Shown: positions 1-64,000 of the stretch, in pieces | Numbering within the stretch: position 1 is the stretch's first letter | Layout of the letters: each line of letters starts with the position of its first letter | Assembly: GCA_030599585.1 (NCBI GenBank) | Contig: JAUVNS010000001.1 | Location: forward strand, 160,001 to 224,000 | Source of the DNA: Promethearchaeota archaeon | GTDB lineage: Archaea > Asgardarchaeota > Lokiarchaeia > Sigyniarchaeales > SOKP01 | DNA: 64,000 nt | Reading direction: 5' to 3' | Position numbers and translations under genes: made by a program | The notes under the pieces: generated by a model | What the model saw: the letters and a program-made list of their open reading frames with translations, nothing else | Databases searched by the model: none | Told to the model about the DNA's origin: nothing

Positions 1-387
1 TCGGAGATAATTATCCTTTATTTCGTTGTACTTGGTCTTGTCAATATTTAGTCCAATACCATAACTTTTGAGCATGCTAATAGTTTTTTTTTGCTCCGTA
101 AAACTGCTCTGAGAGTCTCTAAACCACGTATTCAAAGTTTTAATTTGCTCAAAACGAGCTTTTGTTTTTGGATCCTGAAGAGCTCTTGAGTCACCTATTC
201 TAATTTTTCTTTCGTAATCTAAATGAGATTCAGAATAAAAATCAGATACCGGAGATTTCTCAAAAGCGATTTTGTCTTTCTCAATTAAACCACAATCTTG
301 ACAGACAAAGTATCCGCCTTCAAGTTTTATGTTCTTGTGTTCGCAATCAGCGATTTCTTTATTTTTGTTATTCAAGGATCCAACCAT
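1..387 (-). CDS. Divergent TFIIB-type zinc-ribbon protein (TFB-like), runs off the left window edge; not in ORF track
   Basis: Manual translation from ATG at 387 is open to position 1: MVGSLNNKNKEIADCEHKNIKLEGGYFVCQDCGLIEKDKIAFE...; the CxH-x(11)-CxxCGLI pattern is that of TFIIB Zn ribbons. Confidence 0.7.
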   Translation of the reverse strand, partial: MVGSLNNKNKEIADCEHKNIKLEGGYFVCQDCGLIEKDKIAFEKSPVSDFYSESHLDYERKIRIGDSRALQDPKTKARFEQIKTLNTWFRDSQSSFTEQKKTISMLKSYGIGLNIDKTKYNEIKDNYLR

Positions 388-556
388 TAATTGAGCTAAT
401 TAAAATCTTTCACATCTATTCAAAAAAAGTATTAATCTTTAATTTATAAATGTAGCATAAAAAAACCATCAAATTAAATATTATGTAAAAGATTTAAAAG
501 AAAATAATGAGTATACATTATATATAATATAATGAGAAAAAAACAAGCGATTAGTA

Positions 557-1102
557 ATGGAGCGTAAAGTCGTAATAAAATGGTTAAAAATCTTTAGTAT
601 TAGCTTCCTCATTCTTTCATTAGGTGGATTAATTGATTTCATCTTGTTCAGTACAATTATTAACGTAACTTTAGACAGCGAGCAGTATACTATTCTGGCG
701 ATAATTTTTCAATCTGGTTTCATGTCATTTCACGCGGCGTTGCTATGGATTGTTTTACTCAGTATTTTTAGTGCCTATATTGTTTTATCATACTCAATTT
801 TTAAAGTTGCTAGTAAAAATACCCTCGATGATAAAATTCTTGCTAAATTTCTATTACTTATCGGTTTATTTCTAATTATTGGCAGTTTTATCACTCTGAG
901 TTTTCTAGTTTTATTAGGTAATAGTACCATTGACACAGGACTCACAACAGTTATATTCCATAATTCTTCTGCTATTGGAGCGATGATGTGGTCATATTTT
1001 ATTTTTGTAGTTTATTGTTTCTTAGTCTCTGGATTGATTTTCGGCGGAATTGGTCTTAAATGGACGCTTCTTATTCAAGAAGAAGAAACTTCGAACGATT
1101 AA
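557..1102 (+). CDS. Integral membrane protein (~4 TM), unknown function
   Basis: 181 aa with four long hydrophobic segments. Confidence 0.7.
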   Translation: MERKVVIKWLKIFSISFLILSLGGLIDFILFSTIINVTLDSEQYTILAIIFQSGFMSFHAALLWIVLLSIFSAYIVLSYSIFKVASKNTLDDKILAKFLLLIGLFLIIGSFITLSFLVLLGNSTIDTGLTTVIFHNSSAIGAMMWSYFIFVVYCFLVSGLIFGGIGLKWTLLIQEEETSND

Positions 1103-1295
1103 AACTGCTAAATTAAAAAAATATTATGCCTTTTGTATTTTTTAAGGAAGATTCGCTCAGATGTTAACGAAAACATAATTTATTACTTCGTTTCTTAACC
1201 ATCTTAGAAACATATCTATTTATCATCCAATCATCACGAAAACATATAAAAAAAAAGAAAATTAATTTAATCTGCCCTATCTATGAACTCTCTTA

Positions 1296-2243
1296 CTAGA
1301 GTTTACCTTTGATTTGTTTTGCTCTAGATCTTAAGGTGACTTCTGTAATCTTCGCAATCGCAGCTACGAGAGATTGTGTTCTTCTTATTTCTCCATCTTT
1401 TGCTGCGATATAGATACACGCTGCAGCGAGTCCTTTCGGATCCTTTCCTGTTCGCGCTAAACCGTTCCTAGATGCCGTTCTTAACATGTCGATTGCAACT
1501 TTCTGGATTTTCATAGGAAGTTCCAATTCGTTACCAAAACGAAAAACTAAACTCTCAGCGGTGATAGGTTGATACCTAAGACCTAAACTAGGAAGTACTT
1601 CTCTTATAATCATTGCCAAACTCCTATGAACAGTTCGTCTAGGAGTTAGCGAAGCTTCGCAAACCTCGTCTAATAATCGCGGAAAGTCGTGGACTCTAAT
1701 CGCGGCGTATAACGATCCCGCGATAAATCCATTAATCGATCGTCCCATTGTTAATTTCTTCTTAGCTACAATGCTATAAATCTTCCACGCAGTTTCTGAA
1801 ATGTATTCAGGAATATTTAATTTTGAAGTAAGCATTTTCAATTTGGGTTTAGCTTCCCAAAAGTTTCGTTCGATACTTGAAATAAGAGAATTTTGAATTT
1901 TTGATAAACGTGAAAACAAAGCTTGCTCCTTAGGACCTATCGATTTCCCTTTTGAATCTGTCTTTGTAGTTGGTAACATAGTACGCGGGCCGAAATCCCG
2001 CCAACGAGGTTCAGTCCTTCTCCGGTTCTGAATTTCTTCTACAGTGTAAGCTCTTCTTTCATTACCAACGTAGGTTCTTTCTTTTATCATACCACAATTT
2101 AAGCAAACTTTATTCCCATCACGTTCTTCTATGGATGGGGTTGAACAACACTCGATATTATTACTAGAGGGCAAATTATCTTGATCATTATCTTTAGAAA
2201 TTAATCGATCACGGTAATTGCTATTCATTATAAAATCACACAA
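1296..2243 (-). CDS. tfb: Transcription initiation factor IIB (TFB)
   Basis: Zn ribbon CC...VCLNCG, B-reader ERRAYT, two cyclin repeats (GRSINGFIAGSLYAAIR; GKDPKGLAAACIYIA), ITEVTLRSR HTH. True start probably ATG at 2228. Confidence 0.95.
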   Translation of the reverse strand: MCDFIMNSNYRDRLISKDNDQDNLPSSNNIECCSTPSIEERDGNKVCLNCGMIKERTYVGNERRAYTVEEIQNRRRTEPRWRDFGPRTMLPTTKTDSKGKSIGPKEQALFSRLSKIQNSLISSIERNFWEAKPKLKMLTSKLNIPEYISETAWKIYSIVAKKKLTMGRSINGFIAGSLYAAIRVHDFPRLLDEVCEASLTPRRTVHRSLAMIIREVLPSLGLRYQPITAESLVFRFGNELELPMKIQKVAIDMLRTASRNGLARTGKDPKGLAAACIYIAAKDGEIRRTQSLVAAIAKITEVTLRSRAKQIKGKL

Positions 2244-2501
2244 AAAATATGTTATTACATATACAGTACCATCTAAACATAAATCTTATAAAAAAATTAG
2301 ATGATGTTACGACTTTAATAATATCATAATATCCTAGTCGCATTTATAAATGTTTGTACGATATTAATTAAATTATACATTTTTATTTACGGGGAATAAC
2401 ATGGGAATTAATGATAACAGTAATTTTTTTTACGATAATCTATAAGAAGTAAATTTAAGAAAAATCTTCATCTTTAAATATTAAATAATCATTGAAAAAA
2501 T

Positions 2502-3026
2502 GTGTTTACTATGGATTTTTATGAAACTGTAAAGAAGAGAAGAAGTTATAGAGTGTATAAACCTGACATGCCAGAAGATGATAAAGTTACTCGAATATTA
2601 GAAGCTGCTAGATTGGCTCCTACATGGGGAAATATGCAAGGGATGCATTATATTATTGTCAAAGACCCTGAAAACGTAAAAGGAGTATGGAAAGCTGTTG
2701 GCCAAAGGAAAAAATTTGTCGAGGCTCCCATGTACGTCGTAGGTGTCATTTCTGAATCAGGTTCTGGGACAAATACTAATGGTATAAAATATTTTCCTTT
2801 AGATTGTGGAATCTGTTTTGAACATTTGATTTTAGCTGCAACAGCTGAAGGTTTAGCTACTTGTTGGATTGGATGGTTTAATGAAACTAAAGTAAAAAAA
2901 ATCCTTGAAATACCTGAAGATTTCAGAGTTATGGCTTTGACACCATTAGGATATCCTGTTAAAGAAAAAGGCGAAGTTAAAGAACGTAAGCTTATTGAAG
3001 AAATCGTACATTACGACAAATTCTAA
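2502..3026 (+). CDS. Nitroreductase family protein
   Basis: RRSYRVY, LEAARLAPTWGNMQ, LAATAEGLATCWIG, LGYP motifs. Confidence 0.92.
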   Translation: MFTMDFYETVKKRRSYRVYKPDMPEDDKVTRILEAARLAPTWGNMQGMHYIIVKDPENVKGVWKAVGQRKKFVEAPMYVVGVISESGSGTNTNGIKYFPLDCGICFEHLILAATAEGLATCWIGWFNETKVKKILEIPEDFRVMALTPLGYPVKEKGEVKERKLIEEIVHYDKF

Positions 3027-3106
3027 TTTAACTTGAAAATCTGTCTTTTTTATTTTTAATTTTTATTTAAAGTAAAAGTAAAATAATCTCATATTTTATT
3101 TCATAT

Positions 3107-4825
3107 ATGAATATTGTAAGAATTAATGCTAATTCAAACTCGATTAAATACGAAGAAATCGTTAAGAGTTCGAAATACTTTATATTAGGTGCTCGAGGGC
3201 TAACTTCACAAATTATTTATGAAGAGGTTCCTCCACGATGTGATCCGCTTGGGCCAGAAAATAAACTTATTTTAGCAAATGGGTTACTTACAGGAAGTCC
3301 ATTCCCAAATTCTGCGCGCACTTCAATCGGTGCCAAAAGTCCATTGACAAATGGTATAAAAGAAGCTAATGTAGGTGGTAGACCTTCATACATGCTCGCT
3401 AAGCATGGTATAAGAGCCTTAGTCCTTGAAGATGTATCCACAGAATTAAAAATAATCCTAATTAACGAGAATGGAATTGAGTTATTATCCGGTAATGAAT
3501 ATAAAGGGTTAGGAAATTACGAACTACATCGGAGACTAAGAGGTAAATATGGAGAAAATATTGGTATTTATTCTATAGGGCCAGCTGGCGAACATAAGAT
3601 GCCATCAGCAACTGTTGCTGCCAACGATTTGGAAGGCTATCCAAGTAGGCACGCTGCTCGAGGTGGATTAGGTGCAGTCATGGGTTCTAAAGGCGTTAAA
3701 GCTATAGTAATTATCCCTTCAAAAGAGTCAAAGGTAAAGATGCACGATCTTAAGAAGTTTAGAGAAGCTTCAACTCCTTTTGCGAAACATTTAGCAGAAA
3801 CTAAGAAAGTGTTTTCTACCTTCGGAACAGCATTAAATATGAGATTTATGAGTGAACATCAAGGAATCCCTACGAAAAACTTCCGATTTGGATCTTACGA
3901 TAAAATTTCGAATATTAGTGGAGAAAAACTCCATGAACTCGTAGTTGCCAGGGGAGGAAAGAAAAATTTGGCTTGTTCTCCTAATTGTGTTATAAAATGC
4001 TCTAATTTAATTGTAGACGAGGACGGGAACCATATAACTTCAAGCCTTGAATACGAAACGATGGTGTTAAATGGTACCAATTTGCTTATTGATGACTTAG
4101 ACAGCTTAGCTAAAATTGATCATTTCTGCGACGATATAGGAATCGATACCATTGAGTTCGGAGGTACAGTTGGAGTTTCTATGGATTGTGGTAAGATTCC
4201 TTGGGGTGATGCCGAAGCAGTTTTTAATATCTTGGATAAAGAAATCCGGGAGAATACTGAAATTGGTAAATTGTACGGATATGGTGTTAGAAATATTGGA
4301 AAGAAGTTGAATGCTCAAAGAATACCTGAAATAAAAGGACAAGGTATATCTGCTTACGATCCTAGAGTTTTTAAAGGAATGGGGGTAACGTACGCTACAA
4401 GCCCAATGGGTGCTGATCATACAAGTGGAGCAGCTATAGCTGGCAGAGTCCCGAGTCAAACCAAAGATTACGGTGAACTTACAAAAAACGAAGGAAAATT
4501 TGATTTATCGTTTGAATTGCAAGTATACACTACAGTATTGGATTCTATGGGTTGTTGTTATTTTATAGGACCGAGTTATGAGAATATGGAGATTATAACT
4601 GCTGCTATTAACGCAATGTATAATTTAGATTTAACAAGAGCGGAAGTAATTAATATTGGAAAACACATTCTTAAAACTGAGCTAGCATTCAACGAGAAAG
4701 CAGGCATTAGCAAGGACATGAACGATGTTCCCGAATTTTTAAAACTAGAACCTTCCGAACCTAGTGGTTTGAAATTTACATTCACTAAAGAAGAATTACG
4801 AGATTTTTGGAAGAGATTAGAATAA
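3107..4825 (+). CDS. aor: Aldehyde:ferredoxin oxidoreductase family (tungstopterin)
   Basis: KSPLTNGIKEANVGG, IGPAGE, AARGGLGAVMGSKGVKAI, CxxxCxxxC, EYET, DDIGIDTIE, GADH motifs. Confidence 0.92.
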   Translation: MNIVRINANSNSIKYEEIVKSSKYFILGARGLTSQIIYEEVPPRCDPLGPENKLILANGLLTGSPFPNSARTSIGAKSPLTNGIKEANVGGRPSYMLAKHGIRALVLEDVSTELKIILINENGIELLSGNEYKGLGNYELHRRLRGKYGENIGIYSIGPAGEHKMPSATVAANDLEGYPSRHAARGGLGAVMGSKGVKAIVIIPSKESKVKMHDLKKFREASTPFAKHLAETKKVFSTFGTALNMRFMSEHQGIPTKNFRFGSYDKISNISGEKLHELVVARGGKKNLACSPNCVIKCSNLIVDEDGNHITSSLEYETMVLNGTNLLIDDLDSLAKIDHFCDDIGIDTIEFGGTVGVSMDCGKIPWGDAEAVFNILDKEIRENTEIGKLYGYGVRNIGKKLNAQRIPEIKGQGISAYDPRVFKGMGVTYATSPMGADHTSGAAIAGRVPSQTKDYGELTKNEGKFDLSFELQVYTTVLDSMGCCYFIGPSYENMEIITAAINAMYNLDLTRAEVINIGKHILKTELAFNEKAGISKDMNDVPEFLKLEPSEPSGLKFTFTKEELRDFWKRLE

Positions 4826-4848
4826 GAAATAAAATTTTGTGCTAGTAA

Positions 4849-5403
4849 TCAAATGTAATTCAACCATCCCTTTTTTTTCATTATTAATTCCGCCGAGATT
4901 ATTAGAAACAACCCTAGAGAAACGGATATAATGAGAATCAACTTAATAATAAATAAATGAGAAACAGAAATAGTATCCAACAATATTGGAATATTTATTA
5001 AAATATAACTAATACCGCAAATAAAGAATATTATCTTTCTTTTCTTATAAATTGAGAGCGAAAAGTGCCAGCAAATGGTAAGTAGTATAATAGAGCTTGA
5101 AGTTATAACAGTTGAGAGCGCCAAGAATGTGTTATAAAAAGCAAAGGTTATGGAATTTACAACGATAATTTCTATTAGGAGCAAATATAAGAATCTTTTA
5201 GCGTTGTTAACGAAAAAATCTTGTTCTAATTTTAAAAGGATACTAAAAACAAAAGGAGGGATTGTGATTAATATCAAGGTAATGGAAAGGAATGGATGGG
5301 TAAGTGTCAGAAATCCTAATAACAAACCTAAAACAAGACTTATTAGAAGTAAAATGGAACCTAAAAGTCTATAGATGCCTAATTTTTTACCTTTAATACT
5401 CAT
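4849..5403 (-). CDS. Integral membrane protein (~6 TM), unknown function
   Basis: 184 aa, predominantly hydrophobic helices. Confidence 0.7.
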   Translation of the reverse strand: MSIKGKKLGIYRLLGSILLLISLVLGLLLGFLTLTHPFLSITLILITIPPFVFSILLKLEQDFFVNNAKRFLYLLLIEIIVVNSITFAFYNTFLALSTVITSSSIILLTICWHFSLSIYKKRKIIFFICGISYILINIPILLDTISVSHLFIIKLILIISVSLGLFLIISAELIMKKKGWLNYI

Positions 5404-5487
5404 ATCGAAACCTATATTTTTTTTTTAATTTCAAGACATTATAAATTTATAAAGAAAAAAAAGTATTTTGAATTATTGTAGTAATAT

Positions 5488-6918
5488 TTGAATCTTTATT
5501 CAAATAATTCTAAAAATAGGATAATTAAACATAACGAGTTGTATATATTGAGTGAAATAAAGATTTTAAAAGAGCTGGAAGAAATTGTTGGGAAAGAATT
5601 TGCCTCTAATCGTTCGGAAGATTTATATATTTACTCCCAAGATCCGGGCGCGTCACTTTCTCGACCTGTAGATTTCGTAGTGATGCCAAATACCACTGAA
5701 CAAGTTCAAAAGATAGTTAAATTAGCAAATCGAGAGAAAATTCCCATTGTCCCTATGGGTGGAGGACTTACTTTAAGTGGATTAATAATTCCTGTAAAAA
5801 GAGGCATCGTATTAGATATGAAAAGGATGAGTCAAATCCTTGAAATAAATCGGTTTAGTCGTTATGCACTTGTCGAAGCAGGAGTAACTACTGGTCAACT
5901 ACTTTCGCATTTAAACGAAAAGTATCCGGATCTACAACCACCTATTCCAGACGCACCTCCTTCTGCTACTATCGCTGGAAACATGTTAATTCATGGGTCA
6001 GGATATTTATCGCAAAGATATGGAGGACATGGAGCAATGATTAATGGTCTTGAAGTTGTTTTACCTAACGGCGAAATATGCAAATTAGGATCTTGTGCGC
6101 TTTCAGATTATTGGTTTGATAGAGGACCAATTCCGGACTTTATTGGCTTATTTATTAGCGCTTTCGGAACAATGGGAGTAATAACTAAGCTTTCGATACA
6201 ATTATTTCCAAAACCGAAAATGAGAGAGATAATTTTTGGATTATTGAAGGATCCTAAAGATATACCCGATTTACTACTGAAAATCACGGCGACCGGTTAT
6301 GCTGAAGATATACTCCTTGGAATGCAAGATAAACCTGAATGGATGAAAGGATACATTTTTATTATGACTTATATCACTGGTGAATCAGAAGGGGATATAA
6401 ATCGCCAATTAAAAGCTATTAAACGAATCTATCGAAAGTCTAATGCAAGATTTATGAAAGCTCCTGAAAAAATGCGAAATCTGTACTTAGACAAACCTAT
6501 CTTTGCTGCAGGGGCTTCCGATTTTAGAAAAGGTGGAGGATTCGAATATGTAGGAGCGTTTATGCCTCTCGAAAAAATCCCCGAAGCATATGAGAAAGGT
6601 GCAGATCTTGCAAGAAAATATGGGATTCCTCCAACTTTAGGCTCTCGGTTAATAGGTGGAGTTCATACCGTTGTAATGTTTTTTTCTTATTCCTTCAATA
6701 GAGCTGACCCTAAAGATATGGAAAACGCTAGAAGAGCTCTTCACGAAACCAATAAATTAGCGTTAGAATTAGGAGGAATTCCATGGAAAGCTGAGCTAGA
6801 AGGACAAAGATTAACGCTTGGAAAGATAGATCCTAGCTATAAAAAGCTGCTGAAAACTATTAAAAACACTCTCGATCCGAATAATATCATGAATCCAGGA
6901 AATTGGGAGGTGCTTTAA
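5488..6918 (+). CDS. FAD-binding oxidoreductase, GlcD/D-lactate dehydrogenase family
   Basis: PMGGGLTLSG FAD loop, VEAGV, GLEVVLPNGE, GTMGVIT, LDPNNIMNPG C-terminus. Start may be TTG near 5548. Confidence 0.9.
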   Translation: MNLYSNNSKNRIIKHNELYILSEIKILKELEEIVGKEFASNRSEDLYIYSQDPGASLSRPVDFVVMPNTTEQVQKIVKLANREKIPIVPMGGGLTLSGLIIPVKRGIVLDMKRMSQILEINRFSRYALVEAGVTTGQLLSHLNEKYPDLQPPIPDAPPSATIAGNMLIHGSGYLSQRYGGHGAMINGLEVVLPNGEICKLGSCALSDYWFDRGPIPDFIGLFISAFGTMGVITKLSIQLFPKPKMREIIFGLLKDPKDIPDLLLKITATGYAEDILLGMQDKPEWMKGYIFIMTYITGESEGDINRQLKAIKRIYRKSNARFMKAPEKMRNLYLDKPIFAAGASDFRKGGGFEYVGAFMPLEKIPEAYEKGADLARKYGIPPTLGSRLIGGVHTVVMFFSYSFNRADPKDMENARRALHETNKLALELGGIPWKAELEGQRLTLGKIDPSYKKLLKTIKNTLDPNNIMNPGNWEVL

Positions 6919-8102
6919 ATATGGAATTAAACGTGGAAAAAGATTGGAAGGATATAGTTCATAGATGTTTTAGATGTGGATATTGCAAATTTACTTTCGA
7001 TTATTCTGATTTTAATTGTCCTAGCTACAAAAAACACCAGTTTGAGAGTTATTCCACTGGTGGAAGGTTATGGCTCATTTATGGTTTAATAAGTGGGGAA
7101 ATCCCGTGGAGTCAGAGTGTAGCAAATGTACTTTACGCGTGTTCTACTTGCGGAAATTGTATGGAAAATTGCAGGTTTGACAAATTTAACGATTTTCTGG
7201 TAGATATTATTGAAGCTGCTCGAGCAGAGGCAGTGAAAAATGGATTTTGTCCAGAGAAGCAAAAGGCATTAATTGAACGCATAGAGAACCCTGAGATGTA
7301 CAATCCATATGGCGAACAAAATTCTAACAACGAAGATTTGAAGAAAGAATACGACCTACCAGATAAAGCAGAATGGGTTTATTTTATCGGTTGCACATCT
7401 AATTATCGTCAAAAAAAATTAAGAGACGCCACTTTAAGGTTCTTGAAGAAAGCTAATATCGATTTTACTTTGATCGACGAACATTGTTGCTGTAGCCCGG
7501 TAATGCGAACTGGTCAAATTAATTCTGTTAAAGACTTCATTAATTTTAATATTGCTCAAATAAACGATGTAGGTGCATCAAAGGTTATCACATCTTGTGC
7601 CGGTTGTTATCGTACGTTAAAAAAGGATTGGGTAAAATATGGTGCCGACTATAATTTTCAAATATATCACACCGTAGAATTAGTTAAAGAGCTATTAGAC
7701 GAAGGAAAATTAAAATTTCAATCAGAATACAACAAAATAGTAACTTATCATGATCCGTGCCATTTAGGAAGACATATGAAAATCTACGATGTTCCAAGAG
7801 AAGTATACAAACAAATTCCGGGACTTAAGCTTGTAGAAATGAAAAGAAATCGAGAAAACGCTTGGTGTTGCGGCGCTGGAGGTGGGGTAAAAATAGGTTT
7901 CCCCGAGTGGTCAGTTGAGATTTCAAAGGAAAGACTTGAAGAAGCTAAAACAACTGGAGCTTCAGTTGTATCATCAGTGTGTCCATTTTGTAGAACGAAT
8001 TTGAGCGATGCCAACGATAATTTTGATATGAATTTTGAAGTTATCGATTTGATTGAGATAATAGATAAATTGGAATTCGAAATTACTGATACAGAACATT
8101 AA
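6903..8102 (+). CDS. Fe-S oxidoreductase with two CCG domains (GlcF/GlpC/HdrD-like), partner of upstream FAD oxidoreductase
   Basis: CFRCGYC..C and CSTCGNCMENC clusters, CCCS, SCAGC, YHDPCHLGR, CCGAGGG, CPFC. Start probably ATG 6921. Confidence 0.9.
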   Translation: MGGALNMELNVEKDWKDIVHRCFRCGYCKFTFDYSDFNCPSYKKHQFESYSTGGRLWLIYGLISGEIPWSQSVANVLYACSTCGNCMENCRFDKFNDFLVDIIEAARAEAVKNGFCPEKQKALIERIENPEMYNPYGEQNSNNEDLKKEYDLPDKAEWVYFIGCTSNYRQKKLRDATLRFLKKANIDFTLIDEHCCCSPVMRTGQINSVKDFINFNIAQINDVGASKVITSCAGCYRTLKKDWVKYGADYNFQIYHTVELVKELLDEGKLKFQSEYNKIVTYHDPCHLGRHMKIYDVPREVYKQIPGLKLVEMKRNRENAWCCGAGGGVKIGFPEWSVEISKERLEEAKTTGASVVSSVCPFCRTNLSDANDNFDMNFEVIDLIEIIDKLEFEITDTEH

Positions 8103-8164
8103 CTTACCGTTTACTAAATCATAATTAGAAAATTAAATAGAAATAAATTTATTCAAAGCGAAAT

Positions 8165-10393
8165 CTATGGCTCTTGTAAGATGTCCCAAATTTTAATGGT
8201 CTTATCATTCGATCCACTTACTATATACCTACCATCAGGAGAGAAGGCAACTGAAGTTATATATTTTTTATGTCCTTCGAGTATCCAAACGAGTTCGTTA
8301 GTAGTTAAATCCCACACTTTAATATCTTTATCATATGAACCACTGACCATATAATTACCATCGAGAGAAACAGCTACATCGGTAACAAACCAAGAATGCC
8401 CTTTGAAAGACCTCACAAGCTTTCCAGTTGCAACATGCCACTCTCTTATAGTTTTGTCATTCGAACCACTAACGATATGTTTCCCATCAGGAGAAAATAC
8501 AACTGTAGTTATGTATTTTTTGTGAGCATCAATCGTTCTAACAATCTGACCAGTCTCAAGACTCCAGACCTTTAGAGTTCGGTCACTCGAGGCGCTAGCT
8601 ATATATTCACCATCAGGAGAGATAGCAACTGAACTCACCTCTTTTTTGTGCCCCTCGAGTGTCCTCACGATATCGCCAGTATTTGTATCCCATACTTTAA
8701 TATCTTTATCATATGAACCACTGACAATATAATTACCATCAGGAGAAACAGCTATGGCGGTAACGAACCAAGAATGCCCTTTGAGCGTTCGAATAGACTC
8801 TCTCGTGGAAAATTCCCAGATTTTTATAGTTTCATCGTTCGAGCCACTCACTATATATTTTCCGTCAGAAGATAGGGCAACTGAAGTTACGTATTTTTTA
8901 TGTCCCTCGAGCGTTTTTATGAGCTTACCTGAGGATATTTCCCATATTTTTATAGTTTTGTCGTTCGATGCACTAACAACATATTTCCCATCAGGAGAAA
9001 ACACCACCGAGCTTATACCCTTTCCATGGCCTTCAAAAATTTGAACAGGAATAATAGTTCCTTCTACCCTAGCAACTTTGCCTATTATTACTTTTTCTAT
9101 AGCTACTTCTTCCACTACTTCTGGTGGGGGAATAGGTTCAGGTGCAACTTTAGGTGATACTACTTCTTCTACCTCCGCTTGGGGGATAGGTTCAGGTACA
9201 ACTTTAGGTGGTACTATTTCTTCTATTACCTCCGCTTGGGGGATAGGTTCAGGTGCAACTTTAGGTAGTACTATTTCTTCTACTACCTCCGCTTGAACAA
9301 TTGGTTCTGGTTCAATTTCAAACTGCCGCTCCTTTTCTCTTGGTGCAATCTCAGTCATTTTTAACCTTACACCCAATTTTCTATCTGAAATAACTTGCTT
9401 TCTAGGGATTCTTCTCTTTCTTACTATTAGTATCACACTTATAACCAATATGATAACAATGAGAATCACTACTATTATTACACTTCCAAAAGGAAATTTG
9501 TATCCATTGATATTACTGGAAACTTCTTGAGTATCCTCTCCATTACCGCTAAAACTGTTATTTAATACTTCATTGTAGATAGAATTATATAGCTTAATAC
9601 CAACCGAATTATTATTAATTGTGTTTGTGACGATGATATTATTATCACTTTCTATTAAACTTATCCCACAATTAGTGTTGTAGCTTGCGTTATTTCCCGA
9701 AATATTATTATTATCACTATTATATAAATATATCCCATGATAAGTGTTGTAGCTTAGGTTATTTCCCGAAATAATATTATTATCACTATAAGATAAAAAT
9801 ATCCCATGATAAGTGTTGTAGCTTGGATTATTTCCCGAAATGTTGTTAAAACTGCTAAATATTAACCATATCCCAACAAAATCGTTGTTCCTTGCAGTGT
9901 TTGCCGAAATGTTGTTATAACTGCTAGAAGATATCCGTATCCCACAACGATTAGATGAAAAAGTATTATTAATTAATAGGGAATTAGTAACATTTAATAA
10001 TAGGATTCCCGCATTAGGATTATTTCCTGAATTGTAGATAGTGCAATTTTCAATCTTAAAGAACACATCGGAATTTTCAATCTCGATACAACTTCCCGAG
10101 TCTTCGCCATCTATTACCAAATCTTCTATGACATAAGGATCGGAATAGGTGCCGTTCCCCGTACAGATTCCCGCAGCTTCAGTAGCAGACCAATTATTAT
10201 AGATATGAATTTTTCCCGATATTTTTGCGAGTTTCAAACTATCGTTATCTAAACTAATATCATCGCTATATTCCGAACTTTTGCCGCAACTGCTCGTAAT
10301 AAGACTAAGATTAGTGGTAAATATTGGTAATAAAGCGAAAAAGATAATTAAAGTGATTAAAATTATTATATTTGATTTTACACTTGATTTCAT
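8165..10393 (-). CDS. Membrane protein: signal/TM + NosD-like parallel beta-helix + TM + P/E/V/K-rich linker + 7-bladed WD40 propeller
   Basis: GNGTYSDPYVIE cap, repeated GIxLxxSxNNxISGN, hydrophobic TM followed by RKRR, seven GH...SVAFSPDG..IVSGSxDKTIKIW repeats. Confidence 0.88.
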   Translation of the reverse strand: MKSSVKSNIIILITLIIFFALLPIFTTNLSLITSSCGKSSEYSDDISLDNDSLKLAKISGKIHIYNNWSATEAAGICTGNGTYSDPYVIEDLVIDGEDSGSCIEIENSDVFFKIENCTIYNSGNNPNAGILLLNVTNSLLINNTFSSNRCGIRISSSSYNNISANTARNNDFVGIWLIFSSFNNISGNNPSYNTYHGIFLSYSDNNIISGNNLSYNTYHGIYLYNSDNNNISGNNASYNTNCGISLIESDNNIIVTNTINNNSVGIKLYNSIYNEVLNNSFSGNGEDTQEVSSNINGYKFPFGSVIIVVILIVIILVISVILIVRKRRIPRKQVISDRKLGVRLKMTEIAPREKERQFEIEPEPIVQAEVVEEIVLPKVAPEPIPQAEVIEEIVPPKVVPEPIPQAEVEEVVSPKVAPEPIPPPEVVEEVAIEKVIIGKVARVEGTIIPVQIFEGHGKGISSVVFSPDGKYVVSASNDKTIKIWEISSGKLIKTLEGHKKYVTSVALSSDGKYIVSGSNDETIKIWEFSTRESIRTLKGHSWFVTAIAVSPDGNYIVSGSYDKDIKVWDTNTGDIVRTLEGHKKEVSSVAISPDGEYIASASSDRTLKVWSLETGQIVRTIDAHKKYITTVVFSPDGKHIVSGSNDKTIREWHVATGKLVRSFKGHSWFVTDVAVSLDGNYMVSGSYDKDIKVWDLTTNELVWILEGHKKYITSVAFSPDGRYIVSGSNDKTIKIWDILQEP
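9100..9310. repeat. Intragenic tandem repeat, ~4 copies of a 54-57 bp unit encoding PEPIPQAEV(I)EEIVPPKVA
   Basis: ATAGGTTCAGG recurs at 9132, 9186, 9243, with a degenerate copy at 9300. Confidence 0.9.
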
Positions 10394-10683
10394 TTTATTT
10401 TCATAAAAATTTATTAAATTTTATTTTTTGTCGATAATCTATTACTTAAGACTACTATTTATACTTTTTTGTTAATAGAAATTTAAATATATCAATTGGA
10501 ATAGAAGTAAACCTACAATTCACAACTCTCACATTTAATGTTATTATGAATCCATATTATTGTTGATTAGGCTTAGATTGGTAAAAAATTTTTTTTTAAT
10601 TATTTTCATTTACTGAAATAAAAAAAAGTATAAATAATTCAGATTATTTGCTTTGTTTATTTGTAAATACTTAATTTGTAGAT

Positions 10684-11559
10684 GTGATTGAAACGAGGTT
10701 AGGTGCTCACATGAGCGTTACAGGGGGAAAATATATGGCTCTTGAGAGGGGAAAAGAGCTTAGGTGCGAAACTATTCAAGTATTTATCAGAAATGTTCGC
10801 TCTTGGTCGTCAAAACCTTTAATACAAAGTGATATTGACGATTTTCTTAAAATTAAGGAAGAATTAAAAGAAGATATTTGGCCAATAATTAGTCACAATA
10901 GTTATTTAATAAATTTAGCAAGTATCAATAACGAAAAATTGGAGAAATCATATAGTTCTATGCTAGATGAGCTTATTAAAGCTAATCAACTCGGTATTGA
11001 ATTGGAAAATATGCATCCTGGAGTTATTCCTTTAAGCGATAAAGATGAAATCTCTAAAAAAGAAGCTTTATCTCAGATCGCCAATCAATTAAACAAATTA
11101 ATTGATGAGACTAAAAGTTCAAAAGTTAGAATTTTATTAGAAACTACCGCTGGGCAAGGTAAGGGTTTAGGCAATAAATTCCATCATTTAAATACGATTA
11201 TTGATAAAATTAAAGATAAAAATAGAATTGGGGTTTGTTTTGATACCGCCCATTCATTCGCAGCAGGCTACGACTTTACTACCAAGAAAAAATATAACGA
11301 AATGTGGAATGATTTTGACGATATTATTGGATTGAAGTATCTATTTGCCTTCCATCTAAACGATACGGAAAAAGAGTTAGGTTCTAGAGTTGATCGTCAT
11401 ACTCACATAGGACAAGGAAAAATCGGCAAGGAACCCTTTGGATTCTTGTTAAGTGACGATAGATTTAGAGATCACCCTGGAATTATAGAAACTCCAAAAG
11501 GTAAAGACATGAAAGAAGATGTAATGAATCTTGCAACTCTTAGATCTTTGGTAAACTAG
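10684..11559 (+). CDS. nfo: Endonuclease IV (AP endonuclease)
   Basis: LGAHMS, HNSYLINLAS, HPG, LLETTAGQG, CFDTAHSFAAGYD, HLND, DRHTHIGQG, ETP. Confidence 0.95.
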   Translation: MIETRLGAHMSVTGGKYMALERGKELRCETIQVFIRNVRSWSSKPLIQSDIDDFLKIKEELKEDIWPIISHNSYLINLASINNEKLEKSYSSMLDELIKANQLGIELENMHPGVIPLSDKDEISKKEALSQIANQLNKLIDETKSSKVRILLETTAGQGKGLGNKFHHLNTIIDKIKDKNRIGVCFDTAHSFAAGYDFTTKKKYNEMWNDFDDIIGLKYLFAFHLNDTEKELGSRVDRHTHIGQGKIGKEPFGFLLSDDRFRDHPGIIETPKGKDMKEDVMNLATLRSLVN

Positions 11560-11655
11560 TTCAATAATTTAAATAAAACTAGCATTTTAATAAAAAACTT
11601 TTTTCTTGCTTGACAAAAATGTTTAAATATTGCTTTAACAATTCTTAGATTAATG

Positions 11656-11680
11656 CAATTCAATTAAAAAAATTGAATTG
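11656..11680. promoter_or_regulatory. Perfect 10-bp inverted repeat, putative operator of the downstream Fe-S gene
   Basis: CAATTCAATT-AAAAA-AATTGAATTG between a TTTAAATA box (~11622) and the start at 11709. Confidence 0.5.
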
Positions 11681-11708
11681 ATATTTCTACTAAATAGAGG
11701 CGAATGAA

Positions 11709-12851
11709 ATGGTTGAAACAATAGATGTATATAGAAAATTGCAACAACATATTGATGAACGTATGCCTGTTGGCTTTCCTCCAAGTGAATCAGGTACAGA
11801 CATAAAGATTTTGAAAAATCTTTTTACTCCCGAGGAAGCAAGTATTACATTAAACCTTAGTGCTTTAGCAGAACCTATAGAACGTATATATAAGCGTGTT
11901 AAAGATAGTGGGATATCTTTAAAAGAATTAGAAGATAAATTAGATGGCTTAGTAAGTAAAGGTGCAATTATGGGTGGTAGTTTTAATAATCCTGATAAAA
12001 AAACCTATAGTACAGCACAATTTGCGATTGGAATGTTTGAATTTCAAGTAGACAAACTTACAAAAGAACTAGCCCAAGCGTCTGCAGATTATAACAAGAA
12101 TATATATTATAAGGAATGGTTTAAAGCAAATGTCCCTAATCAAATGCGAACAATTCCAATAGAAAAGAGTATTCTTCCCGAACATCATATTAGTACTTTT
12201 GATGATGTTACTAAAATAATTGACAATGTTGATGGACCAATGACAATATTTAATTGCATTTGTAAACAAGAAATGGATTTGTTAGGGAAATCTTGTAATG
12301 TTACAGATATGCGGGATACATGTATGGCATTCGGAAAATTTGCAAAAGGTACTATGGAATTAGGATATGGTCGTGAAGTCAATAAAAGTGAAATGATGGA
12401 GCATTTGCAAAAATATCAGGAATTAGGTTTAATATTACAACCCAATAACTCACAAGATTCTGCTTTTATATGCGCCTGTTGTGGAGATTGTTGTCAAGTT
12501 TTACAAATGGTAAAAAGATATCCTCGACCTGCAGATTATTTTACTTCAAATTTTCATGCATCAGTTGATTCTGAGGCTTGTGAAGGGTGTGAAACATGTG
12601 TAGAACGGTGTCAAATGGAAGCATTATCTCTTATTAACAATATATCAGAAGTAGACTATGATAGATGTATAGGTTGTGGCAATTGCGTTATTACATGTCC
12701 ATCAGATGCGATTAAACTCAAAAAAAACGAAAAAGAGAAAGTACCTCCGAAAAATATGGACGCTCTTTTACAGAAAATCATGATTAAAAAAAAAGGATTA
12801 TTGGGCTCTATGAAGATGATGGGTAAAATGCTCTTAAAGAAGCAAATCTAA
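11709..12851 (+). CDS. 4Fe-4S dicluster-binding protein with N-terminal HTH-like region
   Basis: CICK, CACCGDCC, CEGCETCVERC and CIGCGNCVITC motifs. Confidence 0.85.
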   Translation: MVETIDVYRKLQQHIDERMPVGFPPSESGTDIKILKNLFTPEEASITLNLSALAEPIERIYKRVKDSGISLKELEDKLDGLVSKGAIMGGSFNNPDKKTYSTAQFAIGMFEFQVDKLTKELAQASADYNKNIYYKEWFKANVPNQMRTIPIEKSILPEHHISTFDDVTKIIDNVDGPMTIFNCICKQEMDLLGKSCNVTDMRDTCMAFGKFAKGTMELGYGREVNKSEMMEHLQKYQELGLILQPNNSQDSAFICACCGDCCQVLQMVKRYPRPADYFTSNFHASVDSEACEGCETCVERCQMEALSLINNISEVDYDRCIGCGNCVITCPSDAIKLKKNEKEKVPPKNMDALLQKIMIKKKGLLGSMKMMGKMLLKKQI

Positions 12852-12882
12852 TTTTTAATTAACTTTTTTATTTTATTTTTTA

Positions 12883-13290
12883 TTATTCGTGAATCTTAAA
12901 CCATAAAGGACTAGTATCGTCAATTAAGCCATTATAATTTACTGTTAATTCCTCCCCTTTCTTAATATCTTTAATAGCCATATATTCAATTGCTTTATTC
13001 TTATAATCGTAAAAATACTGTACATTGGGAGCGTAGGAATGGTTGATGAACTGACTAATGCTTAGAGTGATTGCGTTTTTAAAAGCCGGTTTGTGGCGTG
13101 GGTCTTCCCAAATATAGCAATAATTGTATAATTGAGTTTTTTTAATCTTTCTATAGTCTTTATTTGGTATTAGAACTACATTTGCTACGTCGATTACTGT
13201 ACCTTTTTTAATATCCTTCTTCGCAAAGGCGCCTTTTCCTTTTGTATTAGATATAAATTTAACTTCTATAAATTCATGCAATGGAATCAC
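12883..13290 (-). CDS. Stand-alone SET-domain protein-lysine methyltransferase
   Basis: KGKGAFAKKDIKKG, FINHSYAPN, DIKKGEELTVNY signature motifs. Confidence 0.9.
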   Translation of the reverse strand: MIPLHEFIEVKFISNTKGKGAFAKKDIKKGTVIDVANVVLIPNKDYRKIKKTQLYNYCYIWEDPRHKPAFKNAITLSISQFINHSYAPNVQYFYDYKNKAIEYMAIKDIKKGEELTVNYNGLIDDTSPLWFKIHE

Positions 13291-13305
13291 TGATTCTATT
13301 CTTTT

Positions 13306-13950
13306 TTATTCTATTGATGCGTGACGCTTATCAATGTCGTTTTCGGTTATTCCTAATAGAACCATTAATGAGGCTCCAATCGAATCTAATATGGAAAGCG
13401 TAGAAATGTCAAATAATGAAGTGAATGGTGCTAAGGAATCTTGTGAAATTGCTTTCTCTTTACTTTTTCCCTCAACTTTAATGACTAGGTCAGATAACTT
13501 TGCGATAGTGCTTTTGAGATTCCCTGTAAATAAAGCAATTTTTCCTCCAATTTTTTTTGCTTCTTCGGCTATGGCTTTAGGTGAAGTTGTTTCGCCGCTT
13601 CCGCTTACCAAAATCAATAGATCCCCCTTACTGTAGCGATATGTAACTGCGTCGGAAACAAAACAAGATTTAATACCTAAATGCATTAATCTTTGAGCAA
13701 AACATCTTCCAATAAATCCAGATCTACCAGCACCATATATAAAAATCCTTCCATTTTTTGAATCAATTTCAACTATTAACTCAATTAGTTTTAAGACTTG
13801 ATCCGTGTCAACAGAATCAGAATTTTTTTTTACTTGATCTGCGATTTCTAAAAGAGTATTTAGAAATCTTTCCCGTAGTAGTTTTGAATTAGAATCATTC
13901 ATTTCTATTTTTCCTCCTTTGATAATTCGGGATTGACACAACTTCTCCAT
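13306..13950 (-). CDS. phi: 6-phospho-3-hexuloisomerase-like SIS-domain protein
   Basis: IFIYGAGRSG, FAQRLMHLG, SGSGET, C-terminal RHASIE. Start probably ATG 13902. Confidence 0.85.
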   Translation of the reverse strand: MEKLCQSRIIKGGKIEMNDSNSKLLRERFLNTLLEIADQVKKNSDSVDTDQVLKLIELIVEIDSKNGRIFIYGAGRSGFIGRCFAQRLMHLGIKSCFVSDAVTYRYSKGDLLILVSGSGETTSPKAIAEEAKKIGGKIALFTGNLKSTIAKLSDLVIKVEGKSKEKAISQDSLAPFTSLFDISTLSILDSIGASLMVLLGITENDIDKRHASIE

Positions 13951-15191
13951 TGATCGACGGTTTCTTTAGGACCTAAACCAATCAAAAGGTCCCCAACTTC
14001 AAATATAAAATCAGATTTAAAGCTGTAAATCCATTTGTTTTCTCTTTTTAAGGCTATAATATGAAACCCTCGCTTATATTTTTGATTTTGTAATTGATTA
14101 TACGTTTTATTTTTAAAATAAGAATCTGTTGAAATTGTTTCTCGCACGACTATTTCTGAAGTTTCTTTTATGGCTTTTTGTAGAATAATATGGGGTTCAA
14201 AGCCTTCTAATATATTTTCGGCTAAATGAGCAGCTGCATCTGCTATCAATTCACATGAAAATACTATACGCATTATTCCTGTTAAAATTTTTGGATTATC
14301 AAGTGATTGCGTTAAATCTAAAAGATCTTTCTCAAAATTAATATTCAATCCATCCATTAAAGATTCCATTTCTAAAACATCTTCAGCTACATCATAACTG
14401 TTAAAGAACAATGCGGCTAAAGCTAATTCAATCATTGTCTCTGAAATATCTGTAATCAACACATAATCCCTTTTTAGTTCTTTAATTTCTTCGTAAAATT
14501 CAGGATTTTTTAGATCATAATCCGATTCCTCTTTTGTTTCCCCTAAGTGGAAAGAAAAATCTTCAGAGTCATATGTTAACTTCTTTAATTCTTTAATTGG
14601 TTCAATTTCTCCTTTAATTATCAAGATATCTCCGGTTTTAATTTCATTATCTCTTTCAAATAACCAATCGTTCTTTCTTTTTATTGCAATCAAATCTACT
14701 CCGTACTTAGACCTAAAATGCACTTCTTTGCGTTTCATGCCTATAAATTCACAAGCATCATTTACAACAATTTTTACTATTGGTTCCGGGACTTCGTCCC
14801 AAAAAAGTTGCGTGAAATCGGATATATCGCTATTAATATATACAACTCGAGCGATATCTGCAAGAGCATCAGAGATTTTGTCAATTGAATAACCCATTAC
14901 CACAATAGGTTCTAAAGCTTTTGCTTCTTTAAAACCCCCAGTTTGAGTTTGAATAATTTGCAAATTCAATAGAAATGTTAATTCATGGATTCTTTTTTCA
15001 ATTTTTGAGGTCTCGTCTGCAATTTCCTTACTACTAAATTTAATAGCACTGTAAGCAAGATCAATCATCAAGTCGATCTTCTGTTTCATCTCTCTTAATA
15101 TGTCTTTTAGTGATATAGCTTGGTACTGAAATTTCTTTCTTTTTTCATGCTTTTTAATTATTTTCTCACTCTCGTTTAGATAATTACGCAA
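13905..15191 (-). CDS. Duplicated PhoU + TrkA-C (RCK-C) regulatory protein
   Basis: Two PhoU-like helical units (LMIDLAYSA; TMIELALAALFF), each followed by a TrkA-C unit (GVDLIAIKR; GFHIIALKR...GDLLIG). Confidence 0.8.
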   Translation of the reverse strand: MRNYLNESEKIIKKHEKRKKFQYQAISLKDILREMKQKIDLMIDLAYSAIKFSSKEIADETSKIEKRIHELTFLLNLQIIQTQTGGFKEAKALEPIVVMGYSIDKISDALADIARVVYINSDISDFTQLFWDEVPEPIVKIVVNDACEFIGMKRKEVHFRSKYGVDLIAIKRKNDWLFERDNEIKTGDILIIKGEIEPIKELKKLTYDSEDFSFHLGETKEESDYDLKNPEFYEEIKELKRDYVLITDISETMIELALAALFFNSYDVAEDVLEMESLMDGLNINFEKDLLDLTQSLDNPKILTGIMRIVFSCELIADAAAHLAENILEGFEPHIILQKAIKETSEIVVRETISTDSYFKNKTYNQLQNQKYKRGFHIIALKRENKWIYSFKSDFIFEVGDLLIGLGPKETVDQWRSCVNPELSKEEK

Positions 15192-15777
15192 ATATTTGGA
15201 TAAAGATTATTATAAATAAAGGGGTTAAGAAGTCCGCTAACGATGTAACCATTGGAATTAAGAAATTATTTGGGTCTTTTCCTTTTCTAAATATTAATAT
15301 GGAACCCATAAATAAAAATACGAACATTAGTCCAAATAAAATCAAAATAGTAATAATAAAAATTGATATAATCAACAAGGGATTAACGATTTGTATTCCT
15401 GTTACACTTCCCAATATGTATCCTAGGCTTATCAACGCAGCAAGGCTTAATAAAATTGTTATAAATAACCCATAAAAGTCTTGTTTTAATCGATCAGAGA
15501 CTTGAATTTTTGGAGATAACGTACCTATATACAGATGAGAGGTAAGACGAGATACCAGAACAGTTGATATATCACCTATTAAAGAATTTAAGGACGGTAA
15601 TACTAATAAAATAATAGGAAAACTAGACAACACTCTTTCGTTATTAGATAGAAGCGTCCCAGAAAAGAGGCCCATAACAGAACTAATTAGAACTACTATT
15701 ACTGATTCCTTGAAGATTTTTTTAAAATAGTCCAATTTTATGGCACCCCCAACATAATAATTGTTAAATAGAAGCAA
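15184..15777 (-). CDS. MgtE/SLC41 integral membrane subunit
   Basis: LPSLNSLIG, SRLTSHLYIG, GKDPNNFLIPMVTSLADF. Confidence 0.85.
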   Translation of the reverse strand: MLLFNNYYVGGAIKLDYFKKIFKESVIVVLISSVMGLFSGTLLSNNERVLSSFPIILLVLPSLNSLIGDISTVLVSRLTSHLYIGTLSPKIQVSDRLKQDFYGLFITILLSLAALISLGYILGSVTGIQIVNPLLIISIFIITILILFGLMFVFLFMGSILIFRKGKDPNNFLIPMVTSLADFLTPLFIIIFIQIFA

Positions 15778-16292
15778 ATAACCGTAAAAAAGTCGTCAAT
15801 GGCTGTCATTACAGGATTTACAACATTATTTGGATCGAGCCCCCGCTTAAACGCTAAAAAATTTAGAAATGTAGAACAAGGAATTGAAATCGTTAAAGTT
15901 AGCGATATTGAAACAACTGGAATTACGATTAGCAAACCAATATGAAAAATATATAGTCTAATTAATAAGAAATTAATAAGAATGCTAAAAACTCCTATTG
16001 CTATTGCTGTTAATAACGACAAAGCTAATGTAGCTAATACATTTTCAAACCATGATTTCTTATTAAATTCGCCTATAATGAAGTCTCTTGAAGTACGCGC
16101 AATAAATGGCCCACTTAAATTACCCCTAAGAGAAAGTAAAGCAGGTATAATTAGAATTAATAGAAGAAAGCTCTTAAATGAGACTATTAAAAGAGAGAGT
16201 ACGATTCCCGCAAGGATATCACCCACAATGGAAACCATTTCAGATGGAAACGTTTCTTTAACGATTCGACCTTTAGTATCTCGAGCTTCCAT
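15738..16292 (-). CDS. MgtE/SLC41 integral membrane subunit (second half of split transporter)
   Basis: IPALLSLRGN, GLDPNNVVNPVMTAIDD. Confidence 0.85.
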   Translation of the reverse strand: MEARDTKGRIVKETFPSEMVSIVGDILAGIVLSLLIVSFKSFLLLILIIPALLSLRGNLSGPFIARTSRDFIIGEFNKKSWFENVLATLALSLLTAIAIGVFSILINFLLIRLYIFHIGLLIVIPVVSISLTLTISIPCSTFLNFLAFKRGLDPNNVVNPVMTAIDDFFTVICFYLTIIMLGVP

Positions 16293-16539
16293 ATGTCATC
16301 ATCATCATCAGATGAACTTATTGTTAAATTTTCGTTCATTCTCTTACTAATTTATTAAGGCTCGAATTTATTTAAAAATTACTAATTAAAATGAAAGCAA
16401 TATATAATCTCCTAAAATCAATTAAATTCTTCAATTATTTTGGTTTGGATAAAGAAAATAGATGATTTTTTTTAAATAAAATTAGATGCACCTAAAAAGA
16501 AATATAAAAATATAAAATAAAAAAAAATTGAATTTATAA

Positions 16540-18981
16540 CTATAATTTCTTAACTTTCTTGAAATGTGTCATAATTAAAGCGAACACTCCTACTGTAAGA
16601 AATCCGAATGTCATCAAAAGTGGAAAACCAGGAATTAGTTCAGGAATAGCAGATATATATGTAACTGCCATGATAATGGAAAATGGACCTGAACTACCAC
16701 TTAATGGAAAAATAATGGTCAAAGAATTATCTGCATAGTCATAAACAAACATATCAGTTGTTTCTGGAGGAGCTGCGCTCCATTCATTATTACCACTCAT
16801 GTTCCATGCCCAAAAGGTAAGATTAAAGCTATCTAGATCAAAAGAATCATCGAATTTGATATAGAAAGTTAGGTTCGTTAGTCCAGTAGTGTTGGTAATT
16901 AAAAGATCATTATAGTAAAGTACAGTTCCATCAGTGATCGAGGTATCTATAGGATTATAAGCTGAAAGAGCATTTACTACTTCTATACCGGTATTATTAG
17001 TAATGATTTCTATAAATGAGACAGTTATTTCGCTTACATCATCACTAGAGAAGGATATATGACTGGTTCCAGAGCGAAGCGTTTCGTTATACATAGGATA
17101 AATGCTCATATAATTCCAAGTTGTGTCGTCTCCACCCGGTATATTCATCCAACCTCCCATAAAGCTTATTCTTCCACTGGTTGGATCTAGATATGTGTCG
17201 TATTCTTTATTATTCGTCGAATTTCTAAGAAAAACATGATCTTCAGCAAATGTCATTACATCAAACATCCCTCCAAGTAATGCTAAAAGATTTTCAAAAT
17301 CTTCTCCAGTAAAACCTAGAGGTACAAAAAGTGGTGGTGCTGTGCCTCCTGAGTTTCCTGTGCCTCCAAACATAGTATATGGGGAAATTGGCCAGTATAT
17401 ATTCGCGTCAAGAAATTTACCCGTTCCAAAATAAGCCCAAGTGCCTGTTTCTTCGTCAAATACTTCAAAATTAGCAATAATTGCTTTAAAGAATTGCAAT
17501 TCTGGTTGTCCCGGTATTGTAGTAAAAATTCCTCCACTCTCCACTTCCCATATTGTCAAATTAGCAAATTCACTAACGGTAAAAAGAGCTGTTGCTCTCA
17601 TGTACATTCCGCCATCTTGAGAATTTTGTTTATAATAAACAACATCTCCTATTTCTAAGTCCCATTCTACTAATGTTTGGTGCTGTATTTCGTAATAAAG
17701 TTGAACATAACCGTGCTCAAAAATCAGGAATGATTGCACTATTCCAGTTGATTTGTCAATAATGTTATTTACTTTAAAGTCTGTATAAGTGTTTCTTAAA
17801 GTAAACTCAAAGTTTGTATTTTCAATGAGCACGAGATCGTTAAATGGAGCATCCCATATACGAAGCGTGTCAGAATTCCACATGAATTCAATATCTTCCT
17901 TAGTAGTACTATTAGGATATACAAAGTCATAATTAGCGGTTACTACATCATCAAAATATTGGAAATAAAAGTTGTTTGCATACCCTATTATAATATTTGG
18001 CTCTACGACATTATACTCAAATCCATCCCATACAGATAAATTTGCGTAAACTGCTTGGAATACCATGTAAGTGTCGCCTTCCATAAACCCATTATTAGAT
18101 TTAGGAAGCAAAACATCTGCAAAGTTAATAACCTCAACTTTTACATCGTAGGCACTAGTGCTACCTCCAGTCCAGTCATAATAAAAAATGTCTCCAATAG
18201 TAACTCCCCATTCAATCTCGTCAGTTATATCGTAGTCGAGAACTCTTTGTATTGTAAAATTAAGTAGCATTTGCTCACCCATTTCAACCATCATGTATCC
18301 TTCTGCGTATTCTGCGACTCCATCTGTAGCACCATACACGAGGTTAAGATAATAGCCATCAGACGAATTTGTAAAAGATATGGAGTTAGTTGAAAGACCC
18401 GAGGTAAATCCATTAAATTGGTTGAATCTATCAGGAGAAAGTGGATCATAAAACGATTCTTTGAGAATATCGTCTAATACATCAACTTCTAAATTATTCG
18501 ACCCATTTAGGGGTAATATATAAGGTGCAACACCCATTCCTGCTCTGTATTTATGCTTAATGGTGTCTGAGTTGTTATATCCAAATAGCGCAAATTCCAT
18601 TGGATCATCATATGATTCCAGCTCTTGCTCTGAAATATCTCCCGTAACATTGAAATAACATTGAGTAGCGTTAACCTGCGAAAATTCGTTTACTCCTAAC
18701 CAATCAGTTGTCACGTTTTCGATTGAGGTTATGTTATATATCCAAATGTCTTTAAACATCATGGTAACCTCCCCATTTGAAGTGTTAGTAAGGATCATTT
18801 CTACTTCCCAATAAAGCTCGTCTCCAACATCAACACCCCAATGCCATCCATTATATGCATGTTCTTCGGGAACATATGGACCCGCTTTCACTGAAGTAAA
18901 AAGCACACTTAAATTTATAGCGGCTGTGAATGCTAAAAGTATGATTACAGTTGATTTCGTTCTGTTTTTTAAATTATTCAT
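16540..18981 (-). CDS. Large secreted surface glycoprotein with three repeated domains and a Loki-CTERM/PGF-like sorting signal
   Basis: Signal peptide; WGVDVGDELYW / WGVTIGDIFYY / WDLEIGDVVYY repeats; many NxS/T sequons; C-terminal IPGFP + TM + KKVKKL. Confidence 0.8.
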   Translation of the reverse strand: MNNLKNRTKSTVIILLAFTAAINLSVLFTSVKAGPYVPEEHAYNGWHWGVDVGDELYWEVEMILTNTSNGEVTMMFKDIWIYNITSIENVTTDWLGVNEFSQVNATQCYFNVTGDISEQELESYDDPMEFALFGYNNSDTIKHKYRAGMGVAPYILPLNGSNNLEVDVLDDILKESFYDPLSPDRFNQFNGFTSGLSTNSISFTNSSDGYYLNLVYGATDGVAEYAEGYMMVEMGEQMLLNFTIQRVLDYDITDEIEWGVTIGDIFYYDWTGGSTSAYDVKVEVINFADVLLPKSNNGFMEGDTYMVFQAVYANLSVWDGFEYNVVEPNIIIGYANNFYFQYFDDVVTANYDFVYPNSTTKEDIEFMWNSDTLRIWDAPFNDLVLIENTNFEFTLRNTYTDFKVNNIIDKSTGIVQSFLIFEHGYVQLYYEIQHQTLVEWDLEIGDVVYYKQNSQDGGMYMRATALFTVSEFANLTIWEVESGGIFTTIPGQPELQFFKAIIANFEVFDEETGTWAYFGTGKFLDANIYWPISPYTMFGGTGNSGGTAPPLFVPLGFTGEDFENLLALLGGMFDVMTFAEDHVFLRNSTNNKEYDTYLDPTSGRISFMGGWMNIPGGDDTTWNYMSIYPMYNETLRSGTSHISFSSDDVSEITVSFIEIITNNTGIEVVNALSAYNPIDTSITDGTVLYYNDLLITNTTGLTNLTFYIKFDDSFDLDSFNLTFWAWNMSGNNEWSAAPPETTDMFVYDYADNSLTIIFPLSGSSGPFSIIMAVTYISAIPELIPGFPLLMTFGFLTVGVFALIMTHFKKVKKL

Positions 18982-19110
18982 AAATTTTAACCCTTTTTCG
19001 TTAAATTTTCAGTTAGCAAAAGCATAAAATTGTAAGTTTAAAAATTCTTGCTATTGCGAATTTTAGAAACTCTACTGGTAAAAGTAAATGTTTTTGAATA
19101 ATTCGCGAAA

Positions 19111-20637
19111 TTAATCATTGGATTTAATTAATTTCAACCAATTTGGATCGATGTTGTTAAGTGCAGCCTCAATTTCTTTTCTTACTGCCCAATCATCGTC
19201 CCATAACGAATTTGCTAAAGAATTTAGCATATTTTTATCTCCTAGTTGTCCTAAAGCTCTTGCGGCGGCGATTCTAATTTTTGGATCGCTGTCTTTAAGC
19301 ATTTCTATAAATGGGGAAATGTCGCTAATGTTTTCGAATTTTCCTAATGCTAAGGCAATCCAACTTTTAATGAAAATATCCTCGTCGTTAATCAAAGGTA
19401 ATAGAGCTTCTAAGCTATCTTCAGTTCCTTGTTTTATTAAGAGCTTAACTGCTGCTCTTTTAGTCTTCCAATTTGAAGAACTCAAGAAAGTCTTTACATC
19501 GTTAAGGTATTTCTGATTTGTCATTTTGGATAAAGCATCAATAGTCACGTCCCGCACTCTATTATCAGGATCGTTTAAAAGATCTATTAATGATGAAATT
19601 TGCTGGTCGTTACCCAACTTTCCTGTTAATTTTACACATAAACTTCTTATTTTCCATTCTTTAGCCTTAAGACCTTCAAGAACTTGATCTGGGACCTTAT
19701 CTTTAGAAATCTGAAGAAGGGAATTGTACGCCAATTTACGAGTTTTATTATCGCTACTCTTAAAAGAATTAATCATATAGTCAACAGCGTTCTCGTCTTC
19801 AAGTAAACCTAAAAGTTTGATTGCTTCCTTCCTCTCTATCATATTCTTGCTATTTGCAACTTCGTAAATTTTTTCATAAGAGTCAATGTTAACACAAATT
19901 CGTTTTAACGATTGAATAGATAACTTTCGTACGTTTTCGTTCTTATTTTTTAATAATTTTAGAAGGGGATCAATTGCTCGTTTACTATTAATTGTACCCA
20001 AAGCTTTGATACTTGCTTTCTTGACTTCCTCATCTGAATCATCAAGTAAATTGATAATTAGTCTTACATCCTTTACTTGAAGTAATTTTTCTAAAGCTTG
20101 AACAGCATTGCGTTTTACTTCAGGATCGTTTTTGTGAAGCAATTCTTTTAAGTAACTAATTGAATCTTCGCATTGAATTTTACCCAGAATAACTGGAATT
20201 GATCTTTTAACGTATAGATTTCCTTTATCAAAGAAGTTTATAATCTCACGTACATCTCCTAATTTTCCTATGTTCACGATTGATTTTATGACATCGTCCC
20301 TTATTTCTAAAGAGGGATTACTTAACATTTCTAATAAGGGTTGTAATGCAGAGAGGATTTTAATTTTACCAAGCGCAATCACCGCGGTTTTTCTAGCCTC
20401 TATAAAATTATCTGTAAGAGCTTCAATTAATATTGGACTTGAAACTTCTGGCACATTACTCGCCGCAACATTGATAATTGTAGCTCGTACCTTACCGTCT
20501 GCCTCATTTCTATATTGCGTAGCAAAAAAACTTAAATTTTTTTTATCAATCAAATTACCTATTGAATTAATCATATCCACTTTATTTTCTGGAACAGATG
20601 CTTTAAGATATTTTTCCTTAAATTCTTGAAATTCCAT
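19111..20637 (-). CDS. HEAT-repeat (PBS-lyase-type) alpha-solenoid protein
   Basis: About 14 repeats of LxDxDxxVRxxAxxALG type. Confidence 0.9.
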   Translation of the reverse strand: MEFQEFKEKYLKASVPENKVDMINSIGNLIDKKNLSFFATQYRNEADGKVRATIINVAASNVPEVSSPILIEALTDNFIEARKTAVIALGKIKILSALQPLLEMLSNPSLEIRDDVIKSIVNIGKLGDVREIINFFDKGNLYVKRSIPVILGKIQCEDSISYLKELLHKNDPEVKRNAVQALEKLLQVKDVRLIINLLDDSDEEVKKASIKALGTINSKRAIDPLLKLLKNKNENVRKLSIQSLKRICVNIDSYEKIYEVANSKNMIERKEAIKLLGLLEDENAVDYMINSFKSSDNKTRKLAYNSLLQISKDKVPDQVLEGLKAKEWKIRSLCVKLTGKLGNDQQISSLIDLLNDPDNRVRDVTIDALSKMTNQKYLNDVKTFLSSSNWKTKRAAVKLLIKQGTEDSLEALLPLINDEDIFIKSWIALALGKFENISDISPFIEMLKDSDPKIRIAAARALGQLGDKNMLNSLANSLWDDDWAVRKEIEAALNNIDPNWLKLIKSND

Positions 20638-20869
20638 TTTACTAATCCTTCTTCCTTTCTTTTCCTTAAAAAAGCGTCTAACTAGAGAATCGAGTGGATA
20701 TTTTTATTTTTAAGTAAATAGATAAATAGAAGTTGTGTCGATTCTGTGTATATATTGGATTTTTATATAGATGAATTTAATCATTAAAAAGATATATTGT
20801 AAAAAACACCGAGTTAGGTGAGGTTTCTTAACCTCTATATAATAAAAGAAAAGTAAAAAAAATAGAAAT

Positions 20870-21136
20870 TTACGAGCTAAGTAGCTGAAAGAGAATCGAA
20901 GCGTGAGGGATATAGAATTGATCCTTCACTTTTATTACGACGGTATGAAAATACTCAGCTAAACCTAAGAAACCTCGAATAACTGATTCGTCTTCCTCAA
21001 ATTTAAAAGTGATTTTTGCTATAGCCGCACTAGCACTGAAGTTGGCTTTTTCATAGACTCTTTCGTCAATTAAGGGGATTTTAAGCTCATTAACAATTTC
21101 ATATACTCGCTTGATGAAGAGTTCTCTCTTGGGAAT
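20870..21136 (-). CDS. Small uncharacterised protein (88 aa), probable ATT start; not in ORF track
   Basis: Open frame (M)PKRELFIKRVYEIVNELKIPLIDERVYEKANFSASAAIAKITFKFEEDESVIRGFLGLAEYFHTVVIKVKDQFYIPHASILFQLLSS*; AGGTG SD-like motif upstream; no upstream in-frame ATG/GTG/TTG before a stop. Confidence 0.65.
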   Translation of the reverse strand: MPKRELFIKRVYEIVNELKIPLIDERVYEKANFSASAAIAKITFKFEEDESVIRGFLGLAEYFHTVVIKVKDQFYIPHASILFQLLSS

Positions 21137-21394
21137 ATTAAAACACCTATTAATATTGAATACTATTATTAAACTTACAAATGAAATATGATATATAATA
21201 TATTAGATTTGGAACATTTAAGAGTTTTTTTTTAACTGTGAAAAATATTACAAATTGAATTTAAATTAGGAAAATCTATGATACAAATATTATACAAAAA
21301 TAAAAATATAAATTAATAAATTACAATTACTACTATAGCTATATATTATTCATTTAAAATGGATGATTAAAAATTTGGAGGAAATGAACTAACC

Positions 21395-22084
21395 TTGGTT
21401 TCGAAGGAATATAAGAAGATAGAGAGGGTCGTTAATTTTATGAAAAAGGGCTTAACCTCTCTAAGCGATGACTTAGAAGATACTGTTAAAGGGATTAATG
21501 ATTTTGTAAAATCGTTAAACAAAGCCTTGAAAGATTTGAAAGATGTTTCTATTGAACCAGAATTAAAAACTGTTAGTACATCCTCTAAAAAAGTGATAGC
21601 AACTTCGGATGGTATGGCTAAAACTGCAGCAGCGAGCACTTTATTTAGTTTACTAAGCGGTAGCCCTGCTCCAGTACAAGAAATGCCTCCAACTACTGCA
21701 GCTACTGTATCTCCAACAGTAGGTGGGCCTCCTAAAGCTCCTGGAAAGGGTCCTCCAAAAAGACCTGCATCGGGCGCACCTCCAAAAGCACCAAGTAAAG
21801 GTGGACCACCTAAACGAACTAATTTACCTCCAGCACCAAAATTACCCCCCAGTTCTGGTGGTGTATCTGCTCAACCTCCTGTTTCAGGAACTGTGCAAAC
21901 GCCCTCATTCGCTAAGAGACCGATACCGCCAAAAGCACCATCAACAGGCGTTCCATCTCGACCGCCCGGAACTCCTACGGGTCCACCTGCAGCAGCACCT
22001 CAAGCAGGAGGGGGTTTAAGTTCTCTCCGAGATGAAATGTTAGAGGAGTTAAATCGTTTAAAGAAGATTATGAGAGGAGATTAG
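21395..22084 (+). CDS. Coiled-coil + proline-rich protein with C-terminal WH2/VASP-like helix (candidate actin regulator)
   Basis: N-terminal heptads; PPKxP repeats; C-terminus GGGLSSLRDEMLEELNRLKKIMRGD; GGAGG SD upstream of TTG start. Confidence 0.75.
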   Translation: MVSKEYKKIERVVNFMKKGLTSLSDDLEDTVKGINDFVKSLNKALKDLKDVSIEPELKTVSTSSKKVIATSDGMAKTAAASTLFSLLSGSPAPVQEMPPTTAATVSPTVGGPPKAPGKGPPKRPASGAPPKAPSKGGPPKRTNLPPAPKLPPSSGGVSAQPPVSGTVQTPSFAKRPIPPKAPSTGVPSRPPGTPTGPPAAAPQAGGGLSSLRDEMLEELNRLKKIMRGD

Positions 22085-22214
22085 TAACTAACTCCTTGTT
22101 TTTTATCTAATACTTATTTTTATACCGTTTTAACCTCGATTTTTACATCTTATAAAATTCATTACTATTAATTCAAAACATTTTTAATCATCGATTATGA
22201 ACTATTTAGTATAG

Positions 22215-22961
22215 ATGGATAAACACAATACTATCATCTGCGAAAACAATATACCAATTGTAGTTCCTAAACGCATAATGGTACTTGCTGGTCATCCAGA
22301 CGATGAAATCATATCTTGTGGTGGCACTCTTCTAAAATACCAAGCTTTCGGATCACAAATAATCGTTGTAGTTGCGACGAGTGGTGTTGGCGGATATGCA
22401 AAAAATAATCAAAAAGAAGGAATTATAAATCAAAGAAAACATGAGCTTGATTCTGTTCGATCAGCGTTGAAGTGTGAAATCATAGAATTAGATTTTCCTG
22501 ATATGGACATAAATAGAGAAAAAATCTCTAAGATAACAAATCTTATTAGAGATATTCAACCTCATGTTGTATTATTGCCTCATCATTCTGATTTTCATCG
22601 AGTGCATCGAAACTTGGCCTTAATTTCAAGAGAAGCAATTTACCATTGTTCGACGGGTAAAGCTTATGGAGGATATGAAAGAAACTGGACTCCATTAGGT
22701 GTGTATTATTACGAAGGACCTTCGTGTAAATTTCAATATATTGAGAGTTCTGTTTTTGTTATAGTAGATATCGAAGAATTTTGGGAGAAGAAAAAAGAGA
22801 TATTTAATATCGCCTACCTTACTCAGAAAGAAGTTTTAGGAAGAGTCATGGAGTGGGCAGAAGATACTGCGATTTTAAGAGGTAACGAAATAAATTCGTC
22901 GTATGGAGAAGCGTATATTCCTGAAACTACCTATACCCCACTTAAGCTTTTATTAGTATAG
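22215..22961 (+). CDS. PIG-L/LmbE family N-deacetylase
   Basis: AGHPDDE metal motif, ATSG, RKHE, HHSDFHRVH variant of HxDH. Confidence 0.88.
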   Translation: MDKHNTIICENNIPIVVPKRIMVLAGHPDDEIISCGGTLLKYQAFGSQIIVVVATSGVGGYAKNNQKEGIINQRKHELDSVRSALKCEIIELDFPDMDINREKISKITNLIRDIQPHVVLLPHHSDFHRVHRNLALISREAIYHCSTGKAYGGYERNWTPLGVYYYEGPSCKFQYIESSVFVIVDIEEFWEKKKEIFNIAYLTQKEVLGRVMEWAEDTAILRGNEINSSYGEAYIPETTYTPLKLLLV

Positions 22962-23029
22962 AATAGATATAAAAAGATTAAACATGTTTATTAAATAAGC
23001 GAATAAATTGCTAAAATTAATCTGACATT

Positions 23030-24145
23030 ATGGGCAATCTTACTGTTGTTTTAGACATTGGACAGTTTTCAGCTAAAGCGGGTTTTGCTGGTGAAGATAT
23101 GCCAAGCCAAGTATTCTTCACCATCGTAGGAAAGCCAAAATATAGACAAATTGATTACGAATATGGAATGGTTCGAAAAGACGACTATTATGTAGGAGAT
23201 GAGATTCAATCTTTAGGGTTATACAAAGTGCTTCACCCTATTAATAAAGGCATAATACAAGACTGGGTTTCATTCGGAAAAATAATTGATTATATCTTCT
23301 ATAATTTAAGAGTCGACCCTAGTTTAGTAAATGTCTTATTTGCCGTCCATCCTTTGTTTCCTCATAATGATTTAAAAAAGCTATTTGAATTATTTTTGGA
23401 ACATTATCAATGTAATGCTTTTTATCCGGTATTAGATTCTATGCTCACTTTGTATGCAGGAGGATTTCGAACAGGTTTGGTAATAGAGATCGGAGATAGT
23501 CTGACAAGAATAGTCCCAATCTATGAAGGTTATAAACTAGATCACGCAATTAGAATTCTTGAAATTGGCGGAAGAACTCTCACAAAATTTATGGAAAAAA
23601 TATTAGGTGCAAAAGGGTATTCGTCAGATTCTTCAATAAGAAGAGAACTCGTCAGGGCCTTAAAGGAAAAAGCATGTTTTGTCTCCCTCGATTACAAAGA
23701 AGATTTGAAGAGAGTTGAACAATATGAAAAAGAATATTCCTTGCCGGATGGCTCAACGATTTCTTTAGCTAGAGAGAGATTCGAAGTTCCGGAATTATTA
23801 TTTAGCCCTTCAATGGAATTAGAGGAAAAATCTCTCCCAGAAGCAATTATGGATGTAATTGAAATGTGTGACTTAGATGTCCGTCCAGATTTACTAAACA
23901 ATATTTTTTTGTCGGGAGGGTCTTCGATGTTTCCAAATCTCAAGTCTCGAATCTATCAAGAATTAGAAATTGAATTGGCGAGGCGTAAAAAGAAAAGCCA
24001 AGTCATCAAAATAATTGCACCCCGGGAAAGAATTTTCTCAGTTTGGGTAGGAGGATCGATTTTAGCAATGATTCCCGAATTCGAGCAGAACTGGATAACC
24101 AGAGCAAAATATTTTACTGATGGTATTCCTGAAGATATTCTATAA
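23030..24145 (+). CDS. Actin family protein (divergent Asgard actin / actin-related protein)
   Basis: VVLDIGQFSAKAGFAGED, YVGDE, IVPIYEGY, IGGRTLT, KEKACFVSLDY, YSLPDG, ERFEVPELLF, LSGGSSMFP, ERIFSVWVGGSILA. Confidence 0.95.
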   Translation: MGNLTVVLDIGQFSAKAGFAGEDMPSQVFFTIVGKPKYRQIDYEYGMVRKDDYYVGDEIQSLGLYKVLHPINKGIIQDWVSFGKIIDYIFYNLRVDPSLVNVLFAVHPLFPHNDLKKLFELFLEHYQCNAFYPVLDSMLTLYAGGFRTGLVIEIGDSLTRIVPIYEGYKLDHAIRILEIGGRTLTKFMEKILGAKGYSSDSSIRRELVRALKEKACFVSLDYKEDLKRVEQYEKEYSLPDGSTISLARERFEVPELLFSPSMELEEKSLPEAIMDVIEMCDLDVRPDLLNNIFLSGGSSMFPNLKSRIYQELEIELARRKKKSQVIKIIAPRERIFSVWVGGSILAMIPEFEQNWITRAKYFTDGIPEDIL

Positions 24146-24270
24146 ATCGCCGCTTAAGATTCAAGCATCTGTTTTTCAAAGTATTATTGTAATATTACAA
24201 GCGTATTACAGTTTTTTAAAAATATTATTCTGATATTATATTTTAGTGTAATTTCATCTTAATTGGAGGA

Positions 24271-24642
24271 ATGAAAATGGAAGAACCTCAGAATACTAGT
24301 TTTGAACAAACCAAAGTTCTAAAAAAATATTACAAACCTAACTACTCTCAATTATTTAATAAGATAAAAGACATTAAAACTCCGGTAAAAAATGAAATAT
24401 TAATGTCTTTACTTGATGGGAATTGGCATACTGAATTAGATTTAATAAGAGTAGCTAAGCAGAAAATGAGATATTTGGGAGCTGTTACCTTAGGGACAAT
24501 GATTCACTCTTTAAATCACCATCTAAAGAACGATTACCTTGAAAAGAAAATGATAAACGGAAAGCTATCTTACAGAATCTCAGATAATTATGTTGGGCTA
24601 ACTCGAGCGGCATACAACAAATATAGGTTTAAAATGGACTAA
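24271..24642 (+). CDS. Putative winged-helix protein
   Basis: EILMSLLDGNWHTELDLIR helix-turn-helix, YLEKKMINGKLSYRI wing. Confidence 0.6.
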   Translation: MKMEEPQNTSFEQTKVLKKYYKPNYSQLFNKIKDIKTPVKNEILMSLLDGNWHTELDLIRVAKQKMRYLGAVTLGTMIHSLNHHLKNDYLEKKMINGKLSYRISDNYVGLTRAAYNKYRFKMD

Positions 24643-24663
24643 CTTCTAATCAATTTTCTTTTT

Positions 24664-26850
24664 TTAACTTCTTTTTACGCATTGTTCTTTAGAAATTTGG
24701 TAATCTGTACAATTAGAACAGAAACCAATAATACCCTCTTCTTTAAAACTATCATTCCAACATTTTGGACAAATGTAATAGACATGACTTTTATTATTCT
24801 TCCTTTTTAGTATCTTGAATACATTAAAACCGCACTTTAAACAAGCCGTAGATTTTAATATGGTGATCCTTCCCGTTTTTGGAACTGAGAGGTAGGTTTT
24901 ACAATTTCGATCAGAACACGCCAGAAATCGTTTCTTTTGTGAAGTTGTAATTAATTTCATTGGATGATTTTTACAGGTTGGGCATTTTGAAGTAGTTTGA
25001 GGAAATTTTTTTTGAGATGTTTGCTGCATTGTCGTTTTTAAATTATCTTTAACGCTGTCAAATTTAATCGTTATTGTATTTTTCTCAGTACGAAATTTAT
25101 CAAACAGAGCTAGAAATATCTTTTTTACTATTGTTATAACATCTTCCTTTGTTTTCCTTTTCTCTTTTATATCTTCAAGTAAATTTTCAACAAATCGGGT
25201 GAAATCAGGTTTTAAAAACGGTAACCACACTTGAATTAGTTCCTGAATAAGAAATTTTCCCCATTCAGTTATTTTAAAGCGATTTTTAGCAATATTATAA
25301 GTTAATTTACGATCTAACAGAATCATTATTATTGTTGGACGAGTGGATTTTGTACCCAAATGTTCCCTCTCCATCAACTTTAATAAAGTTGTATCGGTAT
25401 AATGTGGTGGAGGTTGAGTTTTTTTATCGTCCAATAGGATTTCTTTAACTGGAAGTTCTTTGACTTCGATCTCAAATATTGGTTGGTAAGATTTTTTCAA
25501 AAAAGGAGCGATCTCATAAAACCCGCTCTGGGTTAACGAGACAAGGCGAGATGTAAATATTTCATCTTTGATTGATATCCTTAGTTTAATTCTCAATTCT
25601 GTTGCATGCTTACCGAAAAGAGCTAAATAATGTCGTGCCAATATGTCGTATACTTTTTTCTGGAGATTGTTTTCAAATTTTGAACTAGTTTGCTCTAAAC
25701 TTAGTAAAGGAGTAATGGGTGGATGATCTCCCGCATAAACTTTTCCTGTTGTTGGGTTCAATCGATTTTCTTTAAATAAATTTACTGTGTAACCTCCATA
25801 ATGTATGTGGGGTTTAAAATTTTCTAAATATGGAAGGTGGTTAAAATTGGGGCTGTATTTATCGCTATCAGTTCTTGGGTAAGAGATAATTTGGTTCAAA
25901 TATAACGAATTCATCGCATTCATGACAGATTTTGCGCTCGTTCTTAAAATTTTGGTTAACAATACAAGGGCTTTAGAAGTATTCAATGGCGTTGGGGGAT
26001 TAATTATACCCGATTCCTTTGTATTGTTTAAAATTATTGCTATTTTTTCGTTTTTAATTTTTTGAAATATGGCTTTGGCTTCGGATTCTTTCTCCTTAAT
26101 GAATGGATTTTTAGTATGCACAGCTTTTATAATATGACTTTTATGTTCTAAATTAGCGGAAATCGTCCAATATTGTTCAGGAATAAATTGTTCGATCTCG
26201 AGGTCTCTTAAATATATCAAATAGAGTAATGAAGTTTGTACTCTACCTATCGATACAAATTTATTATTAATCTCATTTAATATTGGTCTAAATGTATTTG
26301 TGACTTCCCTAGTACTTGAAAAGCCGATAACTGCATCGATAATTGCTCTTGCTTCCCCTGTTTCTCCCCAGCTCCATTTAGGGGAAATTAAATTTCTATA
26401 TTTTGATAATATCTCTTTTTTTTCTAATGAACTTAACCATAATTGGTTTACTTTAATATTTCTATTAGCTTTAATTACAAAAGGCAGTGCGTCAAAAAGT
26501 CCAATATTACACCCTTCGACATCGGCATCTGATGCAATCACACATTCGTCGCATTTTTTAGAGAAATCAATTAAAGCTTTAATATATGGATTAGCGTAGT
26601 TGATAGCGACTTTATCGATTGAATTTGGATTTGTAATGATTTCTCTAGGATCTGAATTAGTCCAGCTTTTAAATTGATCTGTATTTCTATACTCTAAAAT
26701 ATGACCTCGAAGAGGAACAACGTAAATACTTTTAGAATGTACTTGATAGACTTTTAGGTATTTTGATCTGTTTATGACCGTGACCGGCCCTAACGCCTCT
26801 GCGATTCTTTTAGCTGCTTTATTTTTTTCAGATATTATTAAAGTCGGCAT
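24664..26850 (-). CDS. topA: Type IA DNA topoisomerase with C-terminal zinc ribbons
   Basis: LIISEK TOPRIM, ASDADVEG, SIGRVQT, catalytic ISYPRTDS, DHPPITP, LGTKSTR, several CxxC pairs. Confidence 0.95.
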   Translation of the reverse strand: MPTLIISEKNKAAKRIAEALGPVTVINRSKYLKVYQVHSKSIYVVPLRGHILEYRNTDQFKSWTNSDPREIITNPNSIDKVAINYANPYIKALIDFSKKCDECVIASDADVEGCNIGLFDALPFVIKANRNIKVNQLWLSSLEKKEILSKYRNLISPKWSWGETGEARAIIDAVIGFSSTREVTNTFRPILNEINNKFVSIGRVQTSLLYLIYLRDLEIEQFIPEQYWTISANLEHKSHIIKAVHTKNPFIKEKESEAKAIFQKIKNEKIAIILNNTKESGIINPPTPLNTSKALVLLTKILRTSAKSVMNAMNSLYLNQIISYPRTDSDKYSPNFNHLPYLENFKPHIHYGGYTVNLFKENRLNPTTGKVYAGDHPPITPLLSLEQTSSKFENNLQKKVYDILARHYLALFGKHATELRIKLRISIKDEIFTSRLVSLTQSGFYEIAPFLKKSYQPIFEIEVKELPVKEILLDDKKTQPPPHYTDTTLLKLMEREHLGTKSTRPTIIMILLDRKLTYNIAKNRFKITEWGKFLIQELIQVWLPFLKPDFTRFVENLLEDIKEKRKTKEDVITIVKKIFLALFDKFRTEKNTITIKFDSVKDNLKTTMQQTSQKKFPQTTSKCPTCKNHPMKLITTSQKKRFLACSDRNCKTYLSVPKTGRITILKSTACLKCGFNVFKILKRKNNKSHVYYICPKCWNDSFKEEGIIGFCSNCTDYQISKEQCVKRS

Positions 26851-27052
26851 TAGGTTATAGGTTTTAAGTCTTCCATAATTTAGATTATTATTATTTTAAC
26901 TTTTATAAATAACAATAGAGCTATATATTTCTAATATATTTCTAATCGCTTTTAAATAAAAATATCTACTTTGAATAAGAAAATTCGTCTTATTATAATT
27001 TTTTGTTGTCGATATTGGTTTTGTTTAATAATCTTAAAAGGAAACGATTTTT

Positions 27053-30000
27053 TTATTTTGGGAGAGTAAAGCTAAATTCAGCACCTAAATCTCTTCCTTT
27101 TGATTCAACCCATATTTTTCCTCCATGCGCTTCTATAAAACCTCTAGCGATATACAATCCTAACCCACTTCCTTTATCGAAAGTTGAATATCCATCAACT
27201 CCTTGTTCAATTGTCACAAATTTACCAAATAACTTTTGAATTTCGTCGGGAGTCAAGCCTTTTCCGTTATCTTTTATGTTAAATAGAACCCTTTCATCTT
27301 CTTCTACAATAGAGATATCGATTTTTCCATTCTTGGGTGTAAATTTGACCGCATTCGACAAAAGATTTATCAAAGCTTGCGAAATTCTAAAGTTATCTAC
27401 TCTCATCTCAAGATTTTCGGGGACGTCTACATTAACCGTTAAATTTTTCTGACTAACTTGAAATTCTAAGTCAGAAAGACAGGTAATTATTATGTCATGA
27501 ATATTTTCTTCTCTTTTAACTAATTCTACCTTTTTTGCTTCGATTTTCATTACATCTAACAAGCGATTTATATACCCATCTAATCGGTGCACATTAGTTA
27601 AAACTCTATTTAAGTCCTCCTTAACCTCTTCTTTCAAATCCTTTTCTCTTAGAAGAATCAAATCGACATACCCTCCCACAGAAATTAGAGGTGTCTTTAA
27701 ATCGTGAGCAGCAATGCTGATAAAATCTGTCTTCAACCGATCTAGTTCTTTTAATTCAATATTTTGCTGTCTCAATATTCTTTCGGACTCTTTTAATTTC
27801 TCTTCAGCGAGCTTCTTTTCGGTAATATTTTGTATTATCGCTAAAATCATTAGTTCCCCACCTATATTAACGGCAGACAATTCAGATGCAACCCACATTG
27901 GTTTCTGATCTTTATTGTAAATTTTCGTGATTTGAGGTTTCATTATTGGATCAGATGGTTCCCCTTTAGACATCAAATCCTGAACCAATCTCAATCCGGG
28001 CATTGTTTCTTTGGGAAAAATATCCGTAAGAGTCAAATATTTTTTATCAATAAGGTCTTCTTCTTGATAACCAAAGAGTTTCGTTGTTGCCGTGTTCATT
28101 TCAATGATTTTGCCTTCAAAATTTAAAAGTACGATGCTAAATGGAGAATTTTCAAATAAGTGGCGATACTTTTCCTCTGATTCCTTTAGTTTTTTTTCAG
28201 CTCGTTTGCGATCGGTAATATCGCTAAAAGAAACCGCAAAAAATCCTTTTTTAGGGGAGTAGCCCGAAACTTTATACCAACGATCAAGTACTTCTGAATA
28301 ATCTTCTGAAGTTAATGGTTCTCCCGTGAGAGCCACTTTCCCATATCTTCCAATCCAATCTGCAGGATCATTCTCAATTCCAGGCAAAATTTCGGTTACG
28401 GTCTTTCCGATTATGTCACTTACTTTTAAACCAGTCAATTTTTCAAATTGGCTATTTGCTTCGATGTATCTATAATCTATTGGTTTGTTATCGTCGTTCA
28501 CTAAAACCTCGTGATAGGCAAAGCCCGTATTCATATTTTCAAACAATGAACGATATTTTTCTTCTGATTCCTTCAATTTCTCTTGAGCAATTTTTTGTTC
28601 TGTGACATCGGTTATAAGAGCTAAGTCAGCGAATCGCCCTAAATATGTAATAGTTTTACTGTAAGAATCTATCCATTTAATTTTTCCACTTTTAGTAATT
28701 AACCTATAGGAGCTGTACGCTGGGAGAGTAGAGGCGCCTAATTGTCTGTCCTTTAGGTATTCAATAGCTTGTTTTCGATCTTCGGGATGAATACTTATTA
28801 GTAATTCTTTTGGTGACCATTCCATCATTTCATCCATTGTATATTCATTAATTGCTAACATCGCATTGTTGACATACTTAATGTTGTCATCTTGAATAAT
28901 TACTATTCCAATTGTTGAGTGCTCAGTGATGGTCCTAAATTTCTCTTCTGATTCTTTTAACTCTTGTTCAGCTTTTTTTCGTTCGGTAATATCTAAAACC
29001 GTTACCAAATCTGCAGGTTTACCCATGTATTCAATACTCTTAGAATAATTATCCAACCATCTAATTTCTCCTGATCTATTAAATATCCGATACTGGTAAT
29101 TTGTTATATAATCCAACGAACCACCTTGCTTTTTTCTTAATTGTTCTACTACCCAGTTTCTATCCTCTGGATGAATGAATTCAAAAACTTTCGCAGGACT
29201 TAAATCTTTAGTTTCATCAACAGTATATCCAGTAAGACTCGTCGATAACTGATTAACATACTTTATTTTATTATCTTGGATAATCGCAATACCCATAAGA
29301 GAACTTTCGGCAATTGTTCTAAATTTTTCTTCAGACTCTCTAAGCTCTTTAGTTCTTTCTTGTACCTTTTTTTCTAATTCTTTGTTTAAAATCTTCAGTT
29401 CTTCTTCTGATCTTTGGAGCTTTAAATCAGCGGTTTTTTTTTCAGTGATATCTTGCATTATAACTTGAATAAGCGTCTTATCCCCTAGCTTAATTTTTGA
29501 ACTGGTTATATTTATCCATTTTTCTATCCCATCTGCTCGTGTCATTTTAAATTCTAACGCTTTCATTGGTTTGTCTTGAACAAAGCTATCAAATTTACTC
29601 TTAAAAAAAGGAATGAAATATTCTGGTCTTTCAAGCATTCCTAACACTTCTATAAAATTTTTCCCTACAAGATTTCCTCTCTTGTATTTCGAGAACATTA
29701 TGTCTGTAGTTGGATTACAATCAATTAGTACACCCTTTAAGTCAACTATCCAAATTGCATAAGGAGATCTTTCAAATAAGTGTCTGTATTTCTCTTCTGA
29801 TTGTCTAAACTTATGTTCTAACTCAGATCTCTCAGTAATGTCTCGGGTTATTCCATAAAAACCAATTTTTTTACCATAAGTGTCTTTATTTAAGTAAACG
29901 GAAGTTTCAACTATGACTTTCGTATTCTCTTTTTTAATGAACTCAAATTGGAAGTATTCTTGTGGTAAACCAGACTTATAAACCAAATTAAATATTTCAA

Positions 30001-30670
30001 AAACTTTCGTCTTATTCTCGTCGTTCATAATATGGTTATAGTTTATTTTCATCAGTTCATCAAATGAATAACCAGTCATTTGAGTGAAGGATTTGTTCAC
30101 ATATATGAAATTTCCCTCTAAATCTACTTCAAAATAGGCTTCTTTTATATTAGCGATAATTTGTCTGTATTTTTTTTCGAATGCTATTGATTTTTGAAAC
30201 GAAATTTTTTCATCCTTAGTTAGGAGTAACTTCCAAAATCGGATTTCCTGCATGTTCTCCGCTGATTTTTTTAAATCATCCTCCGTTTTAGTCCAAACCT
30301 CTTCTTTCTTTTTGAATTGAGAAATATCTTGAGTTGTAATCAAATATTTGGTTTCATGTGCTTCGTTTTTGAATAAGCGCCCTTTAAATTCATAAAATCT
30401 GAAATTATCACCATAACGAACCCTTAATGTTTCTATTGCTTTTTCAAACTTTAACACTCTTTGGAGAAAATCCACCCCACCCTGAGAATCGTTGGGGTGC
30501 AAAATGTCAGTCATTTTACCTTCTATTGTATTCAGATTTAAGTTTTTCAAAAGAAAATTTTCAGTGATGAATTCAAATTCGTAATCCTCGTTTAAAATGA
30601 AGATGGGATCGTCAAGATATTCTTTTAAGACCTCGCCTATATTATACCCAAAATTAGTAGTTGATGCCAT
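27053..30670 (-). CDS. Soluble multi-PAS sensor histidine kinase
   Basis: About 7 PAS/PAC units (DITERK...ESEEKYR), HisKA AAHDLKTPL, NLLSNAVKFT, DNGKG, GSGLGL; no TM. Confidence 0.95.
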   Translation of the reverse strand: MASTTNFGYNIGEVLKEYLDDPIFILNEDYEFEFITENFLLKNLNLNTIEGKMTDILHPNDSQGGVDFLQRVLKFEKAIETLRVRYGDNFRFYEFKGRLFKNEAHETKYLITTQDISQFKKKEEVWTKTEDDLKKSAENMQEIRFWKLLLTKDEKISFQKSIAFEKKYRQIIANIKEAYFEVDLEGNFIYVNKSFTQMTGYSFDELMKINYNHIMNDENKTKVFEIFNLVYKSGLPQEYFQFEFIKKENTKVIVETSVYLNKDTYGKKIGFYGITRDITERSELEHKFRQSEEKYRHLFERSPYAIWIVDLKGVLIDCNPTTDIMFSKYKRGNLVGKNFIEVLGMLERPEYFIPFFKSKFDSFVQDKPMKALEFKMTRADGIEKWINITSSKIKLGDKTLIQVIMQDITEKKTADLKLQRSEEELKILNKELEKKVQERTKELRESEEKFRTIAESSLMGIAIIQDNKIKYVNQLSTSLTGYTVDETKDLSPAKVFEFIHPEDRNWVVEQLRKKQGGSLDYITNYQYRIFNRSGEIRWLDNYSKSIEYMGKPADLVTVLDITERKKAEQELKESEEKFRTITEHSTIGIVIIQDDNIKYVNNAMLAINEYTMDEMMEWSPKELLISIHPEDRKQAIEYLKDRQLGASTLPAYSSYRLITKSGKIKWIDSYSKTITYLGRFADLALITDVTEQKIAQEKLKESEEKYRSLFENMNTGFAYHEVLVNDDNKPIDYRYIEANSQFEKLTGLKVSDIIGKTVTEILPGIENDPADWIGRYGKVALTGEPLTSEDYSEVLDRWYKVSGYSPKKGFFAVSFSDITDRKRAEKKLKESEEKYRHLFENSPFSIVLLNFEGKIIEMNTATTKLFGYQEEDLIDKKYLTLTDIFPKETMPGLRLVQDLMSKGEPSDPIMKPQITKIYNKDQKPMWVASELSAVNIGGELMILAIIQNITEKKLAEEKLKESERILRQQNIELKELDRLKTDFISIAAHDLKTPLISVGGYVDLILLREKDLKEEVKEDLNRVLTNVHRLDGYINRLLDVMKIEAKKVELVKREENIHDIIITCLSDLEFQVSQKNLTVNVDVPENLEMRVDNFRISQALINLLSNAVKFTPKNGKIDISIVEEDERVLFNIKDNGKGLTPDEIQKLFGKFVTIEQGVDGYSTFDKGSGLGLYIARGFIEAHGGKIWVESKGRDLGAEFSFTLPK

Positions 30671-30834
30671 TTTATCTAATGACCTCTTAGACTTATAAGA
30701 TATTAAGTTCCTAATTTATATTTTAGTAAAGATTTTTAATAATGTTATTCTTTCCAACAACTCAAAGTTCTAATGGAAAAATTATAAGGAGATACATCTA
30801 ATCTCTTACATAATAATAAATAGATAATATTATA

Positions 30835-31437
30835 ATGGTTAATATCGAACCTTCTTTTGAAATCGATGAGAAAGGACGAGTAATCTGCCAATCTCACTCA
30901 AAGTATCCACTTTTTCTCCAACCAAATAAAACTCCCATTGAGGAAAGACAGATGGAGAACGAATTAACATGTCTTACATGTTCACACTATGAAAATGACG
31001 AATGTTATTTTCCGAAGGCTGAAATTGATAAAATAGAGTTGGATAGGTTAACTAGGTCACGATTTCAATGCAATCTCTGTGGAAATAAAATTGACCTTCC
31101 AATCACGATCATGCAAAAAATTTATTACGAAGTTAAATTCAACATGAAAATGCCTTTGGTTTGTTGTAATTGCTTTGAGAGCCTAAAAAAGAAGAAATTT
31201 GATGATTATTTTCTCAAAAGAATTTGGGAATCACTCAGTTTCTATCTACCTAGTATCTTATTGCTAATCAATCCTTTTCCACTTAATGTTATTGCAGTTT
31301 TAGGATATGTAGCTATCGTTATTGTATTTAAAGTAATTATCAAGCTAAAATTTCATTACAGCCTTTTTTTAGTGGATTTAATAAAGGGAAAAAAGTTTTA
31401 CGATAAGAATTTTAAGGATAAAATTGAGTCAACCTAA
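30835..31437 (+). CDS. Cys-rich (zinc-finger-like) protein with C-terminal TM hairpin
   Basis: CQSH, CLTC..C, CNLC, CCNC, then two hydrophobic segments. Confidence 0.7.
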   Translation: MVNIEPSFEIDEKGRVICQSHSKYPLFLQPNKTPIEERQMENELTCLTCSHYENDECYFPKAEIDKIELDRLTRSRFQCNLCGNKIDLPITIMQKIYYEVKFNMKMPLVCCNCFESLKKKKFDDYFLKRIWESLSFYLPSILLLINPFPLNVIAVLGYVAIVIVFKVIIKLKFHYSLFLVDLIKGKKFYDKNFKDKIEST

Positions 31438-32541
31438 ATTTCCAGCCCATCCCCTTACTTTTTTTCGCATTTTCTTTTGTTTTGCGATAATAAGGTCAAG
31501 CTCTTGATTAGATTTGTTTTTTAAATTCTCGATTTCTGGTACAAATTGATATTTAACAAAATAGTTTTTGATTTCTTTTGATATTAATTCTTCAGGGATA
31601 TCATTAGGATTTGTATAAAAATTGTTGTAGTTTTTCTCCCATAAGTCAAGAAAACTCTCAATAGAATCCTTATATTCAAAAATTGGTAGCGTTCCCAGAT
31701 TATTTACTGTAGTAATAGCAACATTTGCCCTCCCTACAGTAAAACGATTACCGTTAAAAGAAACTGCTATTCCACCTTCGTCCTTTAATCGTTGAAGCAT
31801 ATTAATATCGGTAATTGAGTCCCCTAGCGCAACAATCTCAGAAATTGGAACATTAGTCTCTTTTGATATTGTTTCAACGGCTAATTCTTTTCTAGTACCT
31901 CCTCTGACTTGAACTTGATTCATTGCCTTAATATAATCAGATTCTCGTTTGTTCCAAAAAAATTCGTTTAGATTTTCTAATACTGAGCTTAATTTTTTAT
32001 CGTTAGTCAAAAATTGTTGGAAGATATTTTTAACTAAAAAATTTACATCACTTTTAATGTTCAAGAAAGATTTAGCTGCCTTATTTAGGTCTAATTCAGT
32101 ACAAAATACATGATCTTGCGGTATGTTTAAATTTTTTGCAACGGTGTTAGCAAAATGTGTATAACTTGTCGATATAATGTATATATCCCATTTCTTCTTA
32201 AGAATCTTCATTAATTCTGTACACCCCGGTAGCAGTCCTAAGTTCTGTTCTGCTAAACTAATTAGTTCCTTATCTGAAAAACAAGACATATATAAAGGTG
32301 CAACTAATCTTAAGGTATCGCCCGGTTGGTAATCATCAATATTTAATTCTTCTTTTACGCCCGGAATCTCAATGAGATAATCGTCATACTCAGAAAGCAT
32401 CTCGAAAAGTGCGCCGAAGTCAAAATCTTGTAATTCGAGAATAGGCTTTTGGTTTAATAATCGACTCAACTCCGCCGCGAAGTCCAATGTGCTCACAGGA
32501 CCTTCCAAGTCCCAGCAACAAACGTTTTTAACCTTCAACAT
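31429..32541 (-). CDS. HAD-superfamily hydrolase, EhaR-like
   Basis: WDLEGPVS, SEYDDYL, YQPGDTLRL, ISTSY, GDSITDINML, SFNGN. Confidence 0.85.
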   Translation of the reverse strand: MLKVKNVCCWDLEGPVSTLDFAAELSRLLNQKPILELQDFDFGALFEMLSEYDDYLIEIPGVKEELNIDDYQPGDTLRLVAPLYMSCFSDKELISLAEQNLGLLPGCTELMKILKKKWDIYIISTSYTHFANTVAKNLNIPQDHVFCTELDLNKAAKSFLNIKSDVNFLVKNIFQQFLTNDKKLSSVLENLNEFFWNKRESDYIKAMNQVQVRGGTRKELAVETISKETNVPISEIVALGDSITDINMLQRLKDEGGIAVSFNGNRFTVGRANVAITTVNNLGTLPIFEYKDSIESFLDLWEKNYNNFYTNPNDIPEELISKEIKNYFVKYQFVPEIENLKNKSNQELDLIIAKQKKMRKKVRGWAGNLG

Positions 32542-32662
32542 TGATCAATTTTAGTGTTAATAAGGAGAATGTAAAGATTTAGGCTATATGAGGTTTGCTA
32601 AGAATATTATTAAGGATTTATTATATACAAGAGAAGACGATAAAAATGGTTTAAGTGGGAGA

Positions 32663-33154
32663 TTACTTTGATGTTTTAAAAATATCCTGAATCGATCGTT
32701 CTTTTTGATTCCTTATTACAATTTCACGCCAATTAGGTTGAATTATATCAAATGCATTTTGAGCTAATTGAAGAAGTTGATCATCTGAGGAATTTAAATA
32801 GTGACTTACGAATTCTAAAGCTCTTTTATCCTTAATTCGAGTTAAACTTTCAAGAATAAAAATAATCCTTAGTTTATCTGATTCACTTTCTGATTTTTTC
32901 ATTTCGATTTCAAACTTTTCTAATATACCTAATGTGGCTCTACCGTCTCCAATTCGACCTAACGCTTCTATGATTCTGTTAACTACATTTGGGTTTGTTT
33001 CAGTTTTTAACGCACGACATAATAGGTTAACAGATCTACCATCTCTAAGAAAGCCTACTTGTCTTGCTGATTCGGCTCTTTTCTCAGAATCCTTGTCGTG
33101 AAGCATCTGTTTTATTAGATTATTAAAATTTTTGTTCTTAGCATGCCAAGCCAT
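32663..33154 (-). CDS. HEAT-repeat protein
   Basis: IIEALGRIGDGRA, LESLTRIKDKRA repeats. Confidence 0.8.
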   Translation of the reverse strand: MAWHAKNKNFNNLIKQMLHDKDSEKRAESARQVGFLRDGRSVNLLCRALKTETNPNVVNRIIEALGRIGDGRATLGILEKFEIEMKKSESESDKLRIIFILESLTRIKDKRALEFVSHYLNSSDDQLLQLAQNAFDIIQPNWREIVIRNQKERSIQDIFKTSK

Positions 33155-33252
33155 AATCTATGTAGATTTAAAATCGAAATTATTATAATTTGATCTTTAT
33201 AATATATAATTCTGCGAGTAATTTATCAGTATTTCAATATTTGCGTCAGACG

Positions 33253-34575
33253 CTATTGTAAGAGAGAGTTCATGTGATCTATCCTTTTTTGTAGTAGCTT
33301 TGCCGTTCCAATATCTTTTCTGTAAAATAGTTTACCACTAATGCATCCAACTCCTTGTTCAGCAACCTTTTCAGCGCTTTCTAAATCGTTAGCAACCCCA
33401 ATAATCCCCATGGCTCTCGATGATGTAGTGTAAACATTTCCTCCTTCTCTGTAAACAGATGCGTAGTAATACTTTGCACCAAGTTGTTTCAGTTTCTCCT
33501 TATTTATTATTACTAGTTCATTCTTTTGTGGAGACATAGGGTATCCTTTGGGAGCTAAATACTTGCAAACTGTAGCTTTATTTTCAAATTGGATGTCAGA
33601 TTTTAAATTACCATTAATAATTCCCATACAAATATCGATAAAATTGGTTTTTAACAGAGGTAATATGTTCATTGCTTCAGGATCTCCAAGCCTTGCGTTA
33701 AATTCAATTAATTTAATACCTTTAGCAGTTTTAATATAGCCCCCATACAGAAATCCTTTATATTCAACTCCTGTTTCTGCCTTAGTTGCTGCTACTACTT
33801 TCTTCATATCTTCTATTGCTTCGTCTACATCTTCCTGAGATATAAAGGGCATCAGATGGTTTTCCATTGAATAACTACCCATACCTCCGGTGTTTGGTCC
33901 CGCATCGTCTTCATATGCTCTCTTATGATCTTGAACTAAGGGAGTAGCTACTACATTTTTTCCATCAACAAATGTTTGAAGAGTAAATTCTTCTCCATCG
34001 ACTTTTTCCTCGAGTAGAATAGAAGCCTTTTGATCGATTAAAGTTTGACAGTAATCTAAAATATCTTGCTTAGAAAAAAGATGATCTCCATAGACCTTTA
34101 CACCCTTTCCTCCAGTCAGGCCATCTGGTTTAACTACAATATTTTCTTCACCTAAATCTTTAATGAAACTCTCTATATTTTCCATTGATCTGAAGCTTTT
34201 ACTTACAATATTGGATGTGATTTTGTATTTTTCCAAAAGATTACGTGTAAATATTTTCGAACCTTCTAATTGAGCGGCCTCAATTCTAGGACCGACGCAA
34301 GGAATTCCGCTCTTTTCCAAAGCATCAACAACACCAACGACAAGAGGCGCTTCTGGACCAATAACAGCGAAATCTATATTATTTTTTTTAGAAAATTCAA
34401 TAATTTCACTGAAATCTGTTTCAGAGTGAATTTTTATCTTTCCTTGGCTTAAGTCTTCTAAACCCGCGTTTTTAGAACTCATGAACGCGTATAAAATTGC
34501 TCCATCCCTTACTAAAGTCTCTCCTAGTACATGTTCTCTAGCTCCATGTCCAATTATAAGAGTTTTGACTGTCAA
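33253..34575 (-). CDS. purD: Phosphoribosylamine--glycine ligase
   Basis: IGHGAREH, GPEAPL, LEGSK, KPDGLTGGKGV, QDHKRAYEDDAGPNTGGMG, EFNARLGDPE. Confidence 0.96.
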   Translation of the reverse strand: MTVKTLIIGHGAREHVLGETLVRDGAILYAFMSSKNAGLEDLSQGKIKIHSETDFSEIIEFSKKNNIDFAVIGPEAPLVVGVVDALEKSGIPCVGPRIEAAQLEGSKIFTRNLLEKYKITSNIVSKSFRSMENIESFIKDLGEENIVVKPDGLTGGKGVKVYGDHLFSKQDILDYCQTLIDQKASILLEEKVDGEEFTLQTFVDGKNVVATPLVQDHKRAYEDDAGPNTGGMGSYSMENHLMPFISQEDVDEAIEDMKKVVAATKAETGVEYKGFLYGGYIKTAKGIKLIEFNARLGDPEAMNILPLLKTNFIDICMGIINGNLKSDIQFENKATVCKYLAPKGYPMSPQKNELVIINKEKLKQLGAKYYYASVYREGGNVYTTSSRAMGIIGVANDLESAEKVAEQGVGCISGKLFYRKDIGTAKLLQKRIDHMNSLLQ

Positions 34576-34686
34576 ATTTTTTACTCTCCTTTATTTGAAT
34601 TTCTTTTGAGTATTAAGATTATAATTGAATTTAAATTGTTTTGCATCAAATTTAAAGTAATTATTAATCAAAGATTATGAAGTCTA

Positions 34687-35367
34687 CTACGCTGACTTCT
34701 CGCTTAAAAAATATAAATATTTGTTATCAATCTTTTTTTTAACAATTACATCGTATTTTTCAAGGAGGATGAGATATTTTGCAAGAGTGTTCATATGCAT
34801 ATTTAATTTTTGCGATAAATTCGTTTTTGTAATCCCTAAATTGTCTTTTTTCATGAAGCTAATAATCTTCTGACTTTTTTCTTTCGTAGTAAAATAAGTA
34901 GAGCTTATGTCTTCAATTTCTGTGGTTGCATCAAAATATATCTCGTGGTTCTCTAAGATTTTTTTGGAAATGAAATCGAATTTCAATAACATACTTAGGT
35001 GCCAAACAACGATGTGGTTACCATAATTTAACTCGTGGAGAATTTTGTTAAAATAAGTTCCTGGATTTTTGATGATAAATTCGTAAATTTCCTTCCGCTT
35101 TTCATTATTCAATATCTCACCCTTAATTAACTTAGAGCCTTCTACAATTAATTTTTTGTTTGTAAGAGATATCAAAATTTTCCTAACTCCCTCGTTGCTA
35201 ATATTTATAGAACTCAGTCTAATTCTTGAATTTATATACGGAAGAATTTCTTCAAACGTGAATTGACGATTTTTATTCAAATAATCGTGGACAATGGCTA
35301 AAATGATTTTTTCTTCTTCAACCAGCTCTAGTACCATATTATGTATAAAGCCTCTTAGTATCGTCAA
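34687..35367 (-). CDS. Multi-winged-helix transcriptional regulator
   Basis: ILNNEKRKEIYEFIIKNPGTYF...WHLSMLLKF and ITKTNLSQKLNMHMNTLAKYLILLE wHTH units; overlaps upstream membrane gene. Confidence 0.82.
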   Translation of the reverse strand: MTILRGFIHNMVLELVEEEKIILAIVHDYLNKNRQFTFEEILPYINSRIRLSSINISNEGVRKILISLTNKKLIVEGSKLIKGEILNNEKRKEIYEFIIKNPGTYFNKILHELNYGNHIVVWHLSMLLKFDFISKKILENHEIYFDATTEIEDISSTYFTTKEKSQKIISFMKKDNLGITKTNLSQKLNMHMNTLAKYLILLEKYDVIVKKKIDNKYLYFLSEKSA

Positions 35368-36718
35368 GTCTACTTTTCTTCTGTTGCTCAGATTTATTTA
35401 TCATTTCTTTGAAGACTGCATCTCTTTCCTCTGGGGTTAAAGCTATCATTTCTCGGATAAAATCTATTAAATCGTCCTCTTCCCAATCGAAAGTATTGAT
35501 AACTTTGAAAAAATCTTCTGAGAGTGCTGTTGCTTTTATATCCTCAATGTTTGATATGTTGTCAGCTGATAATTCTTTTAATTGAAATAATAGTCGTTTA
35601 TTATCGAGTAAAGCATCTAATCTTTTCGAATCATATTTCACATTACTGAAAGTTCCATCGATAATTTTATTAGTATCTAGTTCCTTATAATGGCCTGAAA
35701 AAATACGCTCCTTGTAGTGAATTACAGTATAACCAATGCTTATACTCAGCGAGCTTAATATGGCTATTAAAATGAATAGGAATAGCGGATTATCGATAAT
35801 ACTCTTAATTTTAAAAATACCTGCGATTCCTACCTTAGGATCGTGATAAATATGTGTACCTCGAGGGTAGACAAGATAGACTTTTTGCTCGTCTCCGTCG
35901 TAATCGTCAACATCTAAATCACTCATTAATACTTCTTTCGAAATTCCGTCAATAGTAGCGTTATTTTTCCACGTAAAAATTCCTGTAAAATTATTCATTT
36001 CAGAGATGAGTCCCTTCTCGTTAGTAGCATATTCCCTTATTTCGTCTTCTGTTTCTTCTTCCTCTTCATAATCATTTTCAGATTCTAAAGAAGTATACAA
36101 TGCAAGTTGAGAACTAATGTTGATATAAGAAAAATTTGTTATTTCTATGTCTATTTTCGATTGAACAGGAGTTATTAAAGTACCATTGACTATGTGAAAT
36201 TCTTCGGAAAAGTAAATATGAGCGGTGAAAACTCCGTTTGTTGTATTAATAACAAAATAATGAAGGACAGTATTATCAGTAATATTTATCTGAGTATATT
36301 TAACTGGTAGAAAATCGGTCAGATTAAATTCCTGTATTGTATCATCAATTACGGGATCGTATATAGAATTACTATCTATATCAACAAATTCAACGAGTTT
36401 CCGAAAGATTATTCCAAATTCTAATTCTAATTCAGTAGAAGCTATTTCAGATTCATAACTGACTTCTATGCTCAATCCTTCGCTGTCCATTATTACTTTC
36501 AGCTGGATTTCGTCTATTCGATCTCCGCTTCTTAAAGACGATTCAATTTGAATTTGACTAGTCTCTATTTCAATGCTAATGTCTCTTTTATTTAGATCTT
36601 CAAAGTCGTCATCAATTCCATCGTCATCATCGTCAGAAGCAGCAGCATAACTAAAATTGAGACTTAATAATGATATTCCAATTAGAATCATTACAAAAAT
36701 GTAACTTTTCTTGCTCAA
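35339..36718 (-). CDS. Secreted acidic-domain membrane protein with TM and cytoplasmic C-terminal domain
   Basis: Signal peptide, DDDDDGIDDDFE, FRKLVEFVDIDSNSIYD, YHDP, TM, then ~125-aa cytoplasmic tail. Confidence 0.8.
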   Translation of the reverse strand: MSKKSYIFVMILIGISLLSLNFSYAAASDDDDDGIDDDFEDLNKRDISIEIETSQIQIESSLRSGDRIDEIQLKVIMDSEGLSIEVSYESEIASTELELEFGIIFRKLVEFVDIDSNSIYDPVIDDTIQEFNLTDFLPVKYTQINITDNTVLHYFVINTTNGVFTAHIYFSEEFHIVNGTLITPVQSKIDIEITNFSYINISSQLALYTSLESENDYEEEEETEDEIREYATNEKGLISEMNNFTGIFTWKNNATIDGISKEVLMSDLDVDDYDGDEQKVYLVYPRGTHIYHDPKVGIAGIFKIKSIIDNPLFLFILIAILSSLSISIGYTVIHYKERIFSGHYKELDTNKIIDGTFSNVKYDSKRLDALLDNKRLLFQLKELSADNISNIEDIKATALSEDFFKVINTFDWEEDDLIDFIREMIALTPEERDAVFKEMINKSEQQKKSRLDDTKRLYT

Positions 36719-36867
36719 TTTTTATTACACTCTCACGAATTATTTTTTCATTTCAATTTTTTTGATAAATCTCATAAATCGGCAACTTTAATTTTATTTT
36801 TACAGACTTGATTAAAAACCTTTAGCTTAAATAAAATAATAAAAAAAAATTATGTTGTGTTAGGTAT

Positions 36868-37896
36868 TTATTTGATGTTTCGTCGTCGTCTGAGTACTAC
36901 AACTAATATAGCGCCAACTATTCCTACAATTGATATAATAGATACAATGACTACAATAGGCAATTCAAATGGTGCTGCAGGAAATTCCATAACTCCCATT
37001 ATAGGATCGTGATATATGTGACTACCGCGAGGATAATTCAAATACATTTTCTGTTCATTTTCATCGTCGTCATCTACTTCAATAGGACTTCCTAAAACTA
37101 CTTTAGAAACGCCATCAATTGTAGCATTTTCGGTCCAAGTGAAAAATCCAGCAAAATCAGTACCATATATGATTACCCCCGTTTCATCAGAGGCGTGTCC
37201 TTCTTCTTCATTTTCAGTGTGCTCATCTTCTTCATATTCCACTTCAGATTCTAATTTCGTATATAAAGCAAGTTGAGAGGATCCGTTGATATAATTAAAG
37301 TCAGTAATTTCAATATCAATCTTCGTTTGCGTAGGCTTGATGAAAGTTCCATTAACGATATCAAATTCTTCTACTAAGTAAATGTGAGCCGCAAATACGC
37401 CATCGGTCGTGTTAACAATGAAATAGTGAAGCAATGTATCACCAGATATATTTATTGGAGTGTAAATAGCAGGTTGGAAACTGTCTAAAAGAACCTCTTG
37501 GATTGTATCATCAATTGATGAATTGTAAATCCCATTATCATCCATATCAACGAATTCGATTAATTTTCGAAAAGTTACTTCAAATTCTATTTCGAACTCA
37601 GTTGAATTTTCCGAAGTCATTTCAGATTCATAACTAATTTCTACACTTAACCCTTCGCTTTCAAACGTTAGCTTTAATTGAATTTCGTCTTTTTTAGCCC
37701 CATTTCTCATGGAGGACTCAATTTGGATTTGATTTGGTTCAAATTCAATGCTGATATCCCGCTTATTTGATTCCTCGAAGTCATCGTCAATTCCGTCATC
37801 GTCATCATCGCTAGCAGAAACTAAACTCGATGCGCTCGTAAGAACTAAAATACCTAAAAGTACTATCCCAATTAGATTGTAATTCTTTAATTTCAT
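36868..37896 (-). CDS. Secreted acidic-domain protein with C-terminal TM anchor (paralogue of 35339..36718)
   Basis: Same DDDDDGIDDDFE / FRKLIEFVD / KIDIEITDF / YPRGxHIYHDP blocks; TM + RRRR. Confidence 0.8.
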   Translation of the reverse strand: MKLKNYNLIGIVLLGILVLTSASSLVSASDDDDDGIDDDFEESNKRDISIEFEPNQIQIESSMRNGAKKDEIQLKLTFESEGLSVEISYESEMTSENSTEFEIEFEVTFRKLIEFVDMDDNGIYNSSIDDTIQEVLLDSFQPAIYTPINISGDTLLHYFIVNTTDGVFAAHIYLVEEFDIVNGTFIKPTQTKIDIEITDFNYINGSSQLALYTKLESEVEYEEDEHTENEEEGHASDETGVIIYGTDFAGFFTWTENATIDGVSKVVLGSPIEVDDDDENEQKMYLNYPRGSHIYHDPIMGVMEFPAAPFELPIVVIVSIISIVGIVGAILVVVLRRRRNIK

Positions 37897-38295
37897 TATA
37901 ATTTTCTCCTAATTTCAATTTTTAATATAGATGTCATTATAAAATAGATCTTCAGATTCCTCTAATAAAGCAACATGGTAAAATTGTGAACTACGATATT
38001 ATCAACAAGGTCTTTCAAGCTAACCATTATTCCCAAGCAAATAGTTATCTTTTATTTATGCTTGTTTTTCTAAAAATAATTACAGAATTGAGTTAATAAT
38101 ATTTTAATTTGAAAATTGATTTCTAAAAGGAAAATTAGGAAGAAAACCCTTATAATTTGAAAAATTTGGTTATTAAATAACTAATCTGACTCTTTTTAAA
38201 GGAGAAAGTAATTAAATATTTAATTAAAGTCTTCATTTAAAACTTTGATATAGGAATTATCTATGTAAATTTAAATTTAGGATGACTGAAGTATT

Positions 38296-40929
38296 ATGAA
38301 AGCTAAAGGTATTCTCGCTCTAACAGACGAAAAATTAAGATGTTCTGCTATGCCATTAGGAGGAATAGGTACAGGCACAATTGCACTTGGAGGAGATGGA
38401 CTTCTAAAGCAATGGCAAATAACAAACACAGTAAACCATCGCGCCTTCGTGCCTAACAGTTTTTTCGCTGTAAGAACTCGTACATTGAGTAGCTCGAATG
38501 AAAAATCAATTTCACGAGCGCTTATATGTACTAAACCTCACGATGCTATTGATTTTATACCCGCTAAATCTGTTAGTGATCATATAATCACTAAAAATAT
38601 GAAAGAGTTCTTTGGTAAATTACCTCAAGTTGAAAATATTATTTATGATGGCGAATACCCCTTTTCATTCTTAAAGTTTGAAGATTCTAAACTTCCTGTT
38701 GAAATCAGATTAACCGCATTTAACCCTTTTATCCCCTTAGATGCAAAAAATTCGGGATTGCCTTTAATTGTATTTCAATTTCGCATTAAAAATATCTCAA
38801 ATGAGCCAATTGAAGCAATTATTTTAGGAAATTTGTTTAATTTCTTAGGATGGGACGGTTTGAAAACTATTAGAGGTGAATCTCATCCCCTTTTTGGTGG
38901 TAATTATAACATTCATAAGAAAATAGGTGAGTGGAACGCTATATATATGAGATCAAAAATACTTCTTAAATCAGATAAGCGATATGGTAATTTAACACTT
39001 GCAACCGATCAACAACATGTTTCGGTATCACCTCAATGGGATAATTTGGATAATTTTTGGTCCAACTTTATAGAAAAAGGTACTCTGTTAAGAAGCGAAT
39101 TAGAAGAAGCAAGTGATATTGGGAGAACTTGGACTGGAAGTCTAGCTGTTAAAAAAAAAATGAAACCTAACGAGGAAAAAGTGATCACATTTTTTATTGC
39201 TTGGAGTTTTCCAAATCGTCTTGTTGACTGGCATCTCAATTCTGCATTAATTAACGATTTTCAATCTGAGTTTTGGATTGGAAACCAATATAATAAGTGG
39301 TTCAAGAATTCTTCAGAAGTTATCAAATATGTTAAACTCAATTTTCAATACCTTTCGAATTACACTTCCAAATTCCACGATGCGTTTTTTTCCAGCACTT
39401 TACCGCCTGAAGTTTTAACTTCAATTTCCGCTAATTTTTCGACAATCAGAACGCCTACTTGCTTGTGGATTGGAGATGGATCTTTTCACGGATTTGAAGG
39501 ATGTCATGGGGCTTCTACGGGTGGAAAGTCTGGAGGATGTTGCCCATTAAATTGCACCCATGTATGGAACTACGAGTTTAGCTTAGCTCATTTATTTCCT
39601 ACTTTAGAAAGGTCAATGAGAGAAACAGAATTTAAAACCCAACATAAATTGGGGTATTTACCACACCGTACTGTTATTCCTTTATACTTACCTCAATTTG
39701 GGGAAACACCAGATTTCGGTGATGTTCCACCTGCAATTGATGGAATGTTTGGTATGATTCTTAAAATTTATCGCGATTATTTAATAACTAGAGATCTTGA
39801 TTTTCTAAAAAATTCATGGAGCTACATTCAAAAATTAATGGAGTATATCTTAAAAGAATATTATGTTGATTTTGAAGGAACAATAACTCGCGCACAACCT
39901 AACACTTATGACTGCTCTATCTACGGTTTCAATACTTTTGTAGGATCACTTAATCTTACTGCGCTACTTGCCTGCGAGAAAATCGCTTTAGAGTTAAATC
40001 TTCTTGATTGGGCGGATAGATGTAAGAAATTATATAATTTTAGTCAACAAATTGTAGATAAGGAGTGTTGGAACGGTGAATTTTACATCCAAAAGTACGA
40101 CGAAAAGAAGGTTAAAGAGTTTCAATATGGCATTGGATGTTTCTCAGATCAATTACTTGGGCAATGGTGGGCGTTTCATTTAGGCTTGGGATTTATATTT
40201 CCTAAAGAACATGTCCAACAAGCTATAAAATCAATTGTCAAATATAATTATAAAGAAACTCTTAATGGATTAAAACAAACTCCGAGAGAATTTGCTTCTA
40301 ATTATGATTCGGGTTTGCTGACTTGTAGTTGGCCAAATGGAGGTAAGCCTGAAACCCCAACACTGTACACGGACGAAGTTTGGACAGGGATTGAATACGA
40401 AGTTGCTGCGCTCTGTTTTTACATCGGAGAAATTGAGTCGGGTTTGAAAATAGTAAAAGCAGTTAGAGATAGATACGATGGAACTCATCGGAATCCTTGG
40501 AACGAGGTAGAATGTGGCGATCACTATGTAAGAGCTATGTCTTCTTGGACCTTACTCCATGCTTTAACAGGAATATCGTATTCTTCAAAGTTAAATCAAA
40601 TATCCTTATCTCCTAAATTAAATCAGCGAGAATTTCAATCGTTTTTTATTACTAAATCAGCTTGGGGTAGAGTATTTCAAAAAATTACGCAAAAAACGCT
40701 TGTTTGCTCCATAGCAATCTCTTACGGAACTTTGAAGTTGAGTTCGATAAAGATTGATTTAAAAAACGATTTTAAGGACGTAAAAATAAGTAAATCTACC
40801 ATTATTTCAGAAGGATTTTCTCAAGACGTAAGTGTAACGCAAATTTTCAATAGTTCGATTATTGAAATTTCATTTGATGAACCCTTGAATCTAAACGAAA
40901 AAGACCAACTTCGTTTAGAATTTGAATGA
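38296..40929 (+). CDS. Glycoside hydrolase family 116 (GBA2-like)
   Basis: MPLGGIGTGTI, EYPF, CCPLNCTHVWNY, NTYD, DQLLGQWWA, DEVWTGIEY, RNPWNEVECGDHYVRAMSSW. Confidence 0.92.
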   Translation: MKAKGILALTDEKLRCSAMPLGGIGTGTIALGGDGLLKQWQITNTVNHRAFVPNSFFAVRTRTLSSSNEKSISRALICTKPHDAIDFIPAKSVSDHIITKNMKEFFGKLPQVENIIYDGEYPFSFLKFEDSKLPVEIRLTAFNPFIPLDAKNSGLPLIVFQFRIKNISNEPIEAIILGNLFNFLGWDGLKTIRGESHPLFGGNYNIHKKIGEWNAIYMRSKILLKSDKRYGNLTLATDQQHVSVSPQWDNLDNFWSNFIEKGTLLRSELEEASDIGRTWTGSLAVKKKMKPNEEKVITFFIAWSFPNRLVDWHLNSALINDFQSEFWIGNQYNKWFKNSSEVIKYVKLNFQYLSNYTSKFHDAFFSSTLPPEVLTSISANFSTIRTPTCLWIGDGSFHGFEGCHGASTGGKSGGCCPLNCTHVWNYEFSLAHLFPTLERSMRETEFKTQHKLGYLPHRTVIPLYLPQFGETPDFGDVPPAIDGMFGMILKIYRDYLITRDLDFLKNSWSYIQKLMEYILKEYYVDFEGTITRAQPNTYDCSIYGFNTFVGSLNLTALLACEKIALELNLLDWADRCKKLYNFSQQIVDKECWNGEFYIQKYDEKKVKEFQYGIGCFSDQLLGQWWAFHLGLGFIFPKEHVQQAIKSIVKYNYKETLNGLKQTPREFASNYDSGLLTCSWPNGGKPETPTLYTDEVWTGIEYEVAALCFYIGEIESGLKIVKAVRDRYDGTHRNPWNEVECGDHYVRAMSSWTLLHALTGISYSSKLNQISLSPKLNQREFQSFFITKSAWGRVFQKITQKTLVCSIAISYGTLKLSSIKIDLKNDFKDVKISKSTIISEGFSQDVSVTQIFNSSIIEISFDEPLNLNEKDQLRLEFE

Positions 40930-40977
40930 TTAGAAATAAAAAATATGATTGGATATTTTTTTCGAGGTTTGTGCGTC

Positions 40978-41565
40978 TTACTCTAATTTTTGGCCACAAC
41001 TTGCACAGAATTTAGCTTCCATTGCTAATTCAGTTCCGCAATTCTGACATTTTTTATTCTCCGGAACATCCTGAACATCTTGTGTTTCCTGAGTTTTTTT
41101 TTCTATACTCGAACCACAATGTGGGCAAAACTTGGCATCTTTATCAATTTCATCTCCACAATAAGGACAATTAACTTTCACGATGGGTGTTTCAATTTGA
41201 GTCGCTGACGCTAAAGAGATAGGTTTTGTTATCGTTTGAACAGTTCCTACTTGAACCGAAATTGGAAGAGTTATGTTGTGTCCTTTTTTAGTTAATAAGT
41301 TAGCTGTTAAAGTAAAGACGCCGTTTTCTTTAGGTAGTATTGAAAAGAGCCGATTACGGCTATTTCGCTTTGCGATTCCACCATAAAATTCTCTTTTTAT
41401 TAAAATTTTAACTTCTGGCGGCCCAGTTAAACTTACTTTAACTTGTGGCATATAACTATCAGTAAGATTTTGAACAGTAATGTAGAATTCTTTCCGTTTA
41501 TTTAAACTACAATAGAGCGCTTCTACATTTCCCTTTAAACTAATATGAAAATCTGTTTCAGACAT
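40978..41565 (-). CDS. Cytoplasmic Ig-like beta-sandwich + double zinc ribbon protein
   Basis: ITVQN...VKVSL...FSILP beta pattern; CPYCG...AKFCPHCG and CQNCG...AKFCASCG. Confidence 0.8.
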   Translation of the reverse strand: MSETDFHISLKGNVEALYCSLNKRKEFYITVQNLTDSYMPQVKVSLTGPPEVKILIKREFYGGIAKRNSRNRLFSILPKENGVFTLTANLLTKKGHNITLPISVQVGTVQTITKPISLASATQIETPIVKVNCPYCGDEIDKDAKFCPHCGSSIEKKTQETQDVQDVPENKKCQNCGTELAMEAKFCASCGQKLE

Positions 41566-41765
41566 AATTAATCTCGTTATTCTTTTTCTTCTTTAAGGTA
41601 ATTTGACTATATATTTTTTTACATTATTTCAAAAATTAAAGGAATCAAACAGAATTTAATGTATAATATAAAAATAGGTTAAGTAAATATATAACATTTG
41701 GAGACCAATTTTTCGTAAGAGATAAAATAATCGGGAAAATTACTAAATTATGTTTTTGAATGGTT

Positions 41766-42434
41766 TTAGCTCATTATTTTCTGTTTGAAGATATCGATTG
41801 TTTCCGAAATTTCATTTAGACGCACAGAAAATTCTTTTGGTTTTAACTTTTTCAACTTTTCAAAATCACGGATAATTTCTTTGAATTCGCTAATCCAAAT
41901 TTTCATAAGTATCTCGTTCTCTTTTCCTTCGACTTGCTTATTAATGATTCTACTGATAGAAGAATCAACTTTATCCATAAATTTCTTTTCATTTATTGTA
42001 TAAGAGATTTTTAAAACATCTTGTTGAGTTTTGAGGATTTCAATATCTTCGTTCATTGATGATTTATGTTGTAATAATTCTTCATTAAACTTATTTATCA
42101 TAGCCATGATGATTTCTTCTTGAGTTCTAATAGTTTGTTCAATTCGTTCTTGACTCGATATAATATCACCCCTAAGGGATGTCATCTCTTGTTTTACGAA
42201 CTTCATATCACCTTCTAAATTAGAAACTTGCTCATTTAGATTTTGAATCGTTTTAGTGTTAGACTTAATCATATTCATTTTGGATATGGTCTTTTCGAAT
42301 TGGTCTGCTAGATGGTGCAAGCTTTTTGGGACATCTTTCATAGAATTGAAATCTTTTTCGAGTTTATCAACTTGTTCAATTAAATGTTGAAAATCTTTGG
42401 GAGTAATTTCTTCAATATTTTCTTTCTTAGGAAT
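41766..42434 (-). CDS. Coiled-coil protein; start extended to probable ATT at 42434 (track start 42341)
   Basis: Continuous heptads; in-frame extension (M)PKKENIEEITPKDFQHLIEQVDKLEKDFNS preceded by GGTGA SD. Confidence 0.7.
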   Translation of the reverse strand: MPKKENIEEITPKDFQHLIEQVDKLEKDFNSMKDVPKSLHHLADQFEKTISKMNMIKSNTKTIQNLNEQVSNLEGDMKFVKQEMTSLRGDIISSQERIEQTIRTQEEIIMAMINKFNEELLQHKSSMNEDIEILKTQQDVLKISYTINEKKFMDKVDSSISRIINKQVEGKENEILMKIWISEFKEIIRDFEKLKKLKPKEFSVRLNEISETIDIFKQKIMS

Positions 42435-42477
42435 TCTATTTCACCATTAATGTTCTAATATGTTTGCATAATAAATT

Positions 42478-43449
42478 TTAATTATTCTTATCCGACTTCT
42501 CAAGCTCTAAAATTGAATCTAACTTTATTTCAAAATCATTATGCAGATTTGATAAATCTTCTAATGTTTTATCAATATTATCAATTAGAGAACTGATTGG
42601 AGTTTTTTTTAATTCCAAAATTAGCTCAGAAATAGCAACTAAATTGTTCTTAAAAGCACTAAATATATTTTCTTTAATTTTATTTTTATCAATATCAAAC
42701 TCTCTGATTTGTTTTAGATCCCTGATTTCTTTAAGAGGAAAATGGTCTTTATCGGTTAATTTTATATTCTTTTTAATAATTTTGGGAGTGATTTTCTTAT
42801 GAAGTGTATTTGAATCAATTTCATTAATGTTAATAATTAAATCGCTTAACTCATCTTCAGATTTACCCACTGATGCTAAAAAATCCTTAGGTATACCTTG
42901 AAATTCTGTTTTATTACCACTTTCCTCTAATTTTTTTAAAAAATCAAAAATTACAAGTGTAAATAGCTCTACAATATTATCTTGGGTTTTGGCAGACACA
43001 AATATTATTGGAAATCCCTGAATTTGATATTTTCTTATATTATTTAATAGAATTTCAGAATCTTCAGGTTTTAGTAAGTCAGATTTATTTCCCACTAAAT
43101 ACATAATGCATTCAGGAGAATGCTTTGATAGGTTTTTAAGATACGTTTCGATTATTTCTTGGAGAGACTCTTTTGGGTTACTCAAGTCAAATAATAGTAG
43201 AGCTGAATCCAAATTACTGAAAAACACGGGGTTCAAAGGGTTGAAGCTTCTTTGCCCCCCAATATCCCATATATTTAATCGAATATGATTATTTTTTAGT
43301 TTATATTCCTTTCTGGCAATGTTACTTCCAATAGTGGGGATATACATCGAAGGAAAATCTTTTCCCACGAAGGTATTAACCATGGATGTTTTACCGACAC
43401 CCCATTGACCCAATACCGTGAGTTTAATATTGATTTCAGAGACTAGCAT
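42478..43449 (-). CDS. Rab/Ras-like small GTPase with helical C-terminal extension
   Basis: G1 GQWGVGKTS, G2 YIPTIG, G3 WDIGGQ, G4 GNKSDL, G5 SAKT. Confidence 0.92.
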   Translation of the reverse strand: MLVSEINIKLTVLGQWGVGKTSMVNTFVGKDFPSMYIPTIGSNIARKEYKLKNNHIRLNIWDIGGQRSFNPLNPVFFSNLDSALLLFDLSNPKESLQEIIETYLKNLSKHSPECIMYLVGNKSDLLKPEDSEILLNNIRKYQIQGFPIIFVSAKTQDNIVELFTLVIFDFLKKLEESGNKTEFQGIPKDFLASVGKSEDELSDLIININEIDSNTLHKKITPKIIKKNIKLTDKDHFPLKEIRDLKQIREFDIDKNKIKENIFSAFKNNLVAISELILELKKTPISSLIDNIDKTLEDLSNLHNDFEIKLDSILELEKSDKNN

Positions 43450-43559
43450 GAGCAGTAATTAAAATAATATTGACAATTTATTAAACTATAAAAAAAGGTC
43501 TATATAAATATACTTTATCCATGAGCAGAATCTAATATAAGAAAGTAGCAAATACTCTT

Positions 43560-44156
43560 CTAATTAGAAGGATTATCGTTATTTTTCCCTGAAAATTTTT
43601 TAAAGGCGAATATCAATCTTTGAAGAACTGTTACATTAGTGCCAATGGCAAGAATGACCATTGTCCACCAGATTGCGGTGGGAAACCAGATTTGAAATAT
43701 TGAACCTATAAAAAGGATAGGTACTCTGTCCGTTCTTTCTAGCAAACCTACACCGTATAAGTTTGGAACTCCTAAGCTTTCTATTTTGGCTCTCGTATAC
43801 GAAGTTAAAAATGCCCCAGCTAAAGTAATTAGTCCAATATAGATGTTAGTATACCCACCAAGAATAATTCCAAAGAAAATGAAGATATCTCCTATTCTAT
43901 CTAAGGTAGAATCTAAAAAAGCTCCTAATTTAGTAGGTCCTTGTAATCGAGCAACTACGCCATCTAATTGATCAAAAAATTCAACTATAAATAGCGTTAT
44001 AATAATGAAAACTAGATTTTGGACCAAGAAACTCAAAAGGGTTAAAAACGCGAAAAAAAGACCTAAAGCAGTGATAACGTTAGCGGGTACTCTTTTTATC
44101 TTTTTCCCCAATGGAAGTAACAGTTTTTCTGAGAATTTTTTTACTCCTAATAACAT
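43560..44156 (-). CDS. CDP-alcohol phosphatidyltransferase (archaetidylinositol phosphate synthase-like)
   Basis: ANVIT, DQLDGVVAR...GAFLDSTLDRIGD signature, SYTRAK, GLLERTDR. Confidence 0.9.
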   Translation of the reverse strand: MLLGVKKFSEKLLLPLGKKIKRVPANVITALGLFFAFLTLLSFLVQNLVFIIITLFIVEFFDQLDGVVARLQGPTKLGAFLDSTLDRIGDIFIFFGIILGGYTNIYIGLITLAGAFLTSYTRAKIESLGVPNLYGVGLLERTDRVPILFIGSIFQIWFPTAIWWTMVILAIGTNVTVLQRLIFAFKKFSGKNNDNPSN

Positions 44157-44263
44157 CTTGCTTTACAATCTTAGATTTAGTGGGTTATATTTTTTTCCAA
44201 ATATAAGGCTTATCATAATTTATCATAATGAATCAATGAGAAAAAAAAATATAAAATAGAATT

Positions 44264-45769
44264 TTACACACGATAGATTGGGTAAAATTTCTTTTCTAAA
44301 TACTCTATGAAATAGTCAGGGTTTAAGTCTTCTCCCGTCACACTAGTAATTAAGTCTTTAGCTTGATAGATTCTGCCGTATTGATGGATGTTTTCTCTTA
44401 CAAATGTTAATAAGTTAGAAAAATTACCTTTTTCATACTCTTCTGGCAAGGAAGGATGGTCTTTAAGCGCTTTTTTATAGAATTGTGCTCCATACAAGTT
44501 TCCTAAATAGTAAGTCGGAAAATAGCCAAAAGCTCCGCCAGACCAATGTACGTCTTGTAGTACGCCATCTGCATTGTTTGGAGGTGTTATCCCTAATAAA
44601 TCCTCCATTTTTGAATTCCAAATTTCTGGTAATTCACTAACATTAACATTTCCCTCGATAATATCTCTCTCTAATTCGAACCTTAATATTACATGCATAC
44701 CGTAAGTAACTTCATCAGCTTCTACACGAATCAGGGATGGTTGAACCGTGTTAATACTTCGATGAAAATCTTCTACAGAGATATTTTTTAAATTTTCTGG
44801 AAAACTCTTTTCTAATTTAGGATACCAATATTTCCAAAATTCTTTACTGCGCCCTACCATGTTTTCCCACATTCTCGATTGACTTTCGTGAATGCCCATT
44901 GAACAGCCATTTGCTAAAATGTTATCGTGAATTTCTTTTTTAAATCCCATATCGTATAAGGCGTGACCACATTCGTGAATCGACCCAAAAACGCACGTTG
45001 AGAAGAAATTTTCGTCAATTCGAGTGGTAAATCTTGTATCCGAAGAAGAAAGAGAGGTTGTAAATGGATGAGCTGATTTGTCTTGGCGTCCTTTGTTAAA
45101 ATCATAATTTAATCCCTTTATGACTTCAATACTAAAGTCCCATTGCTTATTTACGTCCCATTTCTGAGTAATGATGGAAAAATCTGGTTTATCGGTTGAA
45201 TTATTCAATTTTTTTATGATTTTATTAAGATCTTGTTTTGATTTGTTGAATATTTTCGCAATCCAATCGTATGTGGCACCAGGTTCGTAGAGATCGATGA
45301 GTGTTGAATAAGGATCAGGATGCGTATCCAATTTCTCTGCAACCTGAATTTGAAGCCCGATCATCTTTTCTAATAGTGGTTGAAATAGAGAAAAGTCATC
45401 ATTTTTTCTGGCTTCAACCCATTTAGCGTGACCTAAAGAGGCAGTTTTCGAAACTTCTTGGACCAATTTCGTTGGTAATTTGACTTCTAGATCGTAATCC
45501 CTTTTAGCTTCTCGTATGAAAGCAGCATCAATTATATCTAAATTATCTAACTTCTCACATTCCTTGATTAGACTTCCTATTTTATCAGAAATTAATCGTT
45601 CATGAACAATTTTACTCATGAGAGCACTTTGTTCTGCTCTACCTCCAAAAGATCCGGGGGGTAAATTTACTTGTTGATCCCATCCTAACAAAGACCGGAT
45701 ATAGTTAAGTCGAGTAATTTCACTAAATTCCTTCTTAAGCTTTTCTATTGGATTCATATTTTTAAACAC
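44264..45769 (-). CDS. Carboxypeptidase Taq (M32)
   Basis: LGWDQ, HPF, HECGH, HESQSR, IRVEADE, QDVHWS, YFPTY. Confidence 0.95.
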   Translation of the reverse strand: MFKNMNPIEKLKKEFSEITRLNYIRSLLGWDQQVNLPPGSFGGRAEQSALMSKIVHERLISDKIGSLIKECEKLDNLDIIDAAFIREAKRDYDLEVKLPTKLVQEVSKTASLGHAKWVEARKNDDFSLFQPLLEKMIGLQIQVAEKLDTHPDPYSTLIDLYEPGATYDWIAKIFNKSKQDLNKIIKKLNNSTDKPDFSIITQKWDVNKQWDFSIEVIKGLNYDFNKGRQDKSAHPFTTSLSSSDTRFTTRIDENFFSTCVFGSIHECGHALYDMGFKKEIHDNILANGCSMGIHESQSRMWENMVGRSKEFWKYWYPKLEKSFPENLKNISVEDFHRSINTVQPSLIRVEADEVTYGMHVILRFELERDIIEGNVNVSELPEIWNSKMEDLLGITPPNNADGVLQDVHWSGGAFGYFPTYYLGNLYGAQFYKKALKDHPSLPEEYEKGNFSNLLTFVRENIHQYGRIYQAKDLITSVTGEDLNPDYFIEYLEKKFYPIYRV

Positions 45770-45885
45770 TTATTTTAATTTTCTTGAAATTTATATAAAC
45801 GAGATAAATCTAAGTATATAAAAAAAATTTGCTTTTTTGGTTCACTGCTCCATTCTCTTATAATGTGAAATGCAAATCAAAACTT

Positions 45886-47412
45886 CTACAATGAATCGTG
45901 TCTTACAAAAAAGGTAGCTGCAGATTCGAGATCCTCCACTGTGAGAGGTCTTGCTAAAGTTTTCTGTAGTTCTGTTATTAATTGAGAGCATAACTTTAGA
46001 CTTAATGTACTTCCACTTTGTTCAATCAATTTTTGAAGCATTTCAGGATAAATTGCTTCGCTTTCACTCTCACTTTGCTCTAACGTTGGGCGTTTCTCTT
46101 CGGGTATAACTTCGTCTATATGGAGCGTGATGTCTTCTTTATCTATATCTTCTGCTTCTGAAGCATCCGACATTGAAAATAACAATAAATCCTCTGTCTC
46201 TTGCTTAGCTACTGGCGATCGTGAAGCCTTAATCGTAGTTCTAGGTATTTCGATGGGGGGTGGTTTAATTTGAGATTTATTGGATGGTAGTGGTGCCACT
46301 TGAACTCGTCGCGTAAATTGAATTTTTCCTGGTATCTCGAATTTCCTTTTACTTTCTATTTGTTTCCTCATTTTAGTTTGTTCGTCGATATGTTCTTGTA
46401 ACTTCGTTATTTTTTCCTTAAGAGTCGAGATGTAAGTAAAATCTTGATAGTCATTAGAAATTTTTATGAGTTCCTTGTATTTAGCAATTGCGAGTATTAA
46501 ATTCCCGTCTTTTTCAATGCTTTTAGCTTCATTAAGCGATTCAATAAAATGATGAGGCAAAAGTTTTTTTAGATTGAGGGTTTTAGCGATTAAGAGTTTG
46601 ATTTTTTCTTGCATTCCCGTTTCAATTAATGAGATTTCTTCAAAATCAGAAAGGTCTAGCTCGTTTTTTATAATTTTCAAGTCGTTATTATCAATCAATT
46701 CCCGTTTGTTTCCAAGAATAAGGAGCTTGGAAAATTTGCTTTCTTGCTTCTGCAAGTCTAAAAAATGGTTAATTACTCGGATATGATAATTAGATAAATC
46801 AAATAATAAAACTACCAAGTCAGACCCTTGTATGAATTTTGACCACAAGAGCGAAAAATTATCTTTTAATTCAAAATCCCAGAGATCGAACTTCAAATTA
46901 TCTACAGCAAAAATCGATGCTTTTGCGAAATTCATAATTTGACGTACTTGGTCGCTTTTTATCATGTTGAATAATTGAGTCTTACCAGAATTAATAGGTC
47001 CAACAATAGTAATTTTTGAATGTAAATTGTGCTGCTGTTCTCTCAAAAAATCGACAAATTCTCGTTTGTTATCATCTGGTTTACTCACATCTGTCGGATT
47101 TGAAAACAATTCATGAAACTTTTTTATTGTGTTTTCTAATATTGGGGATATATATTCAAGACTATCAACCAAGTCTGTAATAAATAAAAATAATACCTTC
47201 TTCTCTGTTTTGTGGAATATTTGGAAGTTTTCTGAGACAGGGCGATGAAAAATTTTACCTCTCTTAGGCATATCTATGAACGACTGGATTACACCCCTAA
47301 CGTTGTTCAACTCGCCATCTCCTAGAGCGAGAGCGTATGTGTGATTATAAATATTTTTTCCAGAATAAAATATATGGATTTGCCGAAGTATTTTTATCTC
47401 CTCTTTTTTCAA
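45886..47412 (-). CDS. Longin-like domain + degenerate Arf-like GTPase + helical/low-complexity C-terminus
   Basis: N-terminal ~130 aa longin-like pattern (IHIFYSG..., VLFLFITD...); G1 GPINSGKT; G3 WDFELK; G4 NKRE. Confidence 0.72.
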   Translation of the reverse strand: MKKEEIKILRQIHIFYSGKNIYNHTYALALGDGELNNVRGVIQSFIDMPKRGKIFHRPVSENFQIFHKTEKKVLFLFITDLVDSLEYISPILENTIKKFHELFSNPTDVSKPDDNKREFVDFLREQQHNLHSKITIVGPINSGKTQLFNMIKSDQVRQIMNFAKASIFAVDNLKFDLWDFELKDNFSLLWSKFIQGSDLVVLLFDLSNYHIRVINHFLDLQKQESKFSKLLILGNKRELIDNNDLKIIKNELDLSDFEEISLIETGMQEKIKLLIAKTLNLKKLLPHHFIESLNEAKSIEKDGNLILAIAKYKELIKISNDYQDFTYISTLKEKITKLQEHIDEQTKMRKQIESKRKFEIPGKIQFTRRVQVAPLPSNKSQIKPPPIEIPRTTIKASRSPVAKQETEDLLLFSMSDASEAEDIDKEDITLHIDEVIPEEKRPTLEQSESESEAIYPEMLQKLIEQSGSTLSLKLCSQLITELQKTLARPLTVEDLESAATFFVRHDSL

Positions 47413-47586
47413 GGAATTCTTTAATCGCTTTCTTTAATAATATATATTTAATCTCTCATTAATATATTTTACAATTCCAAGTACTTTCAGTTAGTCAGTT
47501 TAAAACTCAATAGAAAAGTTTAGAATTAGTGTTAAATGTTATCAAAATGTATCTTATGATTTTCTAAACTAAAATATTACTAAAAA

Positions 47587-48522
47587 ATGCCACTCCAGCC
47601 CGAACATACTGCTAAATTTTTAGACGAGGATGTAGATTTGAAGTTCAAGTCAGAATTACTTGAACTTTTGAGTGAAAGAATCGATAGATTATGTTTCAAG
47701 GACTGTGAAATTGATCGAATCCAATGCACATTAACTCCTTTGTGTACACAACGATTTTTAATTAATTTACGGATTAAAAATGGTTTGACATTAAATGATT
47801 TACCAAAATTTTGCTATAAAGTTCATAGAGATGTAATCGAAAGATATTTTTGGCATAAAACAGTAATATATAAGCCATTTGATACTTATTTGTATTTAAT
47901 AGACTTCTTTTCCGTTTATTTTAGAGGAGATTATCGAGCTCTGAATAAATTTTTTTCAAAAGGAGATTTTAAAGGAGCACGCAAGATTTTTAATGATAGA
48001 ATAAATAACAGGGACGAAAATTTTCGATATCTTTTAACTAAAGAATACGATTTCATGATATTTAAATACGATGAAAAAATTCATGTGTGCTTCATAAACG
48101 AGAATTATGCGTTGTGTAATGCAAATAGAGAAAAAATTCCCGATTTGAAACTTTTATTTGGTGTGAGTAAACTCTTTGCTCAAATATATTTTCCTGAGGT
48201 TAAGCTAAAACTAATTCCGGACGAATGCGTAGAGATTACAACTTTTATCCCAAAAGATATGCTTTCTTCCATTAGCAATGAAGAACCAAAAGATGAAGAT
48301 TCTAAACGAGATACCTACATTTGGAACGTTTTACCTAATGACTTAGATGTTTTAAGCCAATTTTGTAAAGAAATTAATATATTTGTTGACAGAAAGCAAA
48401 ATTTAGCAATAAAACTAAGCATAGCTGTAAAAGCAAAACTTCGATACCGAGATTTACGTTTAGTGTTTAACATTCTATTTCGCTTGTATAACGATTTTTA
48501 TGTATTACATATTTTAAATTAA
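47587..48522 (+). CDS. Hypothetical protein with N-terminal Cys cluster
   Basis: CFKDC-x6-C-x5-C...C; 311-aa ORF. Confidence 0.7.
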   Translation: MPLQPEHTAKFLDEDVDLKFKSELLELLSERIDRLCFKDCEIDRIQCTLTPLCTQRFLINLRIKNGLTLNDLPKFCYKVHRDVIERYFWHKTVIYKPFDTYLYLIDFFSVYFRGDYRALNKFFSKGDFKGARKIFNDRINNRDENFRYLLTKEYDFMIFKYDEKIHVCFINENYALCNANREKIPDLKLLFGVSKLFAQIYFPEVKLKLIPDECVEITTFIPKDMLSSISNEEPKDEDSKRDTYIWNVLPNDLDVLSQFCKEINIFVDRKQNLAIKLSIAVKAKLRYRDLRLVFNILFRLYNDFYVLHILN

Positions 48523-48550
48523 GATAAAAAAATAAGATGGTTGACGAAAA

Positions 48551-50014
48551 ATGGCCGAAAGTAACCAAAATAATCCAGAAATAATTAAAATTAAGGATTT
48601 TGTGAAGGATGATAGATTAGATGACGCAGTTAAAATAATTGCTTTATACCTTGGAGACTCAAATCAAGATAATTATTTGAACAGATTAGAGAACATTTTC
48701 GAGATGCTACTTTCCCTTCATGGAGGGAGGATGGTATTGAGATTTTTAATAGAGCAACTCATAATAGATATTCCTTCATTACTAGAACATCTCTCTAAGC
48801 GTGATTCTGTTCTTCGATATTCATTTTTGTTACTCTTGAAAACTCTTTGTGAAAACGAATGCGATTTGTTCCTCCCCCACAGTGAAGATTTATTAGATTC
48901 TCCTGACCCAAATGTTAGAGAAGCCGACTTACAGCTTATTATTTTTATGGCAGGAGGAGAAACAGATATTGAAGATGAATCTCTCGTTAATAAAATCGTG
49001 GCTACTCTAGCTGACGAAAAAGATTTTGTAATTGAGAAAGCTATACAAGCGCTAATAACAATTGGTCGAAGACATCCATCTTTAATTACAAAAGCAGTTA
49101 CTAATTTTGTTAAAGAACAGCCAGAAAACGAAAAAATGAAAACTGCTATAGATACTGTGCTAAAGTCAGTAGTCACTGTTGAAAAAATTGATGAATTAGT
49201 AGAAGAAAGCCATAAAGAAGCAATATTGGACGAGAAATCATTAGAAAAGGAAAAAATTGAGAGAATCGATAAGAAGTTAGATTTAAAGAAAAAAGAAATT
49301 GAAATCAAGATAAAAAAATTAGAATTGAAAGAAAAAGAGAAGGACTTAGAAGAAAAAATAACCCAAGAAAGAGAAAAAACACTAAAACTTAAGGAAGACA
49401 TTCACGAACAAGAAACTACAGTAGGGCCTGACTTAGAAATCCTCCCTAAAAAAGTTATAAAACAATTAAAAAAGGAAGAAACTGAGATAATCGATAAGGA
49501 ATTAGAATTAAAGAAAAAAGAAATTGAAATCAAGAAAAAAAAATTAGAATTAGAAGAAAAAGAGAAGGATTTAGAAGAAAAAATAATCCAAGAAAGAGAA
49601 AAAACGTTAAAACTTAAAGAAGAAATTCTCGAACAAGAAACTATAGTTGGTTCTGACTTAGAAATCCTCCCTAAAAAAGTTATAAAACAATTGGAAAAGG
49701 AAGAATCTCACATCATAGACAGGGAGATAGAATTAAAGAAAAAAGAAATTGAAATCAAGAAAAAAAAATTAGATTTGGAAGAAAAGGAACGGGAAATTGA
49801 AGAATTTGCTATTCAAGAAAAAGAGAAAGCTTTGAAAATAAAGGAGGAACTAATTGAAAAAGAAACAGAACTATCTAACGTAGAAATTGAACTTCATCAG
49901 AAAAAAATAGAGGAAAAAGAACAAAGAATCATGGAAAACGAACTTGAGAGAGCAGAAGAGAAAATAAAAGAGCTGAAAGAAGAGGATTTTAACGACTCTG
50001 ACGAAGACAGTTGA
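48551..50014 (+). CDS. ARM/HEAT head + long repetitive coiled coil + acidic tail
   Basis: DSPDPNVREA, DEKDFVIEKAIQAL HEAT motifs; E/K-rich rod; ends EEDFNDSDEDS. Confidence 0.8.
   Translation: MAESNQNNPEIIKIKDFVKDDRLDDAVKIIALYLGDSNQDNYLNRLENIFEMLLSLHGGRMVLRFLIEQLIIDIPSLLEHLSKRDSVLRYSFLLLLKTLCENECDLFLPHSEDLLDSPDPNVREADLQLIIFMAGGETDIEDESLVNKIVATLADEKDFVIEKAIQALITIGRRHPSLITKAVTNFVKEQPENEKMKTAIDTVLKSVVTVEKIDELVEESHKEAILDEKSLEKEKIERIDKKLDLKKKEIEIKIKKLELKEKEKDLEEKITQEREKTLKLKEDIHEQETTVGPDLEILPKKVIKQLKKEETEIIDKELELKKKEIEIKKKKLELEEKEKDLEEKIIQEREKTLKLKEEILEQETIVGSDLEILPKKVIKQLEKEESHIIDREIELKKKEIEIKKKKLDLEEKEREIEEFAIQEKEKALKIKEELIEKETELSNVEIELHQKKIEEKEQRIMENELERAEEKIKELKEEDFNDSDEDS
49240..49790. repeat. 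Intragenic 225-bp (75-aa) tandem duplication, ~2.4 copies
   Basis: ATCGAT at 49265/49490 (ATAGAC 49715); CCTCCCTAAAAAAG at 49441/49666. Confidence 0.9.
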
Positions 50015-50043
50015 ATAATAAGAAAGTTAAAACAACTCAAATT

Positions 50044-51054
50044 CTAATTGATTTTATCTTCCGTAATTGGTGCGGTGTATAATCGCTTCACTATTTTTCG
50101 AATCTCGCCAACCTTAATGCTATCCGCCGGTAAACTTTTTTGTATGGCCTTAGCGAGTCTATAAGCAAGCTCGATATATGCTAAATCTTCCAAGAATTCA
50201 ACAATCTGTATTTTATAATCGCTATCCTCTACGCCTTCTCCGTATTCCATTAGTTTTTCTTTCAGTAAGAGATCAATCTTATCCGTCCTTTCAATAAAAC
50301 GCACTTTTTTAACTAATTGTTTAAAAGAATTAAAAATGTTGTAGAGCTCTGAACGAGGATAATCATCAATATTCTTTAATACATAGAATATAAAGAGCTC
50401 CGCTTTTTCGTAGCGTTTAATTTTCAAACTCACTTCTAAGAGTGCAAGAAGTGCTTGTTCGTAAAGAAATTTACTTCCTATATTTGGGACAATTTTTTCG
50501 AATATCCAATCAATTAAATTAGGTTGATCAAATCTTTCTATGATGTCAATAAGTAGTTTGATAACAGAAAAATATAACTTGGCATTTTCAGTTTTGGTTC
50601 CCGATAAGAACGATACTAAAGCATATTTAATCCTTCCCATCGCATCCTCCATATTAATTGGAGTTTCTGCGAATTTGTAAAACGCTGATTCTAAAATCGG
50701 TTGAATTTTTTCTCTATTTTTAAATTCGTAGATGAAATATTCACCCCAATTCGGAGCAATTTTTTTTGAGGTTGCCTTATCTTTCGTTTTTGGACTGGAT
50801 TTTGTAGGTGTTCTTGGTTTTGATTCTTTTGCTTTTACAATTTGATTTTTAGCATCTTCCTCTGTTAATAATTCTAAAATAATCTTATCTTTTTCTTTTG
50901 GAACTATTATTCTGAAGAATGCTTCTTTCTCTTCATTGAATAACGCTTCTCTTAGTTCTTTAGGGAAAGTGATACCTGTTTTAGTCTTTTTTATAATGTC
51001 TTCAAAAAAAACTTCTTCTTCTTTTTCTTCTTCAGATTTCTTCTCTTGTGCCAT
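50044..51054 (-). CDS. AbrB/SpoVT-like N-terminal domain fused to alpha-helical repeat region
   Basis: KTGITFPKELREAL...FFRIIV...KIILEL pattern, K/P/T-rich linker, then helical repeats. Confidence 0.6.
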   Translation of the reverse strand: MAQEKKSEEEKEEEVFFEDIIKKTKTGITFPKELREALFNEEKEAFFRIIVPKEKDKIILELLTEEDAKNQIVKAKESKPRTPTKSSPKTKDKATSKKIAPNWGEYFIYEFKNREKIQPILESAFYKFAETPINMEDAMGRIKYALVSFLSGTKTENAKLYFSVIKLLIDIIERFDQPNLIDWIFEKIVPNIGSKFLYEQALLALLEVSLKIKRYEKAELFIFYVLKNIDDYPRSELYNIFNSFKQLVKKVRFIERTDKIDLLLKEKLMEYGEGVEDSDYKIQIVEFLEDLAYIELAYRLAKAIQKSLPADSIKVGEIRKIVKRLYTAPITEDKIN

Positions 51055-51142
51055 ATTTATTGGTAAAACTAACTGTCTTTATTCTATGTTGAATGTAATT
51101 AGATTAAAATATTGGAATTATCTACTTATGTACCGTAACAAA

Positions 51143-51736
51143 TCATCCGGTAATATTTACGAGTTCTACCCCCCTAATATCATAGTTTTTATCGATGAAA
51201 CAAAGAATCGCATGACCCTTGTGCATATATACAAGAGGTACGGGGTAAGATTCAGCGTTTTCTATAAAACTTTTTTTTACAATGATAGGAAGGACAGCAT
51301 TACATACCATGCATGGTACTTTAAGCTCTTTTACTGTGTCAAGTTCGTTAAAGCCCGCAATAATGGCTTCAATATTTTCATTAAATGGATTAAGCATTGC
51401 AGTAGAAAAATTGCCATAAGAGATGTATGACTCAACGTCATATTTCATATTAAACTCTATACTCACTTTTTCTATTAAAGCTTCAAGTAATTGAAATTGA
51501 ACTTTATTATTAGAACCTGCAGTGTATATCAAGTTATTTATTCGAATATGCACAATTTTCATGTTACCCTTGAAGATATGGAAAAAAATATTACTCGCAG
51601 GATTTTGTTTAACAATATTCAAGTCAAGTATAAAACTTTTATATGATCTTGGAGGTTTCCATTCAAAAATAGTAAATTTATCAGTACTGATGTTAATAAA
51701 CTCGAGATTTTGTAATATTTGAGAATATTCAACCAT
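51143..51736 (-). CDS. Longin-like domain + C-terminal CxxC/H-x2-H metal-binding domain
   Basis: Longin-like beta/alpha pattern (LIYTAGS...LLEALIEKVSIEF); CMVC...YPVPLVYMHKGHAILCFIDKNYDIRGVE. Confidence 0.6.
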   Translation of the reverse strand: MVEYSQILQNLEFINISTDKFTIFEWKPPRSYKSFILDLNIVKQNPASNIFFHIFKGNMKIVHIRINNLIYTAGSNNKVQFQLLEALIEKVSIEFNMKYDVESYISYGNFSTAMLNPFNENIEAIIAGFNELDTVKELKVPCMVCNAVLPIIVKKSFIENAESYPVPLVYMHKGHAILCFIDKNYDIRGVELVNITG

Positions 51737-51914
51737 TTATCTCTACGCTCTGGATTTTTTTGTGCTTTATGAAATTATTCAAATGTGTGAATCTTTCTGA
51801 TTTAATCTTGAAAGTACTAATTTTATAACTAATAAAAATAAATTAAATATTTATATATTACATGTTAATTCTGGTAAATATATTTGAGTTTTAAAAAACT
51901 AATTAGATGAAATT

Positions 51915-53609
51915 ATGAAAGATTATTCTACTTGGGAGCCTATATATAATTTTGAAACTGAGTCTCCTTATCTTGAAAATTTAAATCGTCCGTGGCTAAA
52001 ATTCAGAACTCCTAATATTCCTAAATCAATAAAATTTGATCCTATTCCAGTTCACGAGCTTATAGGATTATCTGCTAAGAATTTTCCAAATAATGTCTGT
52101 GTCTTTCACATATCAAAGAATAAAAACTACACTTTTCGCGAATTAACCTATATTTCAGATAAAATTTCCAATGCATTGTATAAGTTAGGTACAAAAAAAG
52201 GTGATGCAGTGGGTATCATGACAGGAAATTGCCCTGAATTTTTATTTTGTTGTCTTGGAATTATGAAAACTGGCGCTGTAGTCATCCCAATTAATCCATT
52301 ACTTAAGGAATCGGATGTATCTCATATTATCAAAGAAACTGGAGATGTAAAAACTGTTTTTGTTCACAAAAAAAATTTTAGAACAATGAAAAAAGCACAA
52401 AAAGATGTGAGGGTAGATAATATTATCCTTTTGGAAGCAGACATAGCCAAAGAAGGGACCATAACTTTAGAGGAGTTTATCGAAGGCGTGGCACCCATTC
52501 GACCAGATGTAGATATAAATCCCTCTATCGATCTTGCTGCTCTTCTATTTACAGGGGGGACTACGGGATTACCAAAAGGCGTGATGTTAACTCACACTAA
52601 TTTAGTTTCCTGCACGCTCTCAACCTTATTAATGGCTGGTGAACCAGAAGAGGGAGAAGATAATTTCGGTAAAACAGTAAATTTATCAATTATACCTTTG
52701 TGCCATTCTTTTGGATTCTTAGTAATGATTGCAGCAGTTTTCGGGGCAGCAATGATAGTAATGTTTCCTTCCTTTAACGCTTCTGAAGTTCTTAAAGCCA
52801 TTGAGCATTACAAAGTTACTAATTTTGTTGGAGTCCCAGTTATGTATCAAATGTTAATAAATAATCCAGATTTCACAGAACGAGATCTTTCCAGTCTTGA
52901 AGAAGCTAATTCCGGTTCAGCCGCCCTACCTCCAGAATTAGCTAAAAAATGGGAAGTAGTTGTTGGAATTAAAGTTGGTCAAGGCTTTGGTTTAACAGAA
53001 ACTTCACCTATTACTCACATGGCTGCTCAATGGATGCCAGAGATTCGTTCTGAGAGTATTGGCGTTCCGATAATCGATACCGACGCTAAGATTGTTAATT
53101 TTGAAACTTTAAAAGAACTAGAACCTAATGAAATTGGAGAGCTTTTAATAAAAGGCCCCCAAATAATGAAGGGGTATTGGAAAAGTCCAGAAGAAACAAA
53201 GAAATCGATTATTGATGGTTGGTTAAGAACAGGAGATCTAGCAAGGATGGATGAACAAGGCTATTTTTATATTGAAGGTCGCGCAAAGGACATAATTAAA
53301 TATAAAGGATATAAAGTAATGCCACGTGAGGTCGAAGAAAAATTATATGAACATCCAGCAATTCTCGAAGCTGGTGTTGTATCGGCACCAGATCCAAACA
53401 TTGGAGAAACCATCAAAGCATTTGTAGTTTTAAAACCAAAATTTAAGGATAGTGGTATAACTGAGAGGGAAATTATTGAATGGGCAAAAGAAAGATTAGC
53501 AGGTTATAAATACCCCCGTCAAATAGAATTTATAAATATATTGCCTAGAACTTCAGTAGGTAAAATATTTAGGAGAAAACTAAGAGAAAGAACAGCAAAA
53601 GAGCAATGA
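51915..53609 (+). CDS. Long-chain fatty-acid--CoA ligase
   Basis: FTGGTTGLPKG, GFGLTETSP, GPQIMKGYW, RTGDL, GKIFRR. Confidence 0.93.
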   Translation: MKDYSTWEPIYNFETESPYLENLNRPWLKFRTPNIPKSIKFDPIPVHELIGLSAKNFPNNVCVFHISKNKNYTFRELTYISDKISNALYKLGTKKGDAVGIMTGNCPEFLFCCLGIMKTGAVVIPINPLLKESDVSHIIKETGDVKTVFVHKKNFRTMKKAQKDVRVDNIILLEADIAKEGTITLEEFIEGVAPIRPDVDINPSIDLAALLFTGGTTGLPKGVMLTHTNLVSCTLSTLLMAGEPEEGEDNFGKTVNLSIIPLCHSFGFLVMIAAVFGAAMIVMFPSFNASEVLKAIEHYKVTNFVGVPVMYQMLINNPDFTERDLSSLEEANSGSAALPPELAKKWEVVVGIKVGQGFGLTETSPITHMAAQWMPEIRSESIGVPIIDTDAKIVNFETLKELEPNEIGELLIKGPQIMKGYWKSPEETKKSIIDGWLRTGDLARMDEQGYFYIEGRAKDIIKYKGYKVMPREVEEKLYEHPAILEAGVVSAPDPNIGETIKAFVVLKPKFKDSGITEREIIEWAKERLAGYKYPRQIEFINILPRTSVGKIFRRKLRERTAKEQ

Positions 53610-53697
53610 AATTAGTTTAGTTTTTTTACATGAAACTTAATTTATAATTTATATATATGCCTACCTTATTTTATTGAACTATATATAATTTTTTAAT

Positions 53698-55125
53698 GTG
53701 AATAACATGAATAAAGAAGAGATATGTTTTATGTCTGCAATCGACATGTTCGAGGCGATAAGAAGGCAGGAACTAACTTCAGTAGAAATAACGGAAACAA
53801 TTATTGAAAGAATTGAAAAAATCAATCCAATTACAAACGCTTATTGCACAACAACATTCGATTTAGCTCGAAAGATGGCAAGAGAAGCAGATGATAAAGT
53901 TAAAAAAGGAGAAAAATTGGGATTATTAAACGGTATCCCGACATCAATTAAAGATTTAAATCCTGTAAAGGGAATTAGAACTACGTATGGCTCTAAAATT
54001 TATGAAAATCATATTCCGGATTATGATGACATCGCTGTTCAAAGATTAAAAAAAGAAGGATGCGTCATCTTAGGAAAAACTAATACACCAGAATTTGGTT
54101 TCAAGGGAGTAACAGATAATTTAATTTTTGGGCATAGCCGCAACCCATGGAATTTAGACGTCACAACGGCAGGATCTAGTGGTGGAGCAGCTTCAGCAGT
54201 TGTTTCAGGATTAGGTCCTTTAGCGCAAGGTTCAGATGGGGGTGGCTCAATAAGACATCCTGCAAGTTTTTGTGGTGCATATGGTCTTAAACCAAGTTTT
54301 GGAAGGGTACCTCGATATCCCAAGCTATATCCGATGGCTTTGGATATAGCAGTCATCGGTCCGATTGTTCGCCATGTTAAAGACGCAGCATTGATGTTAG
54401 ATTCAATGAAAGGTCCATTCGAAGGTGATAAAACCTCATTACCCAAAGATGGATTTAGATACATCGATAAAATCGGTGAAGTTCCTGAAAAAATAAAAAT
54501 TGGTTACTCGTTAGATTTAGGGTACGCAAAAGTAGTAGACGATGAGGTAGAGAAGAGTATTTTAAATTCTGTAGAACTTTTTGAGAATTTTAGTTGGGAT
54601 GTCGAACCAGTTAAAATGAAACTGCGTAAAGCTCCACTTTCATTTAACACGATCTGGACTTCAGCGTTAGGGTACAATCTAAAACCGTATTTAAAAGAAT
54701 GGGAAGATAAAATGGACCCCGATTTAGTAAAATTAATTAAAGCAGGTTTGGGTTACGATGGAATGTCGCTACCAAGAGCGTTAGCCATTCGCGCCCAAGT
54801 ATATGCAACAATTTACAAGGTCTTCAAAGATTACGATATTTTGATAACTCCATCTACTGCCGTTCCCGCTTTTAAGTTGGGGGTTATGTTTCCTTCGCAG
54901 ATAAATGGACTTAATGTATCACCAACTGCTTGGATGGCGTTTACGTTCCCATTTAATATGACAGGTCACCCCGCAGCTTCTATTCCATGTGGTTGGACTA
55001 ATGACGGTTTACCTATCGGGATGCAAATTGTTGGGAAAAGATTCGATGAACTCACTGTCTTACAAGTTTCTAAAGCGTTCGAAGAAGTAGCTCCTTGGCA
55101 AGATAAAAGACCAAATTTTAGTTAA
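53698..55125 (+). CDS. Amidase-signature family amidase
   Basis: KD catalytic Lys, GKTNTPEFG, GSSGGAASA, GSDGGGSIRHPA. Confidence 0.93.
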   Translation: MNNMNKEEICFMSAIDMFEAIRRQELTSVEITETIIERIEKINPITNAYCTTTFDLARKMAREADDKVKKGEKLGLLNGIPTSIKDLNPVKGIRTTYGSKIYENHIPDYDDIAVQRLKKEGCVILGKTNTPEFGFKGVTDNLIFGHSRNPWNLDVTTAGSSGGAASAVVSGLGPLAQGSDGGGSIRHPASFCGAYGLKPSFGRVPRYPKLYPMALDIAVIGPIVRHVKDAALMLDSMKGPFEGDKTSLPKDGFRYIDKIGEVPEKIKIGYSLDLGYAKVVDDEVEKSILNSVELFENFSWDVEPVKMKLRKAPLSFNTIWTSALGYNLKPYLKEWEDKMDPDLVKLIKAGLGYDGMSLPRALAIRAQVYATIYKVFKDYDILITPSTAVPAFKLGVMFPSQINGLNVSPTAWMAFTFPFNMTGHPAASIPCGWTNDGLPIGMQIVGKRFDELTVLQVSKAFEEVAPWQDKRPNFS

Positions 55126-55185
55126 TTCTTCCTAATCACTTTTTTTTTTATTACTCTAAACCAAAATTTTTTACTACTAGTTAAT

Positions 55186-56067
55186 TTGCTAATCATGGAT
55201 AATAGGAATTTTAACGAAAACAAAATGAATAAGAAACAACAGAAAAAAGAACTATCGAGTTTTAGAAGGAGTCAATTAGCGCCTGAATATACTAATTTAG
55301 AGTTTTCAGTAATACTGAATAAACCGGAACATGCAGCAAACATTGGTGCAATAGCTAGACTAATGAAAAATTTCAATTTCGAGCACTTGATTATCTATAA
55401 TCCAAATGAAAAAGCAGAAAAAATTCGAAGTTACCATACGCAAGGTTTTGCAATGCACGGTAAGGAAATTCTCTTTAACGCAGAAATTATAACGATTGAA
55501 AACCAAATTGACCACCTATCTGGCTTTAAAGAATTGATGAATAGATTCGATATAAAATTTGCTACGACGGCCAAAGGAATGCATTATACGAATATAAGAA
55601 GATTGGCTACTTTCCCGGCAGAATTAACAATCCCTGTATCAGAAGAACCACTTAAAATTGCCTTAATTTTTGGAAGAGAATCTCACGGTCTTACGAATGA
55701 CGAAATCGAGATGACTGATCTAGTCTTAAGGATACCATCTAGCGAGGAGTACCCTACACTAAATCTATCTCAAGCTTGTGGAATTATTTTATATGAGTTA
55801 TATAAAAAAATACACAATCTAGAAATTGGAAGAGGTCCCAAACCAGTTTTACTTGCAAATAAAAACGATAAGCAAATGTTTTACAATTTAATTAAAAATT
55901 TAATTACTAATATTAGAATTCGCACTTATAGGGAAGAAAATGTATTTTTCGCCTTTAAAAATGTATTTGAGAGAGCTTTCGTATCTAAAAAAGAATTAAA
56001 CCTTATTATTGGGGTATTTTCAAAGTTGAATTCGTATTTAAAAAAAAGAGATAAGTATGAAGACTAA
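55186..56067 (+). CDS. trmJ: SPOUT RNA methyltransferase, TrmJ/LasT family
   Basis: PEHAANIGAIARLMKNF, FGRESHGLTNDE, YPTLNLSQA. Confidence 0.88.
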   Translation: MLIMDNRNFNENKMNKKQQKKELSSFRRSQLAPEYTNLEFSVILNKPEHAANIGAIARLMKNFNFEHLIIYNPNEKAEKIRSYHTQGFAMHGKEILFNAEIITIENQIDHLSGFKELMNRFDIKFATTAKGMHYTNIRRLATFPAELTIPVSEEPLKIALIFGRESHGLTNDEIEMTDLVLRIPSSEEYPTLNLSQACGIILYELYKKIHNLEIGRGPKPVLLANKNDKQMFYNLIKNLITNIRIRTYREENVFFAFKNVFERAFVSKKELNLIIGVFSKLNSYLKKRDKYED

Positions 56068-56086
56068 ATGTAAGAGTTTAATCGCT

Positions 56087-56305
56087 TCAGGTAGCTTGAT
56101 AATATCTAGGTTTGCGACTATATACAACTATTAGTTTATCAGGTGTTTCGTTAACAATTCTTCTAATCACTTTAGCCAAAGCATTATGAGTTTCGTATCC
56201 CATCGCACTAGCCCATTCACTGGCAGTAGATTTGCCTAATTCCTTCAATTTGTCTAAACACATTTGTTCATACGTCCTTGAAATTACTTTTTTTGCTTTT
56301 AACAT
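56087..56305 (-). CDS. Small stand-alone winged-helix protein (72 aa)
   Basis: LDKLKELGKSTASEWASAMGY...LAKVIRRI + wing RKPRYY; GGAGG SD upstream. Confidence 0.75.
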   Translation of the reverse strand: MLKAKKVISRTYEQMCLDKLKELGKSTASEWASAMGYETHNALAKVIRRIVNETPDKLIVVYSRKPRYYQAT

Positions 56306-56803
56306 TAATATCTACCTCCCATTCCGTTTTTTTATTATTTAAACATAAATTTTTTATAAATTCATATTAGTAATGAATGTTTCATAGAAAATTGCTACTT
56401 TCACCGCACCTAACTGTAAGAACAGTGGCTTTCAATTCCAAGTTTTATTCTGATAATTTCTCCTAGTATTCTAATAAATTCTATCCTAAAAAAAAATTAG
56501 ATGAGAGGCTATTTAAACCATGATGTCAGACATTTGTAAACGAATACATATAAAATGTATAAGGATTCAAATTTATCCGTTGTACAAACCAAAAACATAG
56601 CTTACAAAATAACTAACAAAAATAGAGTTTACTTGACAAAAACGTATTTTAAATAAGTAAAAAACGATAAGGGAAATAAAGTTGATAAGCTTTAAATTAA
56701 ATATTAAAGAATCTTGAATCTAGTTATATTTTTGGGATTAGGAGTGCACCACTAATAAGATTTTATTTCATAATTTTTACTCATTTATATATATCTTCAT
56801 AAT

Positions 56804-56925
56804 TGGGAATGCTTTCCCATTATAAAAAGCGAGATTTTTATGATTTAGTAATTAATGCGTTAACATTAATGAAAAAAATTATGGTTTACGGTAAACCACA
56901 TAAGTGAAAAGATTTAAATAAATCT
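56804..56925. promoter_or_regulatory. Row of four unrelated short palindromes (operators or hairpins)
   Basis: TGGGAA-4-TTCCCA (56804), ATTAATG-6-CATTAAT (56851), TGGTTTAC-G-GTAAACCA (56882), AGATTTA-AA-TAAATCT (56910). Confidence 0.4.
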
Positions 56926-56999
56926 CAAGAGTTTGTTATTGTAGATAGACCTAATGTAAGAAAATTTAAGTAATATAGGGAAAAAATATAGTCAAAAAA

Positions 57000-57114
57000 G
57001 ACTCCTGCGCCACCCTGGATTTTTGTCTTTTGGTAACGCGAAATTTTCGCGTAATTCGCCATTCTTACCCTATATTAATTCGGACCTTATTTTTAGGTCT
57101 TGGCGACAGGAGTC
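57000..57114. ncRNA. Candidate structured non-coding RNA domain (unassigned family)
   Basis: Closing helix GACTCCTG-CGCCA / TGGCG-A-CAGGAGTC; inner hairpins ACGCGAA/TTCGCGT and GACCT/AGGTC; GC-rich island in AT-rich gap; U6 tract follows on minus strand. Confidence 0.55.
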
Positions 57115-57382
57115 AACCTTTCTAAATGAAATAGGTATATTAGTAAAAGCTCAATTTATGATTAAATTTCTGCTACATAAAATCTTTTTTCACCAAGAAA
57201 TAGACTTGTGAATCATTCTATTATCCATTAAATGGACCTATTCACTTGTTTTAGTTAACTTAAACCTTATTACATAAAACATGTATTCCATCAATATTCT
57301 ACGGTAATGTTATCCACAAAATGTGAGCTTACCTTTAAAATAAAAAGATATATATACGCTATTATGGTATTTTTAATTAACC

Positions 57383-57847
57383 ATGTCTCAATCGTATAAA
57401 GATTTTTTAGATAAATACAAAATCGACGATTTTAAAACGAGTTTAAAGCTTACGGGACGCACAAAAGTAGATTTTTACAACGATATCGATAAACTATTAA
57501 AAAGTATGAGTACAATATTCGACAAACTGGCAACAATTGCTCCTATGAGGGGTGCCCATGTATTAATGGCAATAGCAAAACTAACAGGACCAGATAAAGT
57601 AGTAAACAAAACGGATGTTATAAGGTGCTTACATATTGAAAGATTAGAGAAGATTAAATCTGCAATTGATTATTTAGAAAAAGCGAAGTATATTACGATT
57701 GAGAAGAAAACAGAAAAATTCCACATTATAAAGTTAAACGAAGGAGATAACCCCGATTTAGCAGTCTTTAGAGAAATCGTTCAGAAATATTGGAAATCCC
57801 CTCGAGAAGAAGTAGAACAAGCTAAGAAATGGAGCCAAGAAGGATGA
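57383..57847 (+). CDS. Winged-helix domain protein
   Basis: HVLMAIAKL...VNKTDVIRCL...IKSAIDYLEKAKYITIEKK wHTH pattern. Confidence 0.7.
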   Translation: MSQSYKDFLDKYKIDDFKTSLKLTGRTKVDFYNDIDKLLKSMSTIFDKLATIAPMRGAHVLMAIAKLTGPDKVVNKTDVIRCLHIERLEKIKSAIDYLEKAKYITIEKKTEKFHIIKLNEGDNPDLAVFREIVQKYWKSPREEVEQAKKWSQEG

Positions 57848-58845
57848 GAAATTCTCTGAAAAGCGTAGTAGAACTCAAGTTTGAAGATGAACAGAGTTTA
57901 GAAGATTCTGTTAAGATTATAAGATCAGAGTACATTAAAAAAGCGATAAAATCACTAATGTATATCGCTATCGTTTTATCTGTAGCACTAACCTATTTAT
58001 TGTATGGTTATTTACCGTATATCGAAAGCAATTTTTTCACTAACTTATTAGCTACTGAGAGTTTTAGTCCAGGAGGAAACGGTTTTCCTTTGAATTTAAC
58101 TTTAAGTTGGACGCTTTTTAGTACATGTATTTTCTTAATAGTGTATTTTTTTCGATCAAGTCAAAATAAATTTACACCCTCTTTAATTAAATATATCGAA
58201 CAAGAAACCAAATATGCTGGATTTGAATTCATAAAGAAGATTGAGAGCGTTGGATTATTTATGGTTTTGACAGCGGTCTCTATCGCAATTTTCTTCTATA
58301 TAGATCTTAGGTTTATTCAATTTAATAACACTTTCTGGAGTATTTTCTTTCAACATTCATTTTTCTTCTATTTATTAGTAAGTTTAGTTCTCCCAATCGT
58401 TTTCATATATAGAAACGATAAATTTGCTATAAAAATAAAGGATAATGTTTTCGTTCTTTGTAATCTGCATTATAATCTTCGGAAAAATAAGAATTACGAT
58501 CCTAGTTTATTAGGAATAATTCTCACATCAAATCGCTTGTGTTCTAAGTTTGATAAATCAGGAAAATATGTCTATTCTAAAATTTCAGAAGATAGATGGC
58601 TACTTCGTAACGAACCTTCTACTATGTCGCCATTTCTTCATTTTGAGGAGTTTTCCGTCCCATTTAACTTCCAAAAACAATTTTTAAACATTGTTTTAGC
58701 TCTTAATGAGTGGGAAAATAATTATGTTTCAAACCTCGCTTCAATGAATTACTACCTTTCAAACTCTTTTCCAAGTTATAAATACGAGATGAAGAAAAGC
58801 GACAAATCAGACCAACTTATCTATTTGAAGTTTTTAAATCACTAA
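57829..58845 (+). CDS. Membrane protein (4 TM) with C-terminal soluble domain
   Basis: Four hydrophobic segments; overlaps upstream wHTH gene. Confidence 0.7.
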   Translation: MEPRRMRNSLKSVVELKFEDEQSLEDSVKIIRSEYIKKAIKSLMYIAIVLSVALTYLLYGYLPYIESNFFTNLLATESFSPGGNGFPLNLTLSWTLFSTCIFLIVYFFRSSQNKFTPSLIKYIEQETKYAGFEFIKKIESVGLFMVLTAVSIAIFFYIDLRFIQFNNTFWSIFFQHSFFFYLLVSLVLPIVFIYRNDKFAIKIKDNVFVLCNLHYNLRKNKNYDPSLLGIILTSNRLCSKFDKSGKYVYSKISEDRWLLRNEPSTMSPFLHFEEFSVPFNFQKQFLNIVLALNEWENNYVSNLASMNYYLSNSFPSYKYEMKKSDKSDQLIYLKFLNH

Positions 58846-59053
58846 CACTATTTTTTCTGTAAAGAATTATACAATAAGTCTAGGGATTAGTAAGATTCGA
58901 CTTAATATCTAAATATTTTAGAGGACTTAACATTTACATTAAAGATGGTTAATAAGAATGACCGATGAGACGCAGAAAAGATTAGAATGTTGCTGTATTA
59001 TAGTATTAGTAATTTTAATGATAATTTTTGGTATAATAACGAACCTGTCATCA

Positions 59054-60043
59054 TCATCCTATTAAAATATAAGTAGATAAAATTTCGATAAATATCAAGA
59101 TTATGATAAAAATAGTCGCTCCTGATATAAAATAATAGGGGCGCCCTTTCTCTTCTTGTGGAATTACTTCTCGGACTATTATATAGAGAATTATACCCGA
59201 AATAAAAGCGAAACATTGAAATATAACAAATGAGGATAATGGGTAAATAATTTCGAGGACTAAGCCTACTACAACGCCGGTTAAGACGGAAGTGATTGAT
59301 AATATTTTTATAAAATTATGTTCTTCGATTTTTGTATGAATGTTAATATCGAAGATTTTTATATGTCTGTTTGAGGTATTCGAAATTGTTGCTTTCAAAA
59401 TAGCAAAAAATGAGAATAATATCCCTGAAAATAAATCTTCTTTAAGCAAGTTAAATATAATTAATCCAACAATGATATGATAGAAATAGTTAATCACAAT
59501 ATGAACTCTCTCTAAATCCTTATTCAAATTCGATTCAAGTTCCATTTTAATCTCTTTTTCATGCTCCTTGAGTTCTTTATCTTTCTCGTTTAAACCTGTT
59601 ATATTTTCAGCTAATTTTCTTACTGTGATTTTGTCCCATTTTTCTCTATCGAGTTCTACATTTAATTTACGCTCTGTTATCTTTCCTTCAATCTCTAACT
59701 GCTTTTTTTTTATTACTAAATCTTTAATTATTGTTCTGCATTGATTTCCAACGCGTTTTAGAATCATTTTTTCACTTAAGTGTATAAAACAAAAACCAAC
59801 AAAGATAGCAGAATAAGTAAAAATTTCTTGATTATAATGAGATAATTCTTGAAATATCTCTGGTAACAGTTTTAAGAAAAAATATGCTATTGAAAATCCC
59901 GCAATTATGGAAACTTGCTTTTCTTTTGATTTAGGTCCTTTACATTCAAAACAGTACTTTTCGTGATAAAATTCGGTTAAAAGGAATAGGACACCAATGA
60001 CTAGTCCTAAAACTAAGGCGATAACTATATTTACTTCTGACAT
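59054..60043 (-). CDS. ZIP-like metal transporter with inserted cytoplasmic coiled coil
   Basis: AGFSIAYFFLKLLPE, GFCFIHLSEK, FISGIILYIIVREVIP; ~75-aa E/K-rich insert. Confidence 0.65.
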   Translation of the reverse strand: MSEVNIVIALVLGLVIGVLFLLTEFYHEKYCFECKGPKSKEKQVSIIAGFSIAYFFLKLLPEIFQELSHYNQEIFTYSAIFVGFCFIHLSEKMILKRVGNQCRTIIKDLVIKKKQLEIEGKITERKLNVELDREKWDKITVRKLAENITGLNEKDKELKEHEKEIKMELESNLNKDLERVHIVINYFYHIIVGLIIFNLLKEDLFSGILFSFFAILKATISNTSNRHIKIFDINIHTKIEEHNFIKILSITSVLTGVVVGLVLEIIYPLSSFVIFQCFAFISGIILYIIVREVIPQEEKGRPYYFISGATIFIIILIFIEILSTYILIG

Positions 60044-60160
60044 CTTAAGATTTTAGGAACCAACGCCTCAATATAAGTTTGATTTTTATAAATCATTAAA
60101 ATGTTAACTCGAAAGGAAAGTGTGAATTTTAGGAAGAATTAGAGTAAAAAAAAGATTATA

Positions 60161-60802
60161 TTATATGAAGTATTTTTGCTGAAGCATAACATATTTGTTG
60201 TGATCGATAAACTCTTGTTCGACAAGTCTAAAAACTATATCGTACAACTGTCGAAAGAGTTCTTCAGGGAATGCTTTGTGCTCAAAAACTATGTCACATA
60301 CTAATTCCTCTGTTAATATTTGCGAATTAACCGCTTTGTTATACAATAAGAATTTCATCATGGCAGCGTCTATTTTCGATTTTACAATATTTTTAATGAT
60401 TTCTAAACTTAAGTCTCGCTCTGGGTCAAGAAAGTATGGGAAATTCATATCGTCTAGAATTTTAATGTATCCAAAACGAGAAATTATTTTGTTAACGCAA
60501 TATTCTAGCGAACTTATTTCTAAATTAAACTTTTTACAGAAACTTTTTTTACTTTCGTGGGCTGGAAACGCAAAGGGATGTCTTGTCACAATGTAATAGC
60601 CAGCAATAAAAAACTTGTACAGATTGTGCGGAATTTTACTATTAGCTCTTAAATACCTATACACTAAAGAAACAGTATCTAAAACAAAATTTTTATCTAT
60701 GTCAAATTGAGTCAAGAAATCTTCTCCATCTTTAATTAGATCGATTGTGATCCTATCTTTAGTATTTATTATTTCGACTTCAAGAGGGTATAATTCTATC
60801 AT
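60161..60802 (-). CDS. Cyclin-fold (TFB-core-like) protein lacking Zn ribbon
   Basis: FFIAGYYIVTR...SKKSFCKKFNLEISSLEYCVNKI resembles helices 3-5 of a TFB cyclin repeat. Confidence 0.45.
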   Translation of the reverse strand: MIELYPLEVEIINTKDRITIDLIKDGEDFLTQFDIDKNFVLDTVSLVYRYLRANSKIPHNLYKFFIAGYYIVTRHPFAFPAHESKKSFCKKFNLEISSLEYCVNKIISRFGYIKILDDMNFPYFLDPERDLSLEIIKNIVKSKIDAAMMKFLLYNKAVNSQILTEELVCDIVFEHKAFPEELFRQLYDIVFRLVEQEFIDHNKYVMLQQKYFI

Positions 60803-60841
60803 TTCTCACATGACACCTTATCTCTTCAAATTTTTTAAGGA

Positions 60842-60923
60842 AATATCGAAATATCACTTCGATATTATATGAATAACACTAATACTATTTAAAGGTGATG
60901 CAACTTGCATCACATCGATGCAA
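60842..60923. promoter_or_regulatory. Divergent promoter with two palindromic operators
   Basis: AATATCGAA-7-TTCGATATT (60842-60866); GTGATGCAA-C-TTGCATCAC (60895-60913) plus extra GATGCAA half-site (60917); flanking TTTAAA boxes. Confidence 0.55.
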
Positions 60924-61003
60924 AATTCGCAATATTTAAATATCCAAACTATTTCTATTAAGATAGAATTATCAAAATTTCGACAATAATAAGAGAAGTT
61001 GTT

Positions 61004-61459
61004 ATGCCACCCGACAATACCGAAAATGCTAAAAAACGGATAACTGTCAATCTAGAAAGCATAGATTATAAAATCATAGATGCTTTAGAAGGTGTTATAG
61101 CGAATTCGAAAGCTGCAGTAATATATCAAATGATAAAAGAGTGGATAAATCAAAATTCCGAACGCATCATGAAGACATGGGAGATTGATTTCGCCGGCAT
61201 AAGACGACAGGTTTTAGCCGAAACAAAAGGATTGTCAATCAAGGAAGAATTGAAAGATTTAGATAGAGAAATAATCGAACAGCTACCTATGCTTTTTGAA
61301 ACAATTTCGAGTATTAATTCAAAAGAACTCGCAGAAATTCTTGAAGTTAATCAGAAAACGCTCCAGAGAGTTATTTTTGGATATAGAAAGGAGTTATTAA
61401 AGTTAGGCTTAAATTTAGGATATGAAGATGGTTTAATCACCAAAAAGGAATCTAAATGA
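61004..61459 (+). CDS. Ribbon-helix-helix (CopG-like) + C-terminal HTH protein
   Basis: KRITVNL...IIDALEG..NSKAAVIYQMIKEWI; SKELAEILEVNQKTLQRVI. Confidence 0.7.
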   Translation: MPPDNTENAKKRITVNLESIDYKIIDALEGVIANSKAAVIYQMIKEWINQNSERIMKTWEIDFAGIRRQVLAETKGLSIKEELKDLDREIIEQLPMLFETISSINSKELAEILEVNQKTLQRVIFGYRKELLKLGLNLGYEDGLITKKESK

Positions 61460-61487
61460 AAAAAATCAAATATTAAAGTTGATGTAA

Positions 61488-61691
61488 TTGGCTTTACTGA
61501 AAATAGATACAACGCACAATTCTTTAGCTCCTAATATCGAGCGTTTTGGACCAGGTTTAGATGAATCAGACATTTATTCCGGTAAAGAAGTAATTAGTTT
61601 TAATAATCGACATCCAATCTTTAAAACACTTATGAAATTAGAATTTGAAGAAGTTCTTCGAAAATATCATAAAATAACAATAATTAAATGA
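61488..61691 (+). CDS. Small hypothetical protein
   Basis: 67-aa ORF, co-oriented and tightly spaced. Confidence 0.5.
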   Translation: MALLKIDTTHNSLAPNIERFGPGLDESDIYSGKEVISFNNRHPIFKTLMKLEFEEVLRKYHKITIIK

Positions 61692-61718
61692 AAAAAAAAA
61701 GAGTAGAGCGTGTCTTAG

Positions 61719-61934
61719 GTGGCTATTGAAAAAGTTAGAGAAGCAATTAGACTAAGGTTAGAAGAAATATACGAAGTAGAGTCAGAATATCAACAGGCTC
61801 TATCCAAGGTTGTAATTCCATTTTCTGAAATCTTTAGAAAATCAAGTTCTTCTGAATTCATTTCAAAAAATAACGACATCCCTTTTAGTAAATGGGATAA
61901 AAAATTTAAACAAATCCTGCTAAAAGAATTATAA
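61719..61934 (+). CDS. Small hypothetical protein
   Basis: 71-aa ORF, co-oriented and tightly spaced. Confidence 0.5.
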   Translation: MAIEKVREAIRLRLEEIYEVESEYQQALSKVVIPFSEIFRKSSSSEFISKNNDIPFSKWDKKFKQILLKEL

Positions 61935-62045
61935 TAATTACGAACTGAGCGATTTCGCTACTAGATCTTAATCCTTTTTTAATAAATCTAAAAACTTAAA
62001 AATCCATTCTTTACATATTACTTAATATTGACTAATTAATTTTAG

Positions 62046-62420
62046 GTGAGTCGTTTGACAGAAGAAGAAGAAGAAGAAGGGTTTGCATTAGATCCAGAGC
62101 AATTAAACGTATTTTACGAGGTCCTTTTCAAAAGGATTATGGATGTAATGGATAATCCTAATGTTAATGTTAATCCCTTTGAGGATATGGTAAAAATTTT
62201 AAGCCGGTTAAGCGAAATATTTAGTTTTAAAAGCATGATAACAATCATTCCTGAATTAATAGGTTACGCAATAAAGTACGGTATGATGGTAGAAAAATCT
62301 TACGATGAAATAGGATCAAGTTTAGAAGAAGACGAACAAGGTTTTGGCCAAGACGAGGAAAAAGCTAAGAAAAGATCCGTAATTAAGAAAGATGTCGACA
62401 AACTTAGAATGTTTTTATGA
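62046..62420 (+). CDS. Acidic helical hypothetical protein
   Basis: 124-aa ORF, E-rich termini. Confidence 0.65.
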   Translation: MSRLTEEEEEEGFALDPEQLNVFYEVLFKRIMDVMDNPNVNVNPFEDMVKILSRLSEIFSFKSMITIIPELIGYAIKYGMMVEKSYDEIGSSLEEDEQGFGQDEEKAKKRSVIKKDVDKLRMFL

Positions 62421-62585
62421 CTAAAATTTATTTTTCTATTTTTATTTGATCAATTTCAAAAGAAATAAAAATATTGTACGAATTTCAGATTATTCCGTAT
62501 GTTTATTATTGAATGTAGCCTAAAAGAATATTAAAACTTAGTAAAATTTTAAAAGACAATTAATTATTTATAAACTAAGAAATCA

Positions 62586-63488
62586 GTGATAAATACCATG
62601 AATGAATTAAAATCCGAAGGTATTCCTTTTTATATAGTTGATGTATTTGCTGAAAGAAAATATTCGGGCAACCAACTCGCCGTTGTAATAAGCAGAAATA
62701 AACTTAACGGCGAAGAAATGCAAAGAATAGCCAAAGAAATGAATTACTCCGAAACTACATTTATTACATCTGTCGAGAATTACGATGTTAGAATCTTTAC
62801 TCCTGAAGTAGAGTTACCTTTTGCGGGACATCCTACAATTGGAACAGCTTACATATTACAGCAGGAATTCATGAAAGAAAAAGCTAAAACCATGTCTATA
62901 AACTTAAAAATTGGCCAAATTGCAATTTTATTCAAATATAAGGGTGAAATTCTTTCAGAAACATGGATGGTACATAATGAACCTGCATTCAGCGGGTTTT
63001 TTGCTCCTGATTTGATAGCCGATGTCTTAGGTATAAACGAAAAAGATATCGATGGCAGATTTAAAATTCAAGAGGTTTACAGTGGTATTTCTACTATCAT
63101 CGTACCTTTAAAATCATTAGATGCAATAAAAAAGGTAAGGATTAATAATGAAAACTATACCCACCTGATTCAAAATACACAAGCTAAAACTATATTGGTC
63201 TTTTGTCCTGAAACTTACGATAAAAAAAACGATTTAAATGTGCGATTTTTTGCTGATTACTATGGAGTTCCAGAAGATCCAGCCACTGGCTCTGCAAATG
63301 GTTGTTTAGCGGCTTACTTGGTGAAGCATGATTATTTTGGTAAAAAGAAAATCAATATTCGAGTTGAACAAGGCTATGAAATAGGGAGAAAATCGCTACT
63401 TCTTTTAAAGGCTGAAGAAAAAGAAGGAAAATTCTATATCACTGTTGGCGGCAAGGTTATACTAATTGCTAAAGGAACATTACTTTAA
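62586..63488 (+). CDS. PhzF/PhzC family isomerase
   Basis: VDVFA..YSGNQLAVV, NYSETTF, FAGHPTIG, EDPATGSANG, EQGYEIGRKS. Confidence 0.93.
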   Translation: MINTMNELKSEGIPFYIVDVFAERKYSGNQLAVVISRNKLNGEEMQRIAKEMNYSETTFITSVENYDVRIFTPEVELPFAGHPTIGTAYILQQEFMKEKAKTMSINLKIGQIAILFKYKGEILSETWMVHNEPAFSGFFAPDLIADVLGINEKDIDGRFKIQEVYSGISTIIVPLKSLDAIKKVRINNENYTHLIQNTQAKTILVFCPETYDKKNDLNVRFFADYYGVPEDPATGSANGCLAAYLVKHDYFGKKKINIRVEQGYEIGRKSLLLLKAEEKEGKFYITVGGKVILIAKGTLL

Positions 63489-63572
63489 CAGTAAATTGCA
63501 CAACGCCCGGTAGGTAAATTAACTAATTAATTGGAATAAATCTATTTCTTTAAATAATTTAGTTTAAAATTA

Positions 63573-63938
63573 TTGGTAAATTGCTCTATCGATTTAATAT
63601 TGGAAATAAAGATTTTAGATAATTGGAGAAAAGATCATCAGATTATCCTCGAGAAAATTATTTCTTTTGCGGAATTACCTGATAATAGAGAAATCCAGAA
63701 AAAAAAATTCTCGCTGTTGACTGAACTATTTTTAAAACTTTGTACTAATAAGAACTACGCAAGCAATTTTAGAAATTTTTCAAGCTTAATTTTAATCCTT
63801 CTCAACCTATACAAAAAGAATTATCCTGTTGATATTTTCTCCAAAGGACAGCTTAAAAATCCTGAAACTAAGAGAAATTCTTTTGAATTAAAAGATATTT
63901 TAAAACAAGAACTGCAGGATAGTAGCCCATTACTTTAG
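63573..63938 (+). CDS. Hypothetical protein
   Basis: 121-aa ORF, no recognised motif. Confidence 0.55.
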   Translation: MVNCSIDLILEIKILDNWRKDHQIILEKIISFAELPDNREIQKKKFSLLTELFLKLCTNKNYASNFRNFSSLILILLNLYKKNYPVDIFSKGQLKNPETKRNSFELKDILKQELQDSSPLL

Positions 63939-64000
63939 TTAACAATGTACCAACGGACTATCAAATCATTAATTTTGTTGAGTCTATTTGGTTATAATTT

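Follow-up and report, generated by a model that had tools for sequence, protein, structure and literature searches.

Described systems with a terminal or tethered binding element

The WASP/WAVE/WIP and Ena/VASP proteins begin with a helical head that oligomerises, continue with a Pro-rich region and end in a basic amphipathic helix bearing an LKK-hydrophobic motif. In the WH2 element, a short amphipathic helix is followed by a longer linker and then by LKK[TV] in extended conformation. ZipA, one of the membrane tethers of cytoskeletal polymers, has an N-terminal transmembrane (TM) segment and a long flexible P/Q-rich linker, and binds its partner with a small distal element, in this case a globular domain into which a peptide fits. 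The tails of ESCRT-III proteins bear MIM1 and MIM2 motifs, with IST1 having both, and they present an L-P-x-x-P sequence followed by a terminal E-hydrophobic-x-x-E-L-x-basic-L-K helix a few residues from the C-terminus. Cultured Asgard archaea possess both actin-filled protrusions and ESCRT machinery; a protein tying actin or ESCRT to the Asgard membrane is not known, and the actin regulators named in the literature are mainly profilins and gelsolins. In Pyrobaculum, the crenactin regulator arcadin-2 is encoded beside an actin-family gene and touches its partner solely through a conserved C-terminal helix that follows a flexible region (PDB 5LY3, PMC5173319). This 17-residue helix binds the crenactin groove at 31 nM (PMC5173319). 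The contact with crenactin is made largely by a tryptophan.

A proline-rich protein with a conserved terminal helix

The window analysed here is a stretch of 64,000 nt from an Asgard archaeal genome, and it contains a gene, referred to as gene X, whose family recalls these systems in its parts. Its features are the following:

21395..22084, plus strand: gene X, 229 aa with a TTG start, TM-less member of a pan-Asgard family with a proline arm and a putative docking helix
21404..21544, plus strand: head helix of gene X (residues 4-50), with a heptad-like pattern and almost no variation within Lokiarchaeia
21617..21655, plus strand: short amphipathic helix (residues 75-87) of the conserved A-A-x-T-L-F-x-L-L-x-G type
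21662..22009, plus strand: disordered Pro-rich arm, with a repeat number that varies between homologues
21824..21850, plus strand: invariant LPPAPKLPP (residues 144-152), with an L-P-x-x-P core as in Asgard ESCRT-III tails
22016..22072, plus strand: putative C-terminal docking helix (residues 208-226), the sole part common to membrane-anchored forms in other Asgard families

The reading frame is a real gene, as more than 200 homologues (50-98% identity) exclude a chance origin. These homologues begin at the same residue, and a GGAGG sequence lies 12 nt upstream of the TTG. The N-terminal 90 and the C-terminal 25 residues are the most conserved parts, being almost invariant among homologues, and the motifs are single-copy within the genome. 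An earlier note on this DNA, made from the letters alone, had described an N-terminal helix, a Pro-rich region with PPKAP/PPKRP repeats and a terminal helix, and AlphaFold2 and the homologues agree with that description. In particular, AlphaFold2 run with two alignments predicts a helix at residues 4-50 (pLDDT 80-95), a short helix at 75-87 and a helix at 208-226 (pLDDT about 90), with everything else disordered. In the monomer models the three helices are unpacked against one another, as expected for a tethered peptide.

The head helix is probably an oligomerising or partner-binding head; a Pfam search of the head returned generic coiled-coil noise only, and residues 75-87 do not form a TM segment (maximum KD19 0.77). 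The PPKAP/PPKRP units occupy about residues 90-205, where the prolines come in PP/PxxP form with no long runs, as the same note had remarked. In the terminal helix, hydrophobic residues stand at positions 208, 211, 215, 216, 219, 222, 225 and 226 and cover more than one face, while the polar residues R212, E214 and K223 are invariant. The LKKI motif lies inside the one continuous predicted helix, with two residues between L219 and L222; conservation extends to L222 and K223, and a hydrophobic residue always occupies position 225, while position 224 varies across the family (K, S, G, E, T, H, A). Sequence profile searches of the PDB, performed with the whole gene X family and with the tail separately, gave no match.

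A pan-Asgard family and its anchors

A profile made from the last 40 residues of gene X finds matches in 229 of the 301 sampled Asgard genomes and in 75 of the 90 high-quality ones. Judged by sequence, gene X belongs to an undescribed pan-Asgard family with a near-unchanging terminal helix on a floppy Pro-rich arm. A family restricted to Loki and Odin lineages had been suggested by the N-terminal profile alone and was overturned by these phylum-wide matches. The proposed tether family would be defined by an amphipathic helix of roughly 20 residues at the extreme C-terminus, carried on a disordered Pro-rich arm of 100-150 residues; in gene X the terminal helix fits the tail profile and a long disordered Pro-rich arm precedes it. 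The earlier note had named loss of conservation of this helix as grounds for giving up its proposal, and the helix turns out to be conserved even across the phylum. Within one family it is invariant, while the actin paralogue of the same genomes falls to 60% identity. Among only 24 representative clusters searched, no eukaryotic homologue of gene X was found.

The carriers in six archaeal families (f6, f7, f9, f15, f17 and f29) start with an N-terminal TM segment (KD19 2.2-3.35), which is followed by a helical region and a Pro-rich arm before the same terminal helix, and in family f24 this helix stands at the end of polytopic membrane proteins. Alignment of soluble and TM forms with hhalign is limited to the last 32 columns (Prob 98.4%, E 6e-15), and the same program detects no relation between the gene X head and the TM forms, so that the heads are unrelated. 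The helix is also found within a Zn-ribbon protein that is unrelated and about 160 aa long, and in a second protein of 256 aa, and thus behaves as a portable module. These second matches of the tail profile had been considered as ESCRT-III proteins, a candidate that was dropped once sister genomes showed the Zn-ribbon family and the 256-aa protein instead. The TM forms adjoin a gene for ribose-5-phosphate isomerase in six of seven loci, which is uninformative on function. The TM-less form occurs in Lokiarchaeia and a few other lineages, small-genome Odin-like ones included.

Taken as a mechanism, the arm would be fixed at its other end by a membrane anchor in seven sampled Asgard families, either by an N-terminal TM segment or, in one family, by a polytopic domain. 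The basic residues that follow the N-terminal TM segment would place the arm in the cytoplasm according to the positive-inside rule, which is the sole basis for this topology. In Lokiarchaeia and the few other lineages the anchor would be replaced by a soluble head made of the long helix and the short amphipathic helix. The TM forms of the six families resemble ZipA in their N-terminal TM segment, long flexible linker and small distal binding element; however, the tether here itself carries the peptide, whereas ZipA ends in the domain that receives one, and gene X of the window is without a TM segment. We favour, at slightly better than even confidence, a reading in which gene X represents, in Lokiarchaeia and without a TM segment, a pan-Asgard tether that offers a docking helix to a conserved partner. 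Most likely, the terminal helix inserts into a groove on a conserved cytosolic protein that nearly all Asgard archaea possess, and would draw this partner to the membrane or cortex.

Gene Y, companion of the TM-less form

Upstream of gene X and divergent from it lies a small unannotated gene:

about 20870..21136, minus strand: gene Y, 88 aa

In the window, gene Y has ATT where its orthologues have ATG. Across Asgard classes it co-occurs with the TM-less form of gene X and is mostly adjacent to it, in divergent, convergent or tandem orientation depending on the lineage. Among the 301 genomes it was found in f1 (62/68), f2 (6/7), f3, f4, f5 (4/4), f14 (16/19), f21 (6/6) and f23 (3/3), and in no genome of f7 (0/28), f24 (0/21) or f29 (0/11), a distribution that agrees with that of the TM-less form of gene X. 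In an MK-D1-like genome it lies 24 kb from gene X, and in several genomes of the family of that genome the two are on other contigs; in loci of the P0132 type, gene Y was not found within 6 kb of gene X. Gene Y has no Pfam or PDB relative, and hhalign gave no match between it and the TM forms. The soluble head of gene X may work together with the protein of gene Y.

The neighbouring actin paralogue

On the other side of gene X the window contains two co-oriented genes:

22215..22961, plus strand: PIG-L family deacetylase, which is present or absent between gene X and the actin paralogue
23030..24145, plus strand: actin paralogue (Pfam Actin, 298 bits), 43% identical to the canonical Lokiactin of the genome

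Gene X is thus co-oriented with an actin homologue and lies two genes upstream of it, as first noted from the letters. In the earlier note this arrangement had led to the proposal of an NPF- or VASP-like factor acting on the neighbouring actin, with synteny as one of its checks. The synteny is present in part: gene X lies 0.1-2 kb upstream of the paralogue in all nine genera of one family, but in the sister family the two are 44-71 kb apart or on separate contigs, and the paralogue instead adjoins PIG-L, with the stop codon of one gene overlapping the start codon of the other, or a Ras-like GTPase gene. The link of PIG-L to the paralogue is older than that of gene X. Moreover, orthologues of the paralogue are confined to f1 and f2, while gene X-type proteins are found phylum-wide, including lineages without it. 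The gaps between gene X and the following genes measure 130-230 nt, T-runs follow the gene X stop codon (the T-rich tract after 22084 that had been pointed out before), and PIG-L is variably interposed, which together indicate that gene X and the paralogue are separate transcription units. The proximity of gene X to an actin gene is an accident of gene order at the level of one family and no conserved module, and gene X does not serve the neighbouring paralogue as a dedicated regulator. As the adjacency is kept in only one archaeal family, gene X is better described as a probable general tether than as a demonstrated actin-assembly factor.

That gene X might be a WASP- or VASP-like nucleation or elongation factor specific to this paralogue is suggested by the co-oriented adjacency within one family and by the succession of head, Pro-rich arm and terminal helix, superficially like that of WAVE or VASP. 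The distribution of the two genes, with distances, partners and transcription units as just described, has already largely refuted this reading, and the paralogue itself has changed nucleotide-loop and hydrolysis residues. In addition, gene X differs from the WASP/WAVE/WIP and Ena/VASP proteins as it is without WH2, EVH1 and VASP_tetra matches, long proline runs and an acidic tail, and it has no acidic or Trp Arp2/3-binding tail. Indeed, WH2 (PF02205) gave no match at E<=1 with the whole protein and none at E<=10 with 27 tail peptides, bearing in mind that HMMER filters may drop very weak matches, and Pfam searches of the whole protein, the head and the 27 tail peptides detected neither EVH1 nor VASP_tetra, the tail peptides giving no VASP_tetra match at E<=10 either. 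The proposals that the terminal helix and LKKI form a compressed WH2, and that the helix resembles the Ena/VASP tetramerisation helix, thus lose their footing, the former also because LKKI sits within a continuous predicted helix with no linker. All in all, such a specific factor is highly improbable.

Candidate partners of the terminal helix

A broader actin reading takes canonical Lokiactin as the partner, with the terminal helix in its hydrophobic (barbed-end) groove, so that the family would link actin to the membrane or deliver monomers. It draws on the nine-genus adjacency to the actin paralogue, on a two-domain gelsolin encoded 3 kb upstream of a distant family member, and on the 96-99% identity of canonical Lokiactin across the nine-genus family, which parallels the constancy of the helix. 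Family f22, which has ESCRT-III and only a divergent actin (54%), shows the helix in none of seven genomes, and the vacancy for an Asgard actin-membrane linker, with mainly profilins and gelsolins named so far, also speaks for it. The arcadin-2/crenactin pair provides a precedent (PMC5173319); however, gene X has no tryptophan, its family has a Pro-rich arm, a membrane anchor in many lineages and a non-conserved actin linkage, and there is no evidence of homology to arcadin-2, as the PDB profile searches, which covered 5LY3 chains with at least 20 residues, found no match. Other observations argue against a Lokiactin partner: no WH2 or VASP profile matches, LKKI follows the preceding hydrophobic residue after two residues within a continuous helix although the WH2 linker is longer, and the second basic residue of LKKI is not conserved. 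Linkage to actin, profilin or gelsolin genes is absent from the sister-family, Odin-like, f14, f21, f23 and TM-form loci, and f18 has Lokiactin and is mostly without the helix. For the profilins of Loki and Odin, no binding to polyproline is reported (PMC8410842), and the text of the Lokiactin co-immunoprecipitation study names no such protein among those enriched. Lokiactin is an unlikely partner; should this doubtful reading hold, the pan-Asgard family, membrane-anchored in most lineages and assisted by gene Y in Lokiarchaeia, would be the missing actin-membrane link and a pre-eukaryotic equivalent of groove binders of the WH2 or arcadin-2 type.

The ESCRT alternative had been raised from the outset: the tail would address the Vps4 MIT domain twice, through the terminal helix as a MIM1-like ligand and through LPPAPKLPP as a MIM2-like one. 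With such an IST1-like double motif as a Vps4-recruiting signal, the protein would bring Vps4 or ESCRT to a membrane site. The alternative receives modest quantitative support. A weight matrix that draws only on the C-terminal ends of 14 Asgard ESCRT-III proteins ranks gene X 8th among the 6250 ORF ends of this genome, only 45 of 1.5 million windows genome-wide reach its score, and most Loki, Odin-like and f23 members fall in the top 0.1-0.3%. L-P-x-x-P precedes the helix in Asgard ESCRT-III tails too, the hexapeptide ELNRLK is common to gene X and the ESCRT-IIIB of the same family at an equal distance from the C-terminus, a membrane anchor suits a recruiter, and Vps4 is the sole strong MIT protein in the genome (contig C22). 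On the other hand, the non-ESCRT ORFs that score above gene X are mostly ordinary enzymes (PLP decarboxylase, GGACT-family cyclotransferase, DUF169), so that the specificity of the matrix is low and the likeness suggestive only, and the divergent members, namely the P0132 type and some of f14, have low scores. Gene X has no Pfam match to the Snf7 (PF03357) helical-hairpin core, no overall homology to the 14 ESCRT-III proteins (hhalign Prob 3.5%), a helix longer and more hydrophobic than theirs, and a spacer of about 55 residues between L-P-x-x-P and helix, as opposed to about 10 in ESCRT-III; it is never beside ESCRT genes in the loci examined, and the second tail-profile matches are not ESCRT-III. 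A parallel change of the gene X and ESCRT-IIIB tails, hinted at by one genome, failed across nine genera. Recruitment of Vps4 is a minority possibility. Self-association of the terminal helix, as a VASP-tetramerisation-like coiled coil that cross-links arms into a mesh or condensate, appears quite improbable: hydrophobic residues on more than one face, a head that is heptad-like as well and the chance of hetero-oligomers with other proteins bearing the same helix are compatible with it, but there is no VASP_tetra match, the invariance of R212, E214 and K223 and of the helix across the phylum better fits a fixed external binding site, and the helices are unpacked in the models, which are of the monomer only. 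For the favoured tether, there is about an even chance that the partner is something other than Lokiactin, Vps4/ESCRT or the helix itself.

Significance for Asgard cell biology

The family is single-copy and occurs in roughly three out of four Asgard genomes sampled, with an end helix of 20 residues that hardly varies phylum-wide. Whichever protein the partner proves to be, its identity would reveal how the cortex is organised in Asgard cells, and if it were actin, the family would bear on the origin of the groove-binding actin regulators of eukaryotes.

Architecture of X and its homologues

The genes that form the subject of this analysis are:

~20870..21136, minus strand: Y, an open frame of 88 aa just upstream of X
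21395..22084, plus strand: X, 229 aa, with a TTG start
23030..24145, plus strand: actin paralogue (Pfam Actin, 298 bits), downstream of X
24271..24642, plus strand: 123-aa protein without a Pfam match, 3' of the actin paralogue

The X frame is preceded by a GGAGG 12 nt 5' of its start, and T-runs follow its stop codon. A homologue search retrieved 207 proteins with 50-98% identity, all from Lokiarchaeia-type metagenome bins, which are without exception annotated as hypothetical and in none of which a Pfam domain was found. In an alignment of 28 homologues, three stretches hardly vary: residues 1-90, the nonapeptide LPPAPKLPP (144-152) together with a P-x-F-A-K-R-P element, and the 25 C-terminal residues; the number of PPKAP-type repeats differs. 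AlphaFold2, run with two different alignments, predicts three isolated helices (4-50, 75-87 and 208-226) with no tertiary packing (pTM 0.21-0.22). The motifs of X are unique within the 4.85-Mb genome. Thus, the description of X in the earlier note, as a coiled coil, a PPKAP/PPKRP arm and a terminal helix, is borne out in every detail by the ORF, the alignment, the AlphaFold2 models and the uniqueness of the motifs. A 549-aa homologue (P0124) carries an additional N-terminal transmembrane (TM) segment, and its frame continues into a TIR-like domain; its source is a single short Logan contig of 2.1 kb, so that an error of assembly or gene calling may underlie it. A divergent homologue (locus L025, the contig of P0137) lies amid several small GTPase genes (Arf/Ras/Roc, RagA-like) and a gene for a VWA protein.

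Distribution of the terminal helix

A profile of the head of X matched only in the families of Lokiarchaeia (Asgard families are designated here by f-numbers) and in f14, with weak matches in the small-genome Odin-like f5 and in f23; inspection of a very weak match in f21 showed the complete architecture, down to the same tail. A second profile, built from the final 40 residues, matched in 229 of 301 sampled Asgard genomes, including 27/28 in f7, 48/76 in f9, 21/21 in f24, 10/11 in f29 and 6/6 in f21. In f6, f7, f9, f15, f17 and f29 the carriers are proteins of 225-340 aa with a clear N-terminal TM segment (KD19 of 2.2-3.35 vs 0.77 for X), after which come basic residues, a region of helix and a Pro-rich arm that leads to the same terminal helix. 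The carriers in f24 are tandem polytopic membrane proteins, of which the tail forms the C-terminus; at one such locus (L133, genome G220) a Pro-rich arm and the helix close each of two proteins of ~560 aa. Soluble and TM forms can be aligned only over the last 32 columns, where the match is strong (Prob 98.4%, E 6e-15), and sister genomes carry the same helix inside a ~160-aa Zn-ribbon protein and terminally in a 256-aa one. On these sequence grounds the family is pan-Asgard and mostly membrane-anchored, and, since the helix recurs in otherwise unrelated carriers, it is a portable, strongly constrained module. No description of this family was found in the literature.

The ~160-aa family (L140, L142 and L143) combines an internal L-R-D-E-M-L...L-K helix with a four-Cys Zn-ribbon-like domain C-terminal to it; the genome studied here yielded no copy. 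TM forms adjoin ribose-5-phosphate isomerase A on either strand in 6 of 7 loci (L127-L134; f6, f7, f9, f15 and f17), an adjacency that is uninformative about function.

Gene neighbours of X

The genome has four actin-family genes, of which the actin paralogue ranks second-best; canonical Lokiactin, 43% identical to it, is encoded on another contig. In the first phosphate loop of the paralogue D-I-G-Q-F replaces D-N-G-T-G, and the positions aligned with Q137 and H161 of actin are D and R, changes that make it Arp-like. Orthologues at E<=1e-100 are present in 61/68 genomes of f1, the family in which X adjoins the paralogue, and in 6/7 of its sister family f2, with none at this threshold elsewhere in the 301-genome sample. 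The synteny raised by the earlier note is kept in all nine f1 genera, where X lies on the same strand 0.1-2 kb upstream of the paralogue, with or without an intervening PIG-L gene, but it is lost in f2: there, 44 kb separate the two in a closed 4.4-Mb genome and 71 kb in a second one, and four further genomes have them on separate contigs. The 5' neighbour of the f2 paralogue is either PIG-L, with overlapping stop and start and within a longer same-strand gene run, or a Ras-like GTPase. X is therefore only a family-level neighbour of the paralogue, and PIG-L is the older companion. At all f1 loci examined the paralogue is followed by the 123-aa protein (46-74% identity), but in f2 it is not.

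X and Y are linked in different classes and in different orientations, far more strongly than X is linked to actin. Y has 424 homologues, all hypothetical, and no Pfam or PDB relative. In the 301-genome sample it is present in f1 (62/68), f2 (6/7), f3, f4, f5 (4/4), f14 (16/19), f21 (6/6), f23 (3/3) and f10 (3/5) and absent from f7, f24 and f29, a pattern that coincides with that of the TM-less form of X. The two genes are neighbours, divergent in f1, convergent in f5, f14, f21, f23 and f33, and in tandem in f3 and f4. Since Y is absent where a TM anchor is present and the helix is found everywhere, we infer that it is the soluble head of X, not the terminal helix, that Y serves. In the window Y has ATT (21134-21136) where its orthologues have ATG, and the open frame offers no ATG, GTG or TTG start farther 5'. 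A non-canonical start codon may be in use, the gene may have been lost recently, or the ATT may be a sequencing error.

Candidate partners of the helix

The earlier note had read the tail as a compressed WH2 or a VASP tetramerisation helix. Neither profile matches X (E<=1, whole protein) or 27 tail peptides (E<=10), the whole family and the tail, used as profiles against PDB, retrieved nothing relevant, and LKKI lies within one continuous predicted helix. Compared profile to profile with 14 Asgard ESCRT-III proteins, X scored a probability of 3.5%. X thus belongs to neither the WH2 nor the VASP nor the ESCRT-III family, and its proposed role as an NPF/VASP-like factor on the neighbouring actin, to which it is linked at the f1 level, finds no support.

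Binding of the helix to the ESCRT/Vps4 system is unlikely, although several features point to it. Both ESCRT-III proteins of the genome end in helices of X-like pattern, the hexapeptide ELNRLK is common to X and the same-family ESCRT-IIIB at the same position, and the L-P-x-x-P upstream of the helix has a counterpart in ESCRT-III tails. A weight matrix from the tails of the 14 ESCRT-III proteins, X excluded, ranked X 8th of 6250 ORF ends and scored most Loki, Odin-like and f23 members similarly, but not the divergent ones, and the non-ESCRT ORFs above X are mostly ordinary enzymes. Moreover, X is not linked to ESCRT genes in the loci examined, and co-variation suspected between its tail and that of ESCRT-IIIB was not borne out. 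Actin, at a similarly low probability, is favoured by the adjacency in f1, by a gelsolin gene 3 kb from a distant X member, by the precedent of arcadin-2 (PMC5173319) and by one family, f22, which has ESCRT-III but whose sole actin is divergent and in which the helix is missing. Against it, the actin reading has no profile support in X, the linkage was not found outside f1, Loki and Odin profilins are reported not to bind polyproline (PMC8410842), and the text of a Lokiactin co-IP study mentions no X-type protein among the hits. Self-association is improbable, and some other partner has about an even chance.

Among the ORF ends that scored above X on the tail matrix are those of a 180-aa 2TM-domain protein (contig C8, 203204-203746, minus strand) and a 107-aa ORF (contig C30, 20614-20937, minus strand); they are possibly further Vps4 ligands or chance hits.

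Collectively, the idea of a docking helix on a tether is supported in general terms, and a portable helix under such constraint is characteristic of an element that docks onto a conserved partner.

Follow-up and report, generated by a model that had tools for sequence, protein, structure and literature searches.

A folded element in a 1.08-kb intergenic gap

The window analysed here is a 64,000-nt stretch of a Promethearchaeota contig, drawn from a genome of 4.85 Mb with 33% GC. Within it lies a 1.08-kb intergenic gap containing an island with its core at 57000-57114 on the + strand, followed by the upstream region of a 154-aa gene. The island was described as GC-rich in a first-pass annotation made from the letters alone; enrichment is indeed present but modest, at 42% compared with 22-29% in the surroundings. 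The features to which we refer throughout are as follows:

56905-56920, + strand: promoter-like BRE/TATA block AAAGATTTAAATA, kept in all four syntenic orthologs
56971-56980, + strand: 5' leader strand of a long-range (pseudoknot) pair, exact complement of 57068-57077
57000-57012, + strand: 5' strand of closing helix P1; all 14 P1 pairs compensated among 98 distinct sequences
57013-57035, + strand: J1/2, a near-invariant U-rich single strand CCCUGGAUUUUUGUCUUUUGGUA, unpaired in the consensus
57036-57052, + strand: hairpin P2, 7 bp, compensatory changes in 7 of 7 pairs
57053-57082, + strand: J2/3, a pyrimidine-rich junction of ~30 nt, whose 3' part (57068-57077) pairs with the leader
57083-57099, + strand: hairpin P3, 5 bp, compensatory changes in 5 of 5 pairs
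57101-57114, + strand: 3' strand of P1; pairs compensated among 98 distinct sequences
57115-57122, + strand: 3' tail, including a short U-tract AACCUUUC; the RNA probably ends here

The first-pass annotation held that a fold no better than dinucleotide-shuffled controls would count against an RNA at this site. Instead, the 126-nt core folds on the + strand with a minimum free energy of -42 kcal/mol versus -22.9 +/- 3.1 for 200 such shuffles, none of which is as good (z -6.2). Its description of an unassigned, highly structured non-coding RNA with a pseudoknot-type long-range pair is supported (see below). The comparative sequence evidence indicates that the island is a genuine gene for a folded non-coding RNA of ~120-180 nt, both ends of which are predicted, and we consider it very probable that an independent, new family of non-coding RNA lies behind the core. 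The extent of ~340 nt proposed at first does not hold, as the paralogs described below have in common only about -35 to +120 around position 57000.

The polarity of the RNA follows from its helices. Among the helix cells, G:U combinations outnumber A:C combinations by 87 to 24, which identifies the + strand as the folded one and argues against the minus-strand reading that had been entertained; in the same folding comparison, the minus strand of the core yields a z of -3.7. The window copy does have the run of six U's that would follow the main helix on the minus strand, as does L151, its closest ortholog; the other eight paralogs do not. On the + strand, a T-run of at least three follows P1 in 83 of 96 sequences versus 55 of 94 control windows, a modest enrichment. 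At the other end, the block ..AAGTGA..GATTTAAATA.. at 56905-56920, located ~80 nt 5' of P1, is kept in 4 of 4 syntenic orthologs, and a similar block, AAGATTTAAATA, precedes the most widely conserved paralog (the master copy, below) in about 20 species. We infer that this block is a BRE/TATA element, which by the usual archaeal TATA-to-start spacing would place the start of transcription near 56943. Upstream of P1, TATA-like words are not concentrated at any one distance; there is only a depletion within -30 to -1.

Downstream of the core, the "adjacent weaker domain" of the first-pass annotation dissolves on inspection. The segment at 57125-57340 folds no better than its shuffles (z -0.60, with 59 of 200 as good), and 57140-57260 is unconserved in the four syntenic orthologs. 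Conservation is found at 57262-57382, which is the upstream region of the 154-aa gene. Here, a TACAT-N5-ATGTA palindrome (57271-57285) is followed by a BRE/TATA-like CTTTAAAATAAAAAGATATATATA and then by the start codon, an arrangement that is probably the operator and promoter of that gene. The TATA-like tract near 57350, previously taken as a minus-strand signal, belongs to this +-strand promoter.

Further conserved blocks are observed elsewhere in the gap, at 56386-56530 and 56803-56819. They include an inverted repeat, TGGGAA-N4-TTCCCA, that is kept in four species while its loop changes, and a block of ~100 nt that finishes in GAGGCTATTTAAACCATGATG. Elsewhere in the window, a repeat finder reports tandem direct repeats at 8205-9008, 9103-9340, 9633-9908 and 49235-49909, with units of 126 nt (x5), about 57 nt (x4), 69 nt (x3) and 225 nt (x3), which are probably internal to coding sequence.

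Consensus fold, invariant strand and long-range pair

Compensatory substitutions among relatives show that a three-way junction, formed by the closing helix P1 and the hairpins P2 and P3, is maintained as the consensus fold. The 13-bp closing helix with one bulge (57000-57012 with 57101-57114) and the two hairpins (57036-57052 and 57083-57099) had been proposed from the window alone; all are in the sequence as described, and the covariation in relatives that was suggested as a check is found for all three helices. With nine sequences, 97% of the helix cells pair compared with 35-46% when the partner columns are slid, and with 58 sequences, 23 of the 26 pairs are compensated. When the set is enlarged to 101 sequences (98 distinct), all 26 pairs have changed on both sides, 94.8% of the cells pair compared with 34-45% after the partner columns have been shifted by 1-3, and none of 500 column shuffles matches the observed covariation, figures that are biased in the model's favour by the fitting of the alignments to a covariance model. 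This bias is countered by the extent of the replacements: P1 is wholly replaced in some members (CTTCCATA.../...TGTGGAAG), and P3 occurs as at least five different sequences, with GACCU/AGGUC exchanged for GACGC/GCGUC or GCCUU/AAGGC. The window copy itself departs from the consensus at six of the seven P2 pairs yet remains paired. In four species, the orthologs of the master copy (L058-L061) carry an insertion of ~30 nt after P2 that apparently adds a fourth hairpin, while the invariant strand and everything else in the RNA stay the same.

Two smaller pairings noted in the window fare less well. The GGTAA/TTACC pair has no conserved counterpart among the other copies. The alternative pairing of TGGCGA with TCGCCA is present in the window copy but lost in its orthologs L111 and L077.

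The most conserved part of the RNA is a single strand. J1/2, between P1 and P2, has the consensus CCUGGAUUUUUGUCUUUUGG, is 20-24 nt long, measuring 22-24 nt in the consensus fold, and is essentially invariant and unpaired. Conservation is at least 97% at most columns among 98 sequences, part of which had been gathered by an exact motif; this invariance is upheld by the 58 sequences gathered with the covariance model, in which J1/2 is nearly invariant and single changes appear only in the most divergent members. Two ways of accounting for such a block were considered and rejected. Read in a minus-strand frame, as a micro-ORF after GGAGG, it shows almost no third-position variation among 58 sequences that are otherwise 70-80% identical; the micro-ORF is excluded because the frame of the block is not the same in the window and consensus copies. 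A long antisense guide was rejected because the genome contains no site complementary to J1/2 with four or fewer mismatches. The second junction, J2/3, is much less conserved than J1/2; its consensus is AUUUCGCCCUCCUCCCCCUAUUUUAUUU, of which the window copy is a variant without CCUCC.

Part of J2/3 is complementary to the 5' leader: TAATATAGGG (56971-56980) and CCCTATATTA (57068-57077) form an exact 10-bp complement. This crossing pair, already noted in the window, is present and its equivalents covary, but the pairing is significant in only about a quarter of members (27 of 95 sequences across the family, with 3 of 92 for a downstream control stretch). In the genus-centred set, 29 of 58 sequences pair significantly when compared to shuffled leaders. 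The commonest pair is AAAAUAAAAUAGGG with CCCUAUUUUAUUU, while a variant changed on both sides joins CAAAAUAGGG with CCCUAUUUUG (U:A to C:G), and the window copy represents an A/U swap. A GAAAGAU/AUCUUUC pairing class is observed in the paralogs K5, K8 and K9, the partners being class-specific, and in L111, AACUA...GGGGAA pairs with UUCCCCUAGUU. The spacing between the leader strand and P1 varies from 9 to 41 nt, which argues for a tethered strand and against a TATA box. As judged from these complements, the pseudoknot exists but is an accessory feature that many members lack.

Paralogs, distribution and synteny

The genome contains nine paralogs, the core and eight more, that are 71-80% identical with sharp ends: all nine start at GACTCCTG and finish at CAGGAGTC plus a short pyrimidine tail. 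A first covariance model, made of these nine copies, detects 1-7 copies in 35 of the 36 other genomes of the genus. With a second model, made of a more diverse set, the RNA is distributed as follows:

Own GTDB family: 119 of 126 genomes, in 12 of 13 genera, with 1-18 copies per genome
Sister family: 2 of 13 genomes
Other families of the class: 0 of 11 genomes

Two genomes that are assembled as a single contig contain exactly one copy each. When an exact 18-mer of J1/2 was scanned against 185,579 species genomes, more than 116 loci were recovered. Nearly all of the archaeal loci scanned have a full-length or edge-truncated model match and lie on Asgard MAG contigs; the 14 bacterial and 6 viral exact loci have no match to the RNA model and are chance matches. 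None among the matches listed is named as a cultured strain. Some of the matching MAG contigs bear submitters' phylum labels (Odin-, Thor-, Hermod- and Hodarchaeota) that are unreliable, and a range beyond Lokiarchaeia is therefore not claimed. One sequence labelled 'Candidatus Odinarchaeota' (L143/L045, JBHLPZ010000082.1) is apparently one and the same as a contig from a genome assigned by GTDB to the Lokiarchaeial genus studied here, judging from hit coordinates (662-786) and a score (131.3 bits) that both match.

The nine copies adjoin unrelated genes, with three facing a convergent gene and six having a same-strand gene downstream, and we find neither shared neighbour genes nor mobile-element genes around them. 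Two of the nine define lineages with fixed positions. The first is the master copy, K4 (C9:150100), which has the same flanking genes in nearly every species of the genus. In three genera, the gene order at this locus is 249-aa, 493-aa, 167-aa, 158-aa, 72-aa and 142-aa genes, the RNA and a radical-SAM gene, with proteins that are 50-75% identical across the three. Sequence conservation is lost in the spacer that follows the RNA and returns only close to the upstream region of the radical-SAM gene itself. The second lineage is that of the window copy, K1, whose separate locus is syntenic in at least four other MAGs; window positions 55386-58559 are 87% identical to a 3.1-kb contig of isolate E44_bin85 (Promethearchaeota, a Loki-type Asgard MAG). 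Near another copy, K5, we observe a gene (L024:3416-5110) for a 565-aa protein with five mTERF repeats (E 1.7e-27), a mostly eukaryotic domain, adjoining an XPD-type helicase and a PNK-like kinase/phosphatase.

Another paralog, K6, is found in a strain-specific region, and an empty-site comparison with 40 genomes of the genus recovered no homolog of its flanking sequence. What was duplicated here, from about -39 to +115, corresponds almost exactly to the RNA and matches the master copies of other species at 92-95% identity. The shared unit being close to the RNA alone, the paralogs must have spread by some route. This raises the question of whether the family is a small mobile or retroposed element, MITE- or SINE-like, with P1 as its terminal inverted repeat and recent spread as the source of its conservation. 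Such an element would account for K6, for the range of 1 to 18 copies per genome, for the sharp ends of homology and for the several copies near contig ends. However, the loci of the master and window copies are syntenic and fixed across species and genera, we found no transposase or integrase among the neighbouring genes, and no copy of the RNA is present in the viral contigs. The 71-80% identity among copies, combined with compensatory changes and G:U asymmetry, indicates selection on the RNA fold, and paralog spread is also compatible with an independent non-coding RNA. We therefore regard a mobile element as very unlikely. A MITE or small transposon specifically was rejected, given two lineages fixed at syntenic loci and a 'terminal repeat' that evolves as an RNA helix. 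What the comparison of genomes shows is vertical inheritance at syntenic loci together with dispersed paralogs.

Candidate roles of the RNA

The first-pass annotation called for an Rfam scan and recognised no tRNA, 5S, SRP, RNase P or riboswitch identity, a view supported by searches with Rfam, ARAGORN and RF00001. At gathering scores, Rfam 15 has no match anywhere in the window; at E<=10, there are three noise matches around the element (E 3.9-5.2, 15-19 bits compared to cut-offs of 50-100). ARAGORN reports no tRNA or tmRNA genes in the window, and the RNase P and SRP RNAs are located elsewhere in the genome. Among guide RNAs, the C/D-box class was rejected by inspection of the alignment, which has no box C in any copy, and the H/ACA class on its sole match (E 3.9), which lies mostly outside the core. 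We found no description of the RNA in the paper library that was searched.

The RNA was first suspected to be a 5S rRNA, as RF00001 detects no bona fide 5S in the genus, its single good match adjoining a bacterial 23S and thus representing a contaminant. The likeness is in size (~120 nt), an end-closed three-way junction and multiple copies; unlike 5S rRNA, however, the RNA has long single-stranded junctions in place of helices II-V and is without the loop C and loop E motifs. This identity was dropped because weak matches elsewhere proved to be true, divergent 5S genes: RF00001 is silent at our locus even at E<=10, and a separate divergent homolog is found at C9 ~121989-122107, which carries, like its relatives, the motifs CCAUCCGAACCCGGAAGUUAAAC and AGUACU. 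The divergent 5S of the genus scores 25-27 bits under RF00001 in two relatives (L085 and L086) and 16.5 bits in the RNA's own genome. In the latter (C9:121940-122130), the 16-nt loop-C piece ACCAUCCGAACCCGG is missing from its normal place and occurs ~100 nt downstream, such that this homolog may represent a 5S gene that has been rearranged, permuted or split, or else a partial second copy.

Another resemblance is to the partners of Ro60/Rsr, namely Y RNAs and their bacterial Y-like counterparts. They are ~100-120 nt long, with a long bulged stem formed by the ends, a pyrimidine-rich interior, a 3' U-tail and several paralogs. Unlike these, however, the RNA comes from a genome in which no TROVE/Ro60 gene was found: PF05731 has no matches there, whereas two positive control genomes were detected. 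No Rfam Y RNA matches either, and this identity was rejected.

Among roles that do not depend on a known class, one is a base-pairing riboregulator, in which the C-rich J2/3 CCCUCCUCC, of the same sense as the anti-Shine-Dalgarno CCUCC, would sequester the ribosome-binding sites of mRNAs. Most members do have CCUCC in an unpaired junction, the 16S rRNA 3' end reads ...CACCUCCU, and a GGAGGU Shine-Dalgarno stands 5' of a 72-aa gene in the window. However, the window lineage (K1, L151 and L110) and several divergent subfamilies are without CCUCC in J2/3, and J2/3 is far below J1/2 in conservation, such that we give this role a very small probability.

A cis-regulatory leader or riboswitch-like aptamer, whose junctions would form a ligand pocket while P1 and the U-tract control read-through into the downstream gene, is the role that the first-pass annotation had in mind when it proposed an attenuating leader for the small wHTH gene. 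The architecture is suggestive, and three-way-junction pseudoknot riboswitches have the same covarying stems, highly conserved junction nucleotides and long-range pair. A U-tract follows P1, six of the nine copies have a same-strand gene downstream and the master copy is always followed by the same radical-SAM gene. Unlike those riboswitches, however, the RNA occurs at stand-alone loci: the downstream genes are mutually unrelated, a coherent set of functionally related targets and a conserved expression platform are absent, and three copies face a convergent gene. The spacers range from 54 to 440 nt, with that of the master locus unconserved, and a separate, conserved BRE/TATA and palindromic operator intervene between the window RNA and the 154-aa gene. 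Furthermore, P1 consists of 13-14 strong pairs, and its sole proposed competitor, TGGCGA/TCGCCA, is unconserved in orthologs. Because neighbours differ between copies while two paralog lineages, including that of the window, are syntenic across species, we hold this reading to be highly unlikely.

The RNA could also be directed at the ribosome, acting as a blocker or as a factor in biogenesis through pairing of one part with 16S rRNA. K4, K6 and K8 contain an 11-nt perfect complement to 16S 1077-1087 that 15-20 of 300 shuffles equal, and J1/2 can form a 16-bp, G:U-rich duplex with 16S ~700-720. This duplex is at chance level, however, being reached in 45 of 300 trials with shuffled 16S and in 42 of 300 with a shuffled loop, and pairing of J2/3 with 16S is not significant (122/200). 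The 11-mer sits in the 3' strand of P1, where the sequence is already accounted for by the helix, and the window copy and five other paralogs offer nothing beyond 8-9-mers at chance level, leaving a ribosomal target highly improbable. Finally, a self-cleaving or otherwise catalytic RNA with an active site built from the conserved junctions is extremely improbable: although a pseudoknotted three-way junction with invariant junction nucleotides would suit a ribozyme, no ribozyme family matches even at E<=10, most members are without the pseudoknot and there is no retroelement context.

We instead lean towards an independently transcribed, stable small RNA that would act in trans within a ribonucleoprotein, as its RNA component. 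A strand of >20 nt that stays unpaired and unchanged while all helices around it are rewritten is most readily understood as a contact surface for a conserved macromolecule. The helices would then form a scaffold on which the invariant single strand GGAUUUUUGUCUUUUGG, with an Sm-site-like A-U5-G inside, is displayed to a conserved protein, and in a subset of members, pairing of the 5' leader with J2/3 would lock the fold as a pseudoknot. A scaffold with J1/2 as the protein platform is, on balance, the role that we favour from comparative data.

The identity of the protein is more tentative. Archaeal Sm-like proteins bind U-rich RNA, and an Sm-like (SmAP/LSm) ring would be the most likely partner. 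Within J1/2, the unpaired and near-invariant strand between P1 and P2, the word GGAUUUUUGUC resembles an Sm site under the pattern RAU4-6GR, with the exception that its last position is U rather than a purine; the resemblance is to a 7-nt AU-rich word, common in an AT-rich genome (33% GC). The Sm-site consensus is quoted as AAUUUUUGG (PMC5587771). When compared to the eukaryotic Sm-class snRNAs (U1/U2/U4/U5/U7) and to small RNAs bound by archaeal SmAP or bacterial Hfq, the RNA has in common a single-stranded A-U5-G between helices, a multi-copy gene family, a 3' U-tract and a genome encoding Sm-like proteins, one of which is limited to the same clade. In contrast to snRNAs, it has no sequence or model similarity to any of them, and the U that takes the place of the purine after G is followed by a second U-tract.

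Four LSM-domain genes are found in the genome, none of which adjoins any copy of the RNA. The Sm-like partner was proposed first and the distribution of LSM proteins examined afterwards (E<=1e-12), with the following result for the candidate partner, a 111-aa, family-restricted LSM paralog (paralog C), and for a control:

111-aa LSM paralog C: own family, 110 of 126 genomes, all 13 genera; sister family, 1 of 13 (40% identity); other families, 0 of 11
Canonical 84-aa SmAP (control): own family, 118 of 126 genomes; sister family, 11 of 13; found in every family

Paralog C is encoded at G000:C47:9939-10271 (L222:1456-1791). Its uridine pocket is intact (DGYMNL...IRG), and it has an acidic C-terminal tail. 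Across genera, it is 70-93% identical, with the exception of one genus at ~55%, and its closest solved relatives are archaeal SmAPs. Paralog C and the RNA thus have a family-restricted distribution in common. As both are traits of one clade, however, their co-distribution is in effect one evolutionary event, and many other genes will have the same pattern; for this reason, we hold an Sm-like partner to be possible rather than probable. Within the family, the genomes without the RNA and those without paralog C do not coincide, which says little either way, as the MAGs are incomplete. A more specific proposal, drawn by analogy, is a dedicated Sm-ring small RNP in which the clade-specific LSm paralog would assemble on the A-U5-G strand as a counterpart of eukaryotic Sm-class snRNPs with an RNA-processing role of its own; this we consider unlikely. 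Since it is limited to one Lokiarchaeial family, the RNA cannot simply be regarded as ancestral to snRNAs.

Apart from the universal RNAs, Asgard archaea have few conserved structured RNAs on record. The comparative support for this RNA is very strong, with 26 of 26 pairs covarying and 119 of 126 genomes of the family containing it. It belongs in RNA family databases, as annotation will otherwise continue to show nothing at its loci but intergenic sequence. Being confined to one family, it has limited bearing on the origin of eukaryotes. With an invariant strand of >20 nt that implies a conserved molecular partner, it nevertheless provides a concrete object for asking what roles Sm-like proteins have in the closest archaeal relatives of eukaryotes.
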